The notes beneath the pieces were generated by a model that searched no databases, had not been told where the DNA came from, and saw only the letters and a list, made by a program, of their open reading frames with translations. Below, piece after piece: positions 1 to 64,000 of a stretch of 64,000 bases of DNA (its first letter is position 1; each line of letters starts with the position of its first letter). Source of the stretch: a virus (taxonomy: Duplodnaviria; Caudoviricetes); IMG/VR virus record IMGVR_UViG_2974792740_000001, positions 1 to 64,000 of that record; one strand, given 5' to 3'. The position numbers and the translations under genes were made by a program.

Positions 1-79
1 AGCGACCCTTTCACTCACAGCAGATCCGGCGCTGCATCAGACCGGCCATTGCTGGCCCTGAGAGGCCCGTAGGCAGCAG

Positions 80-113
80 AAAACCCCTGGTCAGGTGTAC
101 TAACCAGGGGTTT
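80..113. terminator. Intrinsic terminator-like hairpin downstream of the leftward accessory genes
   Basis: AAACCCCTGGT (81-91) / ACCAGGGGTTT (103-113) inverted repeat; T-run follows on the minus strand. Confidence 0.65.
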
Positions 114-146
114 CCGTCAGAAGCGAACTGAGAGGGTTATCCGCTC

Positions 147-485
147 CTAGCTTGCAGGTTCTCCCGAAGGCTCACTCGGCTCGGTCGGTTCGGTCGGCTC
201 CGTTGGCTCAGTCGGTTCGGTCGGCTCAGCAGGGGCTTCCTCTTCCGGCTTGGGCTTCTTGTACTCCGGGCCGGAATGCTCGAACGGCGGAACCTGACCT
301 TCACCGCCGTCACCGCCCGCGAGACCTCCGGGGCCTACCGGGAAGTCGGGAAGGCAGGGGGCGAACTGGCCGTTGCCGAGAGGGATGCGGCAGGGCTCGT
401 GCTTGTCCGCGAATGCGGCTCCCGTACCGGCCCCGGCGAGAACTCCCAAAGCGAGGACGACTCCTGCGATCTTCATGCGAATCAT
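147..485 (-). CDS. Small secreted protein with Pro-Thr-Glu repeat tail
   Basis: Signal-peptide-like N-terminus (MKIAGVVLALGVLAGAGTGAAFA), C-terminal (EPT)n repeats; start placed at ATG 485 behind an AATGGAGAA SD-like motif. Confidence 0.7.
   Translation of the reverse strand: MIRMKIAGVVLALGVLAGAGTGAAFADKHEPCRIPLGNGQFAPCLPDFPVGPGGLAGGDGGEGQVPPFEHSGPEYKKPKPEEEAPAEPTEPTEPTEPTEPTEPSEPSGEPAS
176..228 (-). repeat. 9-bp tandem repeat encoding (Pro-Thr-Glu)n
   Basis: Repeated TCGGTCGG(C/T) units in the gene at 147-485. Confidence 0.85.
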
Positions 486-506
486 TTTCTTCTCCATTCT
501 CTGTTG

Positions 507-773
507 TTAGAAGTTTTCTCTGCGCTGCTGGCGAAGCTGAGCGACTATCTCGGCTTCGCCCAGTGTCAAACCTTTGTCGAGCATTGCTTGCCGGTCTGCC
601 TGGACTCCCGCGTCTGCGACACCTTGTGCGAGTTTGATGAGTCCGATGAATCCGAACATGAAGATGCCGAGTAGGACGCCGCCGAGTGCGGGTCCACCTT
701 GCATGAGGATGGCGAGGATCCCGCAGATGGCGGTGAAGATCAGCGATGCTTTCATGTCCGGATCGTACATCAT
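507..773 (-). CDS. Small membrane protein (2 TM)
   Basis: Two hydrophobic segments followed by a charged tail. Confidence 0.7.
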   Translation of the reverse strand: MMYDPDMKASLIFTAICGILAILMQGGPALGGVLLGIFMFGFIGLIKLAQGVADAGVQADRQAMLDKGLTLGEAEIVAQLRQQRRENF

Positions 774-964
774 GGCAACGGGTTGGGGATACGTTCCGTT
801 GAAGATGTTGCACAGACTGTCACGGATTCGCCTGTTTGGAGGACGTGCAGCACGTGCCGAAGGAACTCCACGAGCGGGCTATCTCCATGCTCGCAGTCAT
901 CCAGACGTTCCAGGACGGAATGCAGGTCTTGGATGTTCTCTTCGGTCGGATGAAGCGTTTTCAT
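770..964 (-). CDS. Hypothetical protein (64 aa)
   Basis: MKTLHPTEENIQDLHSVLERL...; ATGA-type overlaps with both neighbours; C-terminal part of ORF-track entry 770-1612. Confidence 0.55.
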   Translation of the reverse strand: MKTLHPTEENIQDLHSVLERLDDCEHGDSPLVEFLRHVLHVLQTGESVTVCATSSTERIPNPLP

Positions 965-1083
965 CAGAGCTTGCCCTTCTCGTAGCAGTCGGTGCAGATG
1001 TCCCAGAGGTTGCCGTCCGGGTCGCGGTAGAGGTCTTCTGGTGTGACGGGTTGGAAGCATCGGATGCAGATTCCCTGTATCAC
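964..1083 (-). CDS. Tiny Zn-ribbon-like protein (39 aa), not in ORF track
   Basis: Translated by hand: VIQGICIRCFQPVTPEDLYRDPDGNLWDICTDCYEKGKL; CxxC...CxxC; fills the gap between neighbours. Confidence 0.5.
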   Translation of the reverse strand: MIQGICIRCFQPVTPEDLYRDPDGNLWDICTDCYEKGKL

Positions 1084-1086
1084 GCT

Positions 1087-1335
1087 TCAGCCCATTCCCC
1101 ACCTGCCGTTCGCGAGCCAGATGTTTATCAAGTCCTGGCTGGCGGCAATGATGTCGAGCACTTCGTCTTCCGGGAACCGCTGTTCGATAAGGCCACGTTC
1201 CGCGTCCGCGAGCATGTTGGCGTCGGTGTGGTCGTGCAATTCGGAGAAGGACTTGCACACGCTGAGCCTGTCGTCCTCTGCGATCTCTTCTTTGAGTGCC
1301 GTGGTGTACAGCTTGACGGCATCCGAGCGGTTCAT
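1087..1335 (-). CDS. Hypothetical protein
   Basis: 82-aa ORF overlapping the upstream stop; contains SFSELHDHTDAN motif typical of small phage proteins. Confidence 0.6.
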   Translation of the reverse strand: MNRSDAVKLYTTALKEEIAEDDRLSVCKSFSELHDHTDANMLADAERGLIEQRFPEDEVLDIIAASQDLINIWLANGRWGMG

Positions 1336-1859
1336 CCGTACACCAGCTCCCCGTTGAAGATGCCCGCCTGAATGATCGCGTCGAAGTCCAGGGCATCCAG
1401 GTCCGAGTCTTCTCCATTGGTGCGGTCGAACAGAATGAACCGGCTTTGCGTGTCCCCGAACGGGCTATCCACATAGCCACTGTTGCTGTACCGGGTGAGG
1501 CCGAAGCTGATGCGCCGGAACCCTTCGATGATGTGAGCCGGGGTGATGTAGTGACGCTCGCCAGTCTCGACTTCCACGATCTCCATCGCGACGATGCGGT
1601 CATTGCCTGCACGCACTGTTGCGATCACGTCAGCCCACGGGGCGGACCCGTTGACGCCTTCTTCGATGATGCTCGTCAGGAACTCCCAACGCTTATCGGT
1701 CATCGCGGGCAGGTCCATCAGGGCGGTTCGCGCATAGTGAAGCGTATTGAGATTTCTGTGCCCGGTACTTGTCGGCTGAGTGCACTTCTCCCCCGGCTTC
1801 GAGAAGCACGCCGGGCAGGTGAGGTTGATGGCAAGGTCTTCGGAAATCTGGGTGCTCAT
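1332..1859 (-). CDS. Hypothetical protein with N-terminal CxxC Zn-finger-like motif
   Basis: CPAC...C...H; SD-like AACGGAGAA upstream. Confidence 0.65.
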   Translation of the reverse strand: MSTQISEDLAINLTCPACFSKPGEKCTQPTSTGHRNLNTLHYARTALMDLPAMTDKRWEFLTSIIEEGVNGSAPWADVIATVRAGNDRIVAMEIVEVETGERHYITPAHIIEGFRRISFGLTRYSNSGYVDSPFGDTQSRFILFDRTNGEDSDLDALDFDAIIQAGIFNGELVYG

Positions 1860-1892
1860 GGTGAGAGTTCTCCGTTCTCTGTTGGTTGTAAA

Positions 1893-2285
1893 TCAGATTT
1901 CAGTGTAGATGGTGGACAAGTCCAGGTCGACGTTGGGCTCTTTCTTGAAGTTGTCGAGCGCCTTAGTGAGTGCAAGCATGATCGCGTCCGTCTCGCTTGA
2001 GGGCTGGCAGTCAACCGGGGTAGCCATCGAGTAGGTCACGTCATATCCGGTGCGGAGGTCGTAAATGCCGACCAGGATCGTGAAATCACTCAAGTTGAGT
2101 TCGCCGTAACGCTCGTCGGGAATGATGTCGCCGCACTCGTGAGTGATGAGAACTTCGTAATCCTTGCTCAGATTGGCTTGCAGGGCCATGCAGCCGCCGC
2201 CCGTGTGGTGGATTCCGAAATGCCACGGTGTCTGATCGTTGAGGTGTGCGACGTGGCGGGCCTGGCGTCCGTAGGTGTATTCCAT
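1893..2285 (-). CDS. Hypothetical protein
   Basis: 130-aa ORF with AACGGAGAA SD-like motif upstream. Confidence 0.65.
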   Translation of the reverse strand: MEYTYGRQARHVAHLNDQTPWHFGIHHTGGGCMALQANLSKDYEVLITHECGDIIPDERYGELNLSDFTILVGIYDLRTGYDVTYSMATPVDCQPSSETDAIMLALTKALDNFKKEPNVDLDLSTIYTEI

Positions 2286-2321
2286 TGGGTTCTCCGTTCC
2301 AACTCTTGATGCTTGTTGATG

Positions 2322-3425
2322 CTAGGCGTTGAGGGATTGGCGAACCGAATCCCACGACTCGTCACCGAGCCTCGCATACCGTTCCGTGATTGTCACCGAG
2401 CTATGCCCGAGCAGTCGGGAAACGACTTCGAGCTTCACCCCGTCTTGCAGAAGCCACGACGCGTAAGTGTGTCGCAAATCGTGCGGGCGCATCGGGCCAA
2501 CAATCCGCTCGATACCTTCCTCGGACACCTTGGCCGCATTCCCCGCCGCAATGATCGCGTGGGAGAAATTGGTGGGTGCCCACGGCATCCCTGACGGACC
2601 GGAAAGGATCACCCCGTGGCGCGGAGTAAGTGACTTCGGCTCGTACGGGAATGAGGTCGCCTCGCCGTAGCCGTATTCCGCCAGCCGCTCACGAAGAGCG
2701 GTTTCCAACTCGTCGCTCATCGGGACGAAACGGCGAGACCGATTCTTGAGCGGGGTGAAGACCTTCGATTTCCGATCCCAGGCGAGCACGAGTTCAATTC
2801 GCTTGTTCTTGAAATCAACGTGATCCCAATGAAGGGCAACGGCCTCTCCCCAGCGCGCCCCCGTGGAAATGAGCACCTGCCAAATGAACAGATTCATTCC
2901 TGTCAGGAGGGCGGAAACAGCATTCGCCTCGTCGTGGGTGAGGTATCGGTCGGGTGTGGGATCCGGCTTCGGCTTCTTCACCCCAATGCACGGATTCGAG
3001 GGGATCAGCTTCGCGTACACGGCTGCTTTCATCGCTGCCGACAGATTGTGTACGTGCTTCGTGATTGTGGACGGAGAAAGGTTCTCAGCGGCCAATTCGT
3101 TGATCCACTCGTCAATGGCGGTGTGGTCGATTTCCGCGAGAGGTGTGGAACCGAACTTGGGGAGCACCCGGTTATTGAACCTGGCCTCGTCTTCGAGTTT
3201 GGTTTTCCGGGTGACGCGGCGGGTTTCGAACCAGTCGTCGTACCACTCCTGAAGGGTGACCTCGGAGAGGGCCTGTTCGTCCTTCCGGGACACGGCCTCT
3301 TTGTGGGATGCGGCCTTCATGGCGTCGAGCTTGCGTGGGTGCATCCCTGCCGACTTCACCTTGCCGCTGGCGTCTCGGTAGAGCCCCTGCCACTTGCCTG
3401 ATGGTTTCTTCACTGTCCATGCCAT
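2322..3425 (-). CDS. int: Tyrosine integrase
   Basis: Catalytic motifs TGARWGEA (R), HDLRH (HxxR), LLGH, ERYAR (Y); N-terminal arm-binding-like domain; start placed at ATG 3425 (MAWTVKK). Confidence 0.95.
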   Translation of the reverse strand: MAWTVKKPSGKWQGLYRDASGKVKSAGMHPRKLDAMKAASHKEAVSRKDEQALSEVTLQEWYDDWFETRRVTRKTKLEDEARFNNRVLPKFGSTPLAEIDHTAIDEWINELAAENLSPSTITKHVHNLSAAMKAAVYAKLIPSNPCIGVKKPKPDPTPDRYLTHDEANAVSALLTGMNLFIWQVLISTGARWGEAVALHWDHVDFKNKRIELVLAWDRKSKVFTPLKNRSRRFVPMSDELETALRERLAEYGYGEATSFPYEPKSLTPRHGVILSGPSGMPWAPTNFSHAIIAAGNAAKVSEEGIERIVGPMRPHDLRHTYASWLLQDGVKLEVVSRLLGHSSVTITERYARLGDESWDSVRQSLNA

Positions 3426-3500
3426 GCGTGGAGCGTAGCAGACGGTTAGCAACTCACCCTGCTAACCAGAATCCGTGTGGTTAGCAACGGTTGACACCAC

Positions 3501-3540
3501 GAGAGGACATGAGAGGTCGTGAGAGGTCATGAGAGGTCAC
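3501..3540 (+). repeat. Four direct 10-bp repeats GAGAGG(A/T)C(A/G)(T/C) in attP
   Basis: gagaggacat gagaggtcgt gagaggtcat gagaggtcac; period of about one helical turn. Confidence 0.85.
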
Positions 3541-3630
3541 CCCGAATCCGCCGGCAACAGCCCTGACCTGCATGTAGTTCGGGTGTCTTGACTGGTCAGA
3601 GGCTTGCTGCTATGTCCGCACATAAACGCC

Positions 3631-3673
3631 TTCAAAATCCGTACCGGTGTGGGTTCGACTCCCACCGGGGGCA
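3631..3673 (+). other. attP common core = 3' half of a tRNA-Leu(CAA)
   Basis: TTCAAAA anticodon loop, T-arm GTGGG-TTCGACT-CCCAC, acceptor 3' strand CGGGGGC-A; no 5' half upstream; next to integrase. Confidence 0.85.
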
Positions 3674-3800
3674 CAGGTCACAGCACGTTTTGGAGCGGAC
3701 GGACGGAGGGCGTAGTTAGCAAATGGTTGACAACCTCCTGTCCTGGGTAGCACGAAGCCCCCTGACTCGATGCCAGGGGGCTTCGCTGCTGTACGGAGTT

Positions 3801-3950
3801 TCAGACCAGTTCCACGACCTCCCACTTCTCAAGTTTGAAGTTCCAAACGTGCAGGATTCCGTCATCGTCGGTGCGATGGGCCGACCACCCCTGTCGGGGC
3901 TCGCGGTACTCGCGGGTGTGCACGATGCGGCAGGTCTTACACACCTTCAC
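3801..3950 (-). CDS. Small hypothetical protein (49 aa), not in ORF track
   Basis: Translated by hand: VKVCKTCRIVHTREYREPRQGWSAHRTDDDGILHVWNFKLEKWEVVELV; starts 3 nt after the upstream stop. Confidence 0.45.
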   Translation of the reverse strand: MKVCKTCRIVHTREYREPRQGWSAHRTDDDGILHVWNFKLEKWEVVELV

Positions 3951-3953
3951 CGG

Positions 3954-4313
3954 TCACCACCGATGCGGAGAGCCGAGAGGGTACGTCAAACGCCCTGAGT
4001 TGCCCGTAGACGAGCTAAATCGGCGTTTGCCAGGGCTGATGCCCAAAACATCTTCCAGTTCCTTACGGAGCTGATGCGAGGCCCCCAGCGTGAATGGGGT
4101 TTCTGAGCCTGTCCGGCTCTTCCATACGACGCGGCGAATTGACGGCCCGTCGTATTCCACCACCAGGTGCCTTCCGCCTGGGCGTTCCGTGAATTCGACT
4201 CTTGAGAGCATTCCTGCGGAACGATCCGTGCCCTGCACTGGGCGACATTCCAGATCGCATACCCAAAAGCCACTCTGTACTGCGCGTTCAACGTGCACAA
4301 ACGCCAGGTTCAT
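3954..4313 (-). CDS. Hypothetical protein
   Basis: ATG 4313 preceded by the same AATGGAGAA motif as other leftward genes. Confidence 0.55.
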   Translation of the reverse strand: MNLAFVHVERAVQSGFWVCDLECRPVQGTDRSAGMLSRVEFTERPGGRHLVVEYDGPSIRRVVWKSRTGSETPFTLGASHQLRKELEDVLGISPGKRRFSSSTGNSGRLTYPLGSPHRW

Positions 4314-4472
4314 ATCAGGTTCTCCATTCCTTTTGTTGAGGGGCGCAACAGAGTATACCGCATCGCTCAAAAACGTCGCTAACAATCTCAAAAAAATAGC
4401 GTGTCCCCCCGGCTCTTAATGTGAAAGATGTATTGACTTATTGACAATCGTTTTCACTAAGGGGATTCCGAG

Positions 4473-4811
4473 TTGTTTGACGTTGAATCTCTCGGAATAG
4501 CCGGGAAAGAACTCTGGACAGGTGTCCACGCAATCCGCAAAGTGACCCCCGCATATGAGGCACTGCTATTCAACGCGTGCCGTATCGCCGACCGTCTCGA
4601 TGAACTCACAAATGAGATGAGCATGTCTGCTCTAACCGTCGAGAACGCCAAGGGCGACGAAATCGCAAACCCATTGATGACCGAACACCGCCAACAGCTC
4701 TTGGCATTGCGTCAAGTGCTGCACGGATTAGGCATCCAAAAGCTCGAAACCGAAACAACAAAACGCAAGCCTCTCGCCGAACAAATCGCGGAGGCCAAAA
4801 AGAGGGGTTGA
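4473..4811 (+). CDS. Terminase small subunit
   Basis: ACRIADRLDEL...NPLMTEHRQQ motif typical of actinophage TerS; directly upstream of TerL. Confidence 0.8.
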   Translation: MFDVESLGIAGKELWTGVHAIRKVTPAYEALLFNACRIADRLDELTNEMSMSALTVENAKGDEIANPLMTEHRQQLLALRQVLHGLGIQKLETETTKRKPLAEQIAEAKKRG

Positions 4812-4817
4812 TACGCT

Positions 4818-6263
4818 TTGACTCGAATTGGAGCGCGACTTCCCCCTAAACCCAATTACCACGTCCCCCTCTTCCACACCTCGCTCGGCGAAGACGCCAT
4901 TATCCTGGCGCGGCTGGCAGGACTCGACCTGGACGAGTGGCAGCAAAACGTCCTCGAATGTTCCCTCCGATACAAGGAGACCGGAAAGTTCGCAGCCCCG
5001 GACATGACGCTGATTGTTCCCCGCCAGAACGGTAAGGGATCGATCATTGAGGCTCGTGAACTCGCTGGACTGTTCCTGCTCAAGGAAAAAGTCATCATGC
5101 ACTCGGCCCACGAGCACAAGACTGCGAAAGAGGGCCACCGCCGGCTAAAGCACCTCATCGAATCCACACCCGAACTCATGGAAGAGACTTTGATCTTCCG
5201 GAACTCTGGTGCGGAAACGTCCGTGGAATTGCGGGACGGCTGTCGTGTGCTTTTCGTGGCACGTTCTGGCGGCTCGGGCCGTGGCTACACGGTTGACACT
5301 CTGATCCTTGATGAGGCGTACAACCTGCCCGAGGATGCGTTGGAAGCAATGACGCCCACGCAGGCCGCTGTCAAGAATCCGCAAATCTGGTTCATCTCGT
5401 CCACAGGTATGGACGACTCGGATGTTTTGCGCCGTAAGAGTGACGCCGGGAAGGCGAAGCTTGACGGTATCGGATACTTCGAATGGAAGGCCGATGACGA
5501 CTGTGACCCGAATGACCGGGACCAGTGGTATCAGGCCAACCCGGCTTTGGGGATCCGGCTCGACGAGGATTATGTGGCTGGCGAGTCTCGCACTCTGTCG
5601 CCTGTCGGTTTCGCTCGTGAACGTCTTGGCCTGTGGGCCAGCATGGACATCGACTCGCTTATCCCCGCCACCGTGTGGGACAACCTTGCGTACAAAGACT
5701 GGCAGATCGATGACCCGGCTCCCGGCTCGTCCGGACCTTTGCGGGACAGGATTTCGTTCGCTGTAGACATCGACCCGGAAGGGCAGACAGCGGCTATCTA
5801 TGCCGCCGGCCAGGACCGTGACGGCCTTTATGCGATCGAGCGTGTGGCATTCGAAGACGGTATCCAGTGGGTGCCCGAGTACCTGAAGCTGCTCGTCGAG
5901 AAGAACAACCCCCAGTCTGTTGCCCTGGATGTGAGTGGCCCATGTGGTGCTCTAGTGCCCGAGCTGCAAAAGCTTGGCATCGAGTACAACGCGATGAACG
6001 TCAACGACGTCAAGTCTGCTTGTGGACAGTTCCTTGCCGTCGTATGTGACAGCAAGTTGAGGCACCGCCGAGCGGTAGACGACCCGGCTCTTAAGACCGC
6101 TGTCCAGATGGGCATCAAACGAACCATTGGACATCAAGGCGCTTGGGCATGGGCGCGCAAAGACATGCAATCGAACATTAGCCCGCTGGTTGCTGCCACC
6201 TACGCCCTGTATGCGTACACGGCTTTCAAAGAAGAGCCGAAGCGTGGCGGGAAGGTTTGGTAA
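4818..6263 (+). CDS. Terminase large subunit
   Basis: VPRQNGKGS Walker A, LILDEA Walker B, C-terminal RNase H-like FAVDID motif. Confidence 0.95.
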   Translation: MTRIGARLPPKPNYHVPLFHTSLGEDAIILARLAGLDLDEWQQNVLECSLRYKETGKFAAPDMTLIVPRQNGKGSIIEARELAGLFLLKEKVIMHSAHEHKTAKEGHRRLKHLIESTPELMEETLIFRNSGAETSVELRDGCRVLFVARSGGSGRGYTVDTLILDEAYNLPEDALEAMTPTQAAVKNPQIWFISSTGMDDSDVLRRKSDAGKAKLDGIGYFEWKADDDCDPNDRDQWYQANPALGIRLDEDYVAGESRTLSPVGFARERLGLWASMDIDSLIPATVWDNLAYKDWQIDDPAPGSSGPLRDRISFAVDIDPEGQTAAIYAAGQDRDGLYAIERVAFEDGIQWVPEYLKLLVEKNNPQSVALDVSGPCGALVPELQKLGIEYNAMNVNDVKSACGQFLAVVCDSKLRHRRAVDDPALKTAVQMGIKRTIGHQGAWAWARKDMQSNISPLVAATYALYAYTAFKEEPKRGGKVW

Positions 6264-7762
6264 TGAACCAGAGGATCACTTATCAGGACTGGCGACAGCC
6301 TGAGCAGCTACAGCTTTTGGGTGAGTACGACGACCAACTCACTGATCCTAAAGAGATCGTGAAGAAGGCTGAGTCGTTGTGGCGAGACCACGAAGTGGAA
6401 CGCGACCGGCTGGCGAAGATCGATCAGTGGTACAAGGGCGAGCAGGAACCGCACAATGTGCGCGGAGCTACCCCCGAGCTGCAAGAGTTGTTGGCCTTGT
6501 CGCGCACCCCTTGGCTGGGGTTGGTTGTTACGACTATCGCGCAGGCCATGTACGTCGATGGTTATCGTTCGCCGGTCACTGGCGATGACGTTCCGGGGCC
6601 TTGGCGTATCTGGAACGACAACGGGATGCACAAGCATCAGATCGCTATCCACCGGGCGGCGCTCGGCTACGGGTATGCGTACGCACTTGTTGAGGCTGGC
6701 GTTTCCCCGCTGACACAGGAACCAACTGCGCGCATCAAGGGCATGAGCCCGAAGCGCATGTTCGCCGTTTATGACGATCCGGCTGTTGATGACTGGCCGG
6801 TGTACGCGTTGCGCGTTGATCGTGCCGAGAATGAGCGCAAGCTGTTCACTTTCTACGACTCGACGTTCGCGCACTCGTTGACCCTTCACGAAGGCAAATG
6901 GACGATTCACTCGACGGCCCCGCACGGGGCTGGGGTGGTTCCGGTTGTGCGGTACACGAACGCTCTGGACCTTGACGGCAATGCGCCTGGCGAGGTTGAG
7001 CCGTTCATCGTGGTGGCTGCTCGTGTGGACAAGTCCAGCTTCGACCGGCTGCTCACTCAGCACTACAACTCGTGGAAGAAGTTCTACGTCTCGGGCATGA
7101 CCGACATCACCGACGCCGAAGAGGCGCGGTTGGCGAAGATGCGTATCCGCCAGGATGACGTGATCGTTGCCGAGTCTGTCGAGACCAAGTTCGGCACGAT
7201 CGACGAGACGGACCTGAACGGGTTCATCAACGTCATCAACGCCGATGTTGAGCACCTTGCCGCTGTGTCTCAGCTTCCGTCGCACCTGCTGACCGGAAAG
7301 CTTGTCAACCTGTCATCGGATGCTTTGTCCGCTGCCCGCGCTCCCCTCACCCAAAAGGTGTACGAGCGTCAGGTGTCGTTCGGTGCATCACACGCACAGC
7401 TACTCCGACTGGCTTCGGCAATGTCCGGGGACTTGTCAGGGGCTTCCGATGTGCTTGCCCGCGTCTCGTGGCAGGACATGGAAATCCGTTCACTGGCTCA
7501 GGCCGCTGACGCTCTCGGAAAGATGGCCGTGCAGCTTGGCATTCCGCGTATCGCTTTGTGGCGGATGCTGCCGGGTGTCACTCAGGATGACATTGACGAG
7601 TGGAAGGAACACTTGCTCGATGATGATCCGACTGCGGTGTATCTGCGTGAGCTGAACGCCACGGGTTCGCAGCAGAAGGACGACGGGGACGACCAGACCG
7701 ATTCTGAAGAGAACGGCACTGTGGATCCTGAGAAGAATTCAGGCTCAACGAGTGGCGACTGA
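6263..7762 (+). CDS. Portal protein
   Basis: About 500 aa following TerL; actinophage portal motifs (PWLGLVV, HRAALGYG, VVPVVRY); acidic tail. Confidence 0.9.
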   Translation: MNQRITYQDWRQPEQLQLLGEYDDQLTDPKEIVKKAESLWRDHEVERDRLAKIDQWYKGEQEPHNVRGATPELQELLALSRTPWLGLVVTTIAQAMYVDGYRSPVTGDDVPGPWRIWNDNGMHKHQIAIHRAALGYGYAYALVEAGVSPLTQEPTARIKGMSPKRMFAVYDDPAVDDWPVYALRVDRAENERKLFTFYDSTFAHSLTLHEGKWTIHSTAPHGAGVVPVVRYTNALDLDGNAPGEVEPFIVVAARVDKSSFDRLLTQHYNSWKKFYVSGMTDITDAEEARLAKMRIRQDDVIVAESVETKFGTIDETDLNGFINVINADVEHLAAVSQLPSHLLTGKLVNLSSDALSAARAPLTQKVYERQVSFGASHAQLLRLASAMSGDLSGASDVLARVSWQDMEIRSLAQAADALGKMAVQLGIPRIALWRMLPGVTQDDIDEWKEHLLDDDPTAVYLRELNATGSQQKDDGDDQTDSEENGTVDPEKNSGSTSGD

Positions 7763-8771
7763 CCAGAAGCGTCAGGCCGAGGACTATGACTCGATATGGG
7801 AACTGATTGCCGCCTATCTGATGCTGAAGCATCGGCGGAAACAGGAAGAGATCGCTGAGGATGTCCGGGCGGGCGTGATCCGCACGTACCGGCGTCTCGA
7901 TTTCACCGACCTGGACAACTCACAGTTGTGGTGGGTCGATGGGACACTTCCAACCCTCCAAAAGGGGTTTGAGGCATCCCAGAAGGCGACCGTCACATTC
8001 CTGAAAGACTATCGGGCCTTGCGGGTTCAACAGCTTGGGCTTGATGAAGCACCGCGACCAAACATTGTTACCGCGCGACAGGCTGCAACGACTGCGGCTA
8101 TCGCACGGACTCGACCGACCGGCGTTGCGCCGGAATTCAATCAGGGGCAGGCCGCTGCACGCCTTTTGGCGACTGGTCCTGCTCGGGTGAAGAAAGCTAT
8201 GCCCGCGCCGGCCGATCAGGCTATGGCGAAGGGCTTGAAGGGTGCCCTGGGCTCTGCTGTCCAGGTTGCCATGCAGGGTGGCCGCGAGGTTGCTTTGCAG
8301 GAAGTTCGTGAGGATCGACTCATCACGGGCTACCAGAGAATCACGGACTCTGACCCGTGCTATTTCTGCGCCTTGTTGGCCGCGAATGGGCCGTTCACTA
8401 CGCGCTCATATCAAAACAACAGGGCTTTCAACGTTAACAGGCGAACTGGTGAAGCTTTCGCCCCTAACGCTGCGTTTGCTGTGACCGGCGAGCCTGAGGG
8501 TATCGCTAAGGTGCACGACCACTGCTGCTGTGTGCTTGTCCCCGTCTATGAGGGCGAGTTCCAGAAGACTGAAGCTGCCCGGGTGGGTGCTTCTTTGTGG
8601 GAGAAGGCGTCGGAGTCTGATTCGTCGCTGAATACATATCGGCGGCTCTATGAGTCGCTGCGTAGGGAGTCGGGTCCGATCAGGGATCCCGAACCCGATA
8701 TTCGGTCTGCACTCACCTTGATTGGTGATGATGCGGATCTTCAGCCTTGGGCAAAAGTCCTGGCTGCGTGA
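7752..8771 (+). CDS. MuF-like minor capsid / head morphogenesis protein
   Basis: Follows portal; YQRITDSDPCYFCALLA and HDHCCC motifs. Confidence 0.75.
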   Translation: MATDQKRQAEDYDSIWELIAAYLMLKHRRKQEEIAEDVRAGVIRTYRRLDFTDLDNSQLWWVDGTLPTLQKGFEASQKATVTFLKDYRALRVQQLGLDEAPRPNIVTARQAATTAAIARTRPTGVAPEFNQGQAAARLLATGPARVKKAMPAPADQAMAKGLKGALGSAVQVAMQGGREVALQEVREDRLITGYQRITDSDPCYFCALLAANGPFTTRSYQNNRAFNVNRRTGEAFAPNAAFAVTGEPEGIAKVHDHCCCVLVPVYEGEFQKTEAARVGASLWEKASESDSSLNTYRRLYESLRRESGPIRDPEPDIRSALTLIGDDADLQPWAKVLAA

Positions 8772-8816
8772 CCCGATCTGGGTCGTTCATTCAACCCACT
8801 TTCGGGTTGCGAGATA

Positions 8817-9452
8817 TTGGAGATTCCATTGACTGTTCCTGATTTCGATCCTGCCGCTGTCGCCCCTGTGGTTCCGGCGATTGTTGATCCCCCGAAGGCC
8901 CCGGAAGCGCCGGTCACCCCTGCGGTGCCTGATGCGCCGAAGGCCCCGGAAGCACCGAAGGCCCCCGAGGTGGCATTCAAGCCGATCACCTCGCAGGAGG
9001 AATTCAACAAGGCGATCGGTGTGCGCATCGGCCAGGTGCAAAACCAGTACGCCGACTATGACGACCTGAAGGCCAAGGCTGAGAAGCTTGACGAACTTGA
9101 GAAGGCTGAGCTTTCCGCGATTGAGCAGCGGGACGCCACCATTCAGGAATTGACTGACAAGTTGGCTGCTGCGGAGGCTGAGAAGCAGAAGCACGCCTAC
9201 GAGGCTTTGCGTGCACAGGTTGCAGAAGCAAAGGGAATCCCCAAGGCTCTCGCGAGCCGTTTGACTGGCACCACTCAGGCCGAGCTTGAAGCTGACGCTG
9301 ATGGCCTGTTGGAGCTGTTGCCTAAGGCACCGATTCCGGTTGCCACCCCTAAGCCCACCCCTGCTGGTGGTGGGAAGCCTGCGGTCGATCCCGATGACGG
9401 CACGGGCATTGATTTGTCCGTCGTTGATCGATTTATGACGCGCGGCTACTGA
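8817..9452 (+). CDS. Scaffolding protein
   Basis: Pro/Ala-rich N-terminus, YADYDDLKAKAEK and coiled coil, GTTQAELEADA motif; precedes capsid. Confidence 0.85.
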   Translation: MEIPLTVPDFDPAAVAPVVPAIVDPPKAPEAPVTPAVPDAPKAPEAPKAPEVAFKPITSQEEFNKAIGVRIGQVQNQYADYDDLKAKAEKLDELEKAELSAIEQRDATIQELTDKLAAAEAEKQKHAYEALRAQVAEAKGIPKALASRLTGTTQAELEADADGLLELLPKAPIPVATPKPTPAGGGKPAVDPDDGTGIDLSVVDRFMTRGY

Positions 9453-9482
9453 TCCATTTCCTTTAGATAGATAGGAAACCAA

Positions 9483-10430
9483 ATGACTTTTAACGCAGTC
9501 AAGGTTGAAAAGCTCGCTAACTACAGTCTGAACTTGCTTCAGCGGAGCATCATTCTGCCGTCCACTATTACCGTCAAGAGCGGTGAAGAGTTCCGTGGCG
9601 CGCTGGGTGATGCGATTACCATCAAGATCGGTGCCCGCACCAAGGCGAAGCGGACCCTGATCCGGCCTGCGACCGAGAATGATCGCAACATCGAGTTCAG
9701 TGACATGAGTGAGCAGAAGACTCACGTGTACCTGAAGCACCGCATCTACAACGCTCAGGCGCTTGAGGATGAGAAGGCAAAGCTCGACGTTGAGGATGTC
9801 TTCTCGCAGATTGTTGCCCCGCAGGTTCGCTCGGTCGCGATCGATTTCGAAAACCTGATCGCTGAAGAGATTTCGGGCGCTCCGTACAAGTTCGTTGTCG
9901 ATGTTGACCCGGACAAGACCTACCACGCTTTCGTTGAGGCGAACCGTCTGCTCGGCCAGGCGTTCATCCCCGATGATGGCCGCACCCTGTTGGTTGGCGC
10001 GAACTTCGAGGCCGCTCTTCGATTGAGCCCGCAGTTCATTGCTGCCAGCTCGGCTGGTGATGCGATTGCTTCGAGCCTGTTGGCCCGCGCTTCGCTCGGA
10101 ACCATCAACGGCTACAACGTTGTGAAGAGCTACGCCCTCCCGGCGAACGAGGCTTACATCATCCACCGCAGCGCTTTCTCGGCTGCTTGGTTGGCTCCGG
10201 TTGTCCCGGATGGCGCGAGCTGGGGTAAGTCGATCGGCGCTGAGGGTGGCCTCTCGCTGACCTGGCTGAAGGACTACGACTTCTCGAAGGGTCGCGACCG
10301 TTCGCTGGTTCACGTTTACGCGGGTACCAACACCACGATCGATGAGCCGGATGAGAACGCTGACAACGAGGTTGTCGCCGAGGGTGGATTCCTTCGTGGC
10401 GCGAAGCTGGTTCTTCCGGACCCTAGCTGA
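9483..10430 (+). CDS. Major capsid protein
   Basis: 315 aa, strong SD, synteny, GDAITIK and coat-protein-like pattern. Confidence 0.9.
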   Translation: MTFNAVKVEKLANYSLNLLQRSIILPSTITVKSGEEFRGALGDAITIKIGARTKAKRTLIRPATENDRNIEFSDMSEQKTHVYLKHRIYNAQALEDEKAKLDVEDVFSQIVAPQVRSVAIDFENLIAEEISGAPYKFVVDVDPDKTYHAFVEANRLLGQAFIPDDGRTLLVGANFEAALRLSPQFIAASSAGDAIASSLLARASLGTINGYNVVKSYALPANEAYIIHRSAFSAAWLAPVVPDGASWGKSIGAEGGLSLTWLKDYDFSKGRDRSLVHVYAGTNTTIDEPDENADNEVVAEGGFLRGAKLVLPDPS

Positions 10431-10451
10431 TCCTAGATAGGGCGATCTGAC

Positions 10452-10922
10452 ATGGAAGCGTTAGCAACTGTAGACAGGCTCGCCACTCGTCTTGGGATTG
10501 ATCTTCCTACTGGTTCTACTGATCGTGCACGGGCTGAGGATTGCCTTTGGTCTGCCTCAGTCCGTGCACGTGTCATAGCGGAACGGGAATGGGCGGATCC
10601 GACTAACCCTCTTGACCCGGATGGGCCTGTTCCTGAATCCGTTGTGGATGTTGTGTTGATGGCCGCTATGCGAATGTACCGCAACCCGGATCGTTTCATT
10701 GTGAACCAGGCCGGTTCTTTCCAGGCCACTCTCCCGCAGGCAGATTTCACTGCTGGTGACATTTTCCTTCGCGCAGAGGTTGCGTTGCTTGAGAAGGCGC
10801 GTCCTCGTCCTCGGACGTTCTGGACGATTCAGCAGACTCGCGAGGATTCGATTGGGCCGGCGGATTCGGTGTGGGGTTACCCGCCGATTGGTGAGCCGAT
10901 GCCCGTGTTTGGGGATGACTGA
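10452..10922 (+). CDS. Head-to-tail adaptor
   Basis: Synteny; RMYRNPD motif of actinophage adaptors. Confidence 0.75.
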   Translation: MEALATVDRLATRLGIDLPTGSTDRARAEDCLWSASVRARVIAEREWADPTNPLDPDGPVPESVVDVVLMAAMRMYRNPDRFIVNQAGSFQATLPQADFTAGDIFLRAEVALLEKARPRPRTFWTIQQTREDSIGPADSVWGYPPIGEPMPVFGDD

Positions 10923-11260
10923 TGAACCTTCTGTTCAATGGCGCTGATGCGAGCACGATTGTGGTGCTTCGTCGTGGCGTGCGGGACGAGTTTGGCGATC
11001 CTGTTGGTGATGATGAGTTCTCTGAGTCGCATTCGATTCGGAACGTGTTGATTGATTATGAGACTACGACTAGCGATCGTGACCGGCGCGAGGAATATAC
11101 GGTGCGCGGCACGTTAAGAATGCCTATCGGGTCTGATGTTCTTCCCACGGATCGTGTTGAGCTTCCGGATGGAACTCGCATTGTTGTTGAGGGTAAGCCG
11201 TTTGTTGCGCGTCTGGGTTTTGCGTCTGGCATGGCGGTGAGGTTCAAGGGGGTGGGTTGA
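10922..11260 (+). CDS. Head-to-tail stopper
   Basis: Synteny; RDEFGDP and DVLPTDRV motifs. Confidence 0.7.
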   Translation: MNLLFNGADASTIVVLRRGVRDEFGDPVGDDEFSESHSIRNVLIDYETTTSDRDRREEYTVRGTLRMPIGSDVLPTDRVELPDGTRIVVEGKPFVARLGFASGMAVRFKGVG

Positions 11261-11261
11261 T

Positions 11262-11648
11262 TTGGCTCGTGAACGATTGAAGTTGAGGATTTACCCCACC
11301 CCGAACCCGGCTCTTGCTCAGGTGTTGCTTTCGCCTCGTATGCGTACAGAGATGTCGCAGCTCGCGGCTAAGGCGCGTGGCCTGTACATGGGGAAGGCTC
11401 CGAAGCGGACCGGCAAACTGGCTAGTTCAGCGAAGCACGGTACGCGCGTTTCGAACAAGTTTGAGTATCCGCGCTGGACTGGTTTCGTCCAGGTGGGTGC
11501 CGACTATTCGGTGTGGAATGAGATGGGTGCTGGTCCCCGCCGGCCAGGAGGCAAGTTGCCTCGCGCTACCGGCAAAAAGCCGTTCTTCGGATCGTTCAAG
11601 GGTTCGTTCACCTTCGAGAAAGTCGTTGACGGATTGAAGGCGATCTGA
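11262..11648 (+). CDS. Neck / HK97 gp10-like protein
   Basis: APKRTGKLASS motif, basic, synteny. Confidence 0.65.
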   Translation: MARERLKLRIYPTPNPALAQVLLSPRMRTEMSQLAAKARGLYMGKAPKRTGKLASSAKHGTRVSNKFEYPRWTGFVQVGADYSVWNEMGAGPRRPGGKLPRATGKKPFFGSFKGSFTFEKVVDGLKAI

Positions 11649-12142
11649 TGCCGTTCACATTCCCAGATTGGTATGAGGGTGGCTACGAGGATGCCGAGAA
11701 GGCTGTCCGGGCCATGCTGGTGCCGTTCCTCAAGTTGGTTGACCCCAAGCCGTATTGGTGTGCGTATCTTCCGGATGAGTATTCGGAGTCGCTGCCTATT
11801 GTTTCGTCGTATCGCACTGGCGGTTCGGCGGATCCTGTGAAGAAGTTTATGGATGATGCCCATATTGAGGTGTGGGCGATCACCGAGCGTCGTTCCGATT
11901 CGTGGGACTTGCTTGAGTATTGCAGGCAGATGCTCTTGTCCTATGCGCGTGGCGGCATAGTTACGGATCCGGATTCGGGTCGTATTTTCAATATCTCTTC
12001 GGTCTCCGAGGTTGTCGGCCCCGAATTGACTCAAATGACGGTTCCTGATGAGCGCGCTGTTTCGGCGACGTTCGTTGTGACTACGCGTAAAGAAGCTGGG
12101 CTTCCTGATTATGCGCGTATCCGCAGGCAACTGCAAGCATGA
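11648..12142 (+). CDS. Tail terminator
   Basis: Immediately upstream of the major tail gene; size and pattern typical. Confidence 0.7.
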   Translation: MPFTFPDWYEGGYEDAEKAVRAMLVPFLKLVDPKPYWCAYLPDEYSESLPIVSSYRTGGSADPVKKFMDDAHIEVWAITERRSDSWDLLEYCRQMLLSYARGGIVTDPDSGRIFNISSVSEVVGPELTQMTVPDERAVSATFVVTTRKEAGLPDYARIRRQLQA

Positions 12143-12157
12143 TGAAAGGGCCTAGTT

Positions 12158-12817
12158 ATGGCTGATGGCATTTTCTCGTTCAAGGAAAAGAACGACGACC
12201 TTGTTGTGATGGCGCGCGATGCCGCTGTTATCGCAACCCCTTATGGTGCGGGCACTATCCCCACCAAGTTGACCGGCGCTGGTGGCGATCTGGTTGCTTT
12301 GCCGACGAACTGGCTGAGCTTCGGTGAGCTGGATCAGCAGGCCGGTATCACGATCACTCCGGATCAGAGCACCGCTGATGTTCGCGGCTATGGCTCGATG
12401 GGTCCGCGTCGTGTCGTGAAGACTGAAGAGTCGGTGACCCTTGGGTTCTCGCCTCAGGAGTCGCGCAATCTCGCCGTGTCGGCCTTCTGGGGCTTGGACA
12501 TGGATGACCTGGTTGCCGACTCGAATGGTGAGTGGCAGGCCAAGAAGTCTTACGCTTCGAGCCTTCAGTACTGGTCGCTGATCCTGCTCTCGGCTGACGA
12601 GAACAAGTTCGGTGAGGTGTTCAATTACTGGATCTTCCCGAAGGTTTCGGTCACTCAGACTGACGCTATTTCGTTGGCGACCGATTCGGCTGTTGTGTAC
12701 CCGCTGACCTTCACCGCGTTTGAGGATGCCGAGTATGGCGGATTCATGGCGATGGGTGCGGGTGGTGCGGGCCAGGCTGCGGTTAACGCTGCGGCTGGTT
12801 TTGCTGCGGGTTCTTGA
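12158..12817 (+). CDS. Major tail protein
   Basis: WLSFGELDQQAGITITP and GYGSMGPRR motifs of actinophage tail tube proteins. Confidence 0.9.
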   Translation: MADGIFSFKEKNDDLVVMARDAAVIATPYGAGTIPTKLTGAGGDLVALPTNWLSFGELDQQAGITITPDQSTADVRGYGSMGPRRVVKTEESVTLGFSPQESRNLAVSAFWGLDMDDLVADSNGEWQAKKSYASSLQYWSLILLSADENKFGEVFNYWIFPKVSVTQTDAISLATDSAVVYPLTFTAFEDAEYGGFMAMGAGGAGQAAVNAAAGFAAGS

Positions 12818-12824
12818 TGACCAC

Positions 12825-12864
12825 GGTGCCGGGGGACTTTTTGTTCCCCGGCACCTCCGTTTTC
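12825..12864 (+). terminator. Terminator-like hairpin after the major tail gene
   Basis: GGTGCCGGGG / CCCCGGCACC stem followed by a T-rich stretch. Confidence 0.65.
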
Positions 12865-12883
12865 CCGGCTTGATGGAGGTTAG

Positions 12884-14566
12884 TTGATGGCTCGTTACTC
12901 TCCCAATGCTTGGGTTGACGGGCGGCAGGGTGGAACCCCGATCACTGCCGCGAAACTGAACCGACTTGAGCAGGCCGTTGAAGCGGCTGCCCCGACAGTT
13001 GATTCAAGGGTTCCAGCGGCCAACCTACCTTCGCTGTTCCGGACCACCGATTCACAGCCCTTTGCGGCTGACTCGATCTGGAACACGCCCATTGGCGACG
13101 GTTGTTCCTACGAGGCGGCGGGTGCGGCTGCGACAGCAAGCTTCCTCGCTGGCACCCCTGCTATCAATGATGGATTGAATGGCTACGGGTTCACGCTCAA
13201 CATCGCGCGGCCCACTGATCCTCTGGTTACGGCCACCTACACTCCAAGTGGAGGTTCGCCGATCACGTTTACCTTCCGATGTCCCTATGACCCTGTTATT
13301 TCGACAGGCACAGACTTGTCGATGCGGGTCATTGACGCCGGTCGGGCGATTGACCTGTGGAAGACGGTCAAGGTCAACGATTACACGTATACGGCGGATT
13401 TCATTACCAGCACAGACCTGTTGGGCACTGGGCGGAATGCGGGCACCCGGGCTGCACGGTGGCCTACGGCCGGCGGCTTGATTCGCCAGCATGAGATTGC
13501 GAAGTGCTACATCCCGCACGCCATTGCGGTGTCGATTCCGGGCACATCGTTGAAGCGTGGGTTCGTTTGGCCCGCTTCGGCAGAGGATGCATCGGGCGTG
13601 ACGTATTCGGGCGAGGTTCCGATGGGCAGCTTCTTTGCGATCCCACCGTCTGTGGACATCGGCTCGCTGGGCTTGTCCTCGGAAGGTTTCGCGTTGGCGA
13701 AGTGCCTTCAGGACTATGGGGCCTACGTGGGCGACCAGTCTGGCTCTGTTGCTATCTCCGCCGAGGGCGATGCTGCGGTGAACATGCGCCCTGCGTTGGA
13801 ACGTATGCGAACTGACTGGACTGCAACGCTGTTCCCATTGTTGCGTCGGGTGACGAACGTTGGCACGACGGCTGGCGGGCCGGGCAATCGTAGGGTTCCC
13901 GCTGCTGGCCCTGTCGCGATCCGGGCTGACTATCAGGAAACGATCATCGATACGCTCACGGCGCGGATGCGGGCTATGACACCTGCACTGTTGACTTCTG
14001 AGTCGTATGCCGTTGATTCTGACCCGATTGTTGCCACGGATGCAGGACTGGGGGGCAAGCCATTCAACTGGACTGGCTGGCCTTCCCAGTACCGGAACTC
14101 TGGTGGTGCGACGCGGCGTATTGCCGCACCTGACGGCCAGACGCGAATCCTGTTGGTGAACCCCGGCCGCAATATGCGCATCGGGTTCACGGTAAAGGCC
14201 ATGCACGCTAGTGGTTTTGCGTATGCGGTGGTGGCGGCGAGTGATTCGCAGAACCACTTCCGCCTAGCGGTCACTTCTGGCGGGTCGTGCCACATCCAGC
14301 GCATCGTTGGCGGTGTCAACACCTCAATCAGTCCTGCGCTTCCGAACGGCACTATCGGTGTTGGGAAGTATGTGGAGCTGATGGTCTACGGGCCGAATGT
14401 GTACGTGTTTGTTGACGGCGAGTTAGTCGCTGACGCCACGGACACTTCTGCCCTGTTTGGTAATCAGTGCGGCATCTACTTCCCGTCTGACACAAACATT
14501 GCATGGAAAGTTGACCGCTTTCACCCCGTGCCTCGCCTGTTCCGCAAGCCTCGCACTGAAGTCTGA
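12884..14566 (+). CDS. Inserted virion-associated protein: N-terminal attachment motif, uncharacterised central domain, C-terminal ConA/LamG-like beta sandwich
   Basis: WVDGRQGGTPITAAKLNRLE N-terminal motif seen in phage structural proteins; beta-rich C-terminus (VELMVYGPNVYVFVDGELVAD). Confidence 0.6.
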   Translation: MMARYSPNAWVDGRQGGTPITAAKLNRLEQAVEAAAPTVDSRVPAANLPSLFRTTDSQPFAADSIWNTPIGDGCSYEAAGAAATASFLAGTPAINDGLNGYGFTLNIARPTDPLVTATYTPSGGSPITFTFRCPYDPVISTGTDLSMRVIDAGRAIDLWKTVKVNDYTYTADFITSTDLLGTGRNAGTRAARWPTAGGLIRQHEIAKCYIPHAIAVSIPGTSLKRGFVWPASAEDASGVTYSGEVPMGSFFAIPPSVDIGSLGLSSEGFALAKCLQDYGAYVGDQSGSVAISAEGDAAVNMRPALERMRTDWTATLFPLLRRVTNVGTTAGGPGNRRVPAAGPVAIRADYQETIIDTLTARMRAMTPALLTSESYAVDSDPIVATDAGLGGKPFNWTGWPSQYRNSGGATRRIAAPDGQTRILLVNPGRNMRIGFTVKAMHASGFAYAVVAASDSQNHFRLAVTSGGSCHIQRIVGGVNTSISPALPNGTIGVGKYVELMVYGPNVYVFVDGELVADATDTSALFGNQCGIYFPSDTNIAWKVDRFHPVPRLFRKPRTEV

Positions 14567-14581
14567 CAAGTAATTCACTAG

Positions 14582-14626
14582 CGACCACCCGGAATGCCCT
14601 TCATTGCCTTTCGGGTGGTCGTTTCA
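14582..14626 (+). terminator. Terminator-like hairpin after the inserted gene
   Basis: CGACCACCCG / CGGGTGGTCG stem followed by TTTC. Confidence 0.55.
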
Positions 14627-14647
14627 CATATAGGAGCTTTCCCTCTC

Positions 14648-14947
14648 ATGGCTACCGCAAAGAAGCCGACCGGGATCTTTTACGACCTCAAAGCTGAGGC
14701 GCAGATTCCCGACGACATCATTGTCACCCCGACCATTGCGCTCACGTTCCCAACGAAGAAGCAGATGGATGAATATCGCGATGCCGAGACCGCTGATGAC
14801 GCACATTCCGCGTTGTTTGGTCCCGACACCTACGCGAAGCTCAAGGAACTGTTTGCCGATGAACGACCCCAGGTGTGGGCGGGATTCGTCAAGTACGTCA
14901 ACGAGCACTGGTTCGGCAAGGGGGCCGATGAAGTAGAGGGAAAATAG
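14648..14947 (+). CDS. Tail assembly chaperone (G)
   Basis: SD then ATG 14648; ends on slippery GGGAAAA just before TAG. Confidence 0.85.
   Translation: MATAKKPTGIFYDLKAEAQIPDDIIVTPTIALTFPTKKQMDEYRDAETADDAHSALFGPDTYAKLKELFADERPQVWAGFVKYVNEHWFGKGADEVEGK
14938..14944 (+). other. Programmed -1 frameshift slippery site GGGAAAA
   Basis: The -1 frame reads GGG AAA ATA GCG GGC CTT CTT ACC ATG into ORF 14962-15435. Confidence 0.85.
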
Positions 14948-14961
14948 CGGGCCTTCTTACC

Positions 14962-15435
14962 ATGATCGACAAGCATTGGGGCGAGCTGGAATGGGACTTT
15001 CAAACCATTCTCAACTTGCGCGCAATGGATTGGATCGAAGGTAAGAAGGATTGGCGTGAGTTTTACCGCCTGAAGTCCCGCCTCGGTTTGGGAACCGAGT
15101 ATTTCTCCGCAGTCGTCAATGATCCTGAAATCGCCCAAGCTATGGCTGAAGAGCTTGAGGCTTCGCCGGAACGTCGGAAGACGGATGGCACTCCCCCAGC
15201 CGCCGGCTGGTTCCCGTGGAAAGACGACCTGGCAGACATCAAGGATCACTTGATTGCTCTGCGGGCTGTCACTGCGGGCTCTAAGTCGCACGAGGTGCAG
15301 TTTACGAAGCGCCCCGTGTTTGAGGTTGAACGTATTCGACGGCAGAAGGCTGTCACGCGGCTCCGTAAGGCTACTTCGAAGCTGTTGCCGCATCAGAACA
15401 TCAACGTATTCGAATTTGAACAGAAGGATAAGTAA
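14962..15435 (+). CDS. Tail assembly chaperone frameshift extension (GT C-terminal part)
   Basis: In the -1 frame of the chaperone; HWGELEWDFQ motif. Confidence 0.8.
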   Translation: MIDKHWGELEWDFQTILNLRAMDWIEGKKDWREFYRLKSRLGLGTEYFSAVVNDPEIAQAMAEELEASPERRKTDGTPPAAGWFPWKDDLADIKDHLIALRAVTAGSKSHEVQFTKRPVFEVERIRRQKAVTRLRKATSKLLPHQNINVFEFEQKDK

Positions 15436-15440
15436 CTCTA

Positions 15441-15797
15441 ATGGCTACCAAGAACACCGCACCTGTGTCCCTGCTCGACAAGCTCCGTGACGACAAGCCG
15501 GAACTGTTCGGGGGCGTGCAGTTCACGCCTGAGATTTTCATCCCTTACCCGACCAAGGCGACCTGCGAGAAGATCGCTGCCGCTGAGAACGAAACTGAGG
15601 TTGCCGAACTGATTCTCGGTAACCAGATTGACGCTATTGATGCGGTGCTCGCTGAGCTTCCGCTGGCCGCTGCGGTGAATGCGCTTGCGGCTTTGATCGT
15701 GGCTGTGAAGGCAGGAATCCCGGATGTTGAGCAGGCTTTCACCGATCAGGGACTTTCCAAGGCTGATTTCGACGCCATGTTTGCCGACAAGGAATGA
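15441..15797 (+). CDS. Second tail-chaperone-like protein (paralog of 14648-14947)
   Basis: FTPEIFIPYPTK..AE...LG aligns by eye with VTPTIALTFPTK..AE...FG. Confidence 0.55.
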   Translation: MATKNTAPVSLLDKLRDDKPELFGGVQFTPEIFIPYPTKATCEKIAAAENETEVAELILGNQIDAIDAVLAELPLAAAVNALAALIVAVKAGIPDVEQAFTDQGLSKADFDAMFADKE

Positions 15798-15820
15798 CGT
15801 AGAGGATGGGGTGATCCCTA

Positions 15821-18800
15821 ATGGCTGCTGCTAGCGCCCGTAAGGTTATTGGCGATGCGATTCTGAAGATCGCCCCATCTTTGAATGGCTTCAAGAAAAA
15901 GGCCGAGGAAGAGCTGAAGAAGATTCAGCTCACCAAGGATGTCACGTTGCTGGTGGACACCAAGGTGTTCAAGGCGCGTGTCGAGCAGGCTTTGAAAGAG
16001 GTCCAGAAGGAACTCACCATTGATTTGGGGGTTCGGACTTCTACGGCTACGTCGCGGATTCGTGAGTGGCGTGAGCGTCAAGAGGCTAACGACATCCAGA
16101 TTGGTGTCGACGCGGATACCGCCAAGGGTAAGGCTGAGATCACTCAGCTCCGCGAAAAAGAAGAGCATGATGACATCCAGATCGATGTGGATGCGGATAC
16201 TCGCAAGGCCCGTAATGAGATCGATGATCTGAAGTACCAGTTCCGTGTGGTTCAGGGCTTCACGGGTATGACGATCTTCAATCTGTCGAATATCACGATG
16301 GCCGCTACTGGCATTGCTGGCATTGTCGGCTTGCTGGGTGGTGTGGTTGCTGGTGCTGCGGCGGCTGCTACGGCGCTGGGCGCTATGGGTGGCGCTGTCG
16401 CTATTGGTTCGTCGGGCATCTTCAATGCGTTCACTGAGTTGAATGCGGAGAAGAAGACTGCGGCTACGCGGGATCCGTCGAAGGATGCGAAGAAGGCCAC
16501 TGATGCGTTGCGTGAGCAGCGGGAGGCCACGCAGCGTGTTGCGGATGCGCAGCAGGCGTTGCGGAATTCGTCTGACGATCTGGCGTCGGATCAGCAGAAG
16601 TTGCGTGATGCGACTCGTGATGCGACTCGTGAGATTCGTGACCAGCGTTTGGAGTTGGAGGAGACGGGCCAGTCTCAGGAGCGGGCAGCTATCAACGTTG
16701 CTCGTGCCCGTGAGCGTCTGTCTCAGGTTCGCTACGACTATTCGGTGGGCAAGGCGTCCCGGCTGGATGTGCAGGATGCTGCGCTGTCGGTCAAGGAGTC
16801 TGAGACCCGTTTGAGGCGGGCTCAGAACCAGACTGATGATGTTCGTGCGAACGCTAATCAGGTGTACGCGAATGGTGTTGAGCGCAATCCGAAGGTTGTG
16901 TCTGCTCGCAGGGATGTGGAGCGCGGCCAGCAGACTGTCAAGCGCAATGAGCGTGAGCTGTCTGATGCGGTCACTGACGCACGGAATGTTCAGGCGAATG
17001 CTGGCGCGGTAGCGGATAAGACTTCTCGTTTCGATGAGGCGATGAAGAAGCTGTCTCCGAATGCGCAGCAGTTTGTTCGGGATGTGCGGTCGTTGGGTGG
17101 CGCGTGGCGCGAGCTGCGTATGTCGGTTCAGGACACGTTGTTTGATGGCCTGGGCGAGAAGATCAAGCTTGTGGCGCAGGGCCAGTTGCCTGCATTGCGT
17201 TCCGGTATGGAGCGTGTTGCCGGTACGGCCAATGGTGCGCTGAAGAGTTCTCTGGATGTGCTCAACAGTACGTTCACTGAGTTCTCCAATAACGGTACGG
17301 CGTTGAAGTTCTGGCAGTCTGTCCAGGATCAGTTCCGCAACTTTGCGCCTGTCATCGATGCGGTTGCACGGACTTTGACGACGTTGAGTATCCAGGCCGG
17401 TAACGGTGTGGGTACGTTCTTCGGCGATCTGGGCGTGTTCCTGAATGATGGCGCGCAGATGTGGGGCGAGTTCGGCGGCCAGGCGATGGTCACGCTGGGC
17501 AACCTGCTGCACCTGTTCAATCGTTTCTCTGAGACGTTGATGCCGACTTTCCAGGCGGCGTTGCCTGCTATCGAGCAGGTGTTCGCTTCCCTGAATCAGG
17601 TGTTGGGTGACAACCAGGGCCGTCTCGCGGAGTTCATGACCGCTATCGGTGGTGCGCTGTCGCAGTTGATTATTGCTGCTGCGCCGCTTTTGGTGGCTGT
17701 GATTGAGCCGCTGACGATGCTGTTGAATGCGATCTCGGCTCTGCCTACGTGGCTGATTGCTGGGGCGTTCGCGTTCATTGTGATCTCGCGTTCGATCCTT
17801 CAGGCTGTGATCGGTATCGGCAACTTGATCGGTCGTATTGTTGCCGCCGGCCAGGGTTTCCGGAACTTGCGGAATGCGAGTATCCACTTCTCGCAGGGTA
17901 TGCGTAATGACGCAAACTTGGCGGGTACTGGTGCGAGCACTGCGATGTACAAGTTTGGTCAGCAGTACCAGCGCGTGATGGTGGGTGTCCAGGAGACTTC
18001 TACGCGTTCGTGGGGAATCTTCCGTCGCACTGCCGAGAACGCCGCTATGGGGGCGTCTAGGGCTGTCGGTAACGTCCGGACGGGTGTTGCCCAGCTCATC
18101 ACTACGACTGACCGCGCTACGGCGGCTCAGGGCCGTTTGGGGCGTGCTATGGAGGCTGCGGGACGTATGTCTCCGTGGGCTCGTATTCTGTCGATCCTGA
18201 CGCTTGTGGCGACCATTGCGGGCACCGTGATGATGTTGTTCGGCATGGGTGATGCGTCGGCGCAGACGTCGATGGATGGCACCACTGAGGGCATGGATGA
18301 AATGTCGTCGGGTATTGGTGGCGCGACCGATAAGATGATGATCTTCCTTTCGGTTATCACGCTGCTGCCGATGGCGTTGGGTTCGGCTACGGCGCGCACG
18401 AAGCTCGCTACGGCTGCAACGAATTTGTGGACTGCTGCGACTGGCCGTCTGGCTATGGCGATGAACTTCTTGAAGGGGTTGCCTGCCCGCCTGGCTGCGG
18501 TTGCGATCGGCACGAAGTTGGTTGCTGGCGCTACTCGGGCTTGGGCTGTTGTGCAGGCTGCGCTCAATGTTGTGATGTCCATGAACCCGATCGGGTTGGT
18601 GGTCATTGCGATTGCGGCGTTGGTTGCTGGCGTCATTTGGGCGTGGAACAAGTTTGAGGGCTTCCGCAACGCGGTGAAGTTCCTGTGGGATCTGTTCCTG
18701 AACACGAACCCGATTGCGTTGCTCGTCAAGGGCATCCTGTGGGTGGTCGAGAACTTCGACAAGGTGGTCAATGTTTTCGGCAGTCTCGGCAAAGCCTGGG

Positions 18801-21800
18801 ATAAGGTGTGGGGCTGGATCAAAAAGGGCGCAGAGGCTATGGGCTCTCTGTTCTCGCGCATCGCAAGTGGTATCGAGCGGGCGTTCTCGGGTATCGCGAA
18901 TGTCCTGAAAACTCCGATCCACCTTGTGGGCAAGCTGTTGTCGTGGATGGGCAACCTGAAGATTCTGGGTAAGAATCTGCCGGGATCCGAAAATCTGCGC
19001 AATGTGGGTGAGCGACTTCAGAAGTTGCGTGTCGGTGGTTCTGTTCCTGCGGGTGTTGACGCTGAGGGCTGGTTGTATGGCCCTGGTGGTTCGCGCGAGG
19101 ATCAGGTGTTGGGTATCGACCCGCGCACGGGCCAGCCGACTGCGTTTGTGTCGCCGGAAGAGTTTGTGGTCAATGCTCGTTCGGCTGCGAAGTATGCGCC
19201 GCTGGTGGAGGCCATCAACCGGGATGATCCGCGCCTGTCGGGGTTGGCTCGCCTGGATACGGGTGGCCGTCCGGATGGTCAGGGCATGTCGCGTGAGCAG
19301 TTTGACACTGCCTGGCATCGGTACTTTGAGCGGTACGGCTCGAAGACCGTGTATGACAATGCGGTTGGTGGAACGTACTACTCGAATGCTGAGGAGCGTC
19401 GAGCACCTTCGCCTGGTGACATCCAGGTCAACGGTAGCGGCAATGTTGGTGAGTGGCGCGAGAACTACCTGTACCACAACAAGGACATTGCGCGGCTGTA
19501 CAGGTCGGGCCAGATGCCTCCTTCGTTCGCTGAGCGTGACCACACGTTGGCGTGGAAGGCGTATCTGAATTCGACTGCACGGTACGGCTATCGCCCGCAT
19601 GACCGTCGTGTCATTGAGAAGCTGGAACAGTACAAGAACGTTGTCCCGTATGCGCCTGGCTACACCGATGGTCAGCGCGATGCGTGGCTCGACAAGTACT
19701 CCGGTATCAAGGCTATGCGTGACGCTGGGCAGATGCCGCCGAGTGTGGCTGACATCCAGAAGCAGGTTGCCCGCGAGGATTTGTTCAACGCGGAGTGGGA
19801 GCGGTATCTCAAGACTCGCATGTTGGATGCGGACAATGAGACCAACCGGAACGTCTTCTGGACGAACAACCCGCAACTGAAGCAGCGTTGGAACGAGGGC
19901 GGTCTGCCTCCGGATCGCGACCAGAATTGGCGTCTTGACCCGACGTGGAAGCCGGAAGTTGAAGAGCTTCCTGGTGGCGAGTCGGGCGGCGAGTTCCAGT
20001 TGCCTGAGGGTGGAAGCCCGAGTGGTGGCGGAGATTTCGGTGGCGGCAACTATGGTGGCGGTTCCGGCGAGTGGGGTGCGGATGGCTCTGACGGGTCGAA
20101 TCCAGCCAACCAGAAGTCGGAGTTGCAGAAGGCTGCGGATGCTGCGGTAGCCGCCGGCCAGGCCAAGGGTATCGATGTTGCTGTTGCGATTTCGGATCCG
20201 AAGACTGGTGAGAGCTACACCGTTAACGCGGATAAGTCGATGCCGTCTGCGTCGGAGATCAAGCTGGCTGTGGCTTTGGCTGCGGCTAAGAAGGTTGATG
20301 CTGGCGAGTTGACGATGGAGCAGATTCAGGGCGACTTGAATCCGATGATCTCCAACTCGGACAACGAGGCTACGAACCGTCTGATCGACAAGGTTGGCGG
20401 TTTCGAGGCGGTCAACTCGGCTATGGCGGGCATGGGTGTTTCGTCGAATGATGTTCGGCTTGGGCGGAAGCTCGGTGTCGAGTTCGGTGGCGAGGATCCG
20501 AACCGGATGACTGTCAGGGGCGCTAACGCGTTGCTGGGCATCATCTATCAGTCCGCTAATGGTTCGGGCAAGGTGTCGCAGAAGTCGGCGAAGTCGATTG
20601 TGGATGCGATGAAGGCTCAGACGGTTGACACCAAGTTTGGTGCGGTGTTGCCGAACGACCAGATCGCGCACAAGACGGGTGAGCTTGGTGGCTCGTCGCA
20701 CGACATGGGTTACATCTTCGATGGCGACAAGTGGCTCGCTGTGAGCATCATGACCAACAAGTCGGGTGGTGCGGATCAGGCTGCGAACAACGAGATCATT
20801 CAGCAGTTCGCGAAGGATGTGTACCAGAACCGTCAGGGTCAGATTGGTCAGCCTCAGGGCCAGCCGTCGGGCATGGGTGGTTCGGGTTCGGACCTGAACA
20901 TTGCTGGGGCAACTGAGTTTGCTCGATCGATGGATGGTGTGCCGTATCTGATGGGTGGTTTCTCTCGGGATTCCATCGACTGCTCGGGCATGGTGTCGGC
21001 TGTTGTCAACGTGGCGAAGAACCTTGATCCGTTTGATTCTCGGATGTCGACTGTCACTGAGGGTGACTGGTTGAAGAAGAAGGGCGCTCTGGACGGGCAA
21101 GGCTCGCAGGGTGATCTTCGGATTGGCTGGTGGGATCAGGGCGGTGGCGCTAACGGCCATACTGCGGGCACGTTCCCGGATGGTACGAACTTCGAATCTA
21201 CGGGTCCGAAGGTGCGTATCGGTGGGCCGGTTGGCTTCAACGACAAGCAGTTCACCGATCACATGTACTTCCCTGGTGGGGGCGCTACTGGCTTGAATTC
21301 GACTGGCACCCCTGGCGTTGGTCCGGATGGTCAGTACACCGAACCTGGCGGCGAAGGCGATCCGTACAACACGGGTGGTCCGGAAGAGTCGGATACCTAC
21401 ACGCCTGAAGAGTGGGCGAAGGTTCCGTGGCAGGACAAGTTGTTCCCGAAGACGGGCCAGAAGAAGGCTCCGGATGGGGAAAGCGACAAGCTGTCCATTC
21501 CGGGTTACGCGGGTCGCGCGGGTGAGATTCTGGCGCAAGGCGCGTTGGACTTCTTCGGTTTGGGTAGCTCGATTCTGTCTGACGACAACGAGTGGAACCG
21601 TGCGATCAATGACACCTACACGTGGTGGGGCGATCAGGAACGCAAGAAGAACCTGAAGAAGAACAAGAAGGACGCTCCCCCGGCTGGTACGGGTGCCCGC
21701 AACGATCCCATGACGAAGCAGTTGCTTCCCGGATCGAACCCTGGCACAACGCCTCCCGGTCAGCAGACACCTGCTCCTGCGCCGGCTGATCCGTCCAAGA

Positions 21801-22654
21801 CGGGTCCGTTCAAGGATCGTGTTATGCACGCCCTGAAGGACTTCGGCTGGAATGTCGGGCCTGAGTGGACAGCTACCGAGAAGATCAAGGGCAAGGAATC
21901 TGGTCCGGACTGGAACAATGTCCGCGCTCAGAACCCGAACTCGACGGCTTACGGTCTGTTCCAGTTCTTGGATCAGACGTGGGGCACTGTCGGCATGTCG
22001 AAGACGGATGATCCGTTCCTTCAGGGTGTTGCGTTTGGTAAGTACATTCGCGGCACTGAGAAGTACGGCACTCCGTCGAAGGCTTTGGCTCATCATGAGG
22101 CTCAGGGCTGGTATGCCGATGGTGGTTGGGTTGCTGGTCCTGGTGGTCCTCGTGATGACCGCATTCGTGCGATGTTGTCGAACAAGGAATTCGTGGTGAA
22201 TGCCAAGTCGGCTGACGCTGCGGGTGGCTTGTTGGATGTCATCAATGATTCGCCTGAGGCTGCGGGAAACCTGGCTTCGATGGTCGCTGCGGGCGCTTCG
22301 GCGATTCCCGGCATTGGTCCTGCTATTGCTGCTGCTGCTCCCGCTATCGGCGGTGCGGTCAAGCATGGTGTGGGCGGACTCAAGGTTGGTGCTGAGACGC
22401 TTCACAAGAATGGAACTGAGTTCCTTTCGAAGTTGGAGATGTCTCGGTTGCAGACCATTGAGACTCTTGGCGGTGCTGCTACGAAGGCACCTTTGAATAC
22501 GAAGGCTCCGGCGTCTTCCGGGGCAGCCCATGTCGACAACCGTTCGTCGTATGGGGATATTTACGCGCTGTCTGCGCGTGAGTTCGAGAAGGTTATCGAG
22601 AAGAACGCTGCACATAAGGCGTTCTCGCATATTGGTTTGAAGACCACGCGCTAA
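15821..22654 (+). CDS. Tape measure protein with beta-lactamase-like, NlpC/P60-like and lytic transglycosylase-like domains
   Basis: 2277 aa, Ala/Gly-rich coiled coil and hydrophobic stretches; SxxK/SDN/KTG, DCSG..H and ES..AYGLFQF motifs in the C-terminal third. Confidence 0.95.
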
Positions 22655-22697
22655 GTCTCGGTTCCTCCAATTTGTCGATTGTTTGGGGAGTAGAAGT

Positions 22698-23609
22698 ATG
22701 CCTGAATCCGATCTGTCTATCGAGTGGCGCGGACCCGATGGTTCCGTTTGGAACGTGTCTGGTCGAGACGCAGAACGGCAGGGCGTGCTTCTGCTCCCCA
22801 AGCCGACAAAGCTGTATGACGCACCTACCGTCACCTATTGGGCGGAATCTGCGTGGAAGCATGTATATCAGGGTTTCCGGCTGGAACGCCGCGAGCCTGT
22901 GATCGGTTTCCAAATCTGGGGTGGCTTTGGTGGTTCTGCCCGCGACTGGCGAGAAGTTGATTCTGAGTTCTCGATGGCGTGGGAGTTTGAGCGCGAAGGC
23001 CAGCTCGTGTTCATCACGAATGATGGTGAACGTTCTCTTGGGTTGCGCAAGCTGTCTGATCCCGTCTGCTATGAGGGCGAGATTGAGAATGGCCGTGACC
23101 CGCATCTGCTGGCCGACGCCACTGTGGTGATCAATGCGGCTGGCGAGAACCCGTTGTGGGTGGGCGAGACTGTCACTGAGCAGTTTGTGTGCCCGACCAC
23201 TTCTGGGTCCACGACTTTCACTGTTGCGAATGACGGCAACACGGATATGTGGTTGCGGTGGACTGGCTCTGCTAGCGCCGCTAACGCCCGCTACACGCTC
23301 CCGGACTACTCGTTCGGGAATGACGAGTATGGGCGCGCACAGGCCGACTCAGCGCGAACCTGGACCCTTCCGCCGTTGATGAACGGCGAGCACTTCGATG
23401 TGAACGCCGATCCTGACGAGGAACTGTTCTTGTCGTCGATGGGCACCAATCCGTGGGCACGTGCATCCGGTAACGGTTTGATGTATCCGATTCCGCCCCA
23501 CACACCTCCCACCTCACTGACTGTGTCGTGGACTGGTGTGGCCGTGGGCGACTCAATTGGCTTGCAGTACACGCGGATGTACACCAAGCCGTGGGGGGTT
23601 TCTCGATGA
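22698..23609 (+). CDS. Minor tail protein (distal tail protein-like)
   Basis: First gene after tape measure; IEWRGPDGSVWNVSG motif. Confidence 0.8.
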   Translation: MPESDLSIEWRGPDGSVWNVSGRDAERQGVLLLPKPTKLYDAPTVTYWAESAWKHVYQGFRLERREPVIGFQIWGGFGGSARDWREVDSEFSMAWEFEREGQLVFITNDGERSLGLRKLSDPVCYEGEIENGRDPHLLADATVVINAAGENPLWVGETVTEQFVCPTTSGSTTFTVANDGNTDMWLRWTGSASAANARYTLPDYSFGNDEYGRAQADSARTWTLPPLMNGEHFDVNADPDEELFLSSMGTNPWARASGNGLMYPIPPHTPPTSLTVSWTGVAVGDSIGLQYTRMYTKPWGVSR

Positions 23610-25348
23610 CTACGCCGTTGGTTGACCTGTTTGAGGTGCGCGACACGTGCGATGCCACTCGGCAGGCGCACAAGGCTATGGCGAAACGTGCACCGTGGAT
23701 TCGATTGTGGGCCAACCCGCCTTCGGGCGAGGAGTCCCGTGGCCTGATTCTGCGGGGTGTTGTGCGTGACTCGATCGCAGGCCAGTTCCCGTTCACGATC
23801 AAGGAACCGGCGCAGGGCACGTTGCGTCTGCGGCTGGATCACTATCTGGCGAAGTGGCTGATCTCGATTCCGGATGACCCGGAAGCCAAGAAGAATGTGG
23901 TGATCTCGGTGGATCACATGGGGCGCGGCAAGAATTGCAAGCTGCGCTGGTCGGGCATGTTGCATCACTGGCAGGTCACGAAGGACGGCCAGGGTGTCTA
24001 TTACCTGGAAGCCGTGTTCGTTGATGACCGGCAGATGATTTCATTTCTGCTCGGTCCCCCGAACCCGGCGTTGCCGATCCCGATCTTCCAATTCCCGCGT
24101 GTGCTACCACTTTTCGGACCTGCGCGCTGGATCGTAAGCTTCCTCATCCTCATAAACATTATGCGAGTGGAGGCTTCGTGGTGGACGCTCCCGGATGACC
24201 CTTTCACGTCGAACGGCTGGATGTCCAAAATTGACTCGTCGAGATGGCAGGCGCACATCAAGTGCGGAAGCCTTCTGGGCGATGATTCGTTGTGGGCGTT
24301 GCTCGCTACCCGTATGCAACCACTGGATACGGTCATCAGCGAGGTACTGGATGACGCGAAACTGGTTCTGACATATCGACGCTACTTCACAGATGATGGT
24401 GAGACTGTTGCGGACGCGGGTTTGGATTTGCCGAGCATCCGTAATGGCGCAGTCGTTTTCGAGGTTGTCGACAAGTCGGGCTACCACAATCCGGATGGCA
24501 CGTGGTTCAACGGCGGCATCATTGGTGGGCTGACTCGTTCGGCGGTTCAGTTCTTGGACGGCTTCATTGAGTCGATCCTGACGCCGGTCACCGACGATCA
24601 GACCATCTGGCCGGACTCCTACTACGAGCCGGGATTCTTTGGACAAGTGCCAAACAGGCCGTGGATAGTGTTGCGGGATTCAAAGTGGTCTCAAATAGAG
24701 ACATCGAACTTAGCTTGGAATCCCGCTGGCCCTGTCTCGGTCGTGGTTGGTGGCGCGAACCCGTATGCGGATCAGTTGGCTGAGCTGACCATTCAGATGG
24801 TCGGCAACATCCTGGGCTACTTTGCTCTGGCTGGTTTCTCGTCTGCTGGCGATATTGCGGCGTCGGTGATTATGCCATTCTTGCAGGGCACAATCCTGGC
24901 GTGGCAGCGGTTCACGAACCATCAGCGTGCACACAACCTTGGGTGGGTTCACCTGTGGGAAATCTATCAGCAGGGCGGCGACTCGAATGCGTGGTCGTTG
25001 GCCGCATTGGGTGCTCTGCGTGAGGGTTTCGAGGCCACGAAGTCTCAGACCACACATGAGTTCACGATGGGCATTGGCCCGATCTATCCGGGCATCCATT
25101 TCATGCCTGGTGATCGCTTGGGGTCGACTGCGGAGAAGATCATCCCGAACAAGGTGTTTGTGGATGCGGTTCAGGAGATCACTCTGACGTGGGATTTCTC
25201 GTCGGGTGGTTCTGACGGCCCGATGTACCAGTACACGGTTCAGGTCGGCACTAACACTGCCGCTATGTCTATTGCTGAGCGTCAGGCTCGGTTGATTTCG
25301 AAGGCTTTGGAGACGCTTCAAGAAATTGGCGTCCGAATGATTACTTAA
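23606..25348 (+). CDS. Minor tail protein (baseplate hub-like)
   Basis: Synteny; PNPALPIPIFQFPR motif typical of actinophage minor tail proteins. Confidence 0.8.
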   Translation: MTTPLVDLFEVRDTCDATRQAHKAMAKRAPWIRLWANPPSGEESRGLILRGVVRDSIAGQFPFTIKEPAQGTLRLRLDHYLAKWLISIPDDPEAKKNVVISVDHMGRGKNCKLRWSGMLHHWQVTKDGQGVYYLEAVFVDDRQMISFLLGPPNPALPIPIFQFPRVLPLFGPARWIVSFLILINIMRVEASWWTLPDDPFTSNGWMSKIDSSRWQAHIKCGSLLGDDSLWALLATRMQPLDTVISEVLDDAKLVLTYRRYFTDDGETVADAGLDLPSIRNGAVVFEVVDKSGYHNPDGTWFNGGIIGGLTRSAVQFLDGFIESILTPVTDDQTIWPDSYYEPGFFGQVPNRPWIVLRDSKWSQIETSNLAWNPAGPVSVVVGGANPYADQLAELTIQMVGNILGYFALAGFSSAGDIAASVIMPFLQGTILAWQRFTNHQRAHNLGWVHLWEIYQQGGDSNAWSLAALGALREGFEATKSQTTHEFTMGIGPIYPGIHFMPGDRLGSTAEKIIPNKVFVDAVQEITLTWDFSSGGSDGPMYQYTVQVGTNTAAMSIAERQARLISKALETLQEIGVRMIT

Positions 25349-25361
25349 GAGGTGTTTTTCA

Positions 25362-25826
25362 GTGGAAGAGCAGGCTTGCCAGTTCGTTGAGGATGTGACC
25401 GATTGGGAGGATCCTCGCCAGCATTTGGCTCCGTTCCTGTCGGCTTGGCCCGCGTTCGGGAAGATGCAGGCGATGCCTACGCCGTTGGCGTTGGTGCCTC
25501 ATCAGGCAGAGCATCTGTACCGCATGGGTATTCGGTTCCATCCGGAACTGGCCGAGGTAGTGAAGGTTCAGGACGCGGAGGGTGTGACCCATTGGGTGAC
25601 GCCTGAAGAGGTTGAGGAGATGCGGGAGGCTGGCAAGCTTTCTTCCAGTGACGCACTGGATTTGCTGGCGAAGATCAATCCGGACAAGGCTGCCGAGATT
25701 GCAAGCATGTCGGATGAGGAACGTGCCGCACAGTTCGAAGAGTCTGCTCCTGAGTTGGCGGATGCGTTGCGGGAGTTGACGAAGCTCCGTCAGGCGTTGG
25801 AGGTGGCTAATGCCGGTAGTTCCTAA
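25362..25826 (+). CDS. Minor tail-associated protein (DUF2744-like)
   Basis: AEHLYRMGIRFHPELA motif; synteny. Confidence 0.6.
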   Translation: MEEQACQFVEDVTDWEDPRQHLAPFLSAWPAFGKMQAMPTPLALVPHQAEHLYRMGIRFHPELAEVVKVQDAEGVTHWVTPEEVEEMREAGKLSSSDALDLLAKINPDKAAEIASMSDEERAAQFEESAPELADALRELTKLRQALEVANAGSS

Positions 25827-27396
25827 TGGCTTCAGCGGTCTGACAATGCCGAACAACACGTTTGGTGTCGGGGCTGGCGGCGCTCAGCGAGTCAAGTTTG
25901 AGAACCGTTCGCAGTCCACGGTTGAGGGCATTCTGAAGTCGGATCATAAGCCGGGTATCGATGAGAACTTCGGCGGGTTCAACACGGGCTTGATTGGTGT
26001 TCTTCAGCGGGTGTTGATGGGCACTGGCGGCGGCGGGCCGTTGTCGGCTGGCCTTGCGTGGCTTCGGGATTTGATGGGCCAGCGGTGGAAACAGGCTGAT
26101 GAGACTGCGGAGTCTGTGGTGTCGGTTGGTACCCAGATTCACTATGTGACTGAGGTGATCGCGCTTCAGTCGGGCATGGGTGTGCATGAGACTGGCCCGG
26201 ATCGCACGGGTACGCCTAGCTTCCCGTTCAGCTTGTTGAATCTGCACACGCATCAGATGGACTTTCGCACGGGGTCGACGGATTCGCACACTCACGCAGT
26301 GATTGGCTCCACCACTGCGATGGTGACTCCCACGGTGAATGTCACAGCGGCATACGCACCGTGGGGCAACGTCATTTTCAAGTCGGCGGCTCAGCGCAAG
26401 GTGATTACGTTCCTGGCGTACCGAACTGGCACGGTCAGCTCGTTCAACGTTGACGTGTACAAGCTTGAGGCTGATGGGTCTTCGTCGATCGTGTACTCGT
26501 CTCCGAATCTGGCGGGCAACCTGACGACCACTATCGCCTGGCAGCAGCATCTCATGGACAACGGGATCAACGCGGACATGGGTGACTCCTATGACGTGCA
26601 GTTTCGGATGACTGGCAGCGGCTCGGTGAGTCTGGCGGGGTTGAATTTTCCGAATCCGACACCACTGCCTGGCTTCAGGCCGTATGCGTCTGGTTCGGGG
26701 CGGAACCCGACTTCGATTCCTGTTCCGGCGACTATCCCGGTCATCGAGCGAGATGCCATGTATGTGGGTCCGACGCCGTTCGTGTCTTTGGGTATCGATG
26801 TGGGTCAGGCGAGCATTCCGCGCTTTGTGTTCGACGACTTCAACCGCGCATCGTTCGGCAACCGCTGGATCACCTACGGTCCTATCGAGATTTCGAGCAA
26901 CCGTGTCCAGCACTCTGGTTCGTTCTTGGATAACAACTCTGGCGCTGCGATGTATGCGCAACCGATGGCTTCTGACGCGATTGAGGTATCGGCTGACATC
27001 TTCGTGGACACTCACGCCGCTGGTATCGGCTTGTGCATGGCGCAGGGCATGACTGGCGGTGTGTGGGTGGCTGTTGAGGACAACAACTCCGAGTTCCGGG
27101 GTGTGCGAATTCAGACTGGTCACTACGACTCTCGGACATCGCGGGCAAGCCTGCCGATGACAGCCGCACCGGCATCGGGGCGTTACACGCTGAGGTATGA
27201 CCCAAGTGACAACACCTATCGGGTCTATTTCGGCAATCCTGATGGGGCTGAGCCGATTCTGACGTGGACTGACACTGGAAACATCGTGCCGCACGGCATT
27301 GGCCGGCGGTGGGTGGGGGTTTTTGCCCGTCGGGCATTCACGAATGTGGGTGGCCGTGTCGACAACTTCACTGCCGCTGACATTGTCGCGGATTAA
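25810..27396 (+). CDS. Minor tail protein
   Basis: 528 aa beta-rich, FDDFNRAS motif, lectin-like C-terminus. Confidence 0.75.
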   Translation: MPVVPNGFSGLTMPNNTFGVGAGGAQRVKFENRSQSTVEGILKSDHKPGIDENFGGFNTGLIGVLQRVLMGTGGGGPLSAGLAWLRDLMGQRWKQADETAESVVSVGTQIHYVTEVIALQSGMGVHETGPDRTGTPSFPFSLLNLHTHQMDFRTGSTDSHTHAVIGSTTAMVTPTVNVTAAYAPWGNVIFKSAAQRKVITFLAYRTGTVSSFNVDVYKLEADGSSSIVYSSPNLAGNLTTTIAWQQHLMDNGINADMGDSYDVQFRMTGSGSVSLAGLNFPNPTPLPGFRPYASGSGRNPTSIPVPATIPVIERDAMYVGPTPFVSLGIDVGQASIPRFVFDDFNRASFGNRWITYGPIEISSNRVQHSGSFLDNNSGAAMYAQPMASDAIEVSADIFVDTHAAGIGLCMAQGMTGGVWVAVEDNNSEFRGVRIQTGHYDSRTSRASLPMTAAPASGRYTLRYDPSDNTYRVYFGNPDGAEPILTWTDTGNIVPHGIGRRWVGVFARRAFTNVGGRVDNFTAADIVAD

Positions 27397-27413
27397 TACG
27401 TTTGGAGGCTGCA

Positions 27414-27719
27414 ATGGCAGACCTTGGTTATGAGCCCCTGAAAGGCCGTTTGATTCTGACCGATGGCGCTGACTGGGTGGTTACGCTCACGACCGGCGAT
27501 GTGTGGCCTGCTGGCACCACTGTGTGGGCGAAAGTGGGCGACCTCCCCCAGTGGGATGCGACCGTCGATGCGTCAACTGGCACTGCGTCTTTCAAGGTGC
27601 AGTCAGATATTACGGACACTGTTCCGGACAAGACGCCGTACTTCATCTATCTGCGGTATCCGGGTACGCCGAGCACTGAGTTTGCTTGGTTCCAGGACAA
27701 GGTTGCGAGGACGAAATGA
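27414..27719 (+). CDS. Small tail tip/fibre-associated protein
   Basis: SD GGAGG then ATG 27414; [17 protein letters not shown] motif. Confidence 0.6.
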
Positions 27720-29071
27720 CGCCGCTTTCTGGTGTGGTGCGTGTGACTTCACCGGGTGCGCCTGCAACTAAGGCTGTTTCTCCTGCGGGGTCTTCGGTGA
27801 AGGTGGCCCCGAGTACGCCTGGCCCTCCTGGTGTGAAGGGCGATCCGGGCGTGAAGGGCGATCCTGGGGCGCAGGGCAACCCCGGGCCTAAGGGCGATCC
27901 TGGCCCACAGGGCGATCCGGGGCCGAAGGGCGATCCGGGCGATGTGAGTACCGCGCAGTTGAATGCTGGTCTCGCCACAAAGGTTGACACCACGGATCCT
28001 CGTTTGAGTGATGCTCGCCCGTTGAAGATGATTGATGTGACGACTGCTACGGCTTCGGCTACGGCGGCGAAGGCTGTGACTGGGACTGCCCCGGTTGCTG
28101 GCGATTTCGTGGTGCTGCGGTTCACGAGTGGCACGTCGGCGGCTACGCCCACGCTGGCGTTCAATGGTGGCACTCCGTATCCGATTCGGCCTGGCAATCA
28201 GTCGAGTCCGGTGTCCACGTCGGTGTCGATCATTGCTGGCGGTTTGATGTTGCTGTACTTCGATGGTGCTGCGTATCAGATCATGTCGGAGGTGCAGCCT
28301 CAGACTGAGATTTCGGATGCGGAGATCACGGCGGGCACTGCTACGGCTAGCCGCTTCATTTCGGGTCGCCGGGTTACTTCGATTGTGAACAAGGCTCGGG
28401 AGACGATGGAGGCCACCGCCAACAAGGGTGTGGCTAACGGGTATGCCTCGTTGGATTCGGGTGGCAAGGTGCCGATAGCGCAGCTTCCTTCGACGATCAT
28501 GGAATACCTTGGTGTTTGGAACGCGAGCACGAACAGTCCGGCCCTGGTAGATGGCACTGGCAATGTTGGTGATGTGTGGCGTGTTGGCACTGCCGGCGCA
28601 CGCAACTTGGGTTCGGGGACTATCGATTTCGCGGTTGGCGACTACTGCATATACAACGGGTCGACGTGGGAGAAGTCCGATACCACGGATGCTGTTGCGA
28701 GTGTCGCTGGCAAGACGGGTGTCGTGTTGCTGGTGAAGGGCGATGTCGGTTTGGGCAACGTGGACAACACGTCTGACGCCAATAAGCCGGTGAGCACTGC
28801 CACGCAGACTGCATTGAACGGCAAGGTGTCGACGATTGCTACGCCGTGGAAGATTTACTCCACGAGTGACACCGGCCTGCACGGTTTGGACTTCTCTGGC
28901 AATGACGCTACGGCGTGGACGATTGTTCAGCGCGGCGATGGTGGCGTGGTGAAGGTCGGTGCACCGTTGGCCGCGAATGATGCGGCCACGAAGGCGTATG
29001 TGGACGGCAAGGTTGTGTTCGGTGCGCTGCCCCCGACTGGGCAGGCTGGCGTTCTGTATGTGGTGCCCTGA
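27716..29071 (+). CDS. Collagen-like tail fibre protein
   Basis: (Gly-X-Y)n stretch; [30 protein letters not shown] and DAATKAYVD fibre motifs. Confidence 0.8.
27821..27940 (+). repeat. Collagen Gly-X-Y repeat (KGDPG units)
   Basis: Repeated AAGGGCGATCC(G/T)GG units. Confidence 0.85.
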
Positions 29072-29763
29072 TGCCTTTGAAGCACTGGAACGGTACGGCT
29101 TTCGCTGATCCGTCCCAGTGTCGGGTGTGGAATGGTTCGGCGTTTGTTGCGCCTCAGGGTGTTTATGAGTGGAGCGGCGGTCAGTTCGTCAAGAAGTGGC
29201 CTAGCGTGACTACGCCTACGTTCGTGCAGGCTGTGGGTGTCGCTGGCTCCAACCAAACCCCAACGGTCAACATGACCACCAGTTCGGGGACGAAGTTGAT
29301 CATCGGCACGACTTCGAACTCGTATGGCGGGCTTGGCGTCACAATGGATGGCGGCGCGCTGACTCCACTGGGTACGGTCACGGCGACTCGTATCCACCAG
29401 TTCTTCGTTGTCGATTCGACGGCGGGCACTCACACCTTCGTGGTGGATGGCGGCGGCTCGTGGGAAACCATGATTGTCGCTGAGTACTCGGGTGTTTCGG
29501 CTGTTGGTCCGTACACATCCAAGGTGTCTAGCTCACAGATTGCGACGCACACGCCGGATGGTTCCGGGACGCTGGCGGTCGCACTGGTGGCCGGTGTTGC
29601 AGCATCATCCACCTCACCCAGCTACCTGGGGGATGTGCGGTTCCGCCAGATCGGCCAGGGAAGTAACAACCAATCTATCGCTCTAATCGATTCCCCGACT
29701 GCACCGTTGGGTATTAGCGCCAGCGGGTCGGCCATGTCGGTGGGCTGTGTCTGGCTGAGCTAA
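29071..29763 (+). CDS. Minor tail / fibre-tip protein
   Basis: KHWNGTAF..RVWNGSAF..YEWSGGQF repeats, then beta-rich domain. Confidence 0.6.
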   Translation: MPLKHWNGTAFADPSQCRVWNGSAFVAPQGVYEWSGGQFVKKWPSVTTPTFVQAVGVAGSNQTPTVNMTTSSGTKLIIGTTSNSYGGLGVTMDGGALTPLGTVTATRIHQFFVVDSTAGTHTFVVDGGGSWETMIVAEYSGVSAVGPYTSKVSSSQIATHTPDGSGTLAVALVAGVAASSTSPSYLGDVRFRQIGQGSNNQSIALIDSPTAPLGISASGSAMSVGCVWLS

Positions 29764-29776
29764 CTAGGAGGTACAC

Positions 29777-30514
29777 ATGCGGAAGATACTGCCTTTCGTA
29801 CCTTCGATCATCGTCCAAGAGACCTCATTTTGGTGCGGACCTGCCACTGTGCAGAACATCGCATCGTCTCGGAAGCGGATTGAAGAGCGGGATTTGGCCC
29901 GCGAAATGAAGACAACTACTAACGGCACCAACCATATTGGCTTGCTGGCGGCGGCGCTCCACAAGCACTTGGGTGTCCTGTACGCCACGGTGTTGATCGG
30001 TGGCGCTGACGCCACGAAGAAACAGCAGGACAAGCTTTGGGCTGACATCAAGGCGTCGGTGGATGGCGGCTATGGCGTTGCTATGAACTGGATTGCGCCG
30101 GTCGGCGGCTACCCCAAGGGCCAGCTCGGTTCCCCGAACCCCCGCTACGGCGGTGGCGACGTGTACCACTACGTGGCCGCGATGGGTTACGCCGAAGAGA
30201 ACGGCAAGCGGTACGTGTTCATCGCTGACTCTGGGTTCTCCCCGTTCCAGTACTGGGTGACCTTGGAGCAGTGTGCGACGTTGATCGCAGGCAAGGGTTA
30301 CGCGTATGCGGTGGTGCCGGTTGAGATTGAGGCCGACCCGGTGAATGCTGCTGTGCGCGAGGTTTTCGCGCCGCTGTCTCTGCTCGTGAAGGACGTGCGA
30401 GCACAGTTGACGGGTAGCCGCACCGCCGGCCGATTTGACGGCTGGCCCCAGTTGGGCAAACAGACCGTGGTGGACGCGTTGGGTGAGGTTCGGCGGGTGG
30501 TGTCTCGTGGTTGA
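29777..30514 (+). CDS. Lysin A part 1, C39-like cysteine peptidase
   Basis: QETSFWCGPAT (Q..C), HYVAAMGY (H), IADSG (D). Confidence 0.85.
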   Translation: MRKILPFVPSIIVQETSFWCGPATVQNIASSRKRIEERDLAREMKTTTNGTNHIGLLAAALHKHLGVLYATVLIGGADATKKQQDKLWADIKASVDGGYGVAMNWIAPVGGYPKGQLGSPNPRYGGGDVYHYVAAMGYAEENGKRYVFIADSGFSPFQYWVTLEQCATLIAGKGYAYAVVPVEIEADPVNAAVREVFAPLSLLVKDVRAQLTGSRTAGRFDGWPQLGKQTVVDALGEVRRVVSRG

Positions 30515-31337
30515 GAACCCGATCACCCGGCATCAGATTTCGCCGAACCGGCACTCCGGTGGGCGCAACGTCTCGTGGATTGTGATCCATACACAGGAGG
30601 GAAACGGGCGGGCGAAAGACATCATCCCGTACCTGTGCAACCCTGCGCCTGGCGGCGACCGCTCCCGCGCGGTGTCGTACAACGCCGTGGTGGATGACAC
30701 CGAATCGGTGTTGGTGGTGCCGTGGGACCAGAACCCGTGGTCGGCGTCGAACGCGAACTCGCGTGGCGATCACCTGCTGTCGGCTGGCTCGTTCGCGAGG
30801 TGGACGGCTGCGAAGTGGCTCGAAACCGACGACCGGGACGGCAAGGACGAGAACGCGCAGATGGATCGGCTGGCGAAGCTGACTGCGTACCGCTGCAAGG
30901 TGCGCGGCATCCCGCCTGTCTATGTGGGCGGCAAGGGGATGCCGAAGACGCCCGGTATTTGCGGGCATGTGGATTTCGGGGCGTGGGGCGGCGGTCACAC
31001 GGATCCCGGCAAGAACTTTCCCTGGGCCGAGTTCATTCGGCGGGTCCAGGAGTACTACTACGGAGAGGAACTGAACGTGGCCGCTAAGGACGAGATTATC
31101 GCCTTCATTCGGGCGTACGTGGGTCCGATTGTTTCGGACGTTAAGGACATCCGCCAGCAGTTGACTGGTGGACGAGATGCGGGCGAGTACCCCGGCTGGT
31201 CGCAGTTGGGCCAGGACGAGAAGGGCCGCAACTTCACTGTTGTGGATTCCCTGGGTGACGTGCGCAAAAAGGTAGTGGGACTGGTTGAGGCCATCAAGAG
31301 CTTGGATGCTCGGGTGGCTCGTTTGGAGGCGAAGTGA
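30507..31337 (+). CDS. Lysin A part 2, N-acetylmuramoyl-L-alanine amidase (Amidase_2)
   Basis: IVIHTQEG, CGH and HTDPG Zn-binding motifs; GTG start overlapping the upstream gene. Confidence 0.9.
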   Translation: MVENPITRHQISPNRHSGGRNVSWIVIHTQEGNGRAKDIIPYLCNPAPGGDRSRAVSYNAVVDDTESVLVVPWDQNPWSASNANSRGDHLLSAGSFARWTAAKWLETDDRDGKDENAQMDRLAKLTAYRCKVRGIPPVYVGGKGMPKTPGICGHVDFGAWGGGHTDPGKNFPWAEFIRRVQEYYYGEELNVAAKDEIIAFIRAYVGPIVSDVKDIRQQLTGGRDAGEYPGWSQLGQDEKGRNFTVVDSLGDVRKKVVGLVEAIKSLDARVARLEAK

Positions 31338-31564
31338 CAGATGGTACGCGGAGAACTGTCCGCACGGTTTTTCAGGCTGCTGTGGCTGTTGCTGCGGCAC
31401 TCCCGCTGATTGTTGCAGCTTCGGGTGTCGCCCCGACTGCGGCGGGTGTTGGTGTTGCTCTGGCGGTCGCTGCCGGGGTCACTCGGGTGATGGCGCTGCC
31501 CGTTGTGGAAGACCTGTTGGAGACGTACGTCCCCTGGCTGGCTAAGGAACCTGCCACGCCGTGA
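31334..31564 (+). CDS. Holin
   Basis: RRTVRTVFQAAVAVA, two TM segments, follows lysins. Confidence 0.8.
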   Translation: MTDGTRRTVRTVFQAAVAVAAALPLIVAASGVAPTAAGVGVALAVAAGVTRVMALPVVEDLLETYVPWLAKEPATP

Positions 31565-31932
31565 CGGCCCCCACCCCTGAGGTGGTTGACCTTGTGGGTG
31601 GCGGCTGGCCTGCGATCATCTTTGCTCTAGGGATGCTCGCAGCAGCCGCCGCCACAGGGTTCATTCGTTACCTCGTCAAGAAGACGAACCAGCTTCAATC
31701 CGACTATGACACGCTGCGCCAAGAGTTTGAGTCGATGAAGGAAGAGTCTCGTAAGCAGGAAGAGCGTCACCGGCAGGATCGGGAGCGCGACTACCTGTTG
31801 ATTACAGCATTGCAGAACAAGCTTGTTGCGCTTCAGGTGTACATCGCCACGTTGCGCGGGATGCTCGCCGAGCGCGGCATCGTTTCCCCAGATCCGCCCG
31901 CTTTTCGCGAGGATCCGGATGTCATCATGTGA
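31561..31932 (+). CDS. Single-TM coiled-coil lysis cassette protein
   Basis: One TM segment then coiled coil, follows holin. Confidence 0.7.
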   Translation: MTAPTPEVVDLVGGGWPAIIFALGMLAAAAATGFIRYLVKKTNQLQSDYDTLRQEFESMKEESRKQEERHRQDRERDYLLITALQNKLVALQVYIATLRGMLAERGIVSPDPPAFREDPDVIM

Positions 31933-31942
31933 CTTCATACAG

Positions 31943-31987
31943 AACACCCCCTAGTAGGCCCTGAGTGGCTTGCTAGGGGGTGTTTTT
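31943..31987 (+). terminator. Late-operon intrinsic terminator
   Basis: AACACCCCCTAG / CTAGGGGGTGTT 12-bp stem plus TTTTT. Confidence 0.8.
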
Positions 31988-32082
31988 GTCGTTGTTGGGG
32001 GTTGTCAAGGCGAAGGCCCCCAACCCTGGCAGGAACGGAGAAGAACGCACCAGGATTGAGGGCCTGCTCAGAGTAGCAGAAG

Positions 32083-32421
32083 CTACGCGTCGGCTAGCTC
32101 ATACGCCTCCATGATGTCCTTGGGGATGCGTCCCTTGTCGGACACGTTGTAGCCCTGGCCGCGTGCCCACTCGCGGATGGCGTTGAGGTCGGGCTTGTCG
32201 TCCCCCTTTGCGGCGGACACCCGACGCTTCTTGCGGCCTCCGACCTTGGTGGCCTTGTCGGTCCACTTCGCCATGTCGGCTTCGAACCGGGTGACGTTAC
32301 TGGGGCGCAGGTCAAGGCTGAAATGCTCGCCTTCGACGCTGAACTCCATGACGACCGGCTCTTCGTTCTCGATGACCTTGCCGTCGAAATCGTCGAGAAT
32401 CCTGACTACCTCTTGCCGCAT
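32083..32421 (-). CDS. lsr2: Lsr2-like nucleoid-associated protein
   Basis: N-terminal LDDFDG..FSVEG..LDL dimerisation domain; C-terminal IREWARGQGYNVSDKGRIP AT-hook-like domain. Confidence 0.92.
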   Translation of the reverse strand: MRQEVVRILDDFDGKVIENEEPVVMEFSVEGEHFSLDLRPSNVTRFEADMAKWTDKATKVGGRKKRRVSAAKGDDKPDLNAIREWARGQGYNVSDKGRIPKDIMEAYELADA

Positions 32422-32505
32422 GACTTGTGTCCTCTCGGGGTGCTTATCGGATAAGGCCGTTGACTTGACGGGATTGAGTGTAGCGGTCTTATCGATAAGC
32501 GTCCA

Positions 32506-33294
32506 CTATTCGGCGAGCGCGTCATCCGATCCGGCTTTCCCATAACCGGGCGGGGGCCAGGCTTCTGGAATGACTAGTGGTTTGGTGAGCTGTCTAAAGG
32601 ATTGGTGGGCGGCGATAACGAGAGTGGCTATTGCCAGGGCTCTGAGCGAGTAGTCGACGTTGAGGATGTGTTGGGGTAGTCGCTGGCCGATGTTGCACAT
32701 GATGCCGAGTAGGCGGTGTGCGCCCACGATGATCCCGAACACTGCTGCTAGCAGGTACCAGGTGGCGACTGTCCGCATTCCGCTGTCTTCGGCAAGTTCC
32801 AGGATGGTTCCGGCGTAGCCGAGGCACACGCTGCACACGATGACGAGCCAAATGCTGAAGACGAACCAGAAGGCGTTTCGGCCTGGCGCGGGGAACTCGG
32901 TGGTGCCTGGCTGGTGGTTGAGCCCGCCGATGAAGAATCCGATCCACAGAAGCGTGACGAAGAAGGCGAGTGTGGCGCTGGCGGTTTGTGCGAGCTGTTC
33001 GTCGAGCAGGCTGATCGTGTCGGCCAGGTGGAGTAGGAGAAGGTGAAGGCCGACCATGACGAGGGTGACTCCGGCAAGTAGGTCGGTGCGCCACATGTCG
33101 AAGTGGCGTCCGGTGGCTTCGCTGATGAAGTCGTGGGTTGGGGAGATGAGCAGGCAGCCGAGGGCTATGAGGGCTAGTCCGTAGTTGGCTGCGGCGCAGG
33201 CTCTGTGTCGCCAGAAGCGTCGGCGTTGGTAGCAGGCGGCTCCGAGCAGGATTGAGGGGATGAGGGTCACCAGGTTGATGAGGGGGGTCAGCAT
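32506..33294 (-). CDS. Polytopic membrane protein (about 6-7 TM)
   Basis: Multiple hydrophobic helices; downstream of the repressor in the leftward cassette. Confidence 0.75.
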   Translation of the reverse strand: MLTPLINLVTLIPSILLGAACYQRRRFWRHRACAAANYGLALIALGCLLISPTHDFISEATGRHFDMWRTDLLAGVTLVMVGLHLLLLHLADTISLLDEQLAQTASATLAFFVTLLWIGFFIGGLNHQPGTTEFPAPGRNAFWFVFSIWLVIVCSVCLGYAGTILELAEDSGMRTVATWYLLAAVFGIIVGAHRLLGIMCNIGQRLPQHILNVDYSLRALAIATLVIAAHQSFRQLTKPLVIPEAWPPPGYGKAGSDDALAE

Positions 33295-33379
33295 GGCGTG
33301 GGTCTAGATCCTTCTTCGCATAACAACAAGAGCGCGGCGTGTTGGCTTCACCGCGCTCTTGTGGTGTTCCGATATGTGG

Positions 33380-33724
33380 TTATAGCTGTACTGCGGGGTT
33401 GAGCTTGGGCTGTCCTCTCGTTCGAAGCCGGGTGACCTTAGTCGCCTTCCGTGTCGCCACCAATGTAAAACCCGGCATCTGCTCCATGTATTCGGCGGTG
33501 GCATCTGAGTCGACGAAGCCCAGGTCGAGTAGGGCTTGGAGTTCGTTGAATCCGTAGTGGCGGGCAACGGCGATCACGTCGTCTGCTCCGACCTTGTTGG
33601 CTTTGCGCCTGTTGACGTAGGTACCTCGCGAGACGCCGAGCACTCCCGCGATGTCTTCGTGCAAGACCTGAGCCCCTGTCTGGACTGTCGCGTATGCGGC
33701 TAGGTCGATCCTGCGTTCTGTCAT
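33380..33724 (-). CDS. Putative immunity repressor (HTH)
   Basis: HEDIAGVLGVSRGTYVNRRK helix-turn-helix; divergent from cro-like gene; paired operators upstream. Confidence 0.7.
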   Translation of the reverse strand: MTERRIDLAAYATVQTGAQVLHEDIAGVLGVSRGTYVNRRKANKVGADDVIAVARHYGFNELQALLDLGFVDSDATAEYMEQMPGFTLVATRKATKVTRLRTRGQPKLNPAVQL

Positions 33725-33898
33725 GAAAGTCAGTCTACGTGTCGCGTATGACAGCCGTCCAGTCCAACTTTTTGGACGTCTTGTGATCTGGGTTACTCCT
33801 GGTCAGGAGGCCCAAAAGGACTTTAGTCCCTACACGTGGTGTCCAAGTTCTTGGACGTCACGCTTGTAATTCGATTCACGTCGGCTAGTGTTCTCAAC
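33725..33898. promoter_or_regulatory. Divergent rep/cro control region with two palindromic operators and leaderless-type promoters
   Basis: GTCCAA-N4-TTGGAC at 33762-33777 and 33841-33856; TAGACT 7 nt before rep ATG; TTGTAA-N16-TAGTGT 7 nt before GTG 33899. Confidence 0.65.
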
Positions 33899-34240
33899 GT
33901 GATCGAGACCGCAGCGAAGGTAGCTCGCAGCAGACAGACCCCCTCGCCCATCTACCCCCGCAGTACGCCGGCCAAACGCCCGGTGAGCACGAAAGCTTCA
34001 TCGGCACCGAAGCGCAAGACAGAGTGGCAGCTCCGTCTCAATATGCCGATGGTGTACCGGCTGATGGACGATCACGGGTTCTCGGGAGCTACCGACATGG
34101 CGGTTCATTGCAAGGCATCCCGCGACACGATGTCTCGGGCATTTCGGGGAGACGGCATTACCTCCTCCCTGGCTTGCAAGGTCGCAACTGCGCTCGGGGT
34201 CCACCCGAACGAGATTTCACGCTTCCAGGATGTGGCATGA
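33899..34240 (+). CDS. Cro-like HTH protein
   Basis: GATDMAVHCKASRDTMSRAFRG..SLACKVATALGV XRE-like HTH; start uncertain (ORF-track start 33836 overlaps an operator). Confidence 0.65.
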   Translation: MIETAAKVARSRQTPSPIYPRSTPAKRPVSTKASSAPKRKTEWQLRLNMPMVYRLMDDHGFSGATDMAVHCKASRDTMSRAFRGDGITSSLACKVATALGVHPNEISRFQDVA

Positions 34241-34449
34241 CGGTCAAGCAAGCGGTTCGTTACATGACGAGCGAAGACGTTGCGGAGTCCCTGGGCACCA
34301 CGCCCAAGAACGTCCGGAACAAGGCGGTCGAGTACGTGCAGACGCAGGGACGGAGGGGGTTGCGAGGTTTCCAGACTGGCCCGAAGGGTCGGTGGAGGTT
34401 CCGCCCGAGTGATGTGGAGGCTTTCGCCGAAGGGCGTCTAGTCAAGTAG
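34237..34449 (+). CDS. Excisionase-like winged-helix protein
   Basis: YMTSEDVAESLGTTPKNVR..GRWRFRPSDVEAF pattern. Confidence 0.75.
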   Translation: MTVKQAVRYMTSEDVAESLGTTPKNVRNKAVEYVQTQGRRGLRGFQTGPKGRWRFRPSDVEAFAEGRLVK

Positions 34450-35154
34450 TTCTTTGCCTGAGTGGCACACACGTGGGGTTCGAGTCCCCCGGCAGGCGCG
34501 ATGGGGCGTGCATAGCCTGACGACAACCTTGCGCACGTTCCCTCATTCTTTCTCTCTCTCAACACCCACGGTCTACGGACGCTGTATTCGGCGTGCGCCC
34601 GTGATGGTGTGTGTCCTTTCAGAACTCCATAGTGCACATGCGCTGCCCGTTGATACGGCCAGACGAAACAGACCTGCCTCAGGCAAGTGGGGTGAAGCGG
34701 GTGGACGGTTGACTTGTCCCTGAAACCCTAAGGTGCTGTGTTTGGTGTCGACTCCTGTCGGCGGCGCAGAAGAAACCCTTATTGGGTTTGATTTTCATTA
34801 GTACTTCGATGTTTGACGAAGATATGTGCCAGTTGGTGGGACCTGTAGGGGTACAGGAGGGTTGACATCCTTTCGCCTGCCAGCTTGATCGCCTGCTTCC
34901 CCGTTGGCGAAATATGCTGCGAACACCATCCTAGCGCAGCGGCACGAGGTGTCGTATCCCGAGTAAACCGAACCTACAGAACAGGTTTGGGTGGTACGGA
35001 CGCCCCGGGATGGGGGCGCGGGAAAGTTCGCTCGTTTCGTCAAATGTCGGTGGGGGTTCGCCGACCAACGTTGGCCCGTTGAGGCAGGTTCGATCCTGGT
35101 TCCCTTGCTGAATGTCCTGTTCTTCCGTCTTCTTTCACAGATTTGAGGTGTGTC

Positions 35155-35541
35155 ATGTCCACTGGTACTGCCATGCACGAAACCTTCGAGAAGTTCGTCG
35201 CTGAGGTGCGCCGGCTCGCCAACGAGAATCCCAACTTCATCTACAAGCCCCGAACCGTTCCGGGAAGGCAGATCACCTGCCATTACGTGAACGAGGACCG
35301 CACGGGCGGTGATTGCCTGATCGGCCAGGCGCTCTTCAATACGGGGATGCGCACGATCGAACAGCTTGACGAGGTCGAGGGCAGGGGTGCTGCCACGGTG
35401 CTCCGTCGATACTTCGACGCACCCAGTGCGCTACAGCGTTGGGCGACAGAGGTTCAGGGCGCTCAGGATGACGGCGTGGCCTGGGGTGAGGCCGTCAGGC
35501 GAGTGGACGCGCGTCACGCTGAGTTGGGTGGCGTCCAGTGA
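35155..35541 (+). CDS. Hypothetical protein (paralog of 37657-38055)
   Basis: SD GAGGTG; shared NPxFxY, CLIGQAL and QDDxVAWG motifs. Confidence 0.7.
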   Translation: MSTGTAMHETFEKFVAEVRRLANENPNFIYKPRTVPGRQITCHYVNEDRTGGDCLIGQALFNTGMRTIEQLDEVEGRGAATVLRRYFDAPSALQRWATEVQGAQDDGVAWGEAVRRVDARHAELGGVQ

Positions 35542-35626
35542 GGGACAAGCTTGAAGTTGCGTTCGCTTACCTCTGCGGTGTCTGCATCTTCGGCATCGCT
35601 TTCTACTCACTGATCGGAGGGGCGGC

Positions 35627-36208
35627 ATGATTGGCCGCGAATTGATCCGCCAGGCACCACCTTACGACGAACCCCAAACCCCAAGAGGTGCGGACGGCAA
35701 GGTCTTATACCCGTACGAACAGCGGCACTACGTTGACTGCGGCACCGACCCCGCCTACCTGAAGATGGCCGCTGAGCACTGTCTGGCCGGTATCGACTTC
35801 GACACTGTTGTGGGCATCGGGGTTTCAGGTGCGGTTGCTCTGCCGGTCACGTCGTTGGCGACCGGGAAGCGCATGTTGGTACTCCGCAAGCCTGGCGTGT
35901 CCGCTCACAGCAAAGCGCATACGGGCTCGTTGGGGCGTGCGTGGGTGTTCGTGGATGACTTCATTGGTGGCGGGTCCACGTTTGAGGGTGTGCGCGAGCA
36001 GGTTGGGAAGCTTGCTTACCAGAACAACTTCGAGACACGCTTCGTCGGGGCGTTCCTGTATGGCTACTACCCGGATTACAGCCAGATCGCTGATGGCGCA
36101 GCGAATCATCGTGCCGCGACGTTCTTGTCTGCCGCATCGTTCTTCGGCAGGTTCTCCCATCTCGCGCCAAGGGTCAGGGAGAAGGTTAGCTTTGAATCCC
36201 TCGACTGA
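35627..36208 (+). CDS. Type I phosphoribosyltransferase
   Basis: VFVDDFIGGGSTF PRPP-binding loop; VVGIGVSG and LRK motifs. Confidence 0.8.
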   Translation: MIGRELIRQAPPYDEPQTPRGADGKVLYPYEQRHYVDCGTDPAYLKMAAEHCLAGIDFDTVVGIGVSGAVALPVTSLATGKRMLVLRKPGVSAHSKAHTGSLGRAWVFVDDFIGGGSTFEGVREQVGKLAYQNNFETRFVGAFLYGYYPDYSQIADGAANHRAATFLSAASFFGRFSHLAPRVREKVSFESLD

Positions 36209-36470
36209 CCGGAAGCCGGATCCGCCGCTGGTGGAGATCGCGGGCAGCGTGCTCGCCGCGAAACCCGACGAGATGCCCACACTGCTGGCCGAGCTGGAAC
36301 AGCAGTACGTGGTCATGTCGCGTAAAGAGTTTCAGTCGATGATGGCGACGGTTGCCGCCCATCAAGCCGAGTACAAGCAAGAGAATTCGACACTGCGTCA
36401 GCTTTTGAACCTTCCGGACCTGGATTCTGTTGACCAGGCCGAGTATTTCGCCACGGAGAAGGATCTATGA
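36192..36470 (+). CDS. Hypothetical protein
   Basis: TTG start; fills gap between overlapping neighbours. Confidence 0.5.
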   Translation: MNPSTDRKPDPPLVEIAGSVLAAKPDEMPTLLAELEQQYVVMSRKEFQSMMATVAAHQAEYKQENSTLRQLLNLPDLDSVDQAEYFATEKDL

Positions 36471-36772
36471 GTTTCCACATCAAAACCAAGTACCTGGACG
36501 ACGAGGCCGAACTGACCTTCGGCAAGTACCAGGACGGCAGTATCGCCCTCCGACTCTTCAGCCCCGAAGAGGGTCCACTCTCAACCGCCACAGTGTGCCT
36601 GGAAGGTTCGAAGCCAGCACAGGGGAACGTGTTCATCAAGGACTGGTCGGAGAACGAGGGCATGTACGACGGCCTGCGGAAGGCGGGCATCATCGGTGAA
36701 TCGGTGCGCTCTCACCCGGCTGGCTTTGCCATTGCACTCGAATGCCCCCTGCTGGTGGAGCTTCCGTCATGA
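36467..36772 (+). CDS. Hypothetical protein
   Basis: GKYQDGSIALRL..ATVCL..FIKDWSENEG motif common in phages. Confidence 0.65.
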   Translation: MSFHIKTKYLDDEAELTFGKYQDGSIALRLFSPEEGPLSTATVCLEGSKPAQGNVFIKDWSENEGMYDGLRKAGIIGESVRSHPAGFAIALECPLLVELPS

Positions 36773-37056
36773 CGGCCTCAACCCTGAAGTCAGCCGACTT
36801 CGAGTTCTCCCCGCACGCCATCGACAGAATGCTCGACATGGCCGTGGATGCACCAGAAGTCATCCGGGCGATGCAGGGCACAAAGATCACAGACCCACAG
36901 GGTTTTCGCTGGATCGGTGAACGGGTCACAGTGTTCGCGGTCTGGGATCCCCGATTGCAGAAGCATGTCGTCACCACTGTGGTGTGGAAGACCGAAGACC
37001 TGTGGCGCAAAGACATGTCCATCGCGCCATGCCGCGGACGGGAAGTGAAGCTGTGA
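36769..37056 (+). CDS. Hypothetical protein (DUF4258/RelE-like pattern)
   Basis: FSPHAIDRM..VTTVVW pattern. Confidence 0.5.
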   Translation: MTASTLKSADFEFSPHAIDRMLDMAVDAPEVIRAMQGTKITDPQGFRWIGERVTVFAVWDPRLQKHVVTTVVWKTEDLWRKDMSIAPCRGREVKL

Positions 37057-37418
37057 TGCCCGAATCGAATGAAACACGCTCGCAGTCCGAGTATGCAGCC
37101 GACTCGTGGGCGGCGCTCGTCCGGGAAAATCATGAGCTTGCTGCGGAGAACAGGCGTCTCCGCGAAGAGGCTGACGATCCGGTGCACTCGGTGTACGAAG
37201 TAGCCACCCATCTCGAAGGCCACGGGTTCCATGATGCCCGCGACTGGACGTACCGGATCCTTGAGGAATGGGTGCGTGGCTACAACGATTGGTGGAGGGG
37301 CGCTTTCATCACGCAGGAGGGTCGCAAGCATGTGCGGTTGACGCGGAGTGGATTCATGTTCACCCCGGCTGGTGTGCGTGCGGCTGAGGTTCAGTTCCTT
37401 GGTGAGGCGGTCTCGTGA
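37056..37418 (+). CDS. Hypothetical protein
   Basis: TGATG overlap with upstream stop. Confidence 0.55.
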   Translation: MPESNETRSQSEYAADSWAALVRENHELAAENRRLREEADDPVHSVYEVATHLEGHGFHDARDWTYRILEEWVRGYNDWWRGAFITQEGRKHVRLTRSGFMFTPAGVRAAEVQFLGEAVS

Positions 37419-37666
37419 CGATCGCGTTGCTTGACATTCCGGATTATATCGATATGGGCGAGTTCGGTTTCAGCCCTGTGATTCCGGAGAGTCATCTGAT
37501 AGTCGACAGTCCTGTGCTTGATCCTGTGACGGGTGAGCCGGTTGTTGAGGTGGATCAAATGGTTTTGGACCGGGATGGCTCGCCGTGGGCGTGGTCGGGT
37601 TCCGGCTGGATGGCTGCTGGCGATTGGCGTTCACAGCCGTGGGAGAAGGTTAAACAATGGTTCTGA
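37415..37666 (+). CDS. Hypothetical protein
   Basis: GTGA overlap; VLDRDGSPW motif. Confidence 0.5.
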   Translation: MTIALLDIPDYIDMGEFGFSPVIPESHLIVDSPVLDPVTGEPVVEVDQMVLDRDGSPWAWSGSGWMAAGDWRSQPWEKVKQWF

Positions 37667-38055
37667 AAGCTGCTGAGCGTCTTCCGATGACGCCCGAGTT
37701 AGAAGCGAAGCTGGTTGCTTCGGTGGTGGAGTTGGCGACCGCCAACCCGGAGTTCGTGTACGAGGCCCCAGCCGGAGGGGCCGCGTGCCTGTACACGCAC
37801 AAGGATGAGCCGTCGTGCCTGATCGGCCAGGCTCTCTCCAAGGTGGGCTACACCATCGAAGAGTTGTACGAGTTCGACCACAACGAAATGCGCGAGTCGG
37901 ACGCCGGCTGGATTCTGACGGAACTGGGGGCATCCGACGAGGTAGCCCTTTGGGCTCTGGGTGTGCAGACACGTCAGGACGATCAGGTGGCATGGGGGAA
38001 CGCGCTTTGGTATACCGACGAGGAGTGCGGTCGCCCGGAGGTGAAGGTGGCATGA
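37657..38055 (+). CDS. Hypothetical protein (paralog of 35155-35541)
   Basis: Shared NPEFVY, CLIGQAL and QDDQVAWG motifs. Confidence 0.7.
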   Translation: MVLKAAERLPMTPELEAKLVASVVELATANPEFVYEAPAGGAACLYTHKDEPSCLIGQALSKVGYTIEELYEFDHNEMRESDAGWILTELGASDEVALWALGVQTRQDDQVAWGNALWYTDEECGRPEVKVA

Positions 38056-38543
38056 GCATCGCACAAGCACAGTCAAACGTAGCCCAGTTCATGCTCGGTG
38101 GCGGGCAGGAGGTTCGCTACTTCCCCACCATCCCAAAGCGTGAGGGCACAGCCAACGAACAGGGCCACAGTGACGAACTGTTCTTCGCCGCCACGGTTCT
38201 CGGCATCGCTGATTCCATCAAGGATTCGGCGAACATCCACCAGTCCGAGCAGCTTCTCTCGATGGCCCTTCTGCTCGAAGAGGTTGGCGAACTGTTCGAA
38301 GGTATTGCGAAGAACGATCTGGTCGCAATCGCTGACGGCTCAACGGATGTGAAGGTTATCGTCCTGGGTATCGACAACCGTTTCGGCTTGCCCGCCGACG
38401 AGCTGTTCGAAGAAGTTCATCGCTCCAACATGTCGAAGTTCGTGGATGGCAAAGCTGTCCGGGACGAGGCTGGGAAGATTCAGAAGGGGCCGAATTACTC
38501 TCCGCCACAGTTGGAAGGGATCCTCTACCCCAATGAAGGTTAA
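38052..38543 (+). CDS. MazG-like nucleotide pyrophosphohydrolase
   Basis: EEVGE...IADGSTD...EEVHRSNMSK...GKIQKGPNYSPP. Confidence 0.85.
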   Translation: MSIAQAQSNVAQFMLGGGQEVRYFPTIPKREGTANEQGHSDELFFAATVLGIADSIKDSANIHQSEQLLSMALLLEEVGELFEGIAKNDLVAIADGSTDVKVIVLGIDNRFGLPADELFEEVHRSNMSKFVDGKAVRDEAGKIQKGPNYSPPQLEGILYPNEG

Positions 38544-38829
38544 GAATTTGGTGACCCGGACGCGCTTGCGGAAGGTTGGGGCGTTCCTCGGATGGCTGTG
38601 CCTCGTTGCGGCGACTGCTGCGGTGATCTGGCTGGGCTTCTACGCCGAGTGGAACTGGCTCAACAACACCTACACGGAGACCATAATCGATGGGCGCGAG
38701 TACACGACGGGCACCGATCTGGATGGGCTGAGTGTCTTCATCTTCGTGGGGGCGTTGCTGCCCGGTGTACCGGCACTAGCTTGGGCGGCTGACTGGATCG
38801 GTCGGCAGTGGAAGAAGCTACCCGCATGA
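38533..38829 (+). CDS. Membrane protein (2 TM)
   Basis: Two hydrophobic helices. Confidence 0.6.
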   Translation: MKVKNLVTRTRLRKVGAFLGWLCLVAATAAVIWLGFYAEWNWLNNTYTETIIDGREYTTGTDLDGLSVFIFVGALLPGVPALAWAADWIGRQWKKLPA

Positions 38830-39029
38830 AAGCTAGGTGCATCAAAAGCGGGAGCGGGTACACACTCCTGTCTGTTCGCACGTCGCCCGCGAAAGCCTTC
38901 GTCGTACTTGAAGTGCCCACCTACCCACACAACGGGACCACCACTCCCGAACGGGTCTGGCTAGACGTGGCGAACTCGAAACGCCTCCGCAAGGCGCTGA
39001 AGAAAGCGGAGAAGAAGACGAAACCCTAG
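38826..39029 (+). CDS. Hypothetical protein
   Basis: ATGA overlap, basic. Confidence 0.5.
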   Translation: MKARCIKSGSGYTLLSVRTSPAKAFVVLEVPTYPHNGTTTPERVWLDVANSKRLRKALKKAEKKTKP

Positions 39030-39085
39030 GAGAGCACATCACAGACCACACAATTCAACGCGACTACAACGACCGACCGTGGGTC

Positions 39086-39961
39086 ATGCCGCCAGGCGCA
39101 GGCCCACTCACCGGAGAACCCAAGAGCGGCAAAGCTCGCAACGGCAAACCGAAGACCTGGTGGATTTCCAAGGACGCAACCCCGTACGCCCGCATGTCGG
39201 GTATCGCCAAGCCTCTGGACAGCAAAGAGGGCCTTGTGGATTGGGCGGCAGCTCAGGCCGCTGTTGGTGTCATGCTCGACGCGGCAGCCAGGTCCGAGAT
39301 CGTCACCCTCATCAACGAATACGATGGCGACCCGTGGAACAACGGGGACGACGGATCATTCAAGTCCGGTAAGTCTCGGCTGAAAAACGCTGTCGAGCAA
39401 GCCCGTACGACCGCCGGCCAGAACGTTGCCTCTGCCGCTGGCACCGAGTTCCACACGCTGGGTGAGCTTCACAACCGTGGGAAGACGCCACGCATTGTGC
39501 AGGAACACCTTGTGCCGCTGTATGAGCACTACAAGGAACGGGTTGCCCCGTTGAAGTTCCTGCGCCAGGAGTTGTTCGTCATCAATGACGAGCTGAAGCT
39601 TGCTGGTTCGCTTGACTATCTGATCGAGTTGCCTGATGGCCGTGTGGTTGTTGGGGACTTGAAGACTGGCAAGTGGGATTTCAAGTATCCAATGTCGTGC
39701 ACGACTCAGATTGCCGGGTATGCGAATTCGGTGGTGTACGACCAGGCGACTGGTGAGCGGACGCCGATCCATCCCGACTTGGATACGTCGGTGGGTTTGT
39801 TGGTGCACTTCCCGATTAAGACGAAGAATCCGAAGGTTCGTTTCTATGAGCTGGATTTGGAGTTGGGGATGCGTGCTGCCCGTATTGCTGGGGAGTTGTC
39901 GGAGTTGCAGCGAGAGTTTAAGCGTAAGGGCGCTGAGCCGCGTCCGATCGAGTTTGTCTAG
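39086..39961 (+). CDS. RecB/Cas4-like PD-(D/E)xK exonuclease (true start possibly ATC 39038)
   Basis: GTEFH, AGSLD..VVGDLKTG, QIAGYAN motifs. Confidence 0.85.
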   Translation: MPPGAGPLTGEPKSGKARNGKPKTWWISKDATPYARMSGIAKPLDSKEGLVDWAAAQAAVGVMLDAAARSEIVTLINEYDGDPWNNGDDGSFKSGKSRLKNAVEQARTTAGQNVASAAGTEFHTLGELHNRGKTPRIVQEHLVPLYEHYKERVAPLKFLRQELFVINDELKLAGSLDYLIELPDGRVVVGDLKTGKWDFKYPMSCTTQIAGYANSVVYDQATGERTPIHPDLDTSVGLLVHFPIKTKNPKVRFYELDLELGMRAARIAGELSELQREFKRKGAEPRPIEFV

Positions 39962-39973
39962 GAGGCAAACCTT

Positions 39974-40495
39974 TTGAGTGACTACAAGTTCTATGTGGAC
40001 CCGAATGGACACTTCTATGCCACTGATCGCTTCGGGGGCCTGAGTGACTACAATCGCGATGGCGATGGCGATCTGGAATACGATGGAAGTTCCAGCGTCC
40101 AGGTGAGTGAGCTTACCGAGCTGCTGCCTGCCGATCAGGTGGACACCGGGTTCAAGCTACCCGAGACGACGGTGTACACGAACGAGTCGGGCAGCCTCAT
40201 CATTGGGAAGGTCGAAGGCGACCCCGTGGGGTTGCGGTCCATCCTCTCCAACACGCCGGTTTCCGATCTGGATGAGAAGGTTCGCAAGCTCACCAACGAG
40301 CTGGCCGTGTACATCCACCTGCGGGACTACCAGGCCGAGAAGGCGAAGGTAGACGACGATCTGATTCGGAAGATGGGTGACGCCTATCTGGCTGCTGCGA
40401 GCGCGGTTCCGGGAACTGTGGCGGGCATGAACGGCCCGATCGCTGAGAAGTTCCTGGCAGGCATCCGAGCGGCATTGGAGGTTGCCCGTGGGTGA
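39974..40495 (+). CDS. Hypothetical protein
   Basis: SD GGAGG then TTG; 173 aa. Confidence 0.65.
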   Translation: MSDYKFYVDPNGHFYATDRFGGLSDYNRDGDGDLEYDGSSSVQVSELTELLPADQVDTGFKLPETTVYTNESGSLIIGKVEGDPVGLRSILSNTPVSDLDEKVRKLTNELAVYIHLRDYQAEKAKVDDDLIRKMGDAYLAAASAVPGTVAGMNGPIAEKFLAGIRAALEVARG

Positions 40496-41168
40496 CATCC
40501 AGGTCAAGCTCAACGCCATCCAGACGAAGCTCCACGCACCCAAGGGGCAGAACAACAAGTTCGGCGGTTACGCCTACCGTTCGGCCGAGGACATCACCGA
40601 AGCTGTGAAGCCGCACCTGGCCGAGCATGGTGTCAATCTCATCCTGAGTGACGAGGTTGTGGAGGTTGGTGGCCGCGTCTACGTGAAGGCCACTGCCGCC
40701 CTGATCGCTCCGGACGGTTCGTCGGAGTCGGCCCACGGTTGGGCTCGCGAGGCTGCGGATAAGAAGGGCATGGACGATGCCCAGATCAGTGGTTCCGCGT
40801 CGTCGTATGCCCGCAAGTACGCCATGAACGGCCTGTTTGCGATCGATGACGGAAAGGATCCGGACAGCAACGAGCAGGGCGAGCAGGTGCGCAAAGCCTC
40901 GCAGGAGAAGCCGAAGAGCAACGCCAAGCCTGCTGCGAAGAAGGCCGCTCCCGTGAAGAAGGTTGCACCCAAGGCGTCGAGCGATGCTCCCGCCGGCCTG
41001 GACGCCAAACGCGCGGAAGCCCTTGGCCTGCTGAAAGAGAAGAAGATTCCGGGCGGTGAGTTCAAGCTCTACCTCATGACCCTGGGTGAGTGGGACGGCG
41101 TTCCGGACATCGACTCCGAAGAGGCCCTGGACAACCTGATCGCTTGGGCCAACGCCTACGGTGAGTGA
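40482..41168 (+). CDS. erf: ERF-family single-strand annealing protein
   Basis: APKGQNNKFGGYAYRSAEDI and QISGSASSYARKYAMNGLF signatures. Confidence 0.9.
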   Translation: MPVGDIQVKLNAIQTKLHAPKGQNNKFGGYAYRSAEDITEAVKPHLAEHGVNLILSDEVVEVGGRVYVKATAALIAPDGSSESAHGWAREAADKKGMDDAQISGSASSYARKYAMNGLFAIDDGKDPDSNEQGEQVRKASQEKPKSNAKPAAKKAAPVKKVAPKASSDAPAGLDAKRAEALGLLKEKKIPGGEFKLYLMTLGEWDGVPDIDSEEALDNLIAWANAYGE

Positions 41169-41541
41169 CGCCGGGGTTGACCGGGCGAAGGTTGCGCGCC
41201 GCCTGTGGGTTCTCTCCGAGATGTGCCAGCAGCTCCCCGACAATTCGGAGCACCCGTTCACCCGGTTCCGGGTAGCGAAGACGGCACTGTCCCGAGCAAA
41301 GGCGCAAGCACTCTTGAGGGCTCCGATCCGGGATCCCCAAGACGAGACCCGGAAGATGACCGGCGATGACCGCGAAGCATGGACACTCGCTCAGCCTGAG
41401 GTGATTGCAGCCGAAGATGAGCTGGTTGTGGCGGAGTCGGCCTGGAACTACTACCAGGAACAGACGTGGGCTCGCAAAGACGAAGCCGAGTACCTACGCA
41501 CCCTGTCTGCTGATGCTCGCGCAGATATGGCTCTCCTGTGA
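41161..41541 (+). CDS. Hypothetical helical protein
   Basis: Overlapping starts/stops; helical pattern. Confidence 0.55.
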   Translation: MSDAGVDRAKVARRLWVLSEMCQQLPDNSEHPFTRFRVAKTALSRAKAQALLRAPIRDPQDETRKMTGDDREAWTLAQPEVIAAEDELVVAESAWNYYQEQTWARKDEAEYLRTLSADARADMALL

Positions 41542-41840
41542 GCGCCTGGTGGTTGCGGGCGAAGTGCCGCGACATGGACCCGGAGAGATTCGCCGTGAGC
41601 AACCTGACTCCCGGCAGAGAAAATGTTGAAGCGACCGCGCTGTGTGCCGGTTGCACGGTGATACCTGAATGCGCAGGAGATGCCCTTGCGGGCATGAATG
41701 TGTCTCAGGTGTTGCGTGGCCCGTTTAAGACCACCCTGGCTGAGGCTGACGATGTTGTGCCTCAGTCGGGTGTCGTGCGGGCAGGCATGGTGATACCAGA
41801 AATTGAGGTTGACGATGGCGTTCTTCCAGCCGAAGCCTGA
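41538..41840 (+). CDS. whiB: WhiB-like protein
   Basis: WWLRAKC..DPERF..ALCAGCTVIPEC four-Cys pattern. Confidence 0.7.
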   Translation: MSAWWLRAKCRDMDPERFAVSNLTPGRENVEATALCAGCTVIPECAGDALAGMNVSQVLRGPFKTTLAEADDVVPQSGVVRAGMVIPEIEVDDGVLPAEA

Positions 41841-42570
41841 GCTGGACTGGCAACTCGACGCGAACTGCGCAGGCCCCGGCGCTAACCCCCAGAATTGGGA
41901 CATCGAGTCCCTGGACCGCGACGGCGACTTGGACGCACAAGCGCAGGCTCTCTGTGAGGGATGCCCGGTCATGGCCGCATGTCTGAACGACGCAGAGTCG
42001 GCTCAGAGCCCGCTCCTAGGGTTCCCTGATGACGAGGACGGCGAGCTGGGCACAGTCGGCGTGGTTCGGGGTGGTAAGGCGTTCGACTATCCCCCTGAGG
42101 CCAAGAAGCCTGTCCTGAAGCGGCGCGCGTGGATCGCTGAGTTCAACGCGCTGGTCGATGAAGGGCGTACCCATGACTTCATTCGCATGAAGATGGGTTT
42201 GACCTTGGACGCGTACACGCTGCGGCTGCGTCGGTATGGCTGCAAACGGGACACTGCGATTGAGGCCAAATGCAAGGAAATGATTCAGCATTGGGTCGAT
42301 GTCAAAATGCGGTTCACGAGCTTCGATCTGCCGTACGGCACACCCCTAGCTGAGCGACAGTTCGCGTTGATGTGGGCGGTGCGCGAAGGGCTGGTTCGGA
42401 AGCTGGGAAACAAGCCGAATCCGAACCCGAAGGGCCACCCGCTGATGATGTACGGCCAGCCAGATTGGCCCGAGTTTGAGCCGTCTGGGAACCTGCGAAT
42501 TAGCTACTGGCACGCAGGTGAGGTGAGGTTCGGGGTCAACATCTACGGAAATGTCAGCCTCTACGCCTAG
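41815..42570 (+). CDS. whiB: WhiB-like protein with C-terminal extension
   Basis: WQLDANC..ALCEGCPVMAAC..GVVRGG; extra about 160 aa with possible HTH. Confidence 0.7.
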   Translation: MAFFQPKPELDWQLDANCAGPGANPQNWDIESLDRDGDLDAQAQALCEGCPVMAACLNDAESAQSPLLGFPDDEDGELGTVGVVRGGKAFDYPPEAKKPVLKRRAWIAEFNALVDEGRTHDFIRMKMGLTLDAYTLRLRRYGCKRDTAIEAKCKEMIQHWVDVKMRFTSFDLPYGTPLAERQFALMWAVREGLVRKLGNKPNPNPKGHPLMMYGQPDWPEFEPSGNLRISYWHAGEVRFGVNIYGNVSLYA

Positions 42571-42843
42571 AATTAGAGATATAGCGCCAAGGCAGCGAGA
42601 GCGTATCTGTACTGCCCGCCCACGAGATCGAAGCCGTGGGTGACCCCCGTCAGATGGGGAGGGTTCGTCATGCCCTCTGGATGGTCCCGATGTAAACGAC
42701 CTGATGTTCCTGAGGGTCCGGTTGAGCACGTTCGTGACGGTCAAGGCAGACCCGGCGTCACATTCTTGTGGACAGTGCTCGTTTCTCTTTATGCATGGCG
42801 TCCTGCTCTATAGGCCGTGCTGTACCTAGAAAGCGAGAAGTAG

Positions 42844-43029
42844 TTGAATTCTGGTTGGGAAAAGAGAGCTCCGAAGATCGAAGAGATGAAGTACTCGGAC
42901 GGAGATGTCCTCGAAGTCTCGGCAGTAGGTGACGAGATTCGATTCTCGGTTGCAAACTCGATCGGCGTGTACGTTCCGTTCAATGAGCTGAAACCGCTCA
43001 TCGAGATGCATGATTCCTACGCCGAGTGA
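42844..43029 (+). CDS. Hypothetical protein
   Basis: 61-aa ORF in operon orientation. Confidence 0.45.
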   Translation: MNSGWEKRAPKIEEMKYSDGDVLEVSAVGDEIRFSVANSIGVYVPFNELKPLIEMHDSYAE

Positions 43030-43116
43030 ACCTCGTAGGAATCATGCTCGCAGGAGGTTGGATGGCAGCCATCTTCTTATGCATAAACCCCCACTACTGC
43101 CCCGGATGGATGCTGA

Positions 43117-43368
43117 ATGCAGCATATCGACTATCCGGTTCTTGAGTCCGTCGATTCCCTGAACAAGGAACTCGTTGGCACTGTCATTCGGTCGAGCACT
43201 CATGTGTTTGTGAAGGCCACGAAGCGTCAGTGGATTCAACCTGGTTCAACGGTGTTGAGGGATACTGCGGAGCTGTTCATTTTGGATGATCGCGGCATGT
43301 TCGATGTGTTGTGGCGTCCTGAGAAGTCCAAGCGGGTCGATGACGACGATTATCTGACCCTGCTGTAG
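43117..43368 (+). CDS. Hypothetical protein
   Basis: 83-aa ORF in operon orientation. Confidence 0.5.
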   Translation: MQHIDYPVLESVDSLNKELVGTVIRSSTHVFVKATKRQWIQPGSTVLRDTAELFILDDRGMFDVLWRPEKSKRVDDDDYLTLL

Positions 43369-43386
43369 CGAAGAGAGACTGATGCA

Positions 43387-43629
43387 ATGAGTCCACGGGA
43401 TCCTCTCTGGGAGGTTCGGGACGAAATCGAGTATGTGCGCAGTCAGAACGGCTGGCTCAAATCTGTCTCCGTTCCTGTCGACCTGGCGGAGATCCTGATT
43501 GCGGAACACGACCAGCTTTCGAATCTTCTGAATTACGACACTTCGTGTGTTCGTTGCGCGGAATGGCTTGACGAGCAGGTCGAGATGGACGAGCACGAGC
43601 ACGCAATGTTCGAATGGGGTTGGCAATGA
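43387..43629 (+). CDS. Hypothetical protein
   Basis: 80-aa ORF with CxxC. Confidence 0.5.
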   Translation: MSPRDPLWEVRDEIEYVRSQNGWLKSVSVPVDLAEILIAEHDQLSNLLNYDTSCVRCAEWLDEQVEMDEHEHAMFEWGWQ

Positions 43630-44135
43630 GTAACGGGTTTACGAATTCCCACAACCCGAGCAAGGGTGGCGGGCAGCGAGAAACACGGTGGCTGACTCCA
43701 CGGGAGATCGTTGAACCCCTTGGAGAGTTCGACCTGGATCCTGCGGGCGCTCCTGGACATCAGCTAGCAGCTTTCACGTTCATGCCTGAGAACGGCTTGG
43801 ATGGTTTGGAAGAGGATTGGTTGCGGTTCCGTGTGTGGCTGAATCCGCCGTACGGGAAAGAGCTTGTCCCGTTCATGCGGAAGATGGCCGAGCATAACTA
43901 TGGCACCGCGTTGGTGTTCGCCAGGACTGAGACTGAGTGGTTTCGGAACTATGTGTGGGGTGCCGCCACTGCCCTATTGTTCCTGACTTCTCGGTTGCAT
44001 TTTCTTCATGCTGATGGGACGCCGGCAAAGCACAATGCGGGTGCTCCGTCTGTGTTGGTTGCTTATGGGGCTGAGGATGCGAAGGCGTTGTCGGACTCTG
44101 GCCTGGATGGTTTCTACGTGAGGATTCGCGAATGA
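43626..44135 (+). CDS. Phage DNA N6-adenine methyltransferase (Dam-like)
   Basis: WLTPREIV, FDLDPA, VWLNPPYG catalytic motif, ARTETEWF. Confidence 0.9.
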   Translation: MSNGFTNSHNPSKGGGQRETRWLTPREIVEPLGEFDLDPAGAPGHQLAAFTFMPENGLDGLEEDWLRFRVWLNPPYGKELVPFMRKMAEHNYGTALVFARTETEWFRNYVWGAATALLFLTSRLHFLHADGTPAKHNAGAPSVLVAYGAEDAKALSDSGLDGFYVRIRE

Positions 44136-44356
44136 GCTTGGAAATTGAAGTTGACGCAATAACGTCGGTGCTACTGACGGATGGACGCTGGTACAGAGCT
44201 GTCGATTTCTGCCTTGACGCCTATGAGTATGTGGATTTCTTGGTTGGTGGGCAAGACCGACGGGTTTCGGCCACGGGTTTTCAGTTCAGGCAGCCCGGTT
44301 CGAAAGGCTGGATCACCGGGCCTCTCACTTCCATTGTGGCGGTAGTGCGCGAATGA
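44132..44356 (+). CDS. Hypothetical protein
   Basis: Overlapping starts/stops. Confidence 0.55.
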   Translation: MSLEIEVDAITSVLLTDGRWYRAVDFCLDAYEYVDFLVGGQDRRVSATGFQFRQPGSKGWITGPLTSIVAVVRE

Positions 44357-44643
44357 GCTGCTGCACGACGATCCCCACCCAGTGGTTGACCCTGCACAAC
44401 GTGCACCCGCCGAACGAGCACTGCGCTGTTGCGTGCACCATCCACAACCAGACCGATCACCACATGCGGTTGTGGCGTCTGCATTGGCGTGACGATCGGA
44501 AGATATTCGAACGCATCTGCCCGATGCATGGTGTCGGCCATCCGGATCCGGATCAGTTTCCGTACTGGATGGCTACCGGCCAGGGCTCTCAAGCACTGCA
44601 TGGTTGTTGTGGCTGCTGCCATGACGGAAAGGCGAAGCAATGA
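44353..44643 (+). CDS. Cys/His-rich hypothetical protein
   Basis: CTIHNQTDHH, ICPMHGVGHPDPD, HGCCGCC. Confidence 0.6.
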   Translation: MSCCTTIPTQWLTLHNVHPPNEHCAVACTIHNQTDHHMRLWRLHWRDDRKIFERICPMHGVGHPDPDQFPYWMATGQGSQALHGCCGCCHDGKAKQ

Positions 44644-44963
44644 TCGTTACTTCTGCAATGGTGCGCGCTGTTCGTAATCTCGCGGACCAGTCGGGGATGA
44701 CTCTCCGCGAACTCGAAGACGCTGTTCCCAAGCACTGGACTGACTATGATCATGTTCCGGTGGGCGTCCCCTTCGTGGCCCCCAACGGCGGGGGGCGTTC
44801 TTCAGTGATTGTGTTCGTCAAGCTCTCGACGGGCACTCTGCTGAACTTCGGGTCTGACGCAACCGATCGCAGCATCACCGTTCCAGCCTCGGTTGTCTCG
44901 GATGACTCTCTGTTCGTCGAGTTTCGGTCGGAGGCCATGACCTTTGGCACGAAACTCAACTAA
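44640..44963 (+). CDS. Hypothetical protein
   Basis: ATGA overlap. Confidence 0.5.
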   Translation: MIVTSAMVRAVRNLADQSGMTLRELEDAVPKHWTDYDHVPVGVPFVAPNGGGRSSVIVFVKLSTGTLLNFGSDATDRSITVPASVVSDDSLFVEFRSEAMTFGTKLN

Positions 44964-45291
44964 CGAGAAGGAATGCCGCCGCATTGTCTACGAACGCTCA
45001 GAAGGCGTCTGTGAGATTTGCTGCATGGCACCAGCCCAATCAGTCCACCATCGCCGGAAACGCAGCCACGGAGGCCCCTGGACGGCAGCAAACTGCATCC
45101 ACATCTGCGGGGACGGAACACGCGGTTGTCATGGCTGGATAGAAGCCAATCCGAAGAAAGCCCACGACCGTGGCTACTGGGTGTGGTCGTGGGAAGACGA
45201 ACGTGCGATGCCCATTCTCCTTTGGGGTGACTGGGTGTTGCTTCAGGAAGATGGTTCGAAGATCAAAACGACGGAACGGGAGTTCGAATGA
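44944..45291 (+). CDS. HNH endonuclease
   Basis: CEICC..VHHRRKRSHGG..NCIHICG..CHGWIE. Confidence 0.85.
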   Translation: MARNSTNEKECRRIVYERSEGVCEICCMAPAQSVHHRRKRSHGGPWTAANCIHICGDGTRGCHGWIEANPKKAHDRGYWVWSWEDERAMPILLWGDWVLLQEDGSKIKTTEREFE

Positions 45292-45629
45292 AGAAGAGGC
45301 TCTTCACTGTGGCCGTGATCGCGGCTGCAACCTCGCTCGCCACCGGGTGTTCGTTCATGAATGAACAGACCCATCGCGGCTGTGTGGTTCAGGAGAAGAA
45401 GACCGAGTACAACGTCACCAATGGCAGTTCGGAGCGCAAGAACCGTCTGGTCACTTCGTGTGGCGTGTTTGAGGTGGGTGATTCGCTTTCTGGCGGGTTC
45501 AGTAGCTACGACACGTGGTCGAAGTTGAAGGAAGGGAAGTCGTACGACATCCAGACGGGCGGGTTCCGGATCGGCGTCTTCTCGCAGTTCCCGACTGTCA
45601 CGGGCATCACTGAGGTGAAGGCGGGCTGA
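45288..45629 (+). CDS. Putative lipoprotein
   Basis: Signal peptide with lipobox LATGC. Confidence 0.7.
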   Translation: MKKRLFTVAVIAAATSLATGCSFMNEQTHRGCVVQEKKTEYNVTNGSSERKNRLVTSCGVFEVGDSLSGGFSSYDTWSKLKEGKSYDIQTGGFRIGVFSQFPTVTGITEVKAG

Positions 45630-45832
45630 TGAAGCGCGTGTTGGCGTTGGTGGTTGCTGGTGTCGCCGGTCTTGCAGTCCTGACCGGCTGTGGCAATGAA
45701 CCCGAGTACACCGGGCCGGATGACTACAAGCCTCGCACCATCCAGCTTCGCGACGGCAGGACGCTTGAGTGCGTCCAGGTCGGGACCGGCAGTCAGCGAA
45801 TGATGACCTGCGACTGGGCGAACGTGAAGTGA
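45629..45832 (+). CDS. Putative small lipoprotein
   Basis: Signal peptide with lipobox LTGC; C-terminal C..C. Confidence 0.7.
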   Translation: MKRVLALVVAGVAGLAVLTGCGNEPEYTGPDDYKPRTIQLRDGRTLECVQVGTGSQRMMTCDWANVK

Positions 45833-45841
45833 GGAGACTGA

Positions 45842-47140
45842 TTGGTTGACGTACTCAAACAGGCACTAGAAACAACCGTCCGATCCACCGATGAACGAAT
45901 CCTGATCGCAGGACTCACCAACCTGGGTATGCGGGACACCATGCCGCAATACCTGGACAAGCTGGAATCCGAGGACTTCCACTTCAAGGACCACGGTTCC
46001 ATCTGGCAGGCCGCGCAGAAGCTCTCCGCTGACTCGCGCACCATCTCCCCTGAGAATCTGAAGATGAAGCTGCGCACTCAGACGCAGAAGAACATCGTGG
46101 ATGATCTCGCTGGGCAGTCGGTTCGGGAGATCGAAATCCAGCGGGGTATCGAGATTGTGCGGGCGGCTTCGAAGCGCCGCAACCTGATCCGAACCATGCG
46201 GGAGATCGCAGAGTTTGTCGGTGAGACCGATGAGTTCGCGCCGGCCTTGGACTTCGCGCACTCGAAGTTGCAGAACCTTGATGCCGCTGAGGTTGAGGAC
46301 AGCAGTTCCGATCTGACGGATTCGCTGCACAACTTCTGGAACGAAGTCGACGCGGAACCCGAGGATCGCGAGGACGTGTGGCCGACCCAGTACGCGAGCC
46401 TCAACAAAAAGCTGAACGGCGGTATCCGTCGTGGCCGAATGTATCTCGTGGGTGGCCGACCTGGCGAGGGGAAGTCGCTTCTGCTGACCAACCTTGCTGG
46501 CGAGTTCGCGAAGCCTGCGTTGAATCTGAAGCAGCTTGTCTTCTCGGCTGAGATGTCTCGGCGTGAGGTGATGAACCGGCTTATGGCTGCGGGGGCGTAC
46601 GCCGACTATGGCGCGCTAGAACGCGGCGAGGTATCCGAAGAGGACCGCGTTGCGTTGCAGAACTACTCCGATGAGATTCGGAATGCTTCTCTCGCGGTGG
46701 TTGACAAGCCGTCTATCTCTGTGCGTGACATTCGGGCGCAGGCCACGGCCATGAAGCGCCAGGGTGGTCTCGACGTGATCTATGTGGACTATCTACAGAT
46801 CATCAATCCGGATGATCGGAGTCTCCGCAAGGACATTCAGATCGGTGACATGTCGGAGTCGTTGAAGAAGTTGGCACGCGAGTTGGATGTGGCGATCTTC
46901 GTCGCTGTGCAGCTCAATCGTTCTCAGTTTGATAAGGGCGATAAGCGGATGCCGACTTTGACGGACATTCGGGATTCGGACAAACCGGGGCAGGACGCTG
47001 ATGTGGTGTTCCTGATCCATCACCCCAAGGGGCATCACACAGTTGGTGGCGATGTCCAGCTTTGTATGCCTAAGAACCGTACGGGCGGGGTGGCAATTGA
47101 AACGCGTGCTTGGCGAGCTGACCAAGCGCGTATCGCATAA
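45842..47140 (+). CDS. dnaB: DnaB-like replicative helicase
   Basis: GGRPGEGKS Walker A, FSAEMS, IYVDYLQ, AVQLNR, KNRTG. Confidence 0.93.
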   Translation: MVDVLKQALETTVRSTDERILIAGLTNLGMRDTMPQYLDKLESEDFHFKDHGSIWQAAQKLSADSRTISPENLKMKLRTQTQKNIVDDLAGQSVREIEIQRGIEIVRAASKRRNLIRTMREIAEFVGETDEFAPALDFAHSKLQNLDAAEVEDSSSDLTDSLHNFWNEVDAEPEDREDVWPTQYASLNKKLNGGIRRGRMYLVGGRPGEGKSLLLTNLAGEFAKPALNLKQLVFSAEMSRREVMNRLMAAGAYADYGALERGEVSEEDRVALQNYSDEIRNASLAVVDKPSISVRDIRAQATAMKRQGGLDVIYVDYLQIINPDDRSLRKDIQIGDMSESLKKLARELDVAIFVAVQLNRSQFDKGDKRMPTLTDIRDSDKPGQDADVVFLIHHPKGHHTVGGDVQLCMPKNRTGGVAIETRAWRADQARIA

Positions 47141-47160
47141 CAGAAAGAGACACAACACAT

Positions 47161-47511
47161 ATGGCAATGCCTACCATCACCGGCCAGGGCATGATCTTCG
47201 CGGGCAAGGACAACGAGTTCGCGTTCGGGTACGGGCAGTCCGGTAAGGCGTGGCTGAAGGCCACCATCGGCGTGTCGGCCAGCCGGAAGAACGATTACGG
47301 CGAGTACGAGCGCACCAAGGAAGCCAACATCGACGTGTCGGCGTTCGGTTCGCTCGCGGAGCAGATCAAGGAATCGATCGAGCACAAGGACATCGTGAAC
47401 TTCACGGCCCGCCTGGACGGCACCGACACCTTCGAGAAGAAGGACGGCACGGTCAATGTGAAGCTGACGGCCACCCTGGATTCCATCGGCAAGGTTGATC
47501 CTCGCGACTGA
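47161..47511 (+). CDS. ssb: Single-stranded DNA-binding protein
   Basis: OB-fold pattern GKAW..ATI..S..K..IDVSAFGSLAE. Confidence 0.8.
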   Translation: MAMPTITGQGMIFAGKDNEFAFGYGQSGKAWLKATIGVSASRKNDYGEYERTKEANIDVSAFGSLAEQIKESIEHKDIVNFTARLDGTDTFEKKDGTVNVKLTATLDSIGKVDPRD

Positions 47512-47565
47512 CGATCCTGTTGGGGAGGGGCCGGTTTGGTCCCTCCCCTCTGTGTGGAGGGATGT

Positions 47566-47817
47566 ATGGCTACAGCAACTATTGATGATGTGCAGGTGGA
47601 CGTGAGTTTGCCTGTTGTGGACTTCGCCCCTCCGTGTGAGGTGCAGGAGTCGGAGCATGGGACGCAGCCGTGGGAGGACTGCGAAGAGGTTGCGACACAC
47701 GAGATTGTGTTCGCGACGAGCAAGGACACAGTGACTCGCAAGTTTGCGTGCAACAACTGTCTGCTCGAAATCTGGTCGTTGGGCCGGATGCTGTCTGCGA
47801 CGAAGCTTGGAGGCTGA
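47566..47817 (+). CDS. Hypothetical Cys-containing protein
   Basis: SD GGAGG; C..C..CxxC. Confidence 0.55.
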   Translation: MATATIDDVQVDVSLPVVDFAPPCEVQESEHGTQPWEDCEEVATHEIVFATSKDTVTRKFACNNCLLEIWSLGRMLSATKLGG

Positions 47818-48339
47818 ATGTCGGACCTGTTGAAAGAGGCCGATCACATCGTGTCTGGTGACCGTGCGGGCGATTACGGGGAGAACAGTCTCCCGGCGAT
47901 TGCTCGGTTGTGGTCGGAGCATGTGGGTTCGGAGATCACGGCGCGGGATGTGGCGTGGATGATGGTTCTGCTGAAGTCGGTGCGTGACCGGCATAAGGAG
48001 AAGCGGGACAACCTGGTTGATGCGATCGGGTATATCCAGTTGGCTGAGGTGAACACGACTCCTGGGCCGGTGAAGGCTGAGGGTGAGATGATTATCCCGG
48101 CTGCTGAGGCCCTGTCGCAAAACGGGCAGAACCTTCTCAAGGCGATCAACGACGCCGAGCTTGCCTCGCCTCGCGAGTTTGAGGTGGGCGACCAGGTGGA
48201 AGTCATTGACGGCTTCAAGTCCAAGATCGGACGCAAGGGCCGTGTGCTCGATGTCGGCGTTTTCATCGAAGTAGCTGAGGGCAGCAGCGACGGAAGCTTC
48301 CCATACCTACGGCGCGAGCTGAAGCACCTCACCGCGTGA
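47818..48339 (+). CDS. DUF6378-like protein with possible SH3/KOW-like C-terminus
   Basis: VSGDRAGDYG..IARLWS..VAWMMVLLK..DNLVDAIGY. Confidence 0.7.
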   Translation: MSDLLKEADHIVSGDRAGDYGENSLPAIARLWSEHVGSEITARDVAWMMVLLKSVRDRHKEKRDNLVDAIGYIQLAEVNTTPGPVKAEGEMIIPAAEALSQNGQNLLKAINDAELASPREFEVGDQVEVIDGFKSKIGRKGRVLDVGVFIEVAEGSSDGSFPYLRRELKHLTA

Positions 48340-49199
48340 AGGTCGGCTCAATCTGCTCAGGAATCGGAGGGCTCGACCTCGCCGTAGAAACCTTCTTCGG
48401 GGCCGAACTCGCCTGGTACGCAGAGAATGCCGAAGCGCCGGCCAAAGTCATGGCAGAGCATTGGCCGGGGATCCCGAACCTGGGAGACATCACCACGCAA
48501 CGCTGGTGGGATACGCCCCGCGTGGACATCCTCTGCGGAGGCTACCCATGCCAGCCGTTCTCCCAAGCCGGAAAGAAGAAGGGCGTCAATGACGAACGAC
48601 ACCTCTGGCCGCACATCCGGCAAGCCATTCGCTGGATACGACCGCGCTTCACGATCCTGGAAAACGTATCCGGGCACCGGAAAACAGGATTCGACACGGT
48701 TCTCGGGGACTTGGCCGAGGATGGGATGTACGCACGGTGGGTTAGCGTTCGAGCTTCAGACATCGGCGCTCCACACGGACGGGACCGAGTATTTCTCGTC
48801 GCCGCAACCGAAGGTGTCTGGCAGGCCCAAGCTCTTCCCGACACCAAGGTCAGCGGATGCTATCGCTGGCCCGGACTTCTCCCGAGCCAGCAGGCCGAAC
48901 AGCGGAGGCGACGATCTGGTTACGGTGATAGCTCGACTGTCGATTGGGGCGTTTACGAACCCGCAGTGAGGCATTGGGAATCGTGGCATGGTCCCGCTCC
49001 GATGCCAGCGGTCCCCGGCAAGGATGGCCGTCCCCGCGTTGTGCCCCAGCTTGAAGAGTGGATGATGGGTTTCCCTCCCGGTTGGGTGACGAGCATGGGC
49101 ATTGGGCGTCCGGATGCTATGCGTGCGTTCGGGAATGCTGTGTGTCCTCCGCAGGCTGTGCACGCGCTGCATCTGCTGTTCAGTGAGGGGTGGCCGTGA
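48336..49199 (+). CDS. DNA (cytosine-5) methyltransferase
   Basis: CSGIGG (I), GGYPCQPFS (IV), ENV (VI), RDRVF (VIII), FGNAV (X). Confidence 0.92.
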   Translation: MKVGSICSGIGGLDLAVETFFGAELAWYAENAEAPAKVMAEHWPGIPNLGDITTQRWWDTPRVDILCGGYPCQPFSQAGKKKGVNDERHLWPHIRQAIRWIRPRFTILENVSGHRKTGFDTVLGDLAEDGMYARWVSVRASDIGAPHGRDRVFLVAATEGVWQAQALPDTKVSGCYRWPGLLPSQQAEQRRRRSGYGDSSTVDWGVYEPAVRHWESWHGPAPMPAVPGKDGRPRVVPQLEEWMMGFPPGWVTSMGIGRPDAMRAFGNAVCPPQAVHALHLLFSEGWP

Positions 49200-49636
49200 G
49201 CGAAGTGTTCATTGCCGGGGAACCGGCTCCGCAAGGCAGCAAGCAAGCCTACGTTCGTGGTGGGCGTGCAGTCCTCGTTGAAGCGTCAAAGAAGCTGATG
49301 CCGTGGCGCAAACATGTTGCGACGGTGTTCGGCGAGTTCTGGGATCGTGGCCCGATTGAAGGTGGTGTGCGCGCGGACATCGAGTTTGTGATGCCTCGCC
49401 CGAAGTCGTTGCCGAAGACGAAGCCCACTCCCCCTGCTATCAAGAGACCGGATGTGGACAAGCTGGTTCGCGCCATCTTCGATGCCATCACTGGCCGTGC
49501 GTTTCTTGATGATTCGCAGGTTGTGGATATGAGGGTGTTGAAGCGTGTGGCCGAGCTGGATGAGCCGTCTGGTGTCTTCATTGAAGTGAAGGAATCAGGT
49601 GCAATACCGCGACGGGCACGACCCGTACACGTTTGA
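49196..49636 (+). CDS. rusA: RusA-like Holliday junction resolvase
   Basis: PAPQGSK, KRPDVDKLVRAIFDAIT, DDSQVV. Confidence 0.92.
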   Translation: MSEVFIAGEPAPQGSKQAYVRGGRAVLVEASKKLMPWRKHVATVFGEFWDRGPIEGGVRADIEFVMPRPKSLPKTKPTPPAIKRPDVDKLVRAIFDAITGRAFLDDSQVVDMRVLKRVAELDEPSGVFIEVKESGAIPRRARPVHV

Positions 49637-50291
49637 CGATGATGAGGTCGGCCTCAATTATCAGGCGCTCCGCATGTTGTGGCGGTCTCGGGCCATTCAC
49701 CGGCAGGCCGTTACTGACTGGATGACCCAGCGCCCCACCGTCGATGAAGTTGAGTTGCCCGAGGATGTGACGGAGAAGCTGCAACGCCTCGCCGCGCAGA
49801 ACTCCCGCCGGCCTGACGCTGTGCAGCTCATTCAGCAAATCCCGTATGTGGTTGCGTGGTTTCGGGAATCGATGGTCGCTGGGTCTCATCCGGGCGGCGA
49901 AGAGGACATCAAGTCTTCTGCTGGCCCCTCGTCTCGCCCACCTTTTCGTGTGGCGTTCATGTCGGCTGCTGATCGTGAGGTGGCCGCTCTGGTGCATTGG
50001 TGTCACGAGTGTGGCGTCAGTGTGCGTGGCCCGGTGTACATGGTTGCCGGGTCTATCCGTGGTGTGTCGCCGCGTGATCCGAGTTCCCCGATCCGCCAGA
50101 TGGCCGAAGAGTTGTCGGACGCTGTTTCGCGGTGGGGTGAACCGGAAGGTATCTACACCGACCCTGAGTTTGGTTTGTGGTCGATTCGTTCTGCGCACTA
50201 CGGCATTTGGCCCGAGTTGGGGTCTTTGTTCACTGAGGATCCGGATGTTCCGGATCCGGATGATGATGTTGAGCCGGAAGGTTTGTTTTGA
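49599..50291 (+). CDS. Hypothetical protein
   Basis: 230-aa ORF in operon orientation. Confidence 0.55.
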   Translation: MQYRDGHDPYTFDDDEVGLNYQALRMLWRSRAIHRQAVTDWMTQRPTVDEVELPEDVTEKLQRLAAQNSRRPDAVQLIQQIPYVVAWFRESMVAGSHPGGEEDIKSSAGPSSRPPFRVAFMSAADREVAALVHWCHECGVSVRGPVYMVAGSIRGVSPRDPSSPIRQMAEELSDAVSRWGEPEGIYTDPEFGLWSIRSAHYGIWPELGSLFTEDPDVPDPDDDVEPEGLF

Positions 50292-51235
50292 CAGAACTGA
50301 TTGCAATGCGGGGCCTGCCTGGTTCCGGGAAGACCACCCGTGCTCGCCGAATCGCCGCCGCCACTGGGGCTGTCGTTGTCGGTCGTGACTTCGAACGCTT
50401 CCAGATGTTCGGCGAGTGGTGGACTGGCGGCAAACCCGAGCACGAGGATGCAGTCACGGTCGCCCTGAACGCCAAGGTGCGAGCCTTGCTGAAGGCGAAT
50501 CAATCTGTGGTCGTTGACAACACGCACATTCGCCTCGGTTACCTGAAGGATTGGGCGAAGGTCGCTTCGGAGTGTGGGGCCACGTTCCGGATTGAAGACG
50601 TGAAGACGGACGTTGAAGAGTGCATCCGCCGAGACAATGACCGTTTTCACAACTTCGGTGGCGACCGGGCGAGCTTGGGTGGCGACAGACTGGTGGGCGA
50701 GCAGGCGATTCGCCGAATGGCATCACGCATTGACTGGCGTATGCCGAAGCCGGTAGCGCCCATTGAGATCGAACCCGTTGACCACAAGGTTGCCGAAGAG
50801 CTGATGCTTCCCGGCGCGATCCTCGTGGACATCGACGGCACACTCGCCCACATGACGGGGCGCAGCCCGTACGACTACAGCCGCGTTGGTGAAGACATGG
50901 TGGACTTCGCTGTTCGCGGGATCGTTCAGGACTACGAAGAACTCGGTTACGACATCATCGTGTGCTCGGGCCGTGACGACGAATGCCGCACCATGACCGT
51001 GGCATGGTTGCTCGCCAACGACATCCCGTTCCACAAGCTGCTCATGCGGCCCACGGACGCCAAGGACGCCAACGGCAACAAACTCCCCGACTGGATCGTC
51101 AAATACAACCTGTTCAACGAGAACGTGCGCGGCAAGTACGACGTGGCATTCGTCCTCGACGACCGCAATCAGGTTGTGGACATGTGGCGCAAGCTCGGGC
51201 TGAAGTGTTTGCAGGTTGCCCCCGGCGACTTCTGA
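50288..51235 (+). CDS. pnk: Polynucleotide 5'-kinase / 3'-phosphatase (T4 PseT-like)
   Basis: GLPGSGKTT P-loop plus HAD domain DIDGT, CSGR, VLDDR. Confidence 0.93.
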   Translation: MTELIAMRGLPGSGKTTRARRIAAATGAVVVGRDFERFQMFGEWWTGGKPEHEDAVTVALNAKVRALLKANQSVVVDNTHIRLGYLKDWAKVASECGATFRIEDVKTDVEECIRRDNDRFHNFGGDRASLGGDRLVGEQAIRRMASRIDWRMPKPVAPIEIEPVDHKVAEELMLPGAILVDIDGTLAHMTGRSPYDYSRVGEDMVDFAVRGIVQDYEELGYDIIVCSGRDDECRTMTVAWLLANDIPFHKLLMRPTDAKDANGNKLPDWIVKYNLFNENVRGKYDVAFVLDDRNQVVDMWRKLGLKCLQVAPGDF

Positions 51236-51405
51236 TGTACGTCGCGCCGGATCGTCCAGCTCTCGAATGCCAGGCGTGCGGTATGGCACTGCAAGCACTC
51301 ACTGACGAGCAAGCCGCCGACATGGCACTCAATCCCTACAACTACATCGCCTTTTGTGCCCCGTGTAAGCGCAAGGGCTATCACATAGAACCAGGATTCT
51401 TATGA
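51235..51405 (+). CDS. Small Zn-ribbon protein
   Basis: MYVAPDRPALECQACG..FCAPCK; TGATG overlap. Confidence 0.5.
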   Translation: MYVAPDRPALECQACGMALQALTDEQAADMALNPYNYIAFCAPCKRKGYHIEPGFL

Positions 51406-52718
51406 CCAACAGTCTCTCTGTTGTCGGCAGTAGCAACTACGCCGCACAGATCGTCCGAGTGCCCGCCACCTACCCGCTCGACGGACTCGATAACCTCGTC
51501 GGCATCAAGGTTTTCAACAGCCAAATCCTCACCCAGAAGGGCGAAGTCGAACCGGGCGACCTCCGCGTCTACTTCCCCGCAGAGGTTCGCCTCTCCGACA
51601 AGTACCTGTCGGCCAACAACCTGTTCCGGGATCCGTTCCTCAACCGGGACAGCACGGCCACACCCGGCTACTTCGAAACCAACGGTCGCGTCAAGGCAAT
51701 CAAGCTGCGCGGGCACCGCTCGGACGGCCTGCTGATGCCGATCGAATCTCTGCTCGCCTTCGGTGCTCGCGGAGAGGATCTGGTTGAGGGTGCCGTGTTC
51801 GACACCATCAACGGGATCGAGATTTCCCGCAAGTATGAGGTGAAGACCAATGCGCCGGCCGATCCCTCAGCGAAGAAGGTGAAGAAGGCGTTCAAGCGGG
51901 TCACCACGAAGGTGTTCCCCGAGCACATCGACACCGACAACTTCTTCCGCAACCAGCACCTTCTCGACACGTCGCGGGAAGTCATCATCACCCAGAAGTT
52001 GCACGGCACGAGCATCCGTGTGGGGCGCGTTCCGGTGCTGCGCGAGATCGGCTGGGTGGAGCGCATCTTCAACAAGGTGGGTGGCCTGTTCGGCATCTCC
52101 ACGGCTTCGCACGCCTACGAGGTTGTGTGTGGTTCGCGGAAGGTCATCAAGGATGTGACGAACCCGCGCAGCCAGCACTACTACGGCACGGACATCTGGT
52201 CACAGTACGGCATCCAGATCGGTGACCTGATCCCCGAGGGGTTCATCGTGTACGGCGAGTTGATCGGTTGGACGCCGGATGGCAAGCCGATTCAGAAGAA
52301 CTACACCTACGACGTGCCGGTTGGTAAGCGTGAGCTGTACGTGTACCGGGTGGCTCGCGTGGATGTGAATGGCACGATGACGGATTTGTCGTGGGATGCG
52401 GTGCGTGAGTTTTGCGTTGAGCGTGGGCTGAAGCATGTGCCCGAGCTGTGGCGGATCAATGACGAGTACACGACAGCTTACGGTGAGGATCTTGAAGAGC
52501 ACGTCTTGGAGCTGATGGACAAGCGTCACGCCGATCTCGATTGGCAGCCCAAGGATCCGCAGATTCCTTTGTCCGATCCGAAGACGGTTGATGAGGGTGT
52601 GTGCATCCGCCAGGAGCGGCTTGTTCCCACGATCCTGAAGGCGAAGTCGCCTGTGTTCTTGCAGCACGAAACCAAGCAGCTCGATACGGGCGAAGCCGAC
52701 CTCGAAAGCGCAGCATGA
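51402..52718 (+). CDS. RNA ligase (Rnl2 / DRB0094-like)
   Basis: N-terminal OB-like domain; TQKLHGTS (motif I), VYGE, VDEGVCIR (IV), KAKS (V). Confidence 0.88.
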   Translation: MTNSLSVVGSSNYAAQIVRVPATYPLDGLDNLVGIKVFNSQILTQKGEVEPGDLRVYFPAEVRLSDKYLSANNLFRDPFLNRDSTATPGYFETNGRVKAIKLRGHRSDGLLMPIESLLAFGARGEDLVEGAVFDTINGIEISRKYEVKTNAPADPSAKKVKKAFKRVTTKVFPEHIDTDNFFRNQHLLDTSREVIITQKLHGTSIRVGRVPVLREIGWVERIFNKVGGLFGISTASHAYEVVCGSRKVIKDVTNPRSQHYYGTDIWSQYGIQIGDLIPEGFIVYGELIGWTPDGKPIQKNYTYDVPVGKRELYVYRVARVDVNGTMTDLSWDAVREFCVERGLKHVPELWRINDEYTTAYGEDLEEHVLELMDKRHADLDWQPKDPQIPLSDPKTVDEGVCIRQERLVPTILKAKSPVFLQHETKQLDTGEADLESAA

Positions 52719-53566
52719 CAGTTCACCTGTACGCAGCCGACCTCACCGACAGGTCGAAACCACTCATCAACGTTCAACGCTTCCAGTTTCCCGGTGGCGA
52801 ACAACACCTCCACATGCCCGCCCTGATCGACGGACACGAGTACGAATGGGTTGCTGTAGTCAAGGGGGCCGACGCCAACGAACTCGTCACAGCGGGCCTC
52901 CTGGCCGACATCGCCTACCAGCGAGGGGAAGCATCCTCACTCCTGCTGCCCTACCTTCCGGCTGCACGGGCTGATCGGGGCCAGCCGTTCGCCCTCGACA
53001 CCTACGCGAATGTCATTGGCGCACTCAACTTCGACGTGGTTGCCACTCTCGATGTTCACAGCCAGGTAGGCATCGATATGGAGTTCGGGGACTCCTACCA
53101 TGTGCACCTGTCGGCCACTCCGCTTGTGGTTGCGGCGGTTGAGCATCAGGACAAGTTTGATGCTGTGATCGCTCCGGACTCTGGCGCTTTCGATCGTGCG
53201 CAGTCGGTGGCCCTGGCCCTGCGGGTGCCGGTGTACAGCGGCGTGAAGGAACGGGACTTCGCGACCGGGAAGCTCAGCAACTTCTATTACTCGGGTCCGA
53301 CCGACGGCAATTTCCTTGTGGTCGATGACATCTGTGATGGTGGTGGCACGTTCGCCGGGTTTGCTGCGGTGTCGGGGATTCCTCGCGAGAACCTGTCGTT
53401 GTGGATCACGCATGGCATCTTCTCGAAGGGCTCTGCGTCGAATTTGTTCCGCAATTACAAGGCTGTGTACACGACGGATTCGCATCCGGGTTCGGCGAAT
53501 CTTCATGCGACTGTTCGTGTGCCGGTTGTGCCGCACATGTGGAAGCACGTAGCAGGAGGTCTGTGA
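52715..53566 (+). CDS. Ribose-phosphate pyrophosphokinase-like protein (candidate Adps of NARP1)
   Basis: FPGGEQH, PYLPAARADR, LDVHS, IAPDSGA, VVDDICDGGGTF. Confidence 0.88.
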   Translation: MTVHLYAADLTDRSKPLINVQRFQFPGGEQHLHMPALIDGHEYEWVAVVKGADANELVTAGLLADIAYQRGEASSLLLPYLPAARADRGQPFALDTYANVIGALNFDVVATLDVHSQVGIDMEFGDSYHVHLSATPLVVAAVEHQDKFDAVIAPDSGAFDRAQSVALALRVPVYSGVKERDFATGKLSNFYYSGPTDGNFLVVDDICDGGGTFAGFAAVSGIPRENLSLWITHGIFSKGSASNLFRNYKAVYTTDSHPGSANLHATVRVPVVPHMWKHVAGGL

Positions 53567-53784
53567 TGGGTCGGATGCAAGTCAAGGATGTGGAGTCCAC
53601 CAAGCGCGTTCTCTCTATGGCTGACGATCAGTCGAAGTTGATCCTAACGGAAGCGCTGGGATCTGGCGTTGCGGTCATAGAGGTTGCCGGTAGTTCCTAC
53701 AGTGCGTACGCCAGCATTGTGCTCGACAAAGAGTCCGCAGTCATTCTCGGTGAACGCCTCATCGAATTCGGAAGCCAACCCTGA
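53566..53784 (+). CDS. Small hypothetical protein between the Prs-like and Nampt-like genes
   Basis: SD AGGAGG, TGATG overlap, 72 aa. Confidence 0.55.
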   Translation: MGRMQVKDVESTKRVLSMADDQSKLILTEALGSGVAVIEVAGSSYSAYASIVLDKESAVILGERLIEFGSQP

Positions 53785-53792
53785 AAGGGAAC

Positions 53793-55280
53793 ATGACAAG
53801 CACACGTACCTATTTCGAACCCGTAGCGGCACTCTTCCAGACCGACGCCTACAAGCTCGGACACATCCAGCAATACCAGCTCGCCGGAAACGTCACCCGC
53901 GTCTACAGCAACTACACCAACCGCAAGAGTCGAATCCCCGGCGTCGACAACGTTGTCCACTTCGGCCTTCAGGCATTCATCCAGAAGAACCTCATGGAAG
54001 CGTTTGAACCGTTCTTCGAGTCCGATGAGGACGTGGTTGCCGAACTGTACGAAGAGCGTGTCACGTCGATCCTGGGGCCGAATACGATCGGTTCCGATCA
54101 CATCCGTGCACTGCACCGACTCGGGTATCTTCCGCTGCGGTTCTGTGCGGTCCCGGAAGGCACCCTCGTGCCCATCCGGATCCCCTCGTTCACGGTGGAG
54201 AACACTCTGCCTGAGTTCTTCTGGCTGACCAACTACATCGAGACCGCCCTGTCGGCTGGTGTGTGGCAGGCGAGCACGTCGGCCACCATTGCCAGCGAGT
54301 ACCGGCAGATCCTTGACACGGCGGCGTGGGAGACGGGTAGCAGCTTCGATGCTGTCGACTTCCAGGTTCACGATTTCAGCTACCGGGGAATGAGTTCCAA
54401 TGAGTCTGCGCAGGTTTCGGGTGCGGCGCACCTGCTTTCGTTCTCCGGGACGGACTCTCTGGTCGCTCTCGATTGGATTGACCGCTACTACGGAGGCTCG
54501 GATTACGTTGCGGCGTCAGTCCCGGCGACAGAGCACAGTGTCATGTGCACCGGAATCGCCAAGCTCGGTGAGCAGGAAATGTTCTCCAAGCTTCTCGACC
54601 TCTACCCGTCGGGGATCGTTTCCGTCGTGTCAGACACCTTCGATCTGTGGCGTGTCCTCACGGAGTACCTGCCAGCACTGCGCACTAAGGTACTTGCGCG
54701 AGACGGGAAGCTAGTCATCCGCCCGGACTCGGGCGACCCGCAGAAGATCATCTGTGGCGACCCTGACGCCCCTGAGGGCAGCAATGAGTACCTGGGTGTG
54801 ATCGGCCTGCTGGATCGCACGTTCGGTTCGACTCCGAACAAGCTCGGCTACTACGAGCTGGACTCGCACGTCGGCATCATCTACGGCGATTCGATCACCG
54901 TGGAGCGGGCAAAGGCGATCACTGACGATCTGGCTTCGCAGAACTACGCGAGCACGAATGTGGTGTTCGGTGTCGGTAGCTTCACCTACCAGTACAACAC
55001 GCGTGACACCTTCGGTTCGGCGATGAAGGCTACGTGGGCTGAGGTGGACGGTGAGGGTGTCAATCTGCTGAAAGACCCGATCACTGACGATGGCACGAAG
55101 AAGTCGGCTACGGGCCGTCTGGCGGTCAATGTGGATGACATGGGTGCCTGGACCCTGACCGAGAAGGCTAACGAATGGGAAGAGGCCCTGAGTGACCTTC
55201 AGCCCGTTTGGGAGAACGGTCAGTTCATCCAGCGTCAGACCTTCCAGGACGTGAGGAAGAAGCTCGCATACTGGGGGTGA
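53793..55280 (+). CDS. Nicotinamide phosphoribosyltransferase-like protein (candidate Namat of NARP1)
   Basis: TDAYKLGH, HDFSYRG, GTDS, ATEHSVM, SVVSDTFD, IRPDSGDP, GDSIT, RDTFG..K, KKSATG. Confidence 0.92.
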   Translation: MTSTRTYFEPVAALFQTDAYKLGHIQQYQLAGNVTRVYSNYTNRKSRIPGVDNVVHFGLQAFIQKNLMEAFEPFFESDEDVVAELYEERVTSILGPNTIGSDHIRALHRLGYLPLRFCAVPEGTLVPIRIPSFTVENTLPEFFWLTNYIETALSAGVWQASTSATIASEYRQILDTAAWETGSSFDAVDFQVHDFSYRGMSSNESAQVSGAAHLLSFSGTDSLVALDWIDRYYGGSDYVAASVPATEHSVMCTGIAKLGEQEMFSKLLDLYPSGIVSVVSDTFDLWRVLTEYLPALRTKVLARDGKLVIRPDSGDPQKIICGDPDAPEGSNEYLGVIGLLDRTFGSTPNKLGYYELDSHVGIIYGDSITVERAKAITDDLASQNYASTNVVFGVGSFTYQYNTRDTFGSAMKATWAEVDGEGVNLLKDPITDDGTKKSATGRLAVNVDDMGAWTLTEKANEWEEALSDLQPVWENGQFIQRQTFQDVRKKLAYWG

Positions 55281-55285
55281 CCTGA

Positions 55286-55825
55286 TTGGCGATCGACTAC
55301 ACCAAGCCGACTGCCGGTAGGGACTCGATGGCCGGAAAGTTGCTGGCGCAGAAACAGGGTCGCACTACTGGGCTACGCGACTCGGTGTCGTGGGGCGCGG
55401 AACGCGAACTGCTGATGCAGGTTGGCGAGCAGTTGAAAGCCATACACGGGGCGGTCGATGGACCCAAGCCGGTACAGAAGATTTCGTACAAGAAAGTACG
55501 CAAGCCTGATGTTTCATCGGCCCCCCGCTTCAAGGCCCTAAAGCCATGCCCACGGTGTGGCGCGTGGCGAGTCCACCGACTGGCCGAGCCCAACCCGGAC
55601 CCACCCAACGTGGTCGACAACGGCGAAATCCTCTGCTCCGCAGACGACATCAACGCCGAAGTCTACCTCGGGTGGGCCACCTCAACGACCGAGATTGTCG
55701 GCTACGGCAACCTTCAGCCAACGAGGACCATCAAGAACGGGCCGCGACTCGACCGCTTCGACGAACGAGGATTCGAGGTCATTCGCATCTGCCCAGAATG
55801 CGCACACACATGGGGTGAAATCTGA
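55286..55825 (+). CDS. Hypothetical Zn-finger protein
   Basis: CPRCG..H and CPECAHTW. Confidence 0.6.
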   Translation: MAIDYTKPTAGRDSMAGKLLAQKQGRTTGLRDSVSWGAERELLMQVGEQLKAIHGAVDGPKPVQKISYKKVRKPDVSSAPRFKALKPCPRCGAWRVHRLAEPNPDPPNVVDNGEILCSADDINAEVYLGWATSTTEIVGYGNLQPTRTIKNGPRLDRFDERGFEVIRICPECAHTWGEI

Positions 55826-55857
55826 ACACACACAAACAGATCGCATACGACAACCTG

Positions 55858-56592
55858 ATGATGCTCGGCATAGCAGGATCGCAGCTCTACGGCACCAACC
55901 TGGACAACGGCGACAACGACCAGATGGGTGTTTGCCTGGAACCGCCCGCCTACGTGACTGGACTGGAAACCTTCGAGCAGTACCAGTACCATTCCGCCGG
56001 CAAGGACACTCGTTCCAGCGCAGACGATCTCGATCTCACGATCTACAGTCTCCGCAAATGGGCAAAGCTTGCAGCGGCAGGCAACCCCACGGTCCTGCTG
56101 TTGGGGTTCACTCCCGATGAGCTACTGCTCCATGACAGCCTGGACGGTCGGATCCTTCGCTACTCGATGCACCGTTTCATGTCCCGGCAGGCTGCGGGCA
56201 AGTTCTACGGCTACCTGGAATCCCAACGCAAGCAGATGCTCGGTCTCACCGGACGTAAGCACAGCAACCGGCCAGAGCTGGTCGAGCAGTTCGGTTTCGA
56301 CACCAAGTTCGCCTACCACGCAGTGAGACTCGGAATGCAAGGCGTCGAGTACCTGACGACGGGCGAGATGACGCTGCCCATGCGGGAAGAGGAACGCAAC
56401 TACCTGATCGACATCAGGCAAGGCCGCGAGTCCTTCGACGATGTGGTCACGGTCATCAACCTGTACCAAGGGCTGCTGCTCAAGCTGATGCGTTCCGCCG
56501 AGCTGCCCCCGCGTGCCGACTATCAGTGGATTAATCGGTGGCTCACTGACACGTATGTGATCCACTGGAACGAGAGGGGCTATCTGCTCTGA
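55858..56592 (+). CDS. Pol-beta-fold nucleotidyltransferase (RlaP/PF10127-like); true start possibly CTG 55822
   Basis: AGSQLYGTN..DNDQMG (GS..DxD-like), NPTVL, GFDTKFAYHAVRL, LIDIRQG. Confidence 0.82.
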   Translation: MMLGIAGSQLYGTNLDNGDNDQMGVCLEPPAYVTGLETFEQYQYHSAGKDTRSSADDLDLTIYSLRKWAKLAAAGNPTVLLLGFTPDELLLHDSLDGRILRYSMHRFMSRQAAGKFYGYLESQRKQMLGLTGRKHSNRPELVEQFGFDTKFAYHAVRLGMQGVEYLTTGEMTLPMREEERNYLIDIRQGRESFDDVVTVINLYQGLLLKLMRSAELPPRADYQWINRWLTDTYVIHWNERGYLL

Positions 56593-56834
56593 CGGTCTGG
56601 CTCGACGAAACCGAGGCAATCACATTCATAGGGCGGCACAAACGCACCCTACGCAGATGGCGCAAGCATCGGATCGTTGTAGCCCGTCGCACCAAGTACG
56701 GCTACGAGTACGACAAACAATCCCTGCGATCCGCGAAACTGCGTATGGCGCAAAGGGCTGACGAACAGGAGTACAACGGTGGACGACCGCGAAAATACGC
56801 CCCCCAGCCAGGAGACATGGATTACCTCTTCTGA
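56589..56834 (+). CDS. HTH DNA-binding protein with candidate CTG start (81 aa), absent from ORF track
   Basis: Translated by hand: (M)TVWLDETEAITFIGRHKRTLRRWRKHRIVVARRTKYGYEYDKQSL...; GAGAGGGG SD upstream; CTGA overlap with the upstream stop. Confidence 0.6.
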   Translation: MTVWLDETEAITFIGRHKRTLRRWRKHRIVVARRTKYGYEYDKQSLRSAKLRMAQRADEQEYNGGRPRKYAPQPGDMDYLF

Positions 56835-56979
56835 CTACGACCGCGCTGTGCACATCATCGCCGAATCGGCGTACGGGCGTGAGCCCACTGCCGAGGATTT
56901 GAACCAGGCTGAGAAGCTGGTCGCGGTGTTCTACAGCCTCGTGGATGCGAAGCTAATCGCGTGTCCCCCTGGGGAGTAA
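56779..56979 (+). CDS. Hypothetical protein
   Basis: AGGAG SD then GTG; 66 aa. Confidence 0.45.
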   Translation: MDDRENTPPSQETWITSSDYDRAVHIIAESAYGREPTAEDLNQAEKLVAVFYSLVDAKLIACPPGE

Positions 56980-57043
56980 TGTTGTAAGTGAATCGGGGTT
57001 GAGAGAGCGCCCAAGACATTGAACGGCGCTCCCCACTCCGAGG

Positions 57044-57099
57044 CTGACTGCGTTGCCGATTGGATCGGAATCAACGCGGGTTCGAATCCCGCCAGTCAG
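57044..57099 (+). ncRNA. Mini tRNA-like element (acceptor-like stem plus T-arm, no canonical D/anticodon arms)
   Basis: CTGACTG / CAGTCAG ends; GCGGG-TTCGAAT-CCCGC T-arm. Confidence 0.5.
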
Positions 57100-57102
57100 A
57101 CG

Positions 57103-57233
57103 GGCGCAGATGCGTAGATTGTGGTTACTTCACTAATTGGATATGCAGGTTCAAGTCCTGCCGTCAAGCCTCTCAGGCCGCTGAGCCTTGATGCTCGACG
57201 TTTGTTCCACGATCGACCAAGTTCCCTCGCGCC
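57103..57233 (+). ncRNA. Y-RNA-like module 1 (YrlA-like, with T-arm)
   Basis: GGCGC/GCGCC, AGATGCG, GATTGTGG/CCACGATC, TTACTTC, T-arm GCAGG-TTCAAGT-CCTGC. Confidence 0.7.
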
Positions 57234-57240
57234 AACTACC

Positions 57241-57315
57241 ACCCCAGATGCGAAGGCTGCACAGTTACTTCAATTGGATGAAACGCACACTGTGTGCCAT
57301 CCAGTCCCCTGGGGT
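57241..57315 (+). ncRNA. Y-RNA-like module 2 (minimal)
   Basis: ACCCCAG/CTGGGGT, GATGCGAAG, GCACAG/CTGTGT, TTACTTC. Confidence 0.65.
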
Positions 57316-57325
57316 TACATCTTCA

Positions 57326-57473
57326 CGTTCAGATGCGTAGAGACGTTGGTTACTTCCATGCTAAGGACGAGGTTGCGGGTTCGAATCCCGCCCAGTCAGG
57401 CCGCAAGGCAGGTCAGGTAGCTCAATCGGCTAGAGCGCGTAAACACACCAACACTCGGCAAGTTCCCTGAACG
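57326..57473 (+). ncRNA. yrlA: Y-RNA-like module 3 (YrlA: permuted T-arm, closed acceptor hairpin, D-arm)
   Basis: CGTTCAG/CTGAACG, AGATGCG, GTTGGT/ACCAAC, TTACTTC; T-arm GCGGG-TTCGAAT-CCCGC precedes D-arm TA-GCTC-AATCGGCTA-GAGC; upstream of Ro60. Confidence 0.8.
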
Positions 57474-57485
57474 ATCAAACATTCC

Positions 57486-57570
57486 GCCGTGATGCGAAGC
57501 ACGAACGTTACTTCATCAGTTGCTAAAGAAACCGAACAGAAACACGTTCATGCAACTCAGTTCACACGGC
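57486..57570 (+). ncRNA. Y-RNA-like module 4 (minimal)
   Basis: GCCGTG/CACGGC, GATGCGAAG, GCACGAACG/CGTTCATGC, TTACTTC. Confidence 0.65.
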
Positions 57571-57597
57571 ACAATTCAACACACAGGAGCAGAAGGA

Positions 57598-59196
57598 ATG
57601 TCGCGCTACAACACCGCCACCAAGGCCCGACCCGCACAAAAGTCGAGCGCCATCAAGGCCGGTACGAAGCCCAAAACCAACCCACAGGGTGGAATCGGAT
57701 TCAAGCGCGGCGACGCCAAGTCCGAACTGTTCCTCTCCGCTGCAACCTCATTCATGCAGCCCAAATTCTATGAAACCGAAAGCGACCTGCGCGCACGTCA
57801 GCGCAAGCTCATCGCCAAGGTGGCCGTCTCCGACCCGGAGTGGACTTTCGAGTTCCTGACGTGGCTCCGCACCGAGGGCAACCTGCGCACCGGGTCGCTC
57901 ACCCTGGCCGCTGACGCGGTTCGGGAACGCCTGAAGGCGGGCAAAACGGGCTGGAACCGGCAGATCATCTCCACGGTCCTGCGCCGGCCTGACGAGCCTG
58001 GCGAAATGCTGGCCTACTGGACAACCAACTACGGTCGCAACGTGCCGATCTCGGTCAAGCGTGGCATCGCGGACGTCATTGAGGGCCAGTACAACGAGCG
58101 CAACTTTCTGAAGTACGACAGCGCGTCTCGCGCCTTCCGGTTCGGTGATGTGATCGAGCTGACCCATCCGAAGATGACGGGCAGCCGGGGTGATCTCGCC
58201 TCGTATGCGATCACTGTGGGTAAGGGCCATGACGCCGAGATCCCGTCTTCCCTCTCGATGATCCGAAAGAATCGCAACCTGCGTCAGTGGACTCCCGGCG
58301 AGATCGTGGAGCGCGCAAAGTACCGGGGCGACGATCTGATGCCACTGAGCGACGTGCTCAGCGCAGCAGGTATGACGTGGGAAGATATTCCCGCACTCGT
58401 CAACGGCCCCTGGACGCCCGAACTGTGGGAAGCCGCCATCCCCAACATGGGCGTGATGGCCCTCATGCGGAACTTGAGAAACTTCGACCAAGTCGGCATC
58501 TCCAAGCAAGCCGCAAAGATGGTCCGCGACAAACTGTCCGACCCTGAGGCTGTCCGCAAGTCCCGAATCCTTCCCCTCCGTGCACTGTCCGCCTACAAGG
58601 CTGTCAGCAATTCGCGCTGGCACGGCGCACTCGAAGACGCCGTGGACATCACTCTGGATAACGTGCCCGCCCTGAAGGGCCGCACGCTGATCCTGGTGGA
58701 CTGCTCGGGCTCCATGTTCTTCGGTAACGGAACTGATCTGAGCTACGCAGAGTCGGCAGCAGTGTTCGGTACTGCACTCGCGGCGAAGGCAGAGAAGGCC
58801 ACCCTCGTGCACTACGGGTCCAGCTCGCGAGAGGTTCCGGTCCCACGTGGCGCTTCGGTGTTGGAGATGGCCCGCTCGGTGCACAGCATGGGCGGCACAG
58901 CCACCGCAGCAGCGATCCAGCAGCACTACAACGGCCACGATCGTGTCATCCTGCTGACTGATGAGCAGCACAACGGTGGCGGCTACGGATGGGGCTCGCG
59001 CTACGTGTCTCAGAACCCGAGCGACTACGTGCCAAAGCACATTCCGCTCATCACCTTCAACCTCGCCGGATACAAGCTCGGCGGCGTCAAGGACGGCCCT
59101 AATCGGCTGACATTCTCGTCGCTGTCCGACTCGGCCTGGAAGCTTGTTGACATGTTCGGCAACGGCATGTCCGGATGGCCCTGGGAGGCAAACTGA
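57598..59196 (+). CDS. rsr: Ro60 / TROVE-domain RNA-binding protein
   Basis: NPQGGIGF, SELFLS, LRRPDEPGE, KRGIAD, MGVMALMRNLRNF, SRILP; vWA MIDAS LVDCSGSM, GGT, LLTDEQ; SD upstream of ATG 57598. Confidence 0.93.
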   Translation: MSRYNTATKARPAQKSSAIKAGTKPKTNPQGGIGFKRGDAKSELFLSAATSFMQPKFYETESDLRARQRKLIAKVAVSDPEWTFEFLTWLRTEGNLRTGSLTLAADAVRERLKAGKTGWNRQIISTVLRRPDEPGEMLAYWTTNYGRNVPISVKRGIADVIEGQYNERNFLKYDSASRAFRFGDVIELTHPKMTGSRGDLASYAITVGKGHDAEIPSSLSMIRKNRNLRQWTPGEIVERAKYRGDDLMPLSDVLSAAGMTWEDIPALVNGPWTPELWEAAIPNMGVMALMRNLRNFDQVGISKQAAKMVRDKLSDPEAVRKSRILPLRALSAYKAVSNSRWHGALEDAVDITLDNVPALKGRTLILVDCSGSMFFGNGTDLSYAESAAVFGTALAAKAEKATLVHYGSSSREVPVPRGASVLEMARSVHSMGGTATAAAIQQHYNGHDRVILLTDEQHNGGGYGWGSRYVSQNPSDYVPKHIPLITFNLAGYKLGGVKDGPNRLTFSSLSDSAWKLVDMFGNGMSGWPWEAN

Positions 59197-59197
59197 C

Positions 59198-59293
59198 ATG
59201 GACCCCCTGACAATGCTTGGCCTCGTCGCTATCGGCATCTTCATCGGCGGAGTCTTCGGAATCTCCGCGTACGACTACTTTCTCAATCATTGA
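59198..59293 (+). CDS. Tiny membrane protein (31 aa), not in ORF track
   Basis: MDPLTMLGLVAIGIFIGGVFGISAYDYFLNH; fills the gap between Ro60 and prim-pol. Confidence 0.5.
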   Translation: MDPLTMLGLVAIGIFIGGVFGISAYDYFLNH

Positions 59294-60006
59294 GTGAGCT
59301 ACACGATGCCGCGCTGAACTACCTGTACGAAGGATTCCAAGTCTTCCCGCTATGGCCTGGCGGGAAAACCCCACTCGTCGAGAACGGCTTGCACGAAGCA
59401 ACCGACAATCCCACCACCGTGGACAAATGGTGGGGACGCTGGCCGCAAGCCAACATCGGGGTGAGGGTGCCAGAACGAGTGATCGTGATCGACATAGACC
59501 CCCGCTCCGGGGGCGCACTCGACCAGCTTGGAAACATCCCAAGAACACGCACAGCCGCAACAGGTGGCGGCGGATGGCATCTCCTATTCAGGCATGTTGG
59601 ACGAGCACGAGGGAAGCTGGATGAGGCCCGTGGTATCGACATCAAAACTAACAGCGGCTATATCGTTGGTGCGCCAAGCGTTCACGAGTCTGGCCGACGC
59701 TATCGCTGGACTGATCGCGGCCCTATCGCAGACCTTCCGGCATCCCTGCTCCGTCGTGTATCCCCTGCTCCCCCGCAGGTGGTGTGGGACGACCCTGGTG
59801 TGGGCTCCACCAAGGGATTGGTTGCCACTGTCGCGGATGCGGTTGAGGGCGAACGGAACCACAAATTCTTCTGGGCTGCGTGTCGGGCCTATCAAGAGGG
59901 GGCTGATCCTGAGTTGATGGGCGCGTTGGTGAATGCTGCTCGTTCGATTGGGTTGACTGAGCGTGAGATTGGGTTGTCCCTTCGTTCTGCTCAGGCCCGC
60001 GTGTAG
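59290..60006 (+). CDS. Bifunctional DNA primase/polymerase (Prim-Pol N-terminal type)
   Basis: VFPLWPGGKTP, WWGRWPQANIG, VIDIDPRSGG, TGGGGWHL, GYIVGAPSVH. Confidence 0.9.
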   Translation: MSELHDAALNYLYEGFQVFPLWPGGKTPLVENGLHEATDNPTTVDKWWGRWPQANIGVRVPERVIVIDIDPRSGGALDQLGNIPRTRTAATGGGGWHLLFRHVGRARGKLDEARGIDIKTNSGYIVGAPSVHESGRRYRWTDRGPIADLPASLLRRVSPAPPQVVWDDPGVGSTKGLVATVADAVEGERNHKFFWAACRAYQEGADPELMGALVNAARSIGLTEREIGLSLRSAQARV

Positions 60007-60106
60007 CTGAGTAGAAGTTTCGGCTCCGTTTCATGGACACTCCAACGTCAATCAAACGGGCAGTCCCTTTCTAGGACAAAAGTCCTGTGCGGCAACACAG
60101 GCATCT

Positions 60107-60181
60107 GCCCGCGTAGCTTAATGGTAAAGCCCCGGCTTGTGGTGCCGGTGATTACGGTTCGACTCCGTGCGCGTGGAACCA
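60107..60181 (+). tRNA. tRNA-His(GTG), imperfect acceptor stem
   Basis: Anticodon arm CCGGC-TTGTGGT-GCCGG, D-arm GCTT/AAGC, T-loop TTCGACT; acceptor has mismatches and lacks C73. Confidence 0.65.
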
Positions 60182-60183
60182 AC

Positions 60184-60318
60184 GGCCGATAGTCCAATGG
60201 AGTGGTCCCCACATATCGAACTAGCGGGCGTGCACGCCGACGGCTAGCGAATTTCTGTGAAGGGTCCAGGACGCCCCAAATGGTGGAGGAAATGCGGGTT
60301 CGAATCCCGCGAGGCCGA
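60184..60318 (+). ncRNA. tRNA-like RNA with a structured insertion of about 60 nt in the D-loop and a degenerate anticodon arm
   Basis: CGGCC/GGCCG ends, D-stem GTCC/GGAC, T-arm GCGGG-TTCGAAT-CCCGC. Confidence 0.5.
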
Positions 60319-60437
60319 CGAAATGACCGGACGACCGTGGAAGCCGGTTGGTCATGAACGAGCGCAACTTGCCTGCCGGTGGCTAGGTTGCGTCTGGTAG
60401 ACGGTGGGGCTTCCGGAAACAATTCCCCACCTCGCAA

Positions 60438-60514
60438 TCGCATGTAGTTCAAAGGGTAGAGCAACCGGGCGTACGCTGAACCGGGGAATGTGGGTTCGAA
60501 TCCCACCATGCGGG
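60438..60514 (+). ncRNA. tRNA-like RNA with 12-nt anticodon loop
   Basis: TCGCATG/CATGCGG acceptor, GTTC/GAGC D-arm, CCGG-GCGTACGCTGAA-CCGG, T-arm GTGGG-TTCGAAT-CCCAC. Confidence 0.65.
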
Positions 60515-60546
60515 CTGCGCTTGATCGTGCGCGTAAACGATCGGCT

Positions 60547-60619
60547 GCCTTAGAAACCGAATTGGCTAGGTGCCTGACTTCCAATCAGGATTTTGCGGGT
60601 TCAAGTCCCGTCTAAGGCT
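60547..60619 (+). tRNA. tRNA-Gly(TCC)
   Basis: GCCTTAG/CTAAGGC acceptor, CCTGA-CTTCCAA-TCAGG, U73. Confidence 0.88.
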
Positions 60620-60753
60620 CCGGCCCTGCTGCTGGGGACCGATATGCCGAGTAACCAAGACTCGGTGCAGTAGCGCGGTGGTGGTGGCTAGATTCCAACA
60701 ACACGTCACTAGGGTTGCAACCTGCCGATAGCGCTGTCGGCTGAATAGCTCCA

Positions 60754-60828
60754 CTCTCCGTAGCTCAGATGGTTTAGAGCAGGGCACTCTTAATGCTCGG
60801 GTCGCAGGTTCGAACCCTGCCGGGGAGA
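60754..60828 (+). tRNA. tRNA-Lys(CTT)
   Basis: CTCTCCG/CGGGGAG acceptor, GGGCA-CTCTTAA-TGCTC, canonical D and T arms. Confidence 0.9.
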
Positions 60829-60905
60829 CGGCCCTCCTGCTGGGGTTATACGCCAGATCGCTACTGGCACAGCAGGGCATCAGGCAACGTCGGGCCTGAT
60901 GTTTC

Positions 60906-60974
60906 GTCGCATAAGTCTCAGCGGCAAGAGCTGGGGGTATTCCCCTGGTCGCCGGTTCGATTCCGGCTGCGACA
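60906..60974 (+). ncRNA. tRNA-like RNA with shrunken (3-5 nt) anticodon loop
   Basis: GTCGCA/TGCGAC acceptor, CTC/GAG D-arm, GGGG-GTATT-CCCC, T-arm GCCGG-TTCGATT-CCGGC. Confidence 0.62.
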
Positions 60975-61171
60975 CGATGGGGTGGTATTCCCAGTTAGCA
61001 CAACCAGTCGACGGTCCGTGCTTGAAAAATGACCAGGGCGGCATTGCAGTGCCAACTAGCCACGACGGACTAAGCCCGATGAAGGCCGTCTAACCCCTCG
61101 CTGGTCAAGCCCTGCAAGGTACGGGCCGGGGACAATTTGGAGTGCACATCAAGCGGGGGTGCACTCATTCG

Positions 61172-61255
61172 GGGCTTGTGGCGGAATTGGCAGACGCGCC
61201 GGATTCAAAATCCGGAGTCCTTTCGGACGTGTGGGTTCGACCCCCACCAGGCCCA
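61172..61255 (+). tRNA. tRNA-Leu(CAA)
   Basis: GGGCTTG/CAGGCCC acceptor, CCGGA-TTCAAAA-TCCGG, long variable arm. Confidence 0.92.
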
Positions 61256-61256
61256 C

Positions 61257-61511
61257 ATGGCACTGAGACCGCCACCACTGGCAGAACCCCATGAGGTTGA
61301 TGACCTCTCGCATCTCGAAGCACTGAGGCGACTTTCAGCCATCAGCGCGTACACGTACGCGGCCCACAATCAAGTGGATGCGGACGTGAACTCAATGGCA
61401 ACGAAGGGCTGTTGGGCACCACCAATCGAGCACGGTACCTACAAGCCGGGTCACGCACCTTCGGGTGCGTATGCCCGCCTGATCGGCCTGCTCACGAAGG
61501 GAAAGAAGTAG
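61257..61511 (+). CDS. Hypothetical protein
   Basis: ATG 2 nt after tRNA-Leu; 84 aa. Confidence 0.45.
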   Translation: MALRPPPLAEPHEVDDLSHLEALRRLSAISAYTYAAHNQVDADVNSMATKGCWAPPIEHGTYKPGHAPSGAYARLIGLLTKGKK

Positions 61512-61514
61512 CAC

Positions 61515-61700
61515 ATGTTTGGACGTAAGAAGAAGCGCGCCACCAGCGCCACGCCCTCGCGCAGCAGCTACGACAGCTGCAGCAGCACCACCCCGTATGG
61601 CGGCTACAGCAACAGCGGCTACGACAGCGGCTCGTCCTACTCGTCGTCGTGTGACAGCTCGTCGTCCTCGTCTTCGTGTGACAGCGGCGGAAGCTTCTGA
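61515..61700 (+). CDS. Small Ser-rich low-complexity protein
   Basis: MFGRKKKR...SSSCDSSSSSSSCDSGGSF. Confidence 0.55.
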   Translation: MFGRKKKRATSATPSRSSYDSCSSTTPYGGYSNSGYDSGSSYSSSCDSSSSSSSCDSGGSF

Positions 61701-61891
61701 TGGGTACCGCGCTGGTAATCGGGGGGATTCTCCTCGGGGCGCTGCTCATCGGCGCGGCGGTCGCATGTGTCGCAAAGGCTGTGCTCGACTCGCCTCTGTC
61801 GCAGGGTGTTGCGCAGGGAAGCTCCACCTACAAGGGTGGGTTTGACCTCAGTCATCCCACTGGGGTTGCGCTACTGGTGGCGGCTACCTGA
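61700..61891 (+). CDS. Small membrane protein
   Basis: N-terminal TM helix; TGATG overlaps. Confidence 0.55.
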   Translation: MGTALVIGGILLGALLIGAAVACVAKAVLDSPLSQGVAQGSSTYKGGFDLSHPTGVALLVAAT

Positions 61892-61986
61892 TGGAGTTCC
61901 TGGCAATCGTTGGCGCAGTGACATGCATCGCCGTAATCTGTTATGTCGCAGTCGGCGTCGGGGTTCTCATCACGCTCTCGCGGTGA
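61891..61986 (+). CDS. Tiny membrane protein (31 aa), not in ORF track
   Basis: MEFLAIVGAVTCIAVICYVAVGVGVLITLSR; TGATG overlap. Confidence 0.45.
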   Translation: MEFLAIVGAVTCIAVICYVAVGVGVLITLSR

Positions 61987-61994
61987 GCCCGTAT

Positions 61995-62065
61995 TCCCTG
62001 ATCGTCTAACGGCAGGACGCCGCGCTCTGGACGCGGAGATTGAGGTTCGAATCCTTGTCGGGGAG
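61995..62065 (+). tRNA. tRNA-Gln(CTG)
   Basis: TCCCTGA/TCGGGGA acceptor, CCGCG-CTCTGGA-CGCGG. Confidence 0.9.
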
Positions 62066-62126
62066 CTTGCCCTTGGGATGGGGTATAGCGCGGTTGGCCG
62101 AACCGCGATAAACAAAATGGCCGTAA

Positions 62127-62205
62127 CCGGGTAACCGCATGGAGCGGAATGGGACTGTAAATCCCAGGCGGAAACGCACCGGAGGTTCGATTCCTTCTAC
62201 CCGGA
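62127..62205 (+). tRNA. tRNA-Tyr(GTA)
   Basis: CCGGGTA/TACCCGG acceptor, TGGGA-CTGTAAA-TCCCA, long variable arm, short D-loop. Confidence 0.82.
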
Positions 62206-62218
62206 CCCAACAGACGAA

Positions 62219-62260
62219 ACGCCAGCAGACATTCATCGTGCCTGCTGGCGTCTTTTGTTG
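62219..62260 (+). terminator. Intrinsic terminator after the tRNA cluster
   Basis: ACGCCAGCAG / CTGCTGGCGT stem plus CTTTTGTTG. Confidence 0.75.
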
Positions 62261-62291
62261 TCTCAGAAAGGTAATCGCTTGGCGCTAACTG

Positions 62292-62609
62292 ATGGGCGTT
62301 GTGATCGCTCAGACCTTCTTCCCGAGCAGTGTTGGTGCCGGGATCACCGCGACCTTGAACATGTGGAGGTTCACGAACTCGATGGCTAGCTACTACCAGA
62401 TCGCAGAAGTCGACGATGACCTGGAAGACCTTGAGTGGACGCGGCTGAAAATGCTGAACAAGCTTCTCGAACACAATGCGGGCGGTGCCGCGAAGCCCAG
62501 TGACTTCACCTTCAGTCACCGCTACGGATACTTCGTGAATGGCGTCTTCACTGCCACCGACGATCCTGAGTCGCACTACATTCAGGTGGAGGCTGCTATC
62601 AGTGAGTGA
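62292..62609 (+). CDS. Hypothetical protein
   Basis: 105-aa ORF overlapping the thyX start. Confidence 0.5.
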   Translation: MGVVIAQTFFPSSVGAGITATLNMWRFTNSMASYYQIAEVDDDLEDLEWTRLKMLNKLLEHNAGGAAKPSDFTFSHRYGYFVNGVFTATDDPESHYIQVEAAISE

Positions 62610-63306
62610 CATCCAGTTCCGTTCCGACATGGGTGTCCAGCTCGTTGGGCACATGGGCGACGACAGTGCGATAGCCGCCGCCGCTCGCGTGTCAACCGTG
62701 GGCGCACAGTCGCTTGCCGACGCTAGCGAGTCCGCCGGCCTCATCAACTTCTTGGCAAAGAACCGACATGGCAGCCCGTTTGAGCACGTCACGTTCACGT
62801 TCCTTGTCGAGTGCCCGATCTTCGTGGCCCGCGAGTTCATGCGGCATCGGATCGCTTCATACAACGAGGAATCCGGCAGGTACAAACAGCTTGACCCGGT
62901 GTTCTATGTTCCCGACGTGACGCGGCCCCTTCAGCAGGTCGGCAAGGCTGGGGCCTACGAGTTCGTCACAGGCACCGAACAGCAGCAACATGCAGTTCGC
63001 GTGTGCCTCAGATACGGGGCACGTGAAGCCTACGCGGCCTACAAGGACATGCTCGACGAGGGTGTTGCCCGCGAGGTTGCCCGGATGGTGTTGCCACTCA
63101 ACATCTACACCAGCTTCTACGTCACCATGAACGCTCGCGGACTCATGAACTTTCTGTCCCTCCGCACCAAGCGTGATGGCTCGCACTTTCCCTCGTATCC
63201 GCAGCAGGAGATCGAGATGGTTGCCGAGCAGATGGAAGAGTTCTTCGCCGCTGTAACGCCATTGACGCACAAGGCTTTCAACACAAACGGGAGGGTTGCA
63301 CCGTGA
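62602..63306 (+). CDS. thyX: FAD-dependent thymidylate synthase
   Basis: HGSPFEH, REFMRHRIASYNEESGRY, NARGLMNFLSLR, QQEI; GTG start 62602. Confidence 0.96.
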   Translation: MSDIQFRSDMGVQLVGHMGDDSAIAAAARVSTVGAQSLADASESAGLINFLAKNRHGSPFEHVTFTFLVECPIFVAREFMRHRIASYNEESGRYKQLDPVFYVPDVTRPLQQVGKAGAYEFVTGTEQQQHAVRVCLRYGAREAYAAYKDMLDEGVAREVARMVLPLNIYTSFYVTMNARGLMNFLSLRTKRDGSHFPSYPQQEIEMVAEQMEEFFAAVTPLTHKAFNTNGRVAP

Positions 63307-63440
63307 CATCGATTCAGGCTTTGCATGAGCAAGAGGTAGACGAGGCGTACCGACGCGGCTACGACGAGGGTTACGACGAGGGCCGTGAAGACGGCTACAA
63401 CGACGGCTACGAGGATGGAAGCGCGGAACCGATTGCCTGA
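63303..63440 (+). CDS. Tiny acidic protein with GYxxG repeats, not in ORF track
   Basis: ..AYRRGYDEGYDEGREDGYNDGYEDG..; GTGA overlap with the thyX stop. Confidence 0.5.
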   Translation: MTSIQALHEQEVDEAYRRGYDEGYDEGREDGYNDGYEDGSAEPIA

Positions 63441-63750
63441 CAACGAACGCATCCAAAACTGGCTAGGCCAATACTTCTCTGTCGGCAACCGGGTCTGCCG
63501 TGGTGCACGAGACGGCAACACATCCAGCTTCAAGGTTGGCATCGTGGTAGGCATCAACGCCGAGAAGCGCAATGTCCGCGTGCACTGGGTCGCTAAACCG
63601 GCAGGCTGGCGTGACGAGCACGCCTACCGAATCATCACGTCCCACCACAGCACCTCCAACGTGGACACCCTGTTCCGGCTCGCGGACACACATATGACTG
63701 AGGCCGTGGACCACGCGCTCACTGACGCGGCAATGAGGCTGCGTGACTGA
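63433..63750 (+). CDS. Hypothetical protein (SH3-like beta pattern)
   Basis: FSVGNRVCRG..GIVVGI..VRVHW; TTG start inferred. Confidence 0.5.
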   Translation: MPDNERIQNWLGQYFSVGNRVCRGARDGNTSSFKVGIVVGINAEKRNVRVHWVAKPAGWRDEHAYRIITSHHSTSNVDTLFRLADTHMTEAVDHALTDAAMRLRD

Positions 63751-63925
63751 GCAACTGTTTACCGCAGCCCAAGTTCAACAGGCCGTGTACGACGTGCTCG
63801 ACGATAACTGTGTGTCCCTCTGGCTTCAAGAGCCACAGGACGATACGACCACGCCGTTCGGCCTTGTCCATCCCGAAGATGTTGGGCACATCGGGCGTTG
63901 GGTCATCGAAAGACTGAGAGGATAG
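63743..63925 (+). CDS. Hypothetical protein
   Basis: 60-aa ORF overlapping upstream stop. Confidence 0.45.
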   Translation: MTEQLFTAAQVQQAVYDVLDDNCVSLWLQEPQDDTTTPFGLVHPEDVGHIGRWVIERLRG

Positions 63926-64000
63926 TAGTTGACGTTCAACGCCATCAACTGGAACGACATCCCCGACGAAACCGATCTCGTCGTGTGGCAGAAACTTGTT

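What the first reader, a model, noticed from the sequence alone, without database searches (positions are those of the whole stretch)
57103..57570. Tandem array of four Y-RNA-like modules with invariant motifs and fully co-varying stems upstream of Ro60
Seen: four units (57103-57233, 57241-57315, 57326-57473, 57486-57570) share the scaffold stem1 - GAUGCG(U/A)AG - stem2 - UUACUUC - variable domain - stem2' - (A/C)AGU(U/C)C - stem1'. Stem sequences differ in every unit yet pair (GGCGC/GCGCC, ACCCCAG/CUGGGGU, CGUUCAG/CUGAACG, GCCGUG/CACGGC; second stems likewise), which is strong evidence of selection on RNA structure. Units 1 and 3 carry tRNA-like cargo (unit 3 has the permuted T-arm, closed acceptor, D-arm order of YrlA); units 2 and 4 carry only short loops. 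Established: Ro60 binds a bulged helix in Y RNA stems and Y RNAs tether Ro60 to effectors such as PNPase; bacterial loci typically have one or two. From memory, the motif order echoes vertebrate Y1 (GGUCCGAAG..GUUAUCUCAAUUG versus GAUGCGAAG..GUUACUUCAAUUG here); this needs checking. Inference: a modular one-protein, four-adaptor RNP system in which interchangeable Y RNAs gate Ro60 or recruit different partners or decoy different host nucleases; the minimal units would likely be missed by YrlA models.
Basis: partly seen in the sequence, partly recalled or inferred. Interest (0 to 1): 0.93.

Follow-up and report, generated by a model that had tools for sequence, protein, structure and literature searches.

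The report
Tandem Y RNA array, phage Ro60
A Gordonia phage carries four small structured RNAs in a row just upstream of its Ro60 gene, all built on one Ro60-binding frame but with different heads; they are bacterial-type Y RNAs, a known kind, in a larger set than the bacterial relatives surveyed here carry, and the standard RNA library misses them.

Summary
The composite 5' motif plus UUACUUC occurs four times in 64 kb, at the stated places, with none expected by chance. Each unit's 5' arm pairs best with its own 3' arm.

The units are bacterial-type Y RNAs:
- They lie 27-495 nt upstream of a Ro60/TROVE gene, on the same strand.
- Unit 3 matches Rfam YrlA at E 2.7e-8 but below the gathering score. 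Units 1, 2 and 4 match no Rfam family.
- That model gives 135 hits in 80 Ro60 loci, all on the Ro60 strand and all upstream of the gene, with strong covariation.

Bacterial loci hold 1-3 such units, usually 2. The seven isolated actinophages hold 3-5, and one viral contig up to 8. So four units is typical for these phages, not unique.

Prior art exists: YrlA near Ro60 in 22 phages (Chen 2014), and two Y-like RNAs bound by the Ro60 of Thermus phage phiLo (2025).

Binding, expression and the four-adaptor function are untested. The scan had already noted this same stretch from another window of the same genome.

Verdict: real, a new variant of a known kind, of moderate interest.

The parts
56993..57041 (+). 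Long imperfect hairpin ahead of the array; role unknown (leader or processing element?). Membership in the system is uncertain.
   Evidence: The fold of 56985-57102 gives -48.7 kcal/mol, z -3.39, with 0 of 200 shuffles as stable. The 5' strand is identical in Rabbitrun and the 3' strand carries mostly C-to-U changes. No sigma-70-like promoter was found at 56500-59400.
57044..57099 (+). tRNA-like element heading the array. It has a 7-bp acceptor-like stem (57044-57050 with 57093-57099), one long hairpin in place of the D and anticodon arms, and a perfect T-arm (57076-57092). It ends 3 nt before unit 1. Inferred to be an RNase P / RNase Z processing signal.
   Evidence: Fold. T-arm match to tmRNA/tRNA T-arm positions. 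Not called as a tRNA by ARAGORN or Rfam. The acceptor stem has two compensatory pair changes in Rabbitrun (CUGACUG/CAGUCAG versus CUGAUCG/CGAUCAG).
57103..57233 (+). Y RNA unit 1. Outer stem 57103-57107 with 57229-57233; 5' motif at 57109-57117; inner stem 57117-57124 with 57207-57214; UUACUUC at 57125-57131; T-arm-like hairpin 57145-57161 followed by a long hairpin; no D-arm.
   Evidence: Model R1 matches its 5' half only (16.7 bits, E 0.004 with filters off).
57241..57315 (+). Y RNA unit 2, minimal hairpin type. It has a 7-bp outer stem, an asymmetric internal loop carrying the 5' and 3' motifs, an inner stem, UUACUUC, and an A-rich loop containing AUGAAAC.
   Evidence: R1 (built without this phage) scores 43.5 bits, E 5.3e-7 over the whole window, with exact ends. 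Fold z -2.79. Arm pairing -25.2 kcal/mol, matched by 3 of 2956 random windows.
57326..57473 (+). Y RNA unit 3, YrlA type. Same frame as the others, plus V region, T-arm 57375-57391, closed acceptor-like region, and D-arm 57420-57436.
   Evidence: Rfam YrlA RF02553 scores 44.1 bits, E 2.7e-8, model positions 1-114, at 57351-57467. This is below the gathering score of 69. Arms pair.
57486..57570 (+). Y RNA unit 4, minimal hairpin type with an A-rich loop. It ends 27 nt before the Ro60 start codon.
Evidence: Fold z -2.62.
57585..57597 (+). Purine-rich ribosome-binding region (AGGAG ... GAAGGA) before the Ro60 start. No terminator-like site lies between unit 4 and the gene.
   Evidence: Sequence read. 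The terminator scan finds none in 57571-57597. Relatives VanLee and Kradal do have one there.
57598..59196 (+). Ro60 / Rsr homologue (TROVE plus vWA), 532 aa.
   Evidence: Pfam TROVE 7.3e-16. PDB hits to Thermus phage phiLo Ro60 9KOP at 2.9e-19 and D. radiodurans Rsr 2NVO at 1.6e-7. NCBIfam Rsr 1.9e-10, far below its equivalog cut-off. 90.5% identical to the 'Ro-like RNA binding protein' of Rabbitrun.
50288..56592 (+). Neighbourhood, not part of the array: PNKP kinase-phosphatase (50288-51235), RNA ligase (51402-52718), Prs-like and Nampt genes, and RlaP nucleotidyltransferase (55858-56592). A tRNA cluster follows at 60106-62207.
   Evidence: Pfam HAD_PNKP 3.7e-50, RNA_ligase 4.6e-15, NAPRTase 1.4e-36, RlaP 8.8e-28. 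Seven tRNAs.

Best explanation
The stretch encodes four bacterial-type Y RNAs. Each has an outer stem formed by its 5' and 3' ends, then an asymmetric internal loop or bulged helix that carries the conserved 5'-strand motif (the Ro60 site). Next comes a second stem, equivalent to the YrlA 'anticodon' stem, then the YUAY-type motif UUACUUC, and then a variable head.

The heads differ. Unit 3 has a full permuted tRNA-like head (YrlA type). Unit 1 has a T-arm plus a hairpin. Units 2 and 4 have short A-rich loops (YrlB/Yrn2-like).

Inferred steps, none of them shown:
1. The array is transcribed as one precursor, here probably together with the Ro60 mRNA.
2. It is cut at the tRNA-like leader by RNase P and RNase Z, and in the 7-12-nt G-free spacers by host endonucleases.
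3. Each RNA binds one phage Ro60 ring through the shared frame.
4. The different heads tether Ro60 to different partners. PNPase is the precedent for the single-stranded loops, and an unknown tRNA-elbow binder for the tRNA-like heads. They may also gate the Ro60 cavity.
5. The RNPs serve RNA quality control or repair during infection, alongside the adjacent PNKP, RNA ligase, RlaP and tRNA genes.
For: - Motif and pairing statistics.
- Ro60 identity of the downstream gene.
- YrlA match of unit 3.
- Model R1, built from 30 minimal units of other bacterial and viral Ro60 loci, finds units 2 and 4 with exact ends.
- R1 gives 135 hits in 80 loci, all on the Ro60 strand and all upstream of Ro60.
- On that alignment 81.5% of cells pair. 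The covariation score is 0.380, against 0.128 in shuffles (0 of 500 reach it) and at most 0.094 when partners are slid. 16 of 19 pairs show double changes. The independent MAFFT seed alignment gives 0.321 against 0.136.
- In each of the seven isolated phages the units share one variant of the 5' internal-loop motif, and in five of them one 3' variant too, while the stems differ. This is as expected if all units must fit one cognate protein.
- UUAC aligns to the YUAY motif and CCGAAG to the GNCGAAN0-1G motif of YrlA; Chen 2014.
- Published precedent: M. smegmatis YrlA and YrlB come from one precursor and bind Rsr (PMC4201824). Thermus phage phiLo Ro60 binds two upstream Y-like RNAs and forms a complex with host PNPase (PMC12135203).
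- Indels between this phage and Rabbitrun are not multiples of three and fall in the heads.
Against: - No expression or binding data exist, and no RNA run was available.
- No promoter was found upstream, so the transcription unit is unknown.
- Units 1 and 3 were not recovered whole by R1, because their heads are too long for that model.
- Unit 3 is below Rfam's YrlA threshold, and the literal GNCGAAN0-1G pattern is not met (UGCGWAG here).
- Pairing inside the internal loop could not be fixed. Only UG with CA is constant among the four units.
- Single-sequence fold z-scores of units 1 and 3 are weak (-1.55 and -0.26).
- The A4 alignment is fitted to the model, so it leans towards the structure.
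Confidence: 0.8

Rival explanations
1. The units act mainly in cis, as a structured leader of the Ro60 mRNA. Ro60 would bind its own 5' UTR and control translation or stability, rather than the units being released as free Y RNAs.
For: In this phage no terminator-like site separates unit 4 from the Ro60 ribosome-binding site, which is 27 nt away.
Against: In VanLee and Kradal a strong intrinsic terminator lies between the last unit and Ro60, so there the array is a separate transcript. By eye the same holds in GiJojo, BRock and Frankenweenie. Bacterial Y RNAs of the same build are released and bound in trans (PMC4201824).
Confidence: 0.07
2. The tRNA-like units (1 and 3) and the tRNA-like leader work without Ro60, as decoys or sponges for host tRNA-targeting nucleases or tRNA-binding defence proteins. 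The Ro60 frame would be incidental.
For: T-arm and D-arm mimicry. The neighbourhood is rich in tRNA repair genes and tRNAs.
Against: This does not explain units 2 and 4, which have no tRNA-like part. It also does not explain why the shared frame is the best conserved part across 80 Ro60 loci and always sits on the Ro60 strand.
Confidence: 0.06
3. Only one or two units are working Y RNAs. The others are recent duplicates drifting towards loss.
For: Bacterial relatives manage with 1-3 units. Unit 4 scores low with R1.
Against: All four frames are kept almost unchanged between this phage and Rabbitrun. The 801-nt query around the array is 82.5% identical overall, but most change lies in the heads. 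The stems of the four units differ at nearly every position yet pair, which is not the pattern of recent copies. Arrays of 3-5 units are kept in seven phages whose Ro60 proteins are only 34-48% identical to this one.
Confidence: 0.08
4. The stretch is protein-coding, as annotated in Rabbitrun (gp93, gp94, and an early Ro60 start).
For: GenBank annotation of NC_060133. An ORF at 57121-57420 exists in the window.
Against: Indels of 10, 14, 23, 25 and 1 nt between the two phages break any shared frame. Conservation follows base pairing, not codons.
Confidence: 0.01

Closest known systems
YrlA (Rfam RF02553; Chen et al. 2014, PMC4201824; structure: bioRxiv 10.1101/312249)
   Same: Encoded just upstream of Ro60 on the same strand. 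The 5' and 3' ends form the stem with the Ro60 site. A CGAA-type 5'-strand motif is followed by a YUAY motif after the second stem, then a T-arm, closed acceptor stem and D-arm (unit 3).
   Different: Unit 3 scores 44 bits against a gathering score of 69, and Rfam aligns only 57351-57467, missing the real Ro60 module. The 5' motif is UGCGWAG, not the literal GNCGAAN0-1G. The whole actinobacterial/actinophage clade sampled here is below threshold (38-47 bits). Units 1, 2 and 4 lack part or all of the tRNA-like head.
YrlB / Yrn2-type hairpin Y RNAs (S. Typhimurium, M. smegmatis, D. radiodurans; PMC4201824)
   Same: [quoted passage not shown] M. smegmatis YrlB also has a T-arm, like unit 1.
   Different: No curated model exists. 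Here there are two minimal units plus a T-arm-only unit, in a fixed frame that ends in UUACUUC, with A-rich rather than pyrimidine-rich loops. The order here is mixed, whereas M. smegmatis has YrlA-YrlB-rsr.
Thermus phage phiLo Ro60 with Yrl1 and Yrl2 (NAR 2025, PMC12135203; PDB 9KOP, 9L5Y)
   Same: A phage-encoded Ro60 with Y-like RNAs directly upstream, found through the CGAA motif. Binding was shown, and a ternary complex with host PNPase. It is the best PDB match of this Ro60 (2.9e-19).
   Different: Two RNAs rather than four. No tRNA-like head is mentioned in the passages retrieved (0 occurrences of 'tRNA-like'). The host phylum is distant.
Vertebrate Y RNAs (RNY1) and nematode sbRNAs
   Same: Same order of elements: 5'-strand CGAAGG, an upper-stem strand, then a UUAYYUC-type motif opening the loop. 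UUAUC is a known conserved loop motif (PMC4726728). Nocardia relatives carry GCUGGUCCGAAGG, identical to RNY1 positions 2-14.
   Different: No hit to any metazoan Y RNA family of Rfam at E up to 10. The 3' strand of this phage's internal loop (CA, then AGUUCC-like) differs from the vertebrate UUGAC. Homology versus convergence on Ro60 binding is not resolved.
D. radiodurans rsr locus with four small RNAs a-d (Chen 2000, 2014)
   Same: Several small RNAs encoded upstream of rsr.

Membership tests
Bacterial Y RNA, YrlA type (RF02553) | Encoded within about 4 kb of a Ro60 gene on the same strand | tested here: met
   Units lie 27-495 nt upstream of the TROVE gene at 57598-59196, + strand.
Bacterial Y RNA, YrlA type (RF02553) | Score at or above Rfam gathering threshold (69 bits) | tested here: not met
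   No hit at the gathering score. Unit 3 scores 44.1 bits, E 2.7e-8. Units 1, 2 and 4 have no YrlA hit at E up to 10.
Bacterial Y RNA, YrlA type (RF02553) | T-arm, closed acceptor-like stem-loop and D-arm, in that permuted order | tested here: met
   Met for unit 3 only (T-arm 57375-57391, D-arm 57420-57436). Unit 1 has a T-arm plus hairpin and no D-arm. Units 2 and 4 have none.
Bacterial Y RNA, YrlA type (RF02553) | 5'-strand motif GNCGAAN0-1G | tested here: not met
   The literal pattern is absent. Units 2 and 4 have UGCGAAG and units 1 and 3 have UGCGUAG. The CGAA core is present in units 2 and 4 only. In a Nocardia relative the motif aligns to this part of the model.
Bacterial Y RNA, YrlA type (RF02553) | Conserved YUAY opening the variable loop after the second stem | tested here: met
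   UUAC of UUACUUC is present in all four units. It aligns to CUAc of the model in a relative (Chen 2014).
Y RNA in the general sense (Ro60-bound RNA) | Stem formed by the 5' and 3' ends, containing a bulged helix or internal loop with a conserved 5' strand | tested here: met
   for this phage. Family-wide covariation.
Y RNA in the general sense (Ro60-bound RNA) | Physical binding to Ro60, and dependence on Ro60 for stability | not testable with these tools
   No RNA or RIP data. The run search listed no RNA holder.
Metazoan Y RNA families of Rfam | Match to the covariance model | tested here: not met
   No metazoan Y RNA family is listed at E up to 10 for 56700-57800 or for the Nocardia array. 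Only motif-level likeness to RNY1.
tRNA (for the leader at 57044-57099) | Cloverleaf with D, anticodon and T arms | tested here: not met
   Not called by ARAGORN or RF00005. Only the acceptor stem, one hairpin and the T-arm are present.

The most novel reading that the evidence does not exclude
Actinophages have expanded the usual two-RNA Ro60 locus of their hosts into cassettes of 3-8 Y RNAs. Each cassette keeps one lineage-specific Ro60-binding frame and swaps the head, so one phage Ro60 can be aimed at several host partners (PNPase, tRNA-elbow binders, others) as part of an RNA-repair or counter-defence island. In addition, the shared CGAAG / stem / UAYYUC layout with vertebrate Y RNAs and nematode sbRNAs may reflect one ancient Y RNA design rather than convergence. 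That would give the metazoan UUAUC motif a Ro60-linked origin.
Probability: 0.25. Interest if true: 0.8.

Novelty: new variant of a known kind. Interest (0 to 1): 0.55.

Why it matters
Y RNAs are thought to work as modular adaptors: a constant Ro60-binding stem plus a variable effector-binding head. In bacteria this rests on a few species with one or two RNAs each.

A phage locus with four RNAs on one frame and three kinds of head is a compact natural test of that idea, in a genetically tractable phage-host pair. So are its relatives with 3-8 units.

The survey has three practical results:
- Rfam's YrlA model misses this whole actinobacterial/actinophage clade at its threshold.
- The minimal Y RNAs have no curated family.
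- Phage annotations currently label these RNAs as hypothetical proteins or as tRNAs.

The motif-level match to vertebrate Y1 sharpens the old question of whether bacterial and animal Y RNAs share an origin.

Tried and rejected
1. Loop-to-3'-strand pseudoknot. The bases just after UUACUUC can pair with the 3' internal-loop strand in all four units (7 bp in unit 2, which dominates its minimum-free-energy fold). Across 133 units, own pairs are barely better than cross pairs (-8.06 against -7.59 kcal/mol, p 0.048). Not adopted.

2. Model R1 on units 1 and 3. Only their 5' halves matched (16.7 and 5.3 bits), because the heads are too long for a model of minimal units. This is no evidence against them.

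3. Fixing the base pairs inside the internal loop. The vertebrate and bacterial register (CGA with UUG, one bulged base) does not fit this phage. UG with CA is the only constant pair. Left open.

4. Promoter scan of 56500-59400: none found, so the transcription start is unknown. A TTGACA-17-GATACT match in BRock overlaps its first unit and was judged a coincidence of the AUACUUC variant.

5. Public sequencing runs: no RNA holder listed.

6. Literature gaps. The supplementary tables of Chen 2014 are not held, and the 2020 Annual Review (PMC10870794) is not held. I could not check whether Gordonia or Streptomyces phages, or arrays of more than two units, are listed there.

7. First anchor-only unit count. 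It undercounted loci with GGCUACUUC, GGGUACUUC and similar variants and was replaced by the model-plus-anchor count.

Full report
WHAT IS THERE

The window is a Gordonia phage. Its closest record is Gordonia phage Rabbitrun (Deeyouvirinae), 82.5% identical over an 801-nt query around the array (window 56900-57700).

The ORF at 57598-59196 is a Ro60/Rsr homologue. Evidence: Pfam TROVE 7.3e-16; PDB matches to the Ro60 of Thermus phage phiLo (9KOP, 2.9e-19) and to D. radiodurans Rsr (2NVO, 1.6e-7).

The 3' motif MAGUYC is present in all four.

Each 5' arm pairs with its own 3' arm at -17 to -25 kcal/mol, and with the arms of the other units at only -7 to -12. Only 3 to 71 of about 3000 random windows do as well. 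The stems differ at almost every position between units yet stay complementary.

WHAT THE UNITS ARE

Rfam reports nothing here at gathering thresholds. With an E-value threshold, unit 3 matches YrlA at 44.1 bits, E 2.7e-8, against a gathering score of 69. The match shows a T-arm, a closed acceptor-like region and a D-arm in YrlA order. Units 1, 2 and 4 match no family.

I therefore looked at relatives. Ro60 homologues in six other isolated actinophages are 34-90% identical in protein: Rabbitrun, VanLee, GiJojo, BRock, Frankenweenie and Kradal. All are preceded by 3-5 tandem units, each with GG(U/A)UACUUC after a second stem.

From 30 minimal units of bacterial and viral Ro60 loci, none from this phage or Rabbitrun, I built covariance model R1.
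- R1 finds unit 2 (43.5 bits, E 5.3e-7) and unit 4 (E 0.05 over the window; 2.4e-4 over 1 kb with filters off).
- Over 80 loci it gives 135 hits. All are on the Ro60 strand and all are upstream of Ro60.
- On the resulting alignment 81.5% of cells pair. The covariation score is 0.380, against 0.128 in shuffles and at most 0.094 with slid partners. The MAFFT seed alignment, which is not fitted to a model, gives 0.321 against 0.136.

Aligning a Nocardia relative to YrlA shows that CCGAAG corresponds to the published GNCGAAN0-1G motif, and that UUAC corresponds to the published YUAY motif opening the variable loop (Chen 2014).

The four units are Y RNAs of three head types:
- full YrlA (unit 3);
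- T-arm plus hairpin (unit 1), like M. smegmatis YrlB, which also has a T-arm;
- minimal hairpins with A-rich loops (units 2 and 4).

HOW COMMON IS THE ARRANGEMENT

I counted model hits plus motif anchors.
- 52 bacterial loci hold 1 (9 loci), 2 (36 loci) or 3 (7 loci) units, usually one minimal unit followed by one YrlA.
- 27 phage or viral loci hold 1-8.
- The seven isolated phages hold 3-5.

Four units is above the bacterial norm but ordinary for these phages. None of 20 such loci has a YrlA hit at gathering score, and their YrlA-type units score 38-47 bits. The library misses the whole clade sampled here.

Annotation reflects this:
- Rabbitrun lists gp93, gp94 and an early Ro60 start over the array.
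- VanLee, GiJojo and Frankenweenie list 'tRNA' genes that overlap YrlA-type units.
- ARAGORN reproduces the VanLee and Frankenweenie calls. The Rfam tRNA model does not call any of the three.

SURROUNDINGS

Directly 5' of unit 1 lies a 56-nt tRNA-like element (57044-57099). It has a 7-bp acceptor stem, one hairpin and a perfect T-arm, and two compensatory acceptor-stem changes in Rabbitrun. No tRNA finder calls it. A long hairpin precedes it (z -3.39).

The spacers between units are 7-12 nt and contain no G.

No terminator-like site separates unit 4 from the Ro60 ribosome-binding site. VanLee and Kradal have a clear terminator at that position.

The wider neighbourhood is an RNA-repair island: PNKP, RNA ligase, RlaP nucleotidyltransferase, NAD-salvage genes and seven tRNAs.

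HOW IT MOST LIKELY WORKS

Shown by computation: the shared frame, family membership, linkage to Ro60, and the head types.

Inferred:
1. One precursor is made, here probably continuous with the Ro60 message.
2. The tRNA-like leader directs RNase P and RNase Z cuts that free the 5' end of unit 1. By analogy, M. smegmatis YrlA is cut by RNase P and YrlA/YrlB come from one precursor.
3. Spacers are cut and trimmed back to the Ro60-protected stems.
4. Each RNA binds Ro60 through the 5'-strand motif. In the X. laevis complex Ro60 mainly reads that strand.
5. The heads recruit different partners. PNPase is the precedent in D. radiodurans and for the phiLo phage Ro60.

One further point supports Ro60 binding. 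Within each of the seven phages the units share one variant of the 5' internal-loop motif, and in five of them one 3' variant too, while the variants differ between lineages. VanLee's 3' strands showed no common motif. Nocardia loci hold two variants side by side, so the rule is not absolute.

THE VERTEBRATE ECHO

The first 30 nt of RNY1 as printed in PMC6052916 read ...GGUCCGAAGG, then UAGUGA, then GUUAUCUCAA. Unit 2 reads ...GAUGCGAAGG, then CUGCACA, then GUUACUUCAA.

UUAUC is a recognised conserved loop motif of vertebrate Y RNAs and nematode sbRNAs (PMC4726728). Nocardia relatives even carry GCUGGUCCGAAGG, identical to RNY1 positions 2-14.

No metazoan Y RNA model matches, and a 2015 review calls bacterial Y RNAs not homologous to the vertebrate clades. 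The likeness is real. Its cause, common descent or a shared Ro60 constraint, is open.

KNOWN OR NEW

Already known:
- Y RNAs beside Ro60 in over 250 bacteria and 22 phages, and at least two Y RNAs per characterised species (PMC4201824);
- a phage Ro60 that binds two upstream Y-like RNAs and host PNPase (PMC12135203).

Not found in the papers I could read:
- uniform-frame arrays of 3-8 units in actinophages;
- the minimal-unit family with its UACUUC hallmark;
- the tRNA-like leader;
- this phage lineage's own internal-loop variant.

I rate the finding a new variant of a known kind. It is solid as an observation, untested as to function, and of moderate interest.

Noticed in passing
window 57044-57099: A 56-nt tRNA-like element (acceptor stem, one hairpin, perfect T-arm) abuts unit 1. 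Its last 24 nt nearly repeat 57375-57399 inside unit 3. The acceptor stem covaries in Rabbitrun.
   Followed up: partly
window 56993-57041: A stable hairpin (z -3.39) lies ahead of the tRNA-like element. Its first 49 nt are identical in Rabbitrun. Function unknown.
   Followed up: no
L001 4155-4512 and 4687; L002 2204-2275; L003 2269-2343; L005 2245-2335: Public annotations overlie Y RNA units. Rabbitrun has gp93, gp94 and an early Ro60 start. VanLee has 'tRNA-Arg', GiJojo 'tRNA-Arg' and Frankenweenie a 91-nt 'tRNA-Pro'. ARAGORN repeats the VanLee and Frankenweenie calls, but the Rfam tRNA model calls none of the three. These are probably misannotations.
   Followed up: partly
L010 / L031 (Nocardia jiangxiensis) 100-900: Five Y-like units lie about 1.6-2.4 kb upstream of Ro60. 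Their 5' strand, GCUGGUCCGAAGG, is identical to human/mouse RNY1 positions 2-14.
   Followed up: partly
L015 (IMG/VR contig) 1440-2450: The largest array seen: up to eight units (five model hits plus three motif anchors) upstream of one Ro60 gene.
   Followed up: no
window 50288-56592: An RNA-repair and NAD-salvage island lies next to the array: PNKP, RNA ligase with an OB-fold domain, Prs-like gene, Nampt and RlaP nucleotidyltransferase.
   Followed up: partly
window 57241-57315: The minimum-free-energy fold of unit 2 prefers an alternative 8-bp helix between the loop (AAUUGGAUG) and the 3' internal-loop strand. This excludes the inner stem, so a conformational switch is possible. It is not supported family-wide.
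   Followed up: yes
L004 4579-4742 (Streptomyces phage BRock): A sub-threshold manA RNA match (49.7 bits against 55.2) lies between tRNA genes downstream of Ro60.
   Followed up: no
L008, L033, L076 (Nocardia loci): Two Ro60-site variants coexist in one locus. Minimal units have GGUGCGAAG with UGUUCUC, and YrlA units have GGUCCGWAG with CUUGUUGUCAGC.
   Followed up: no
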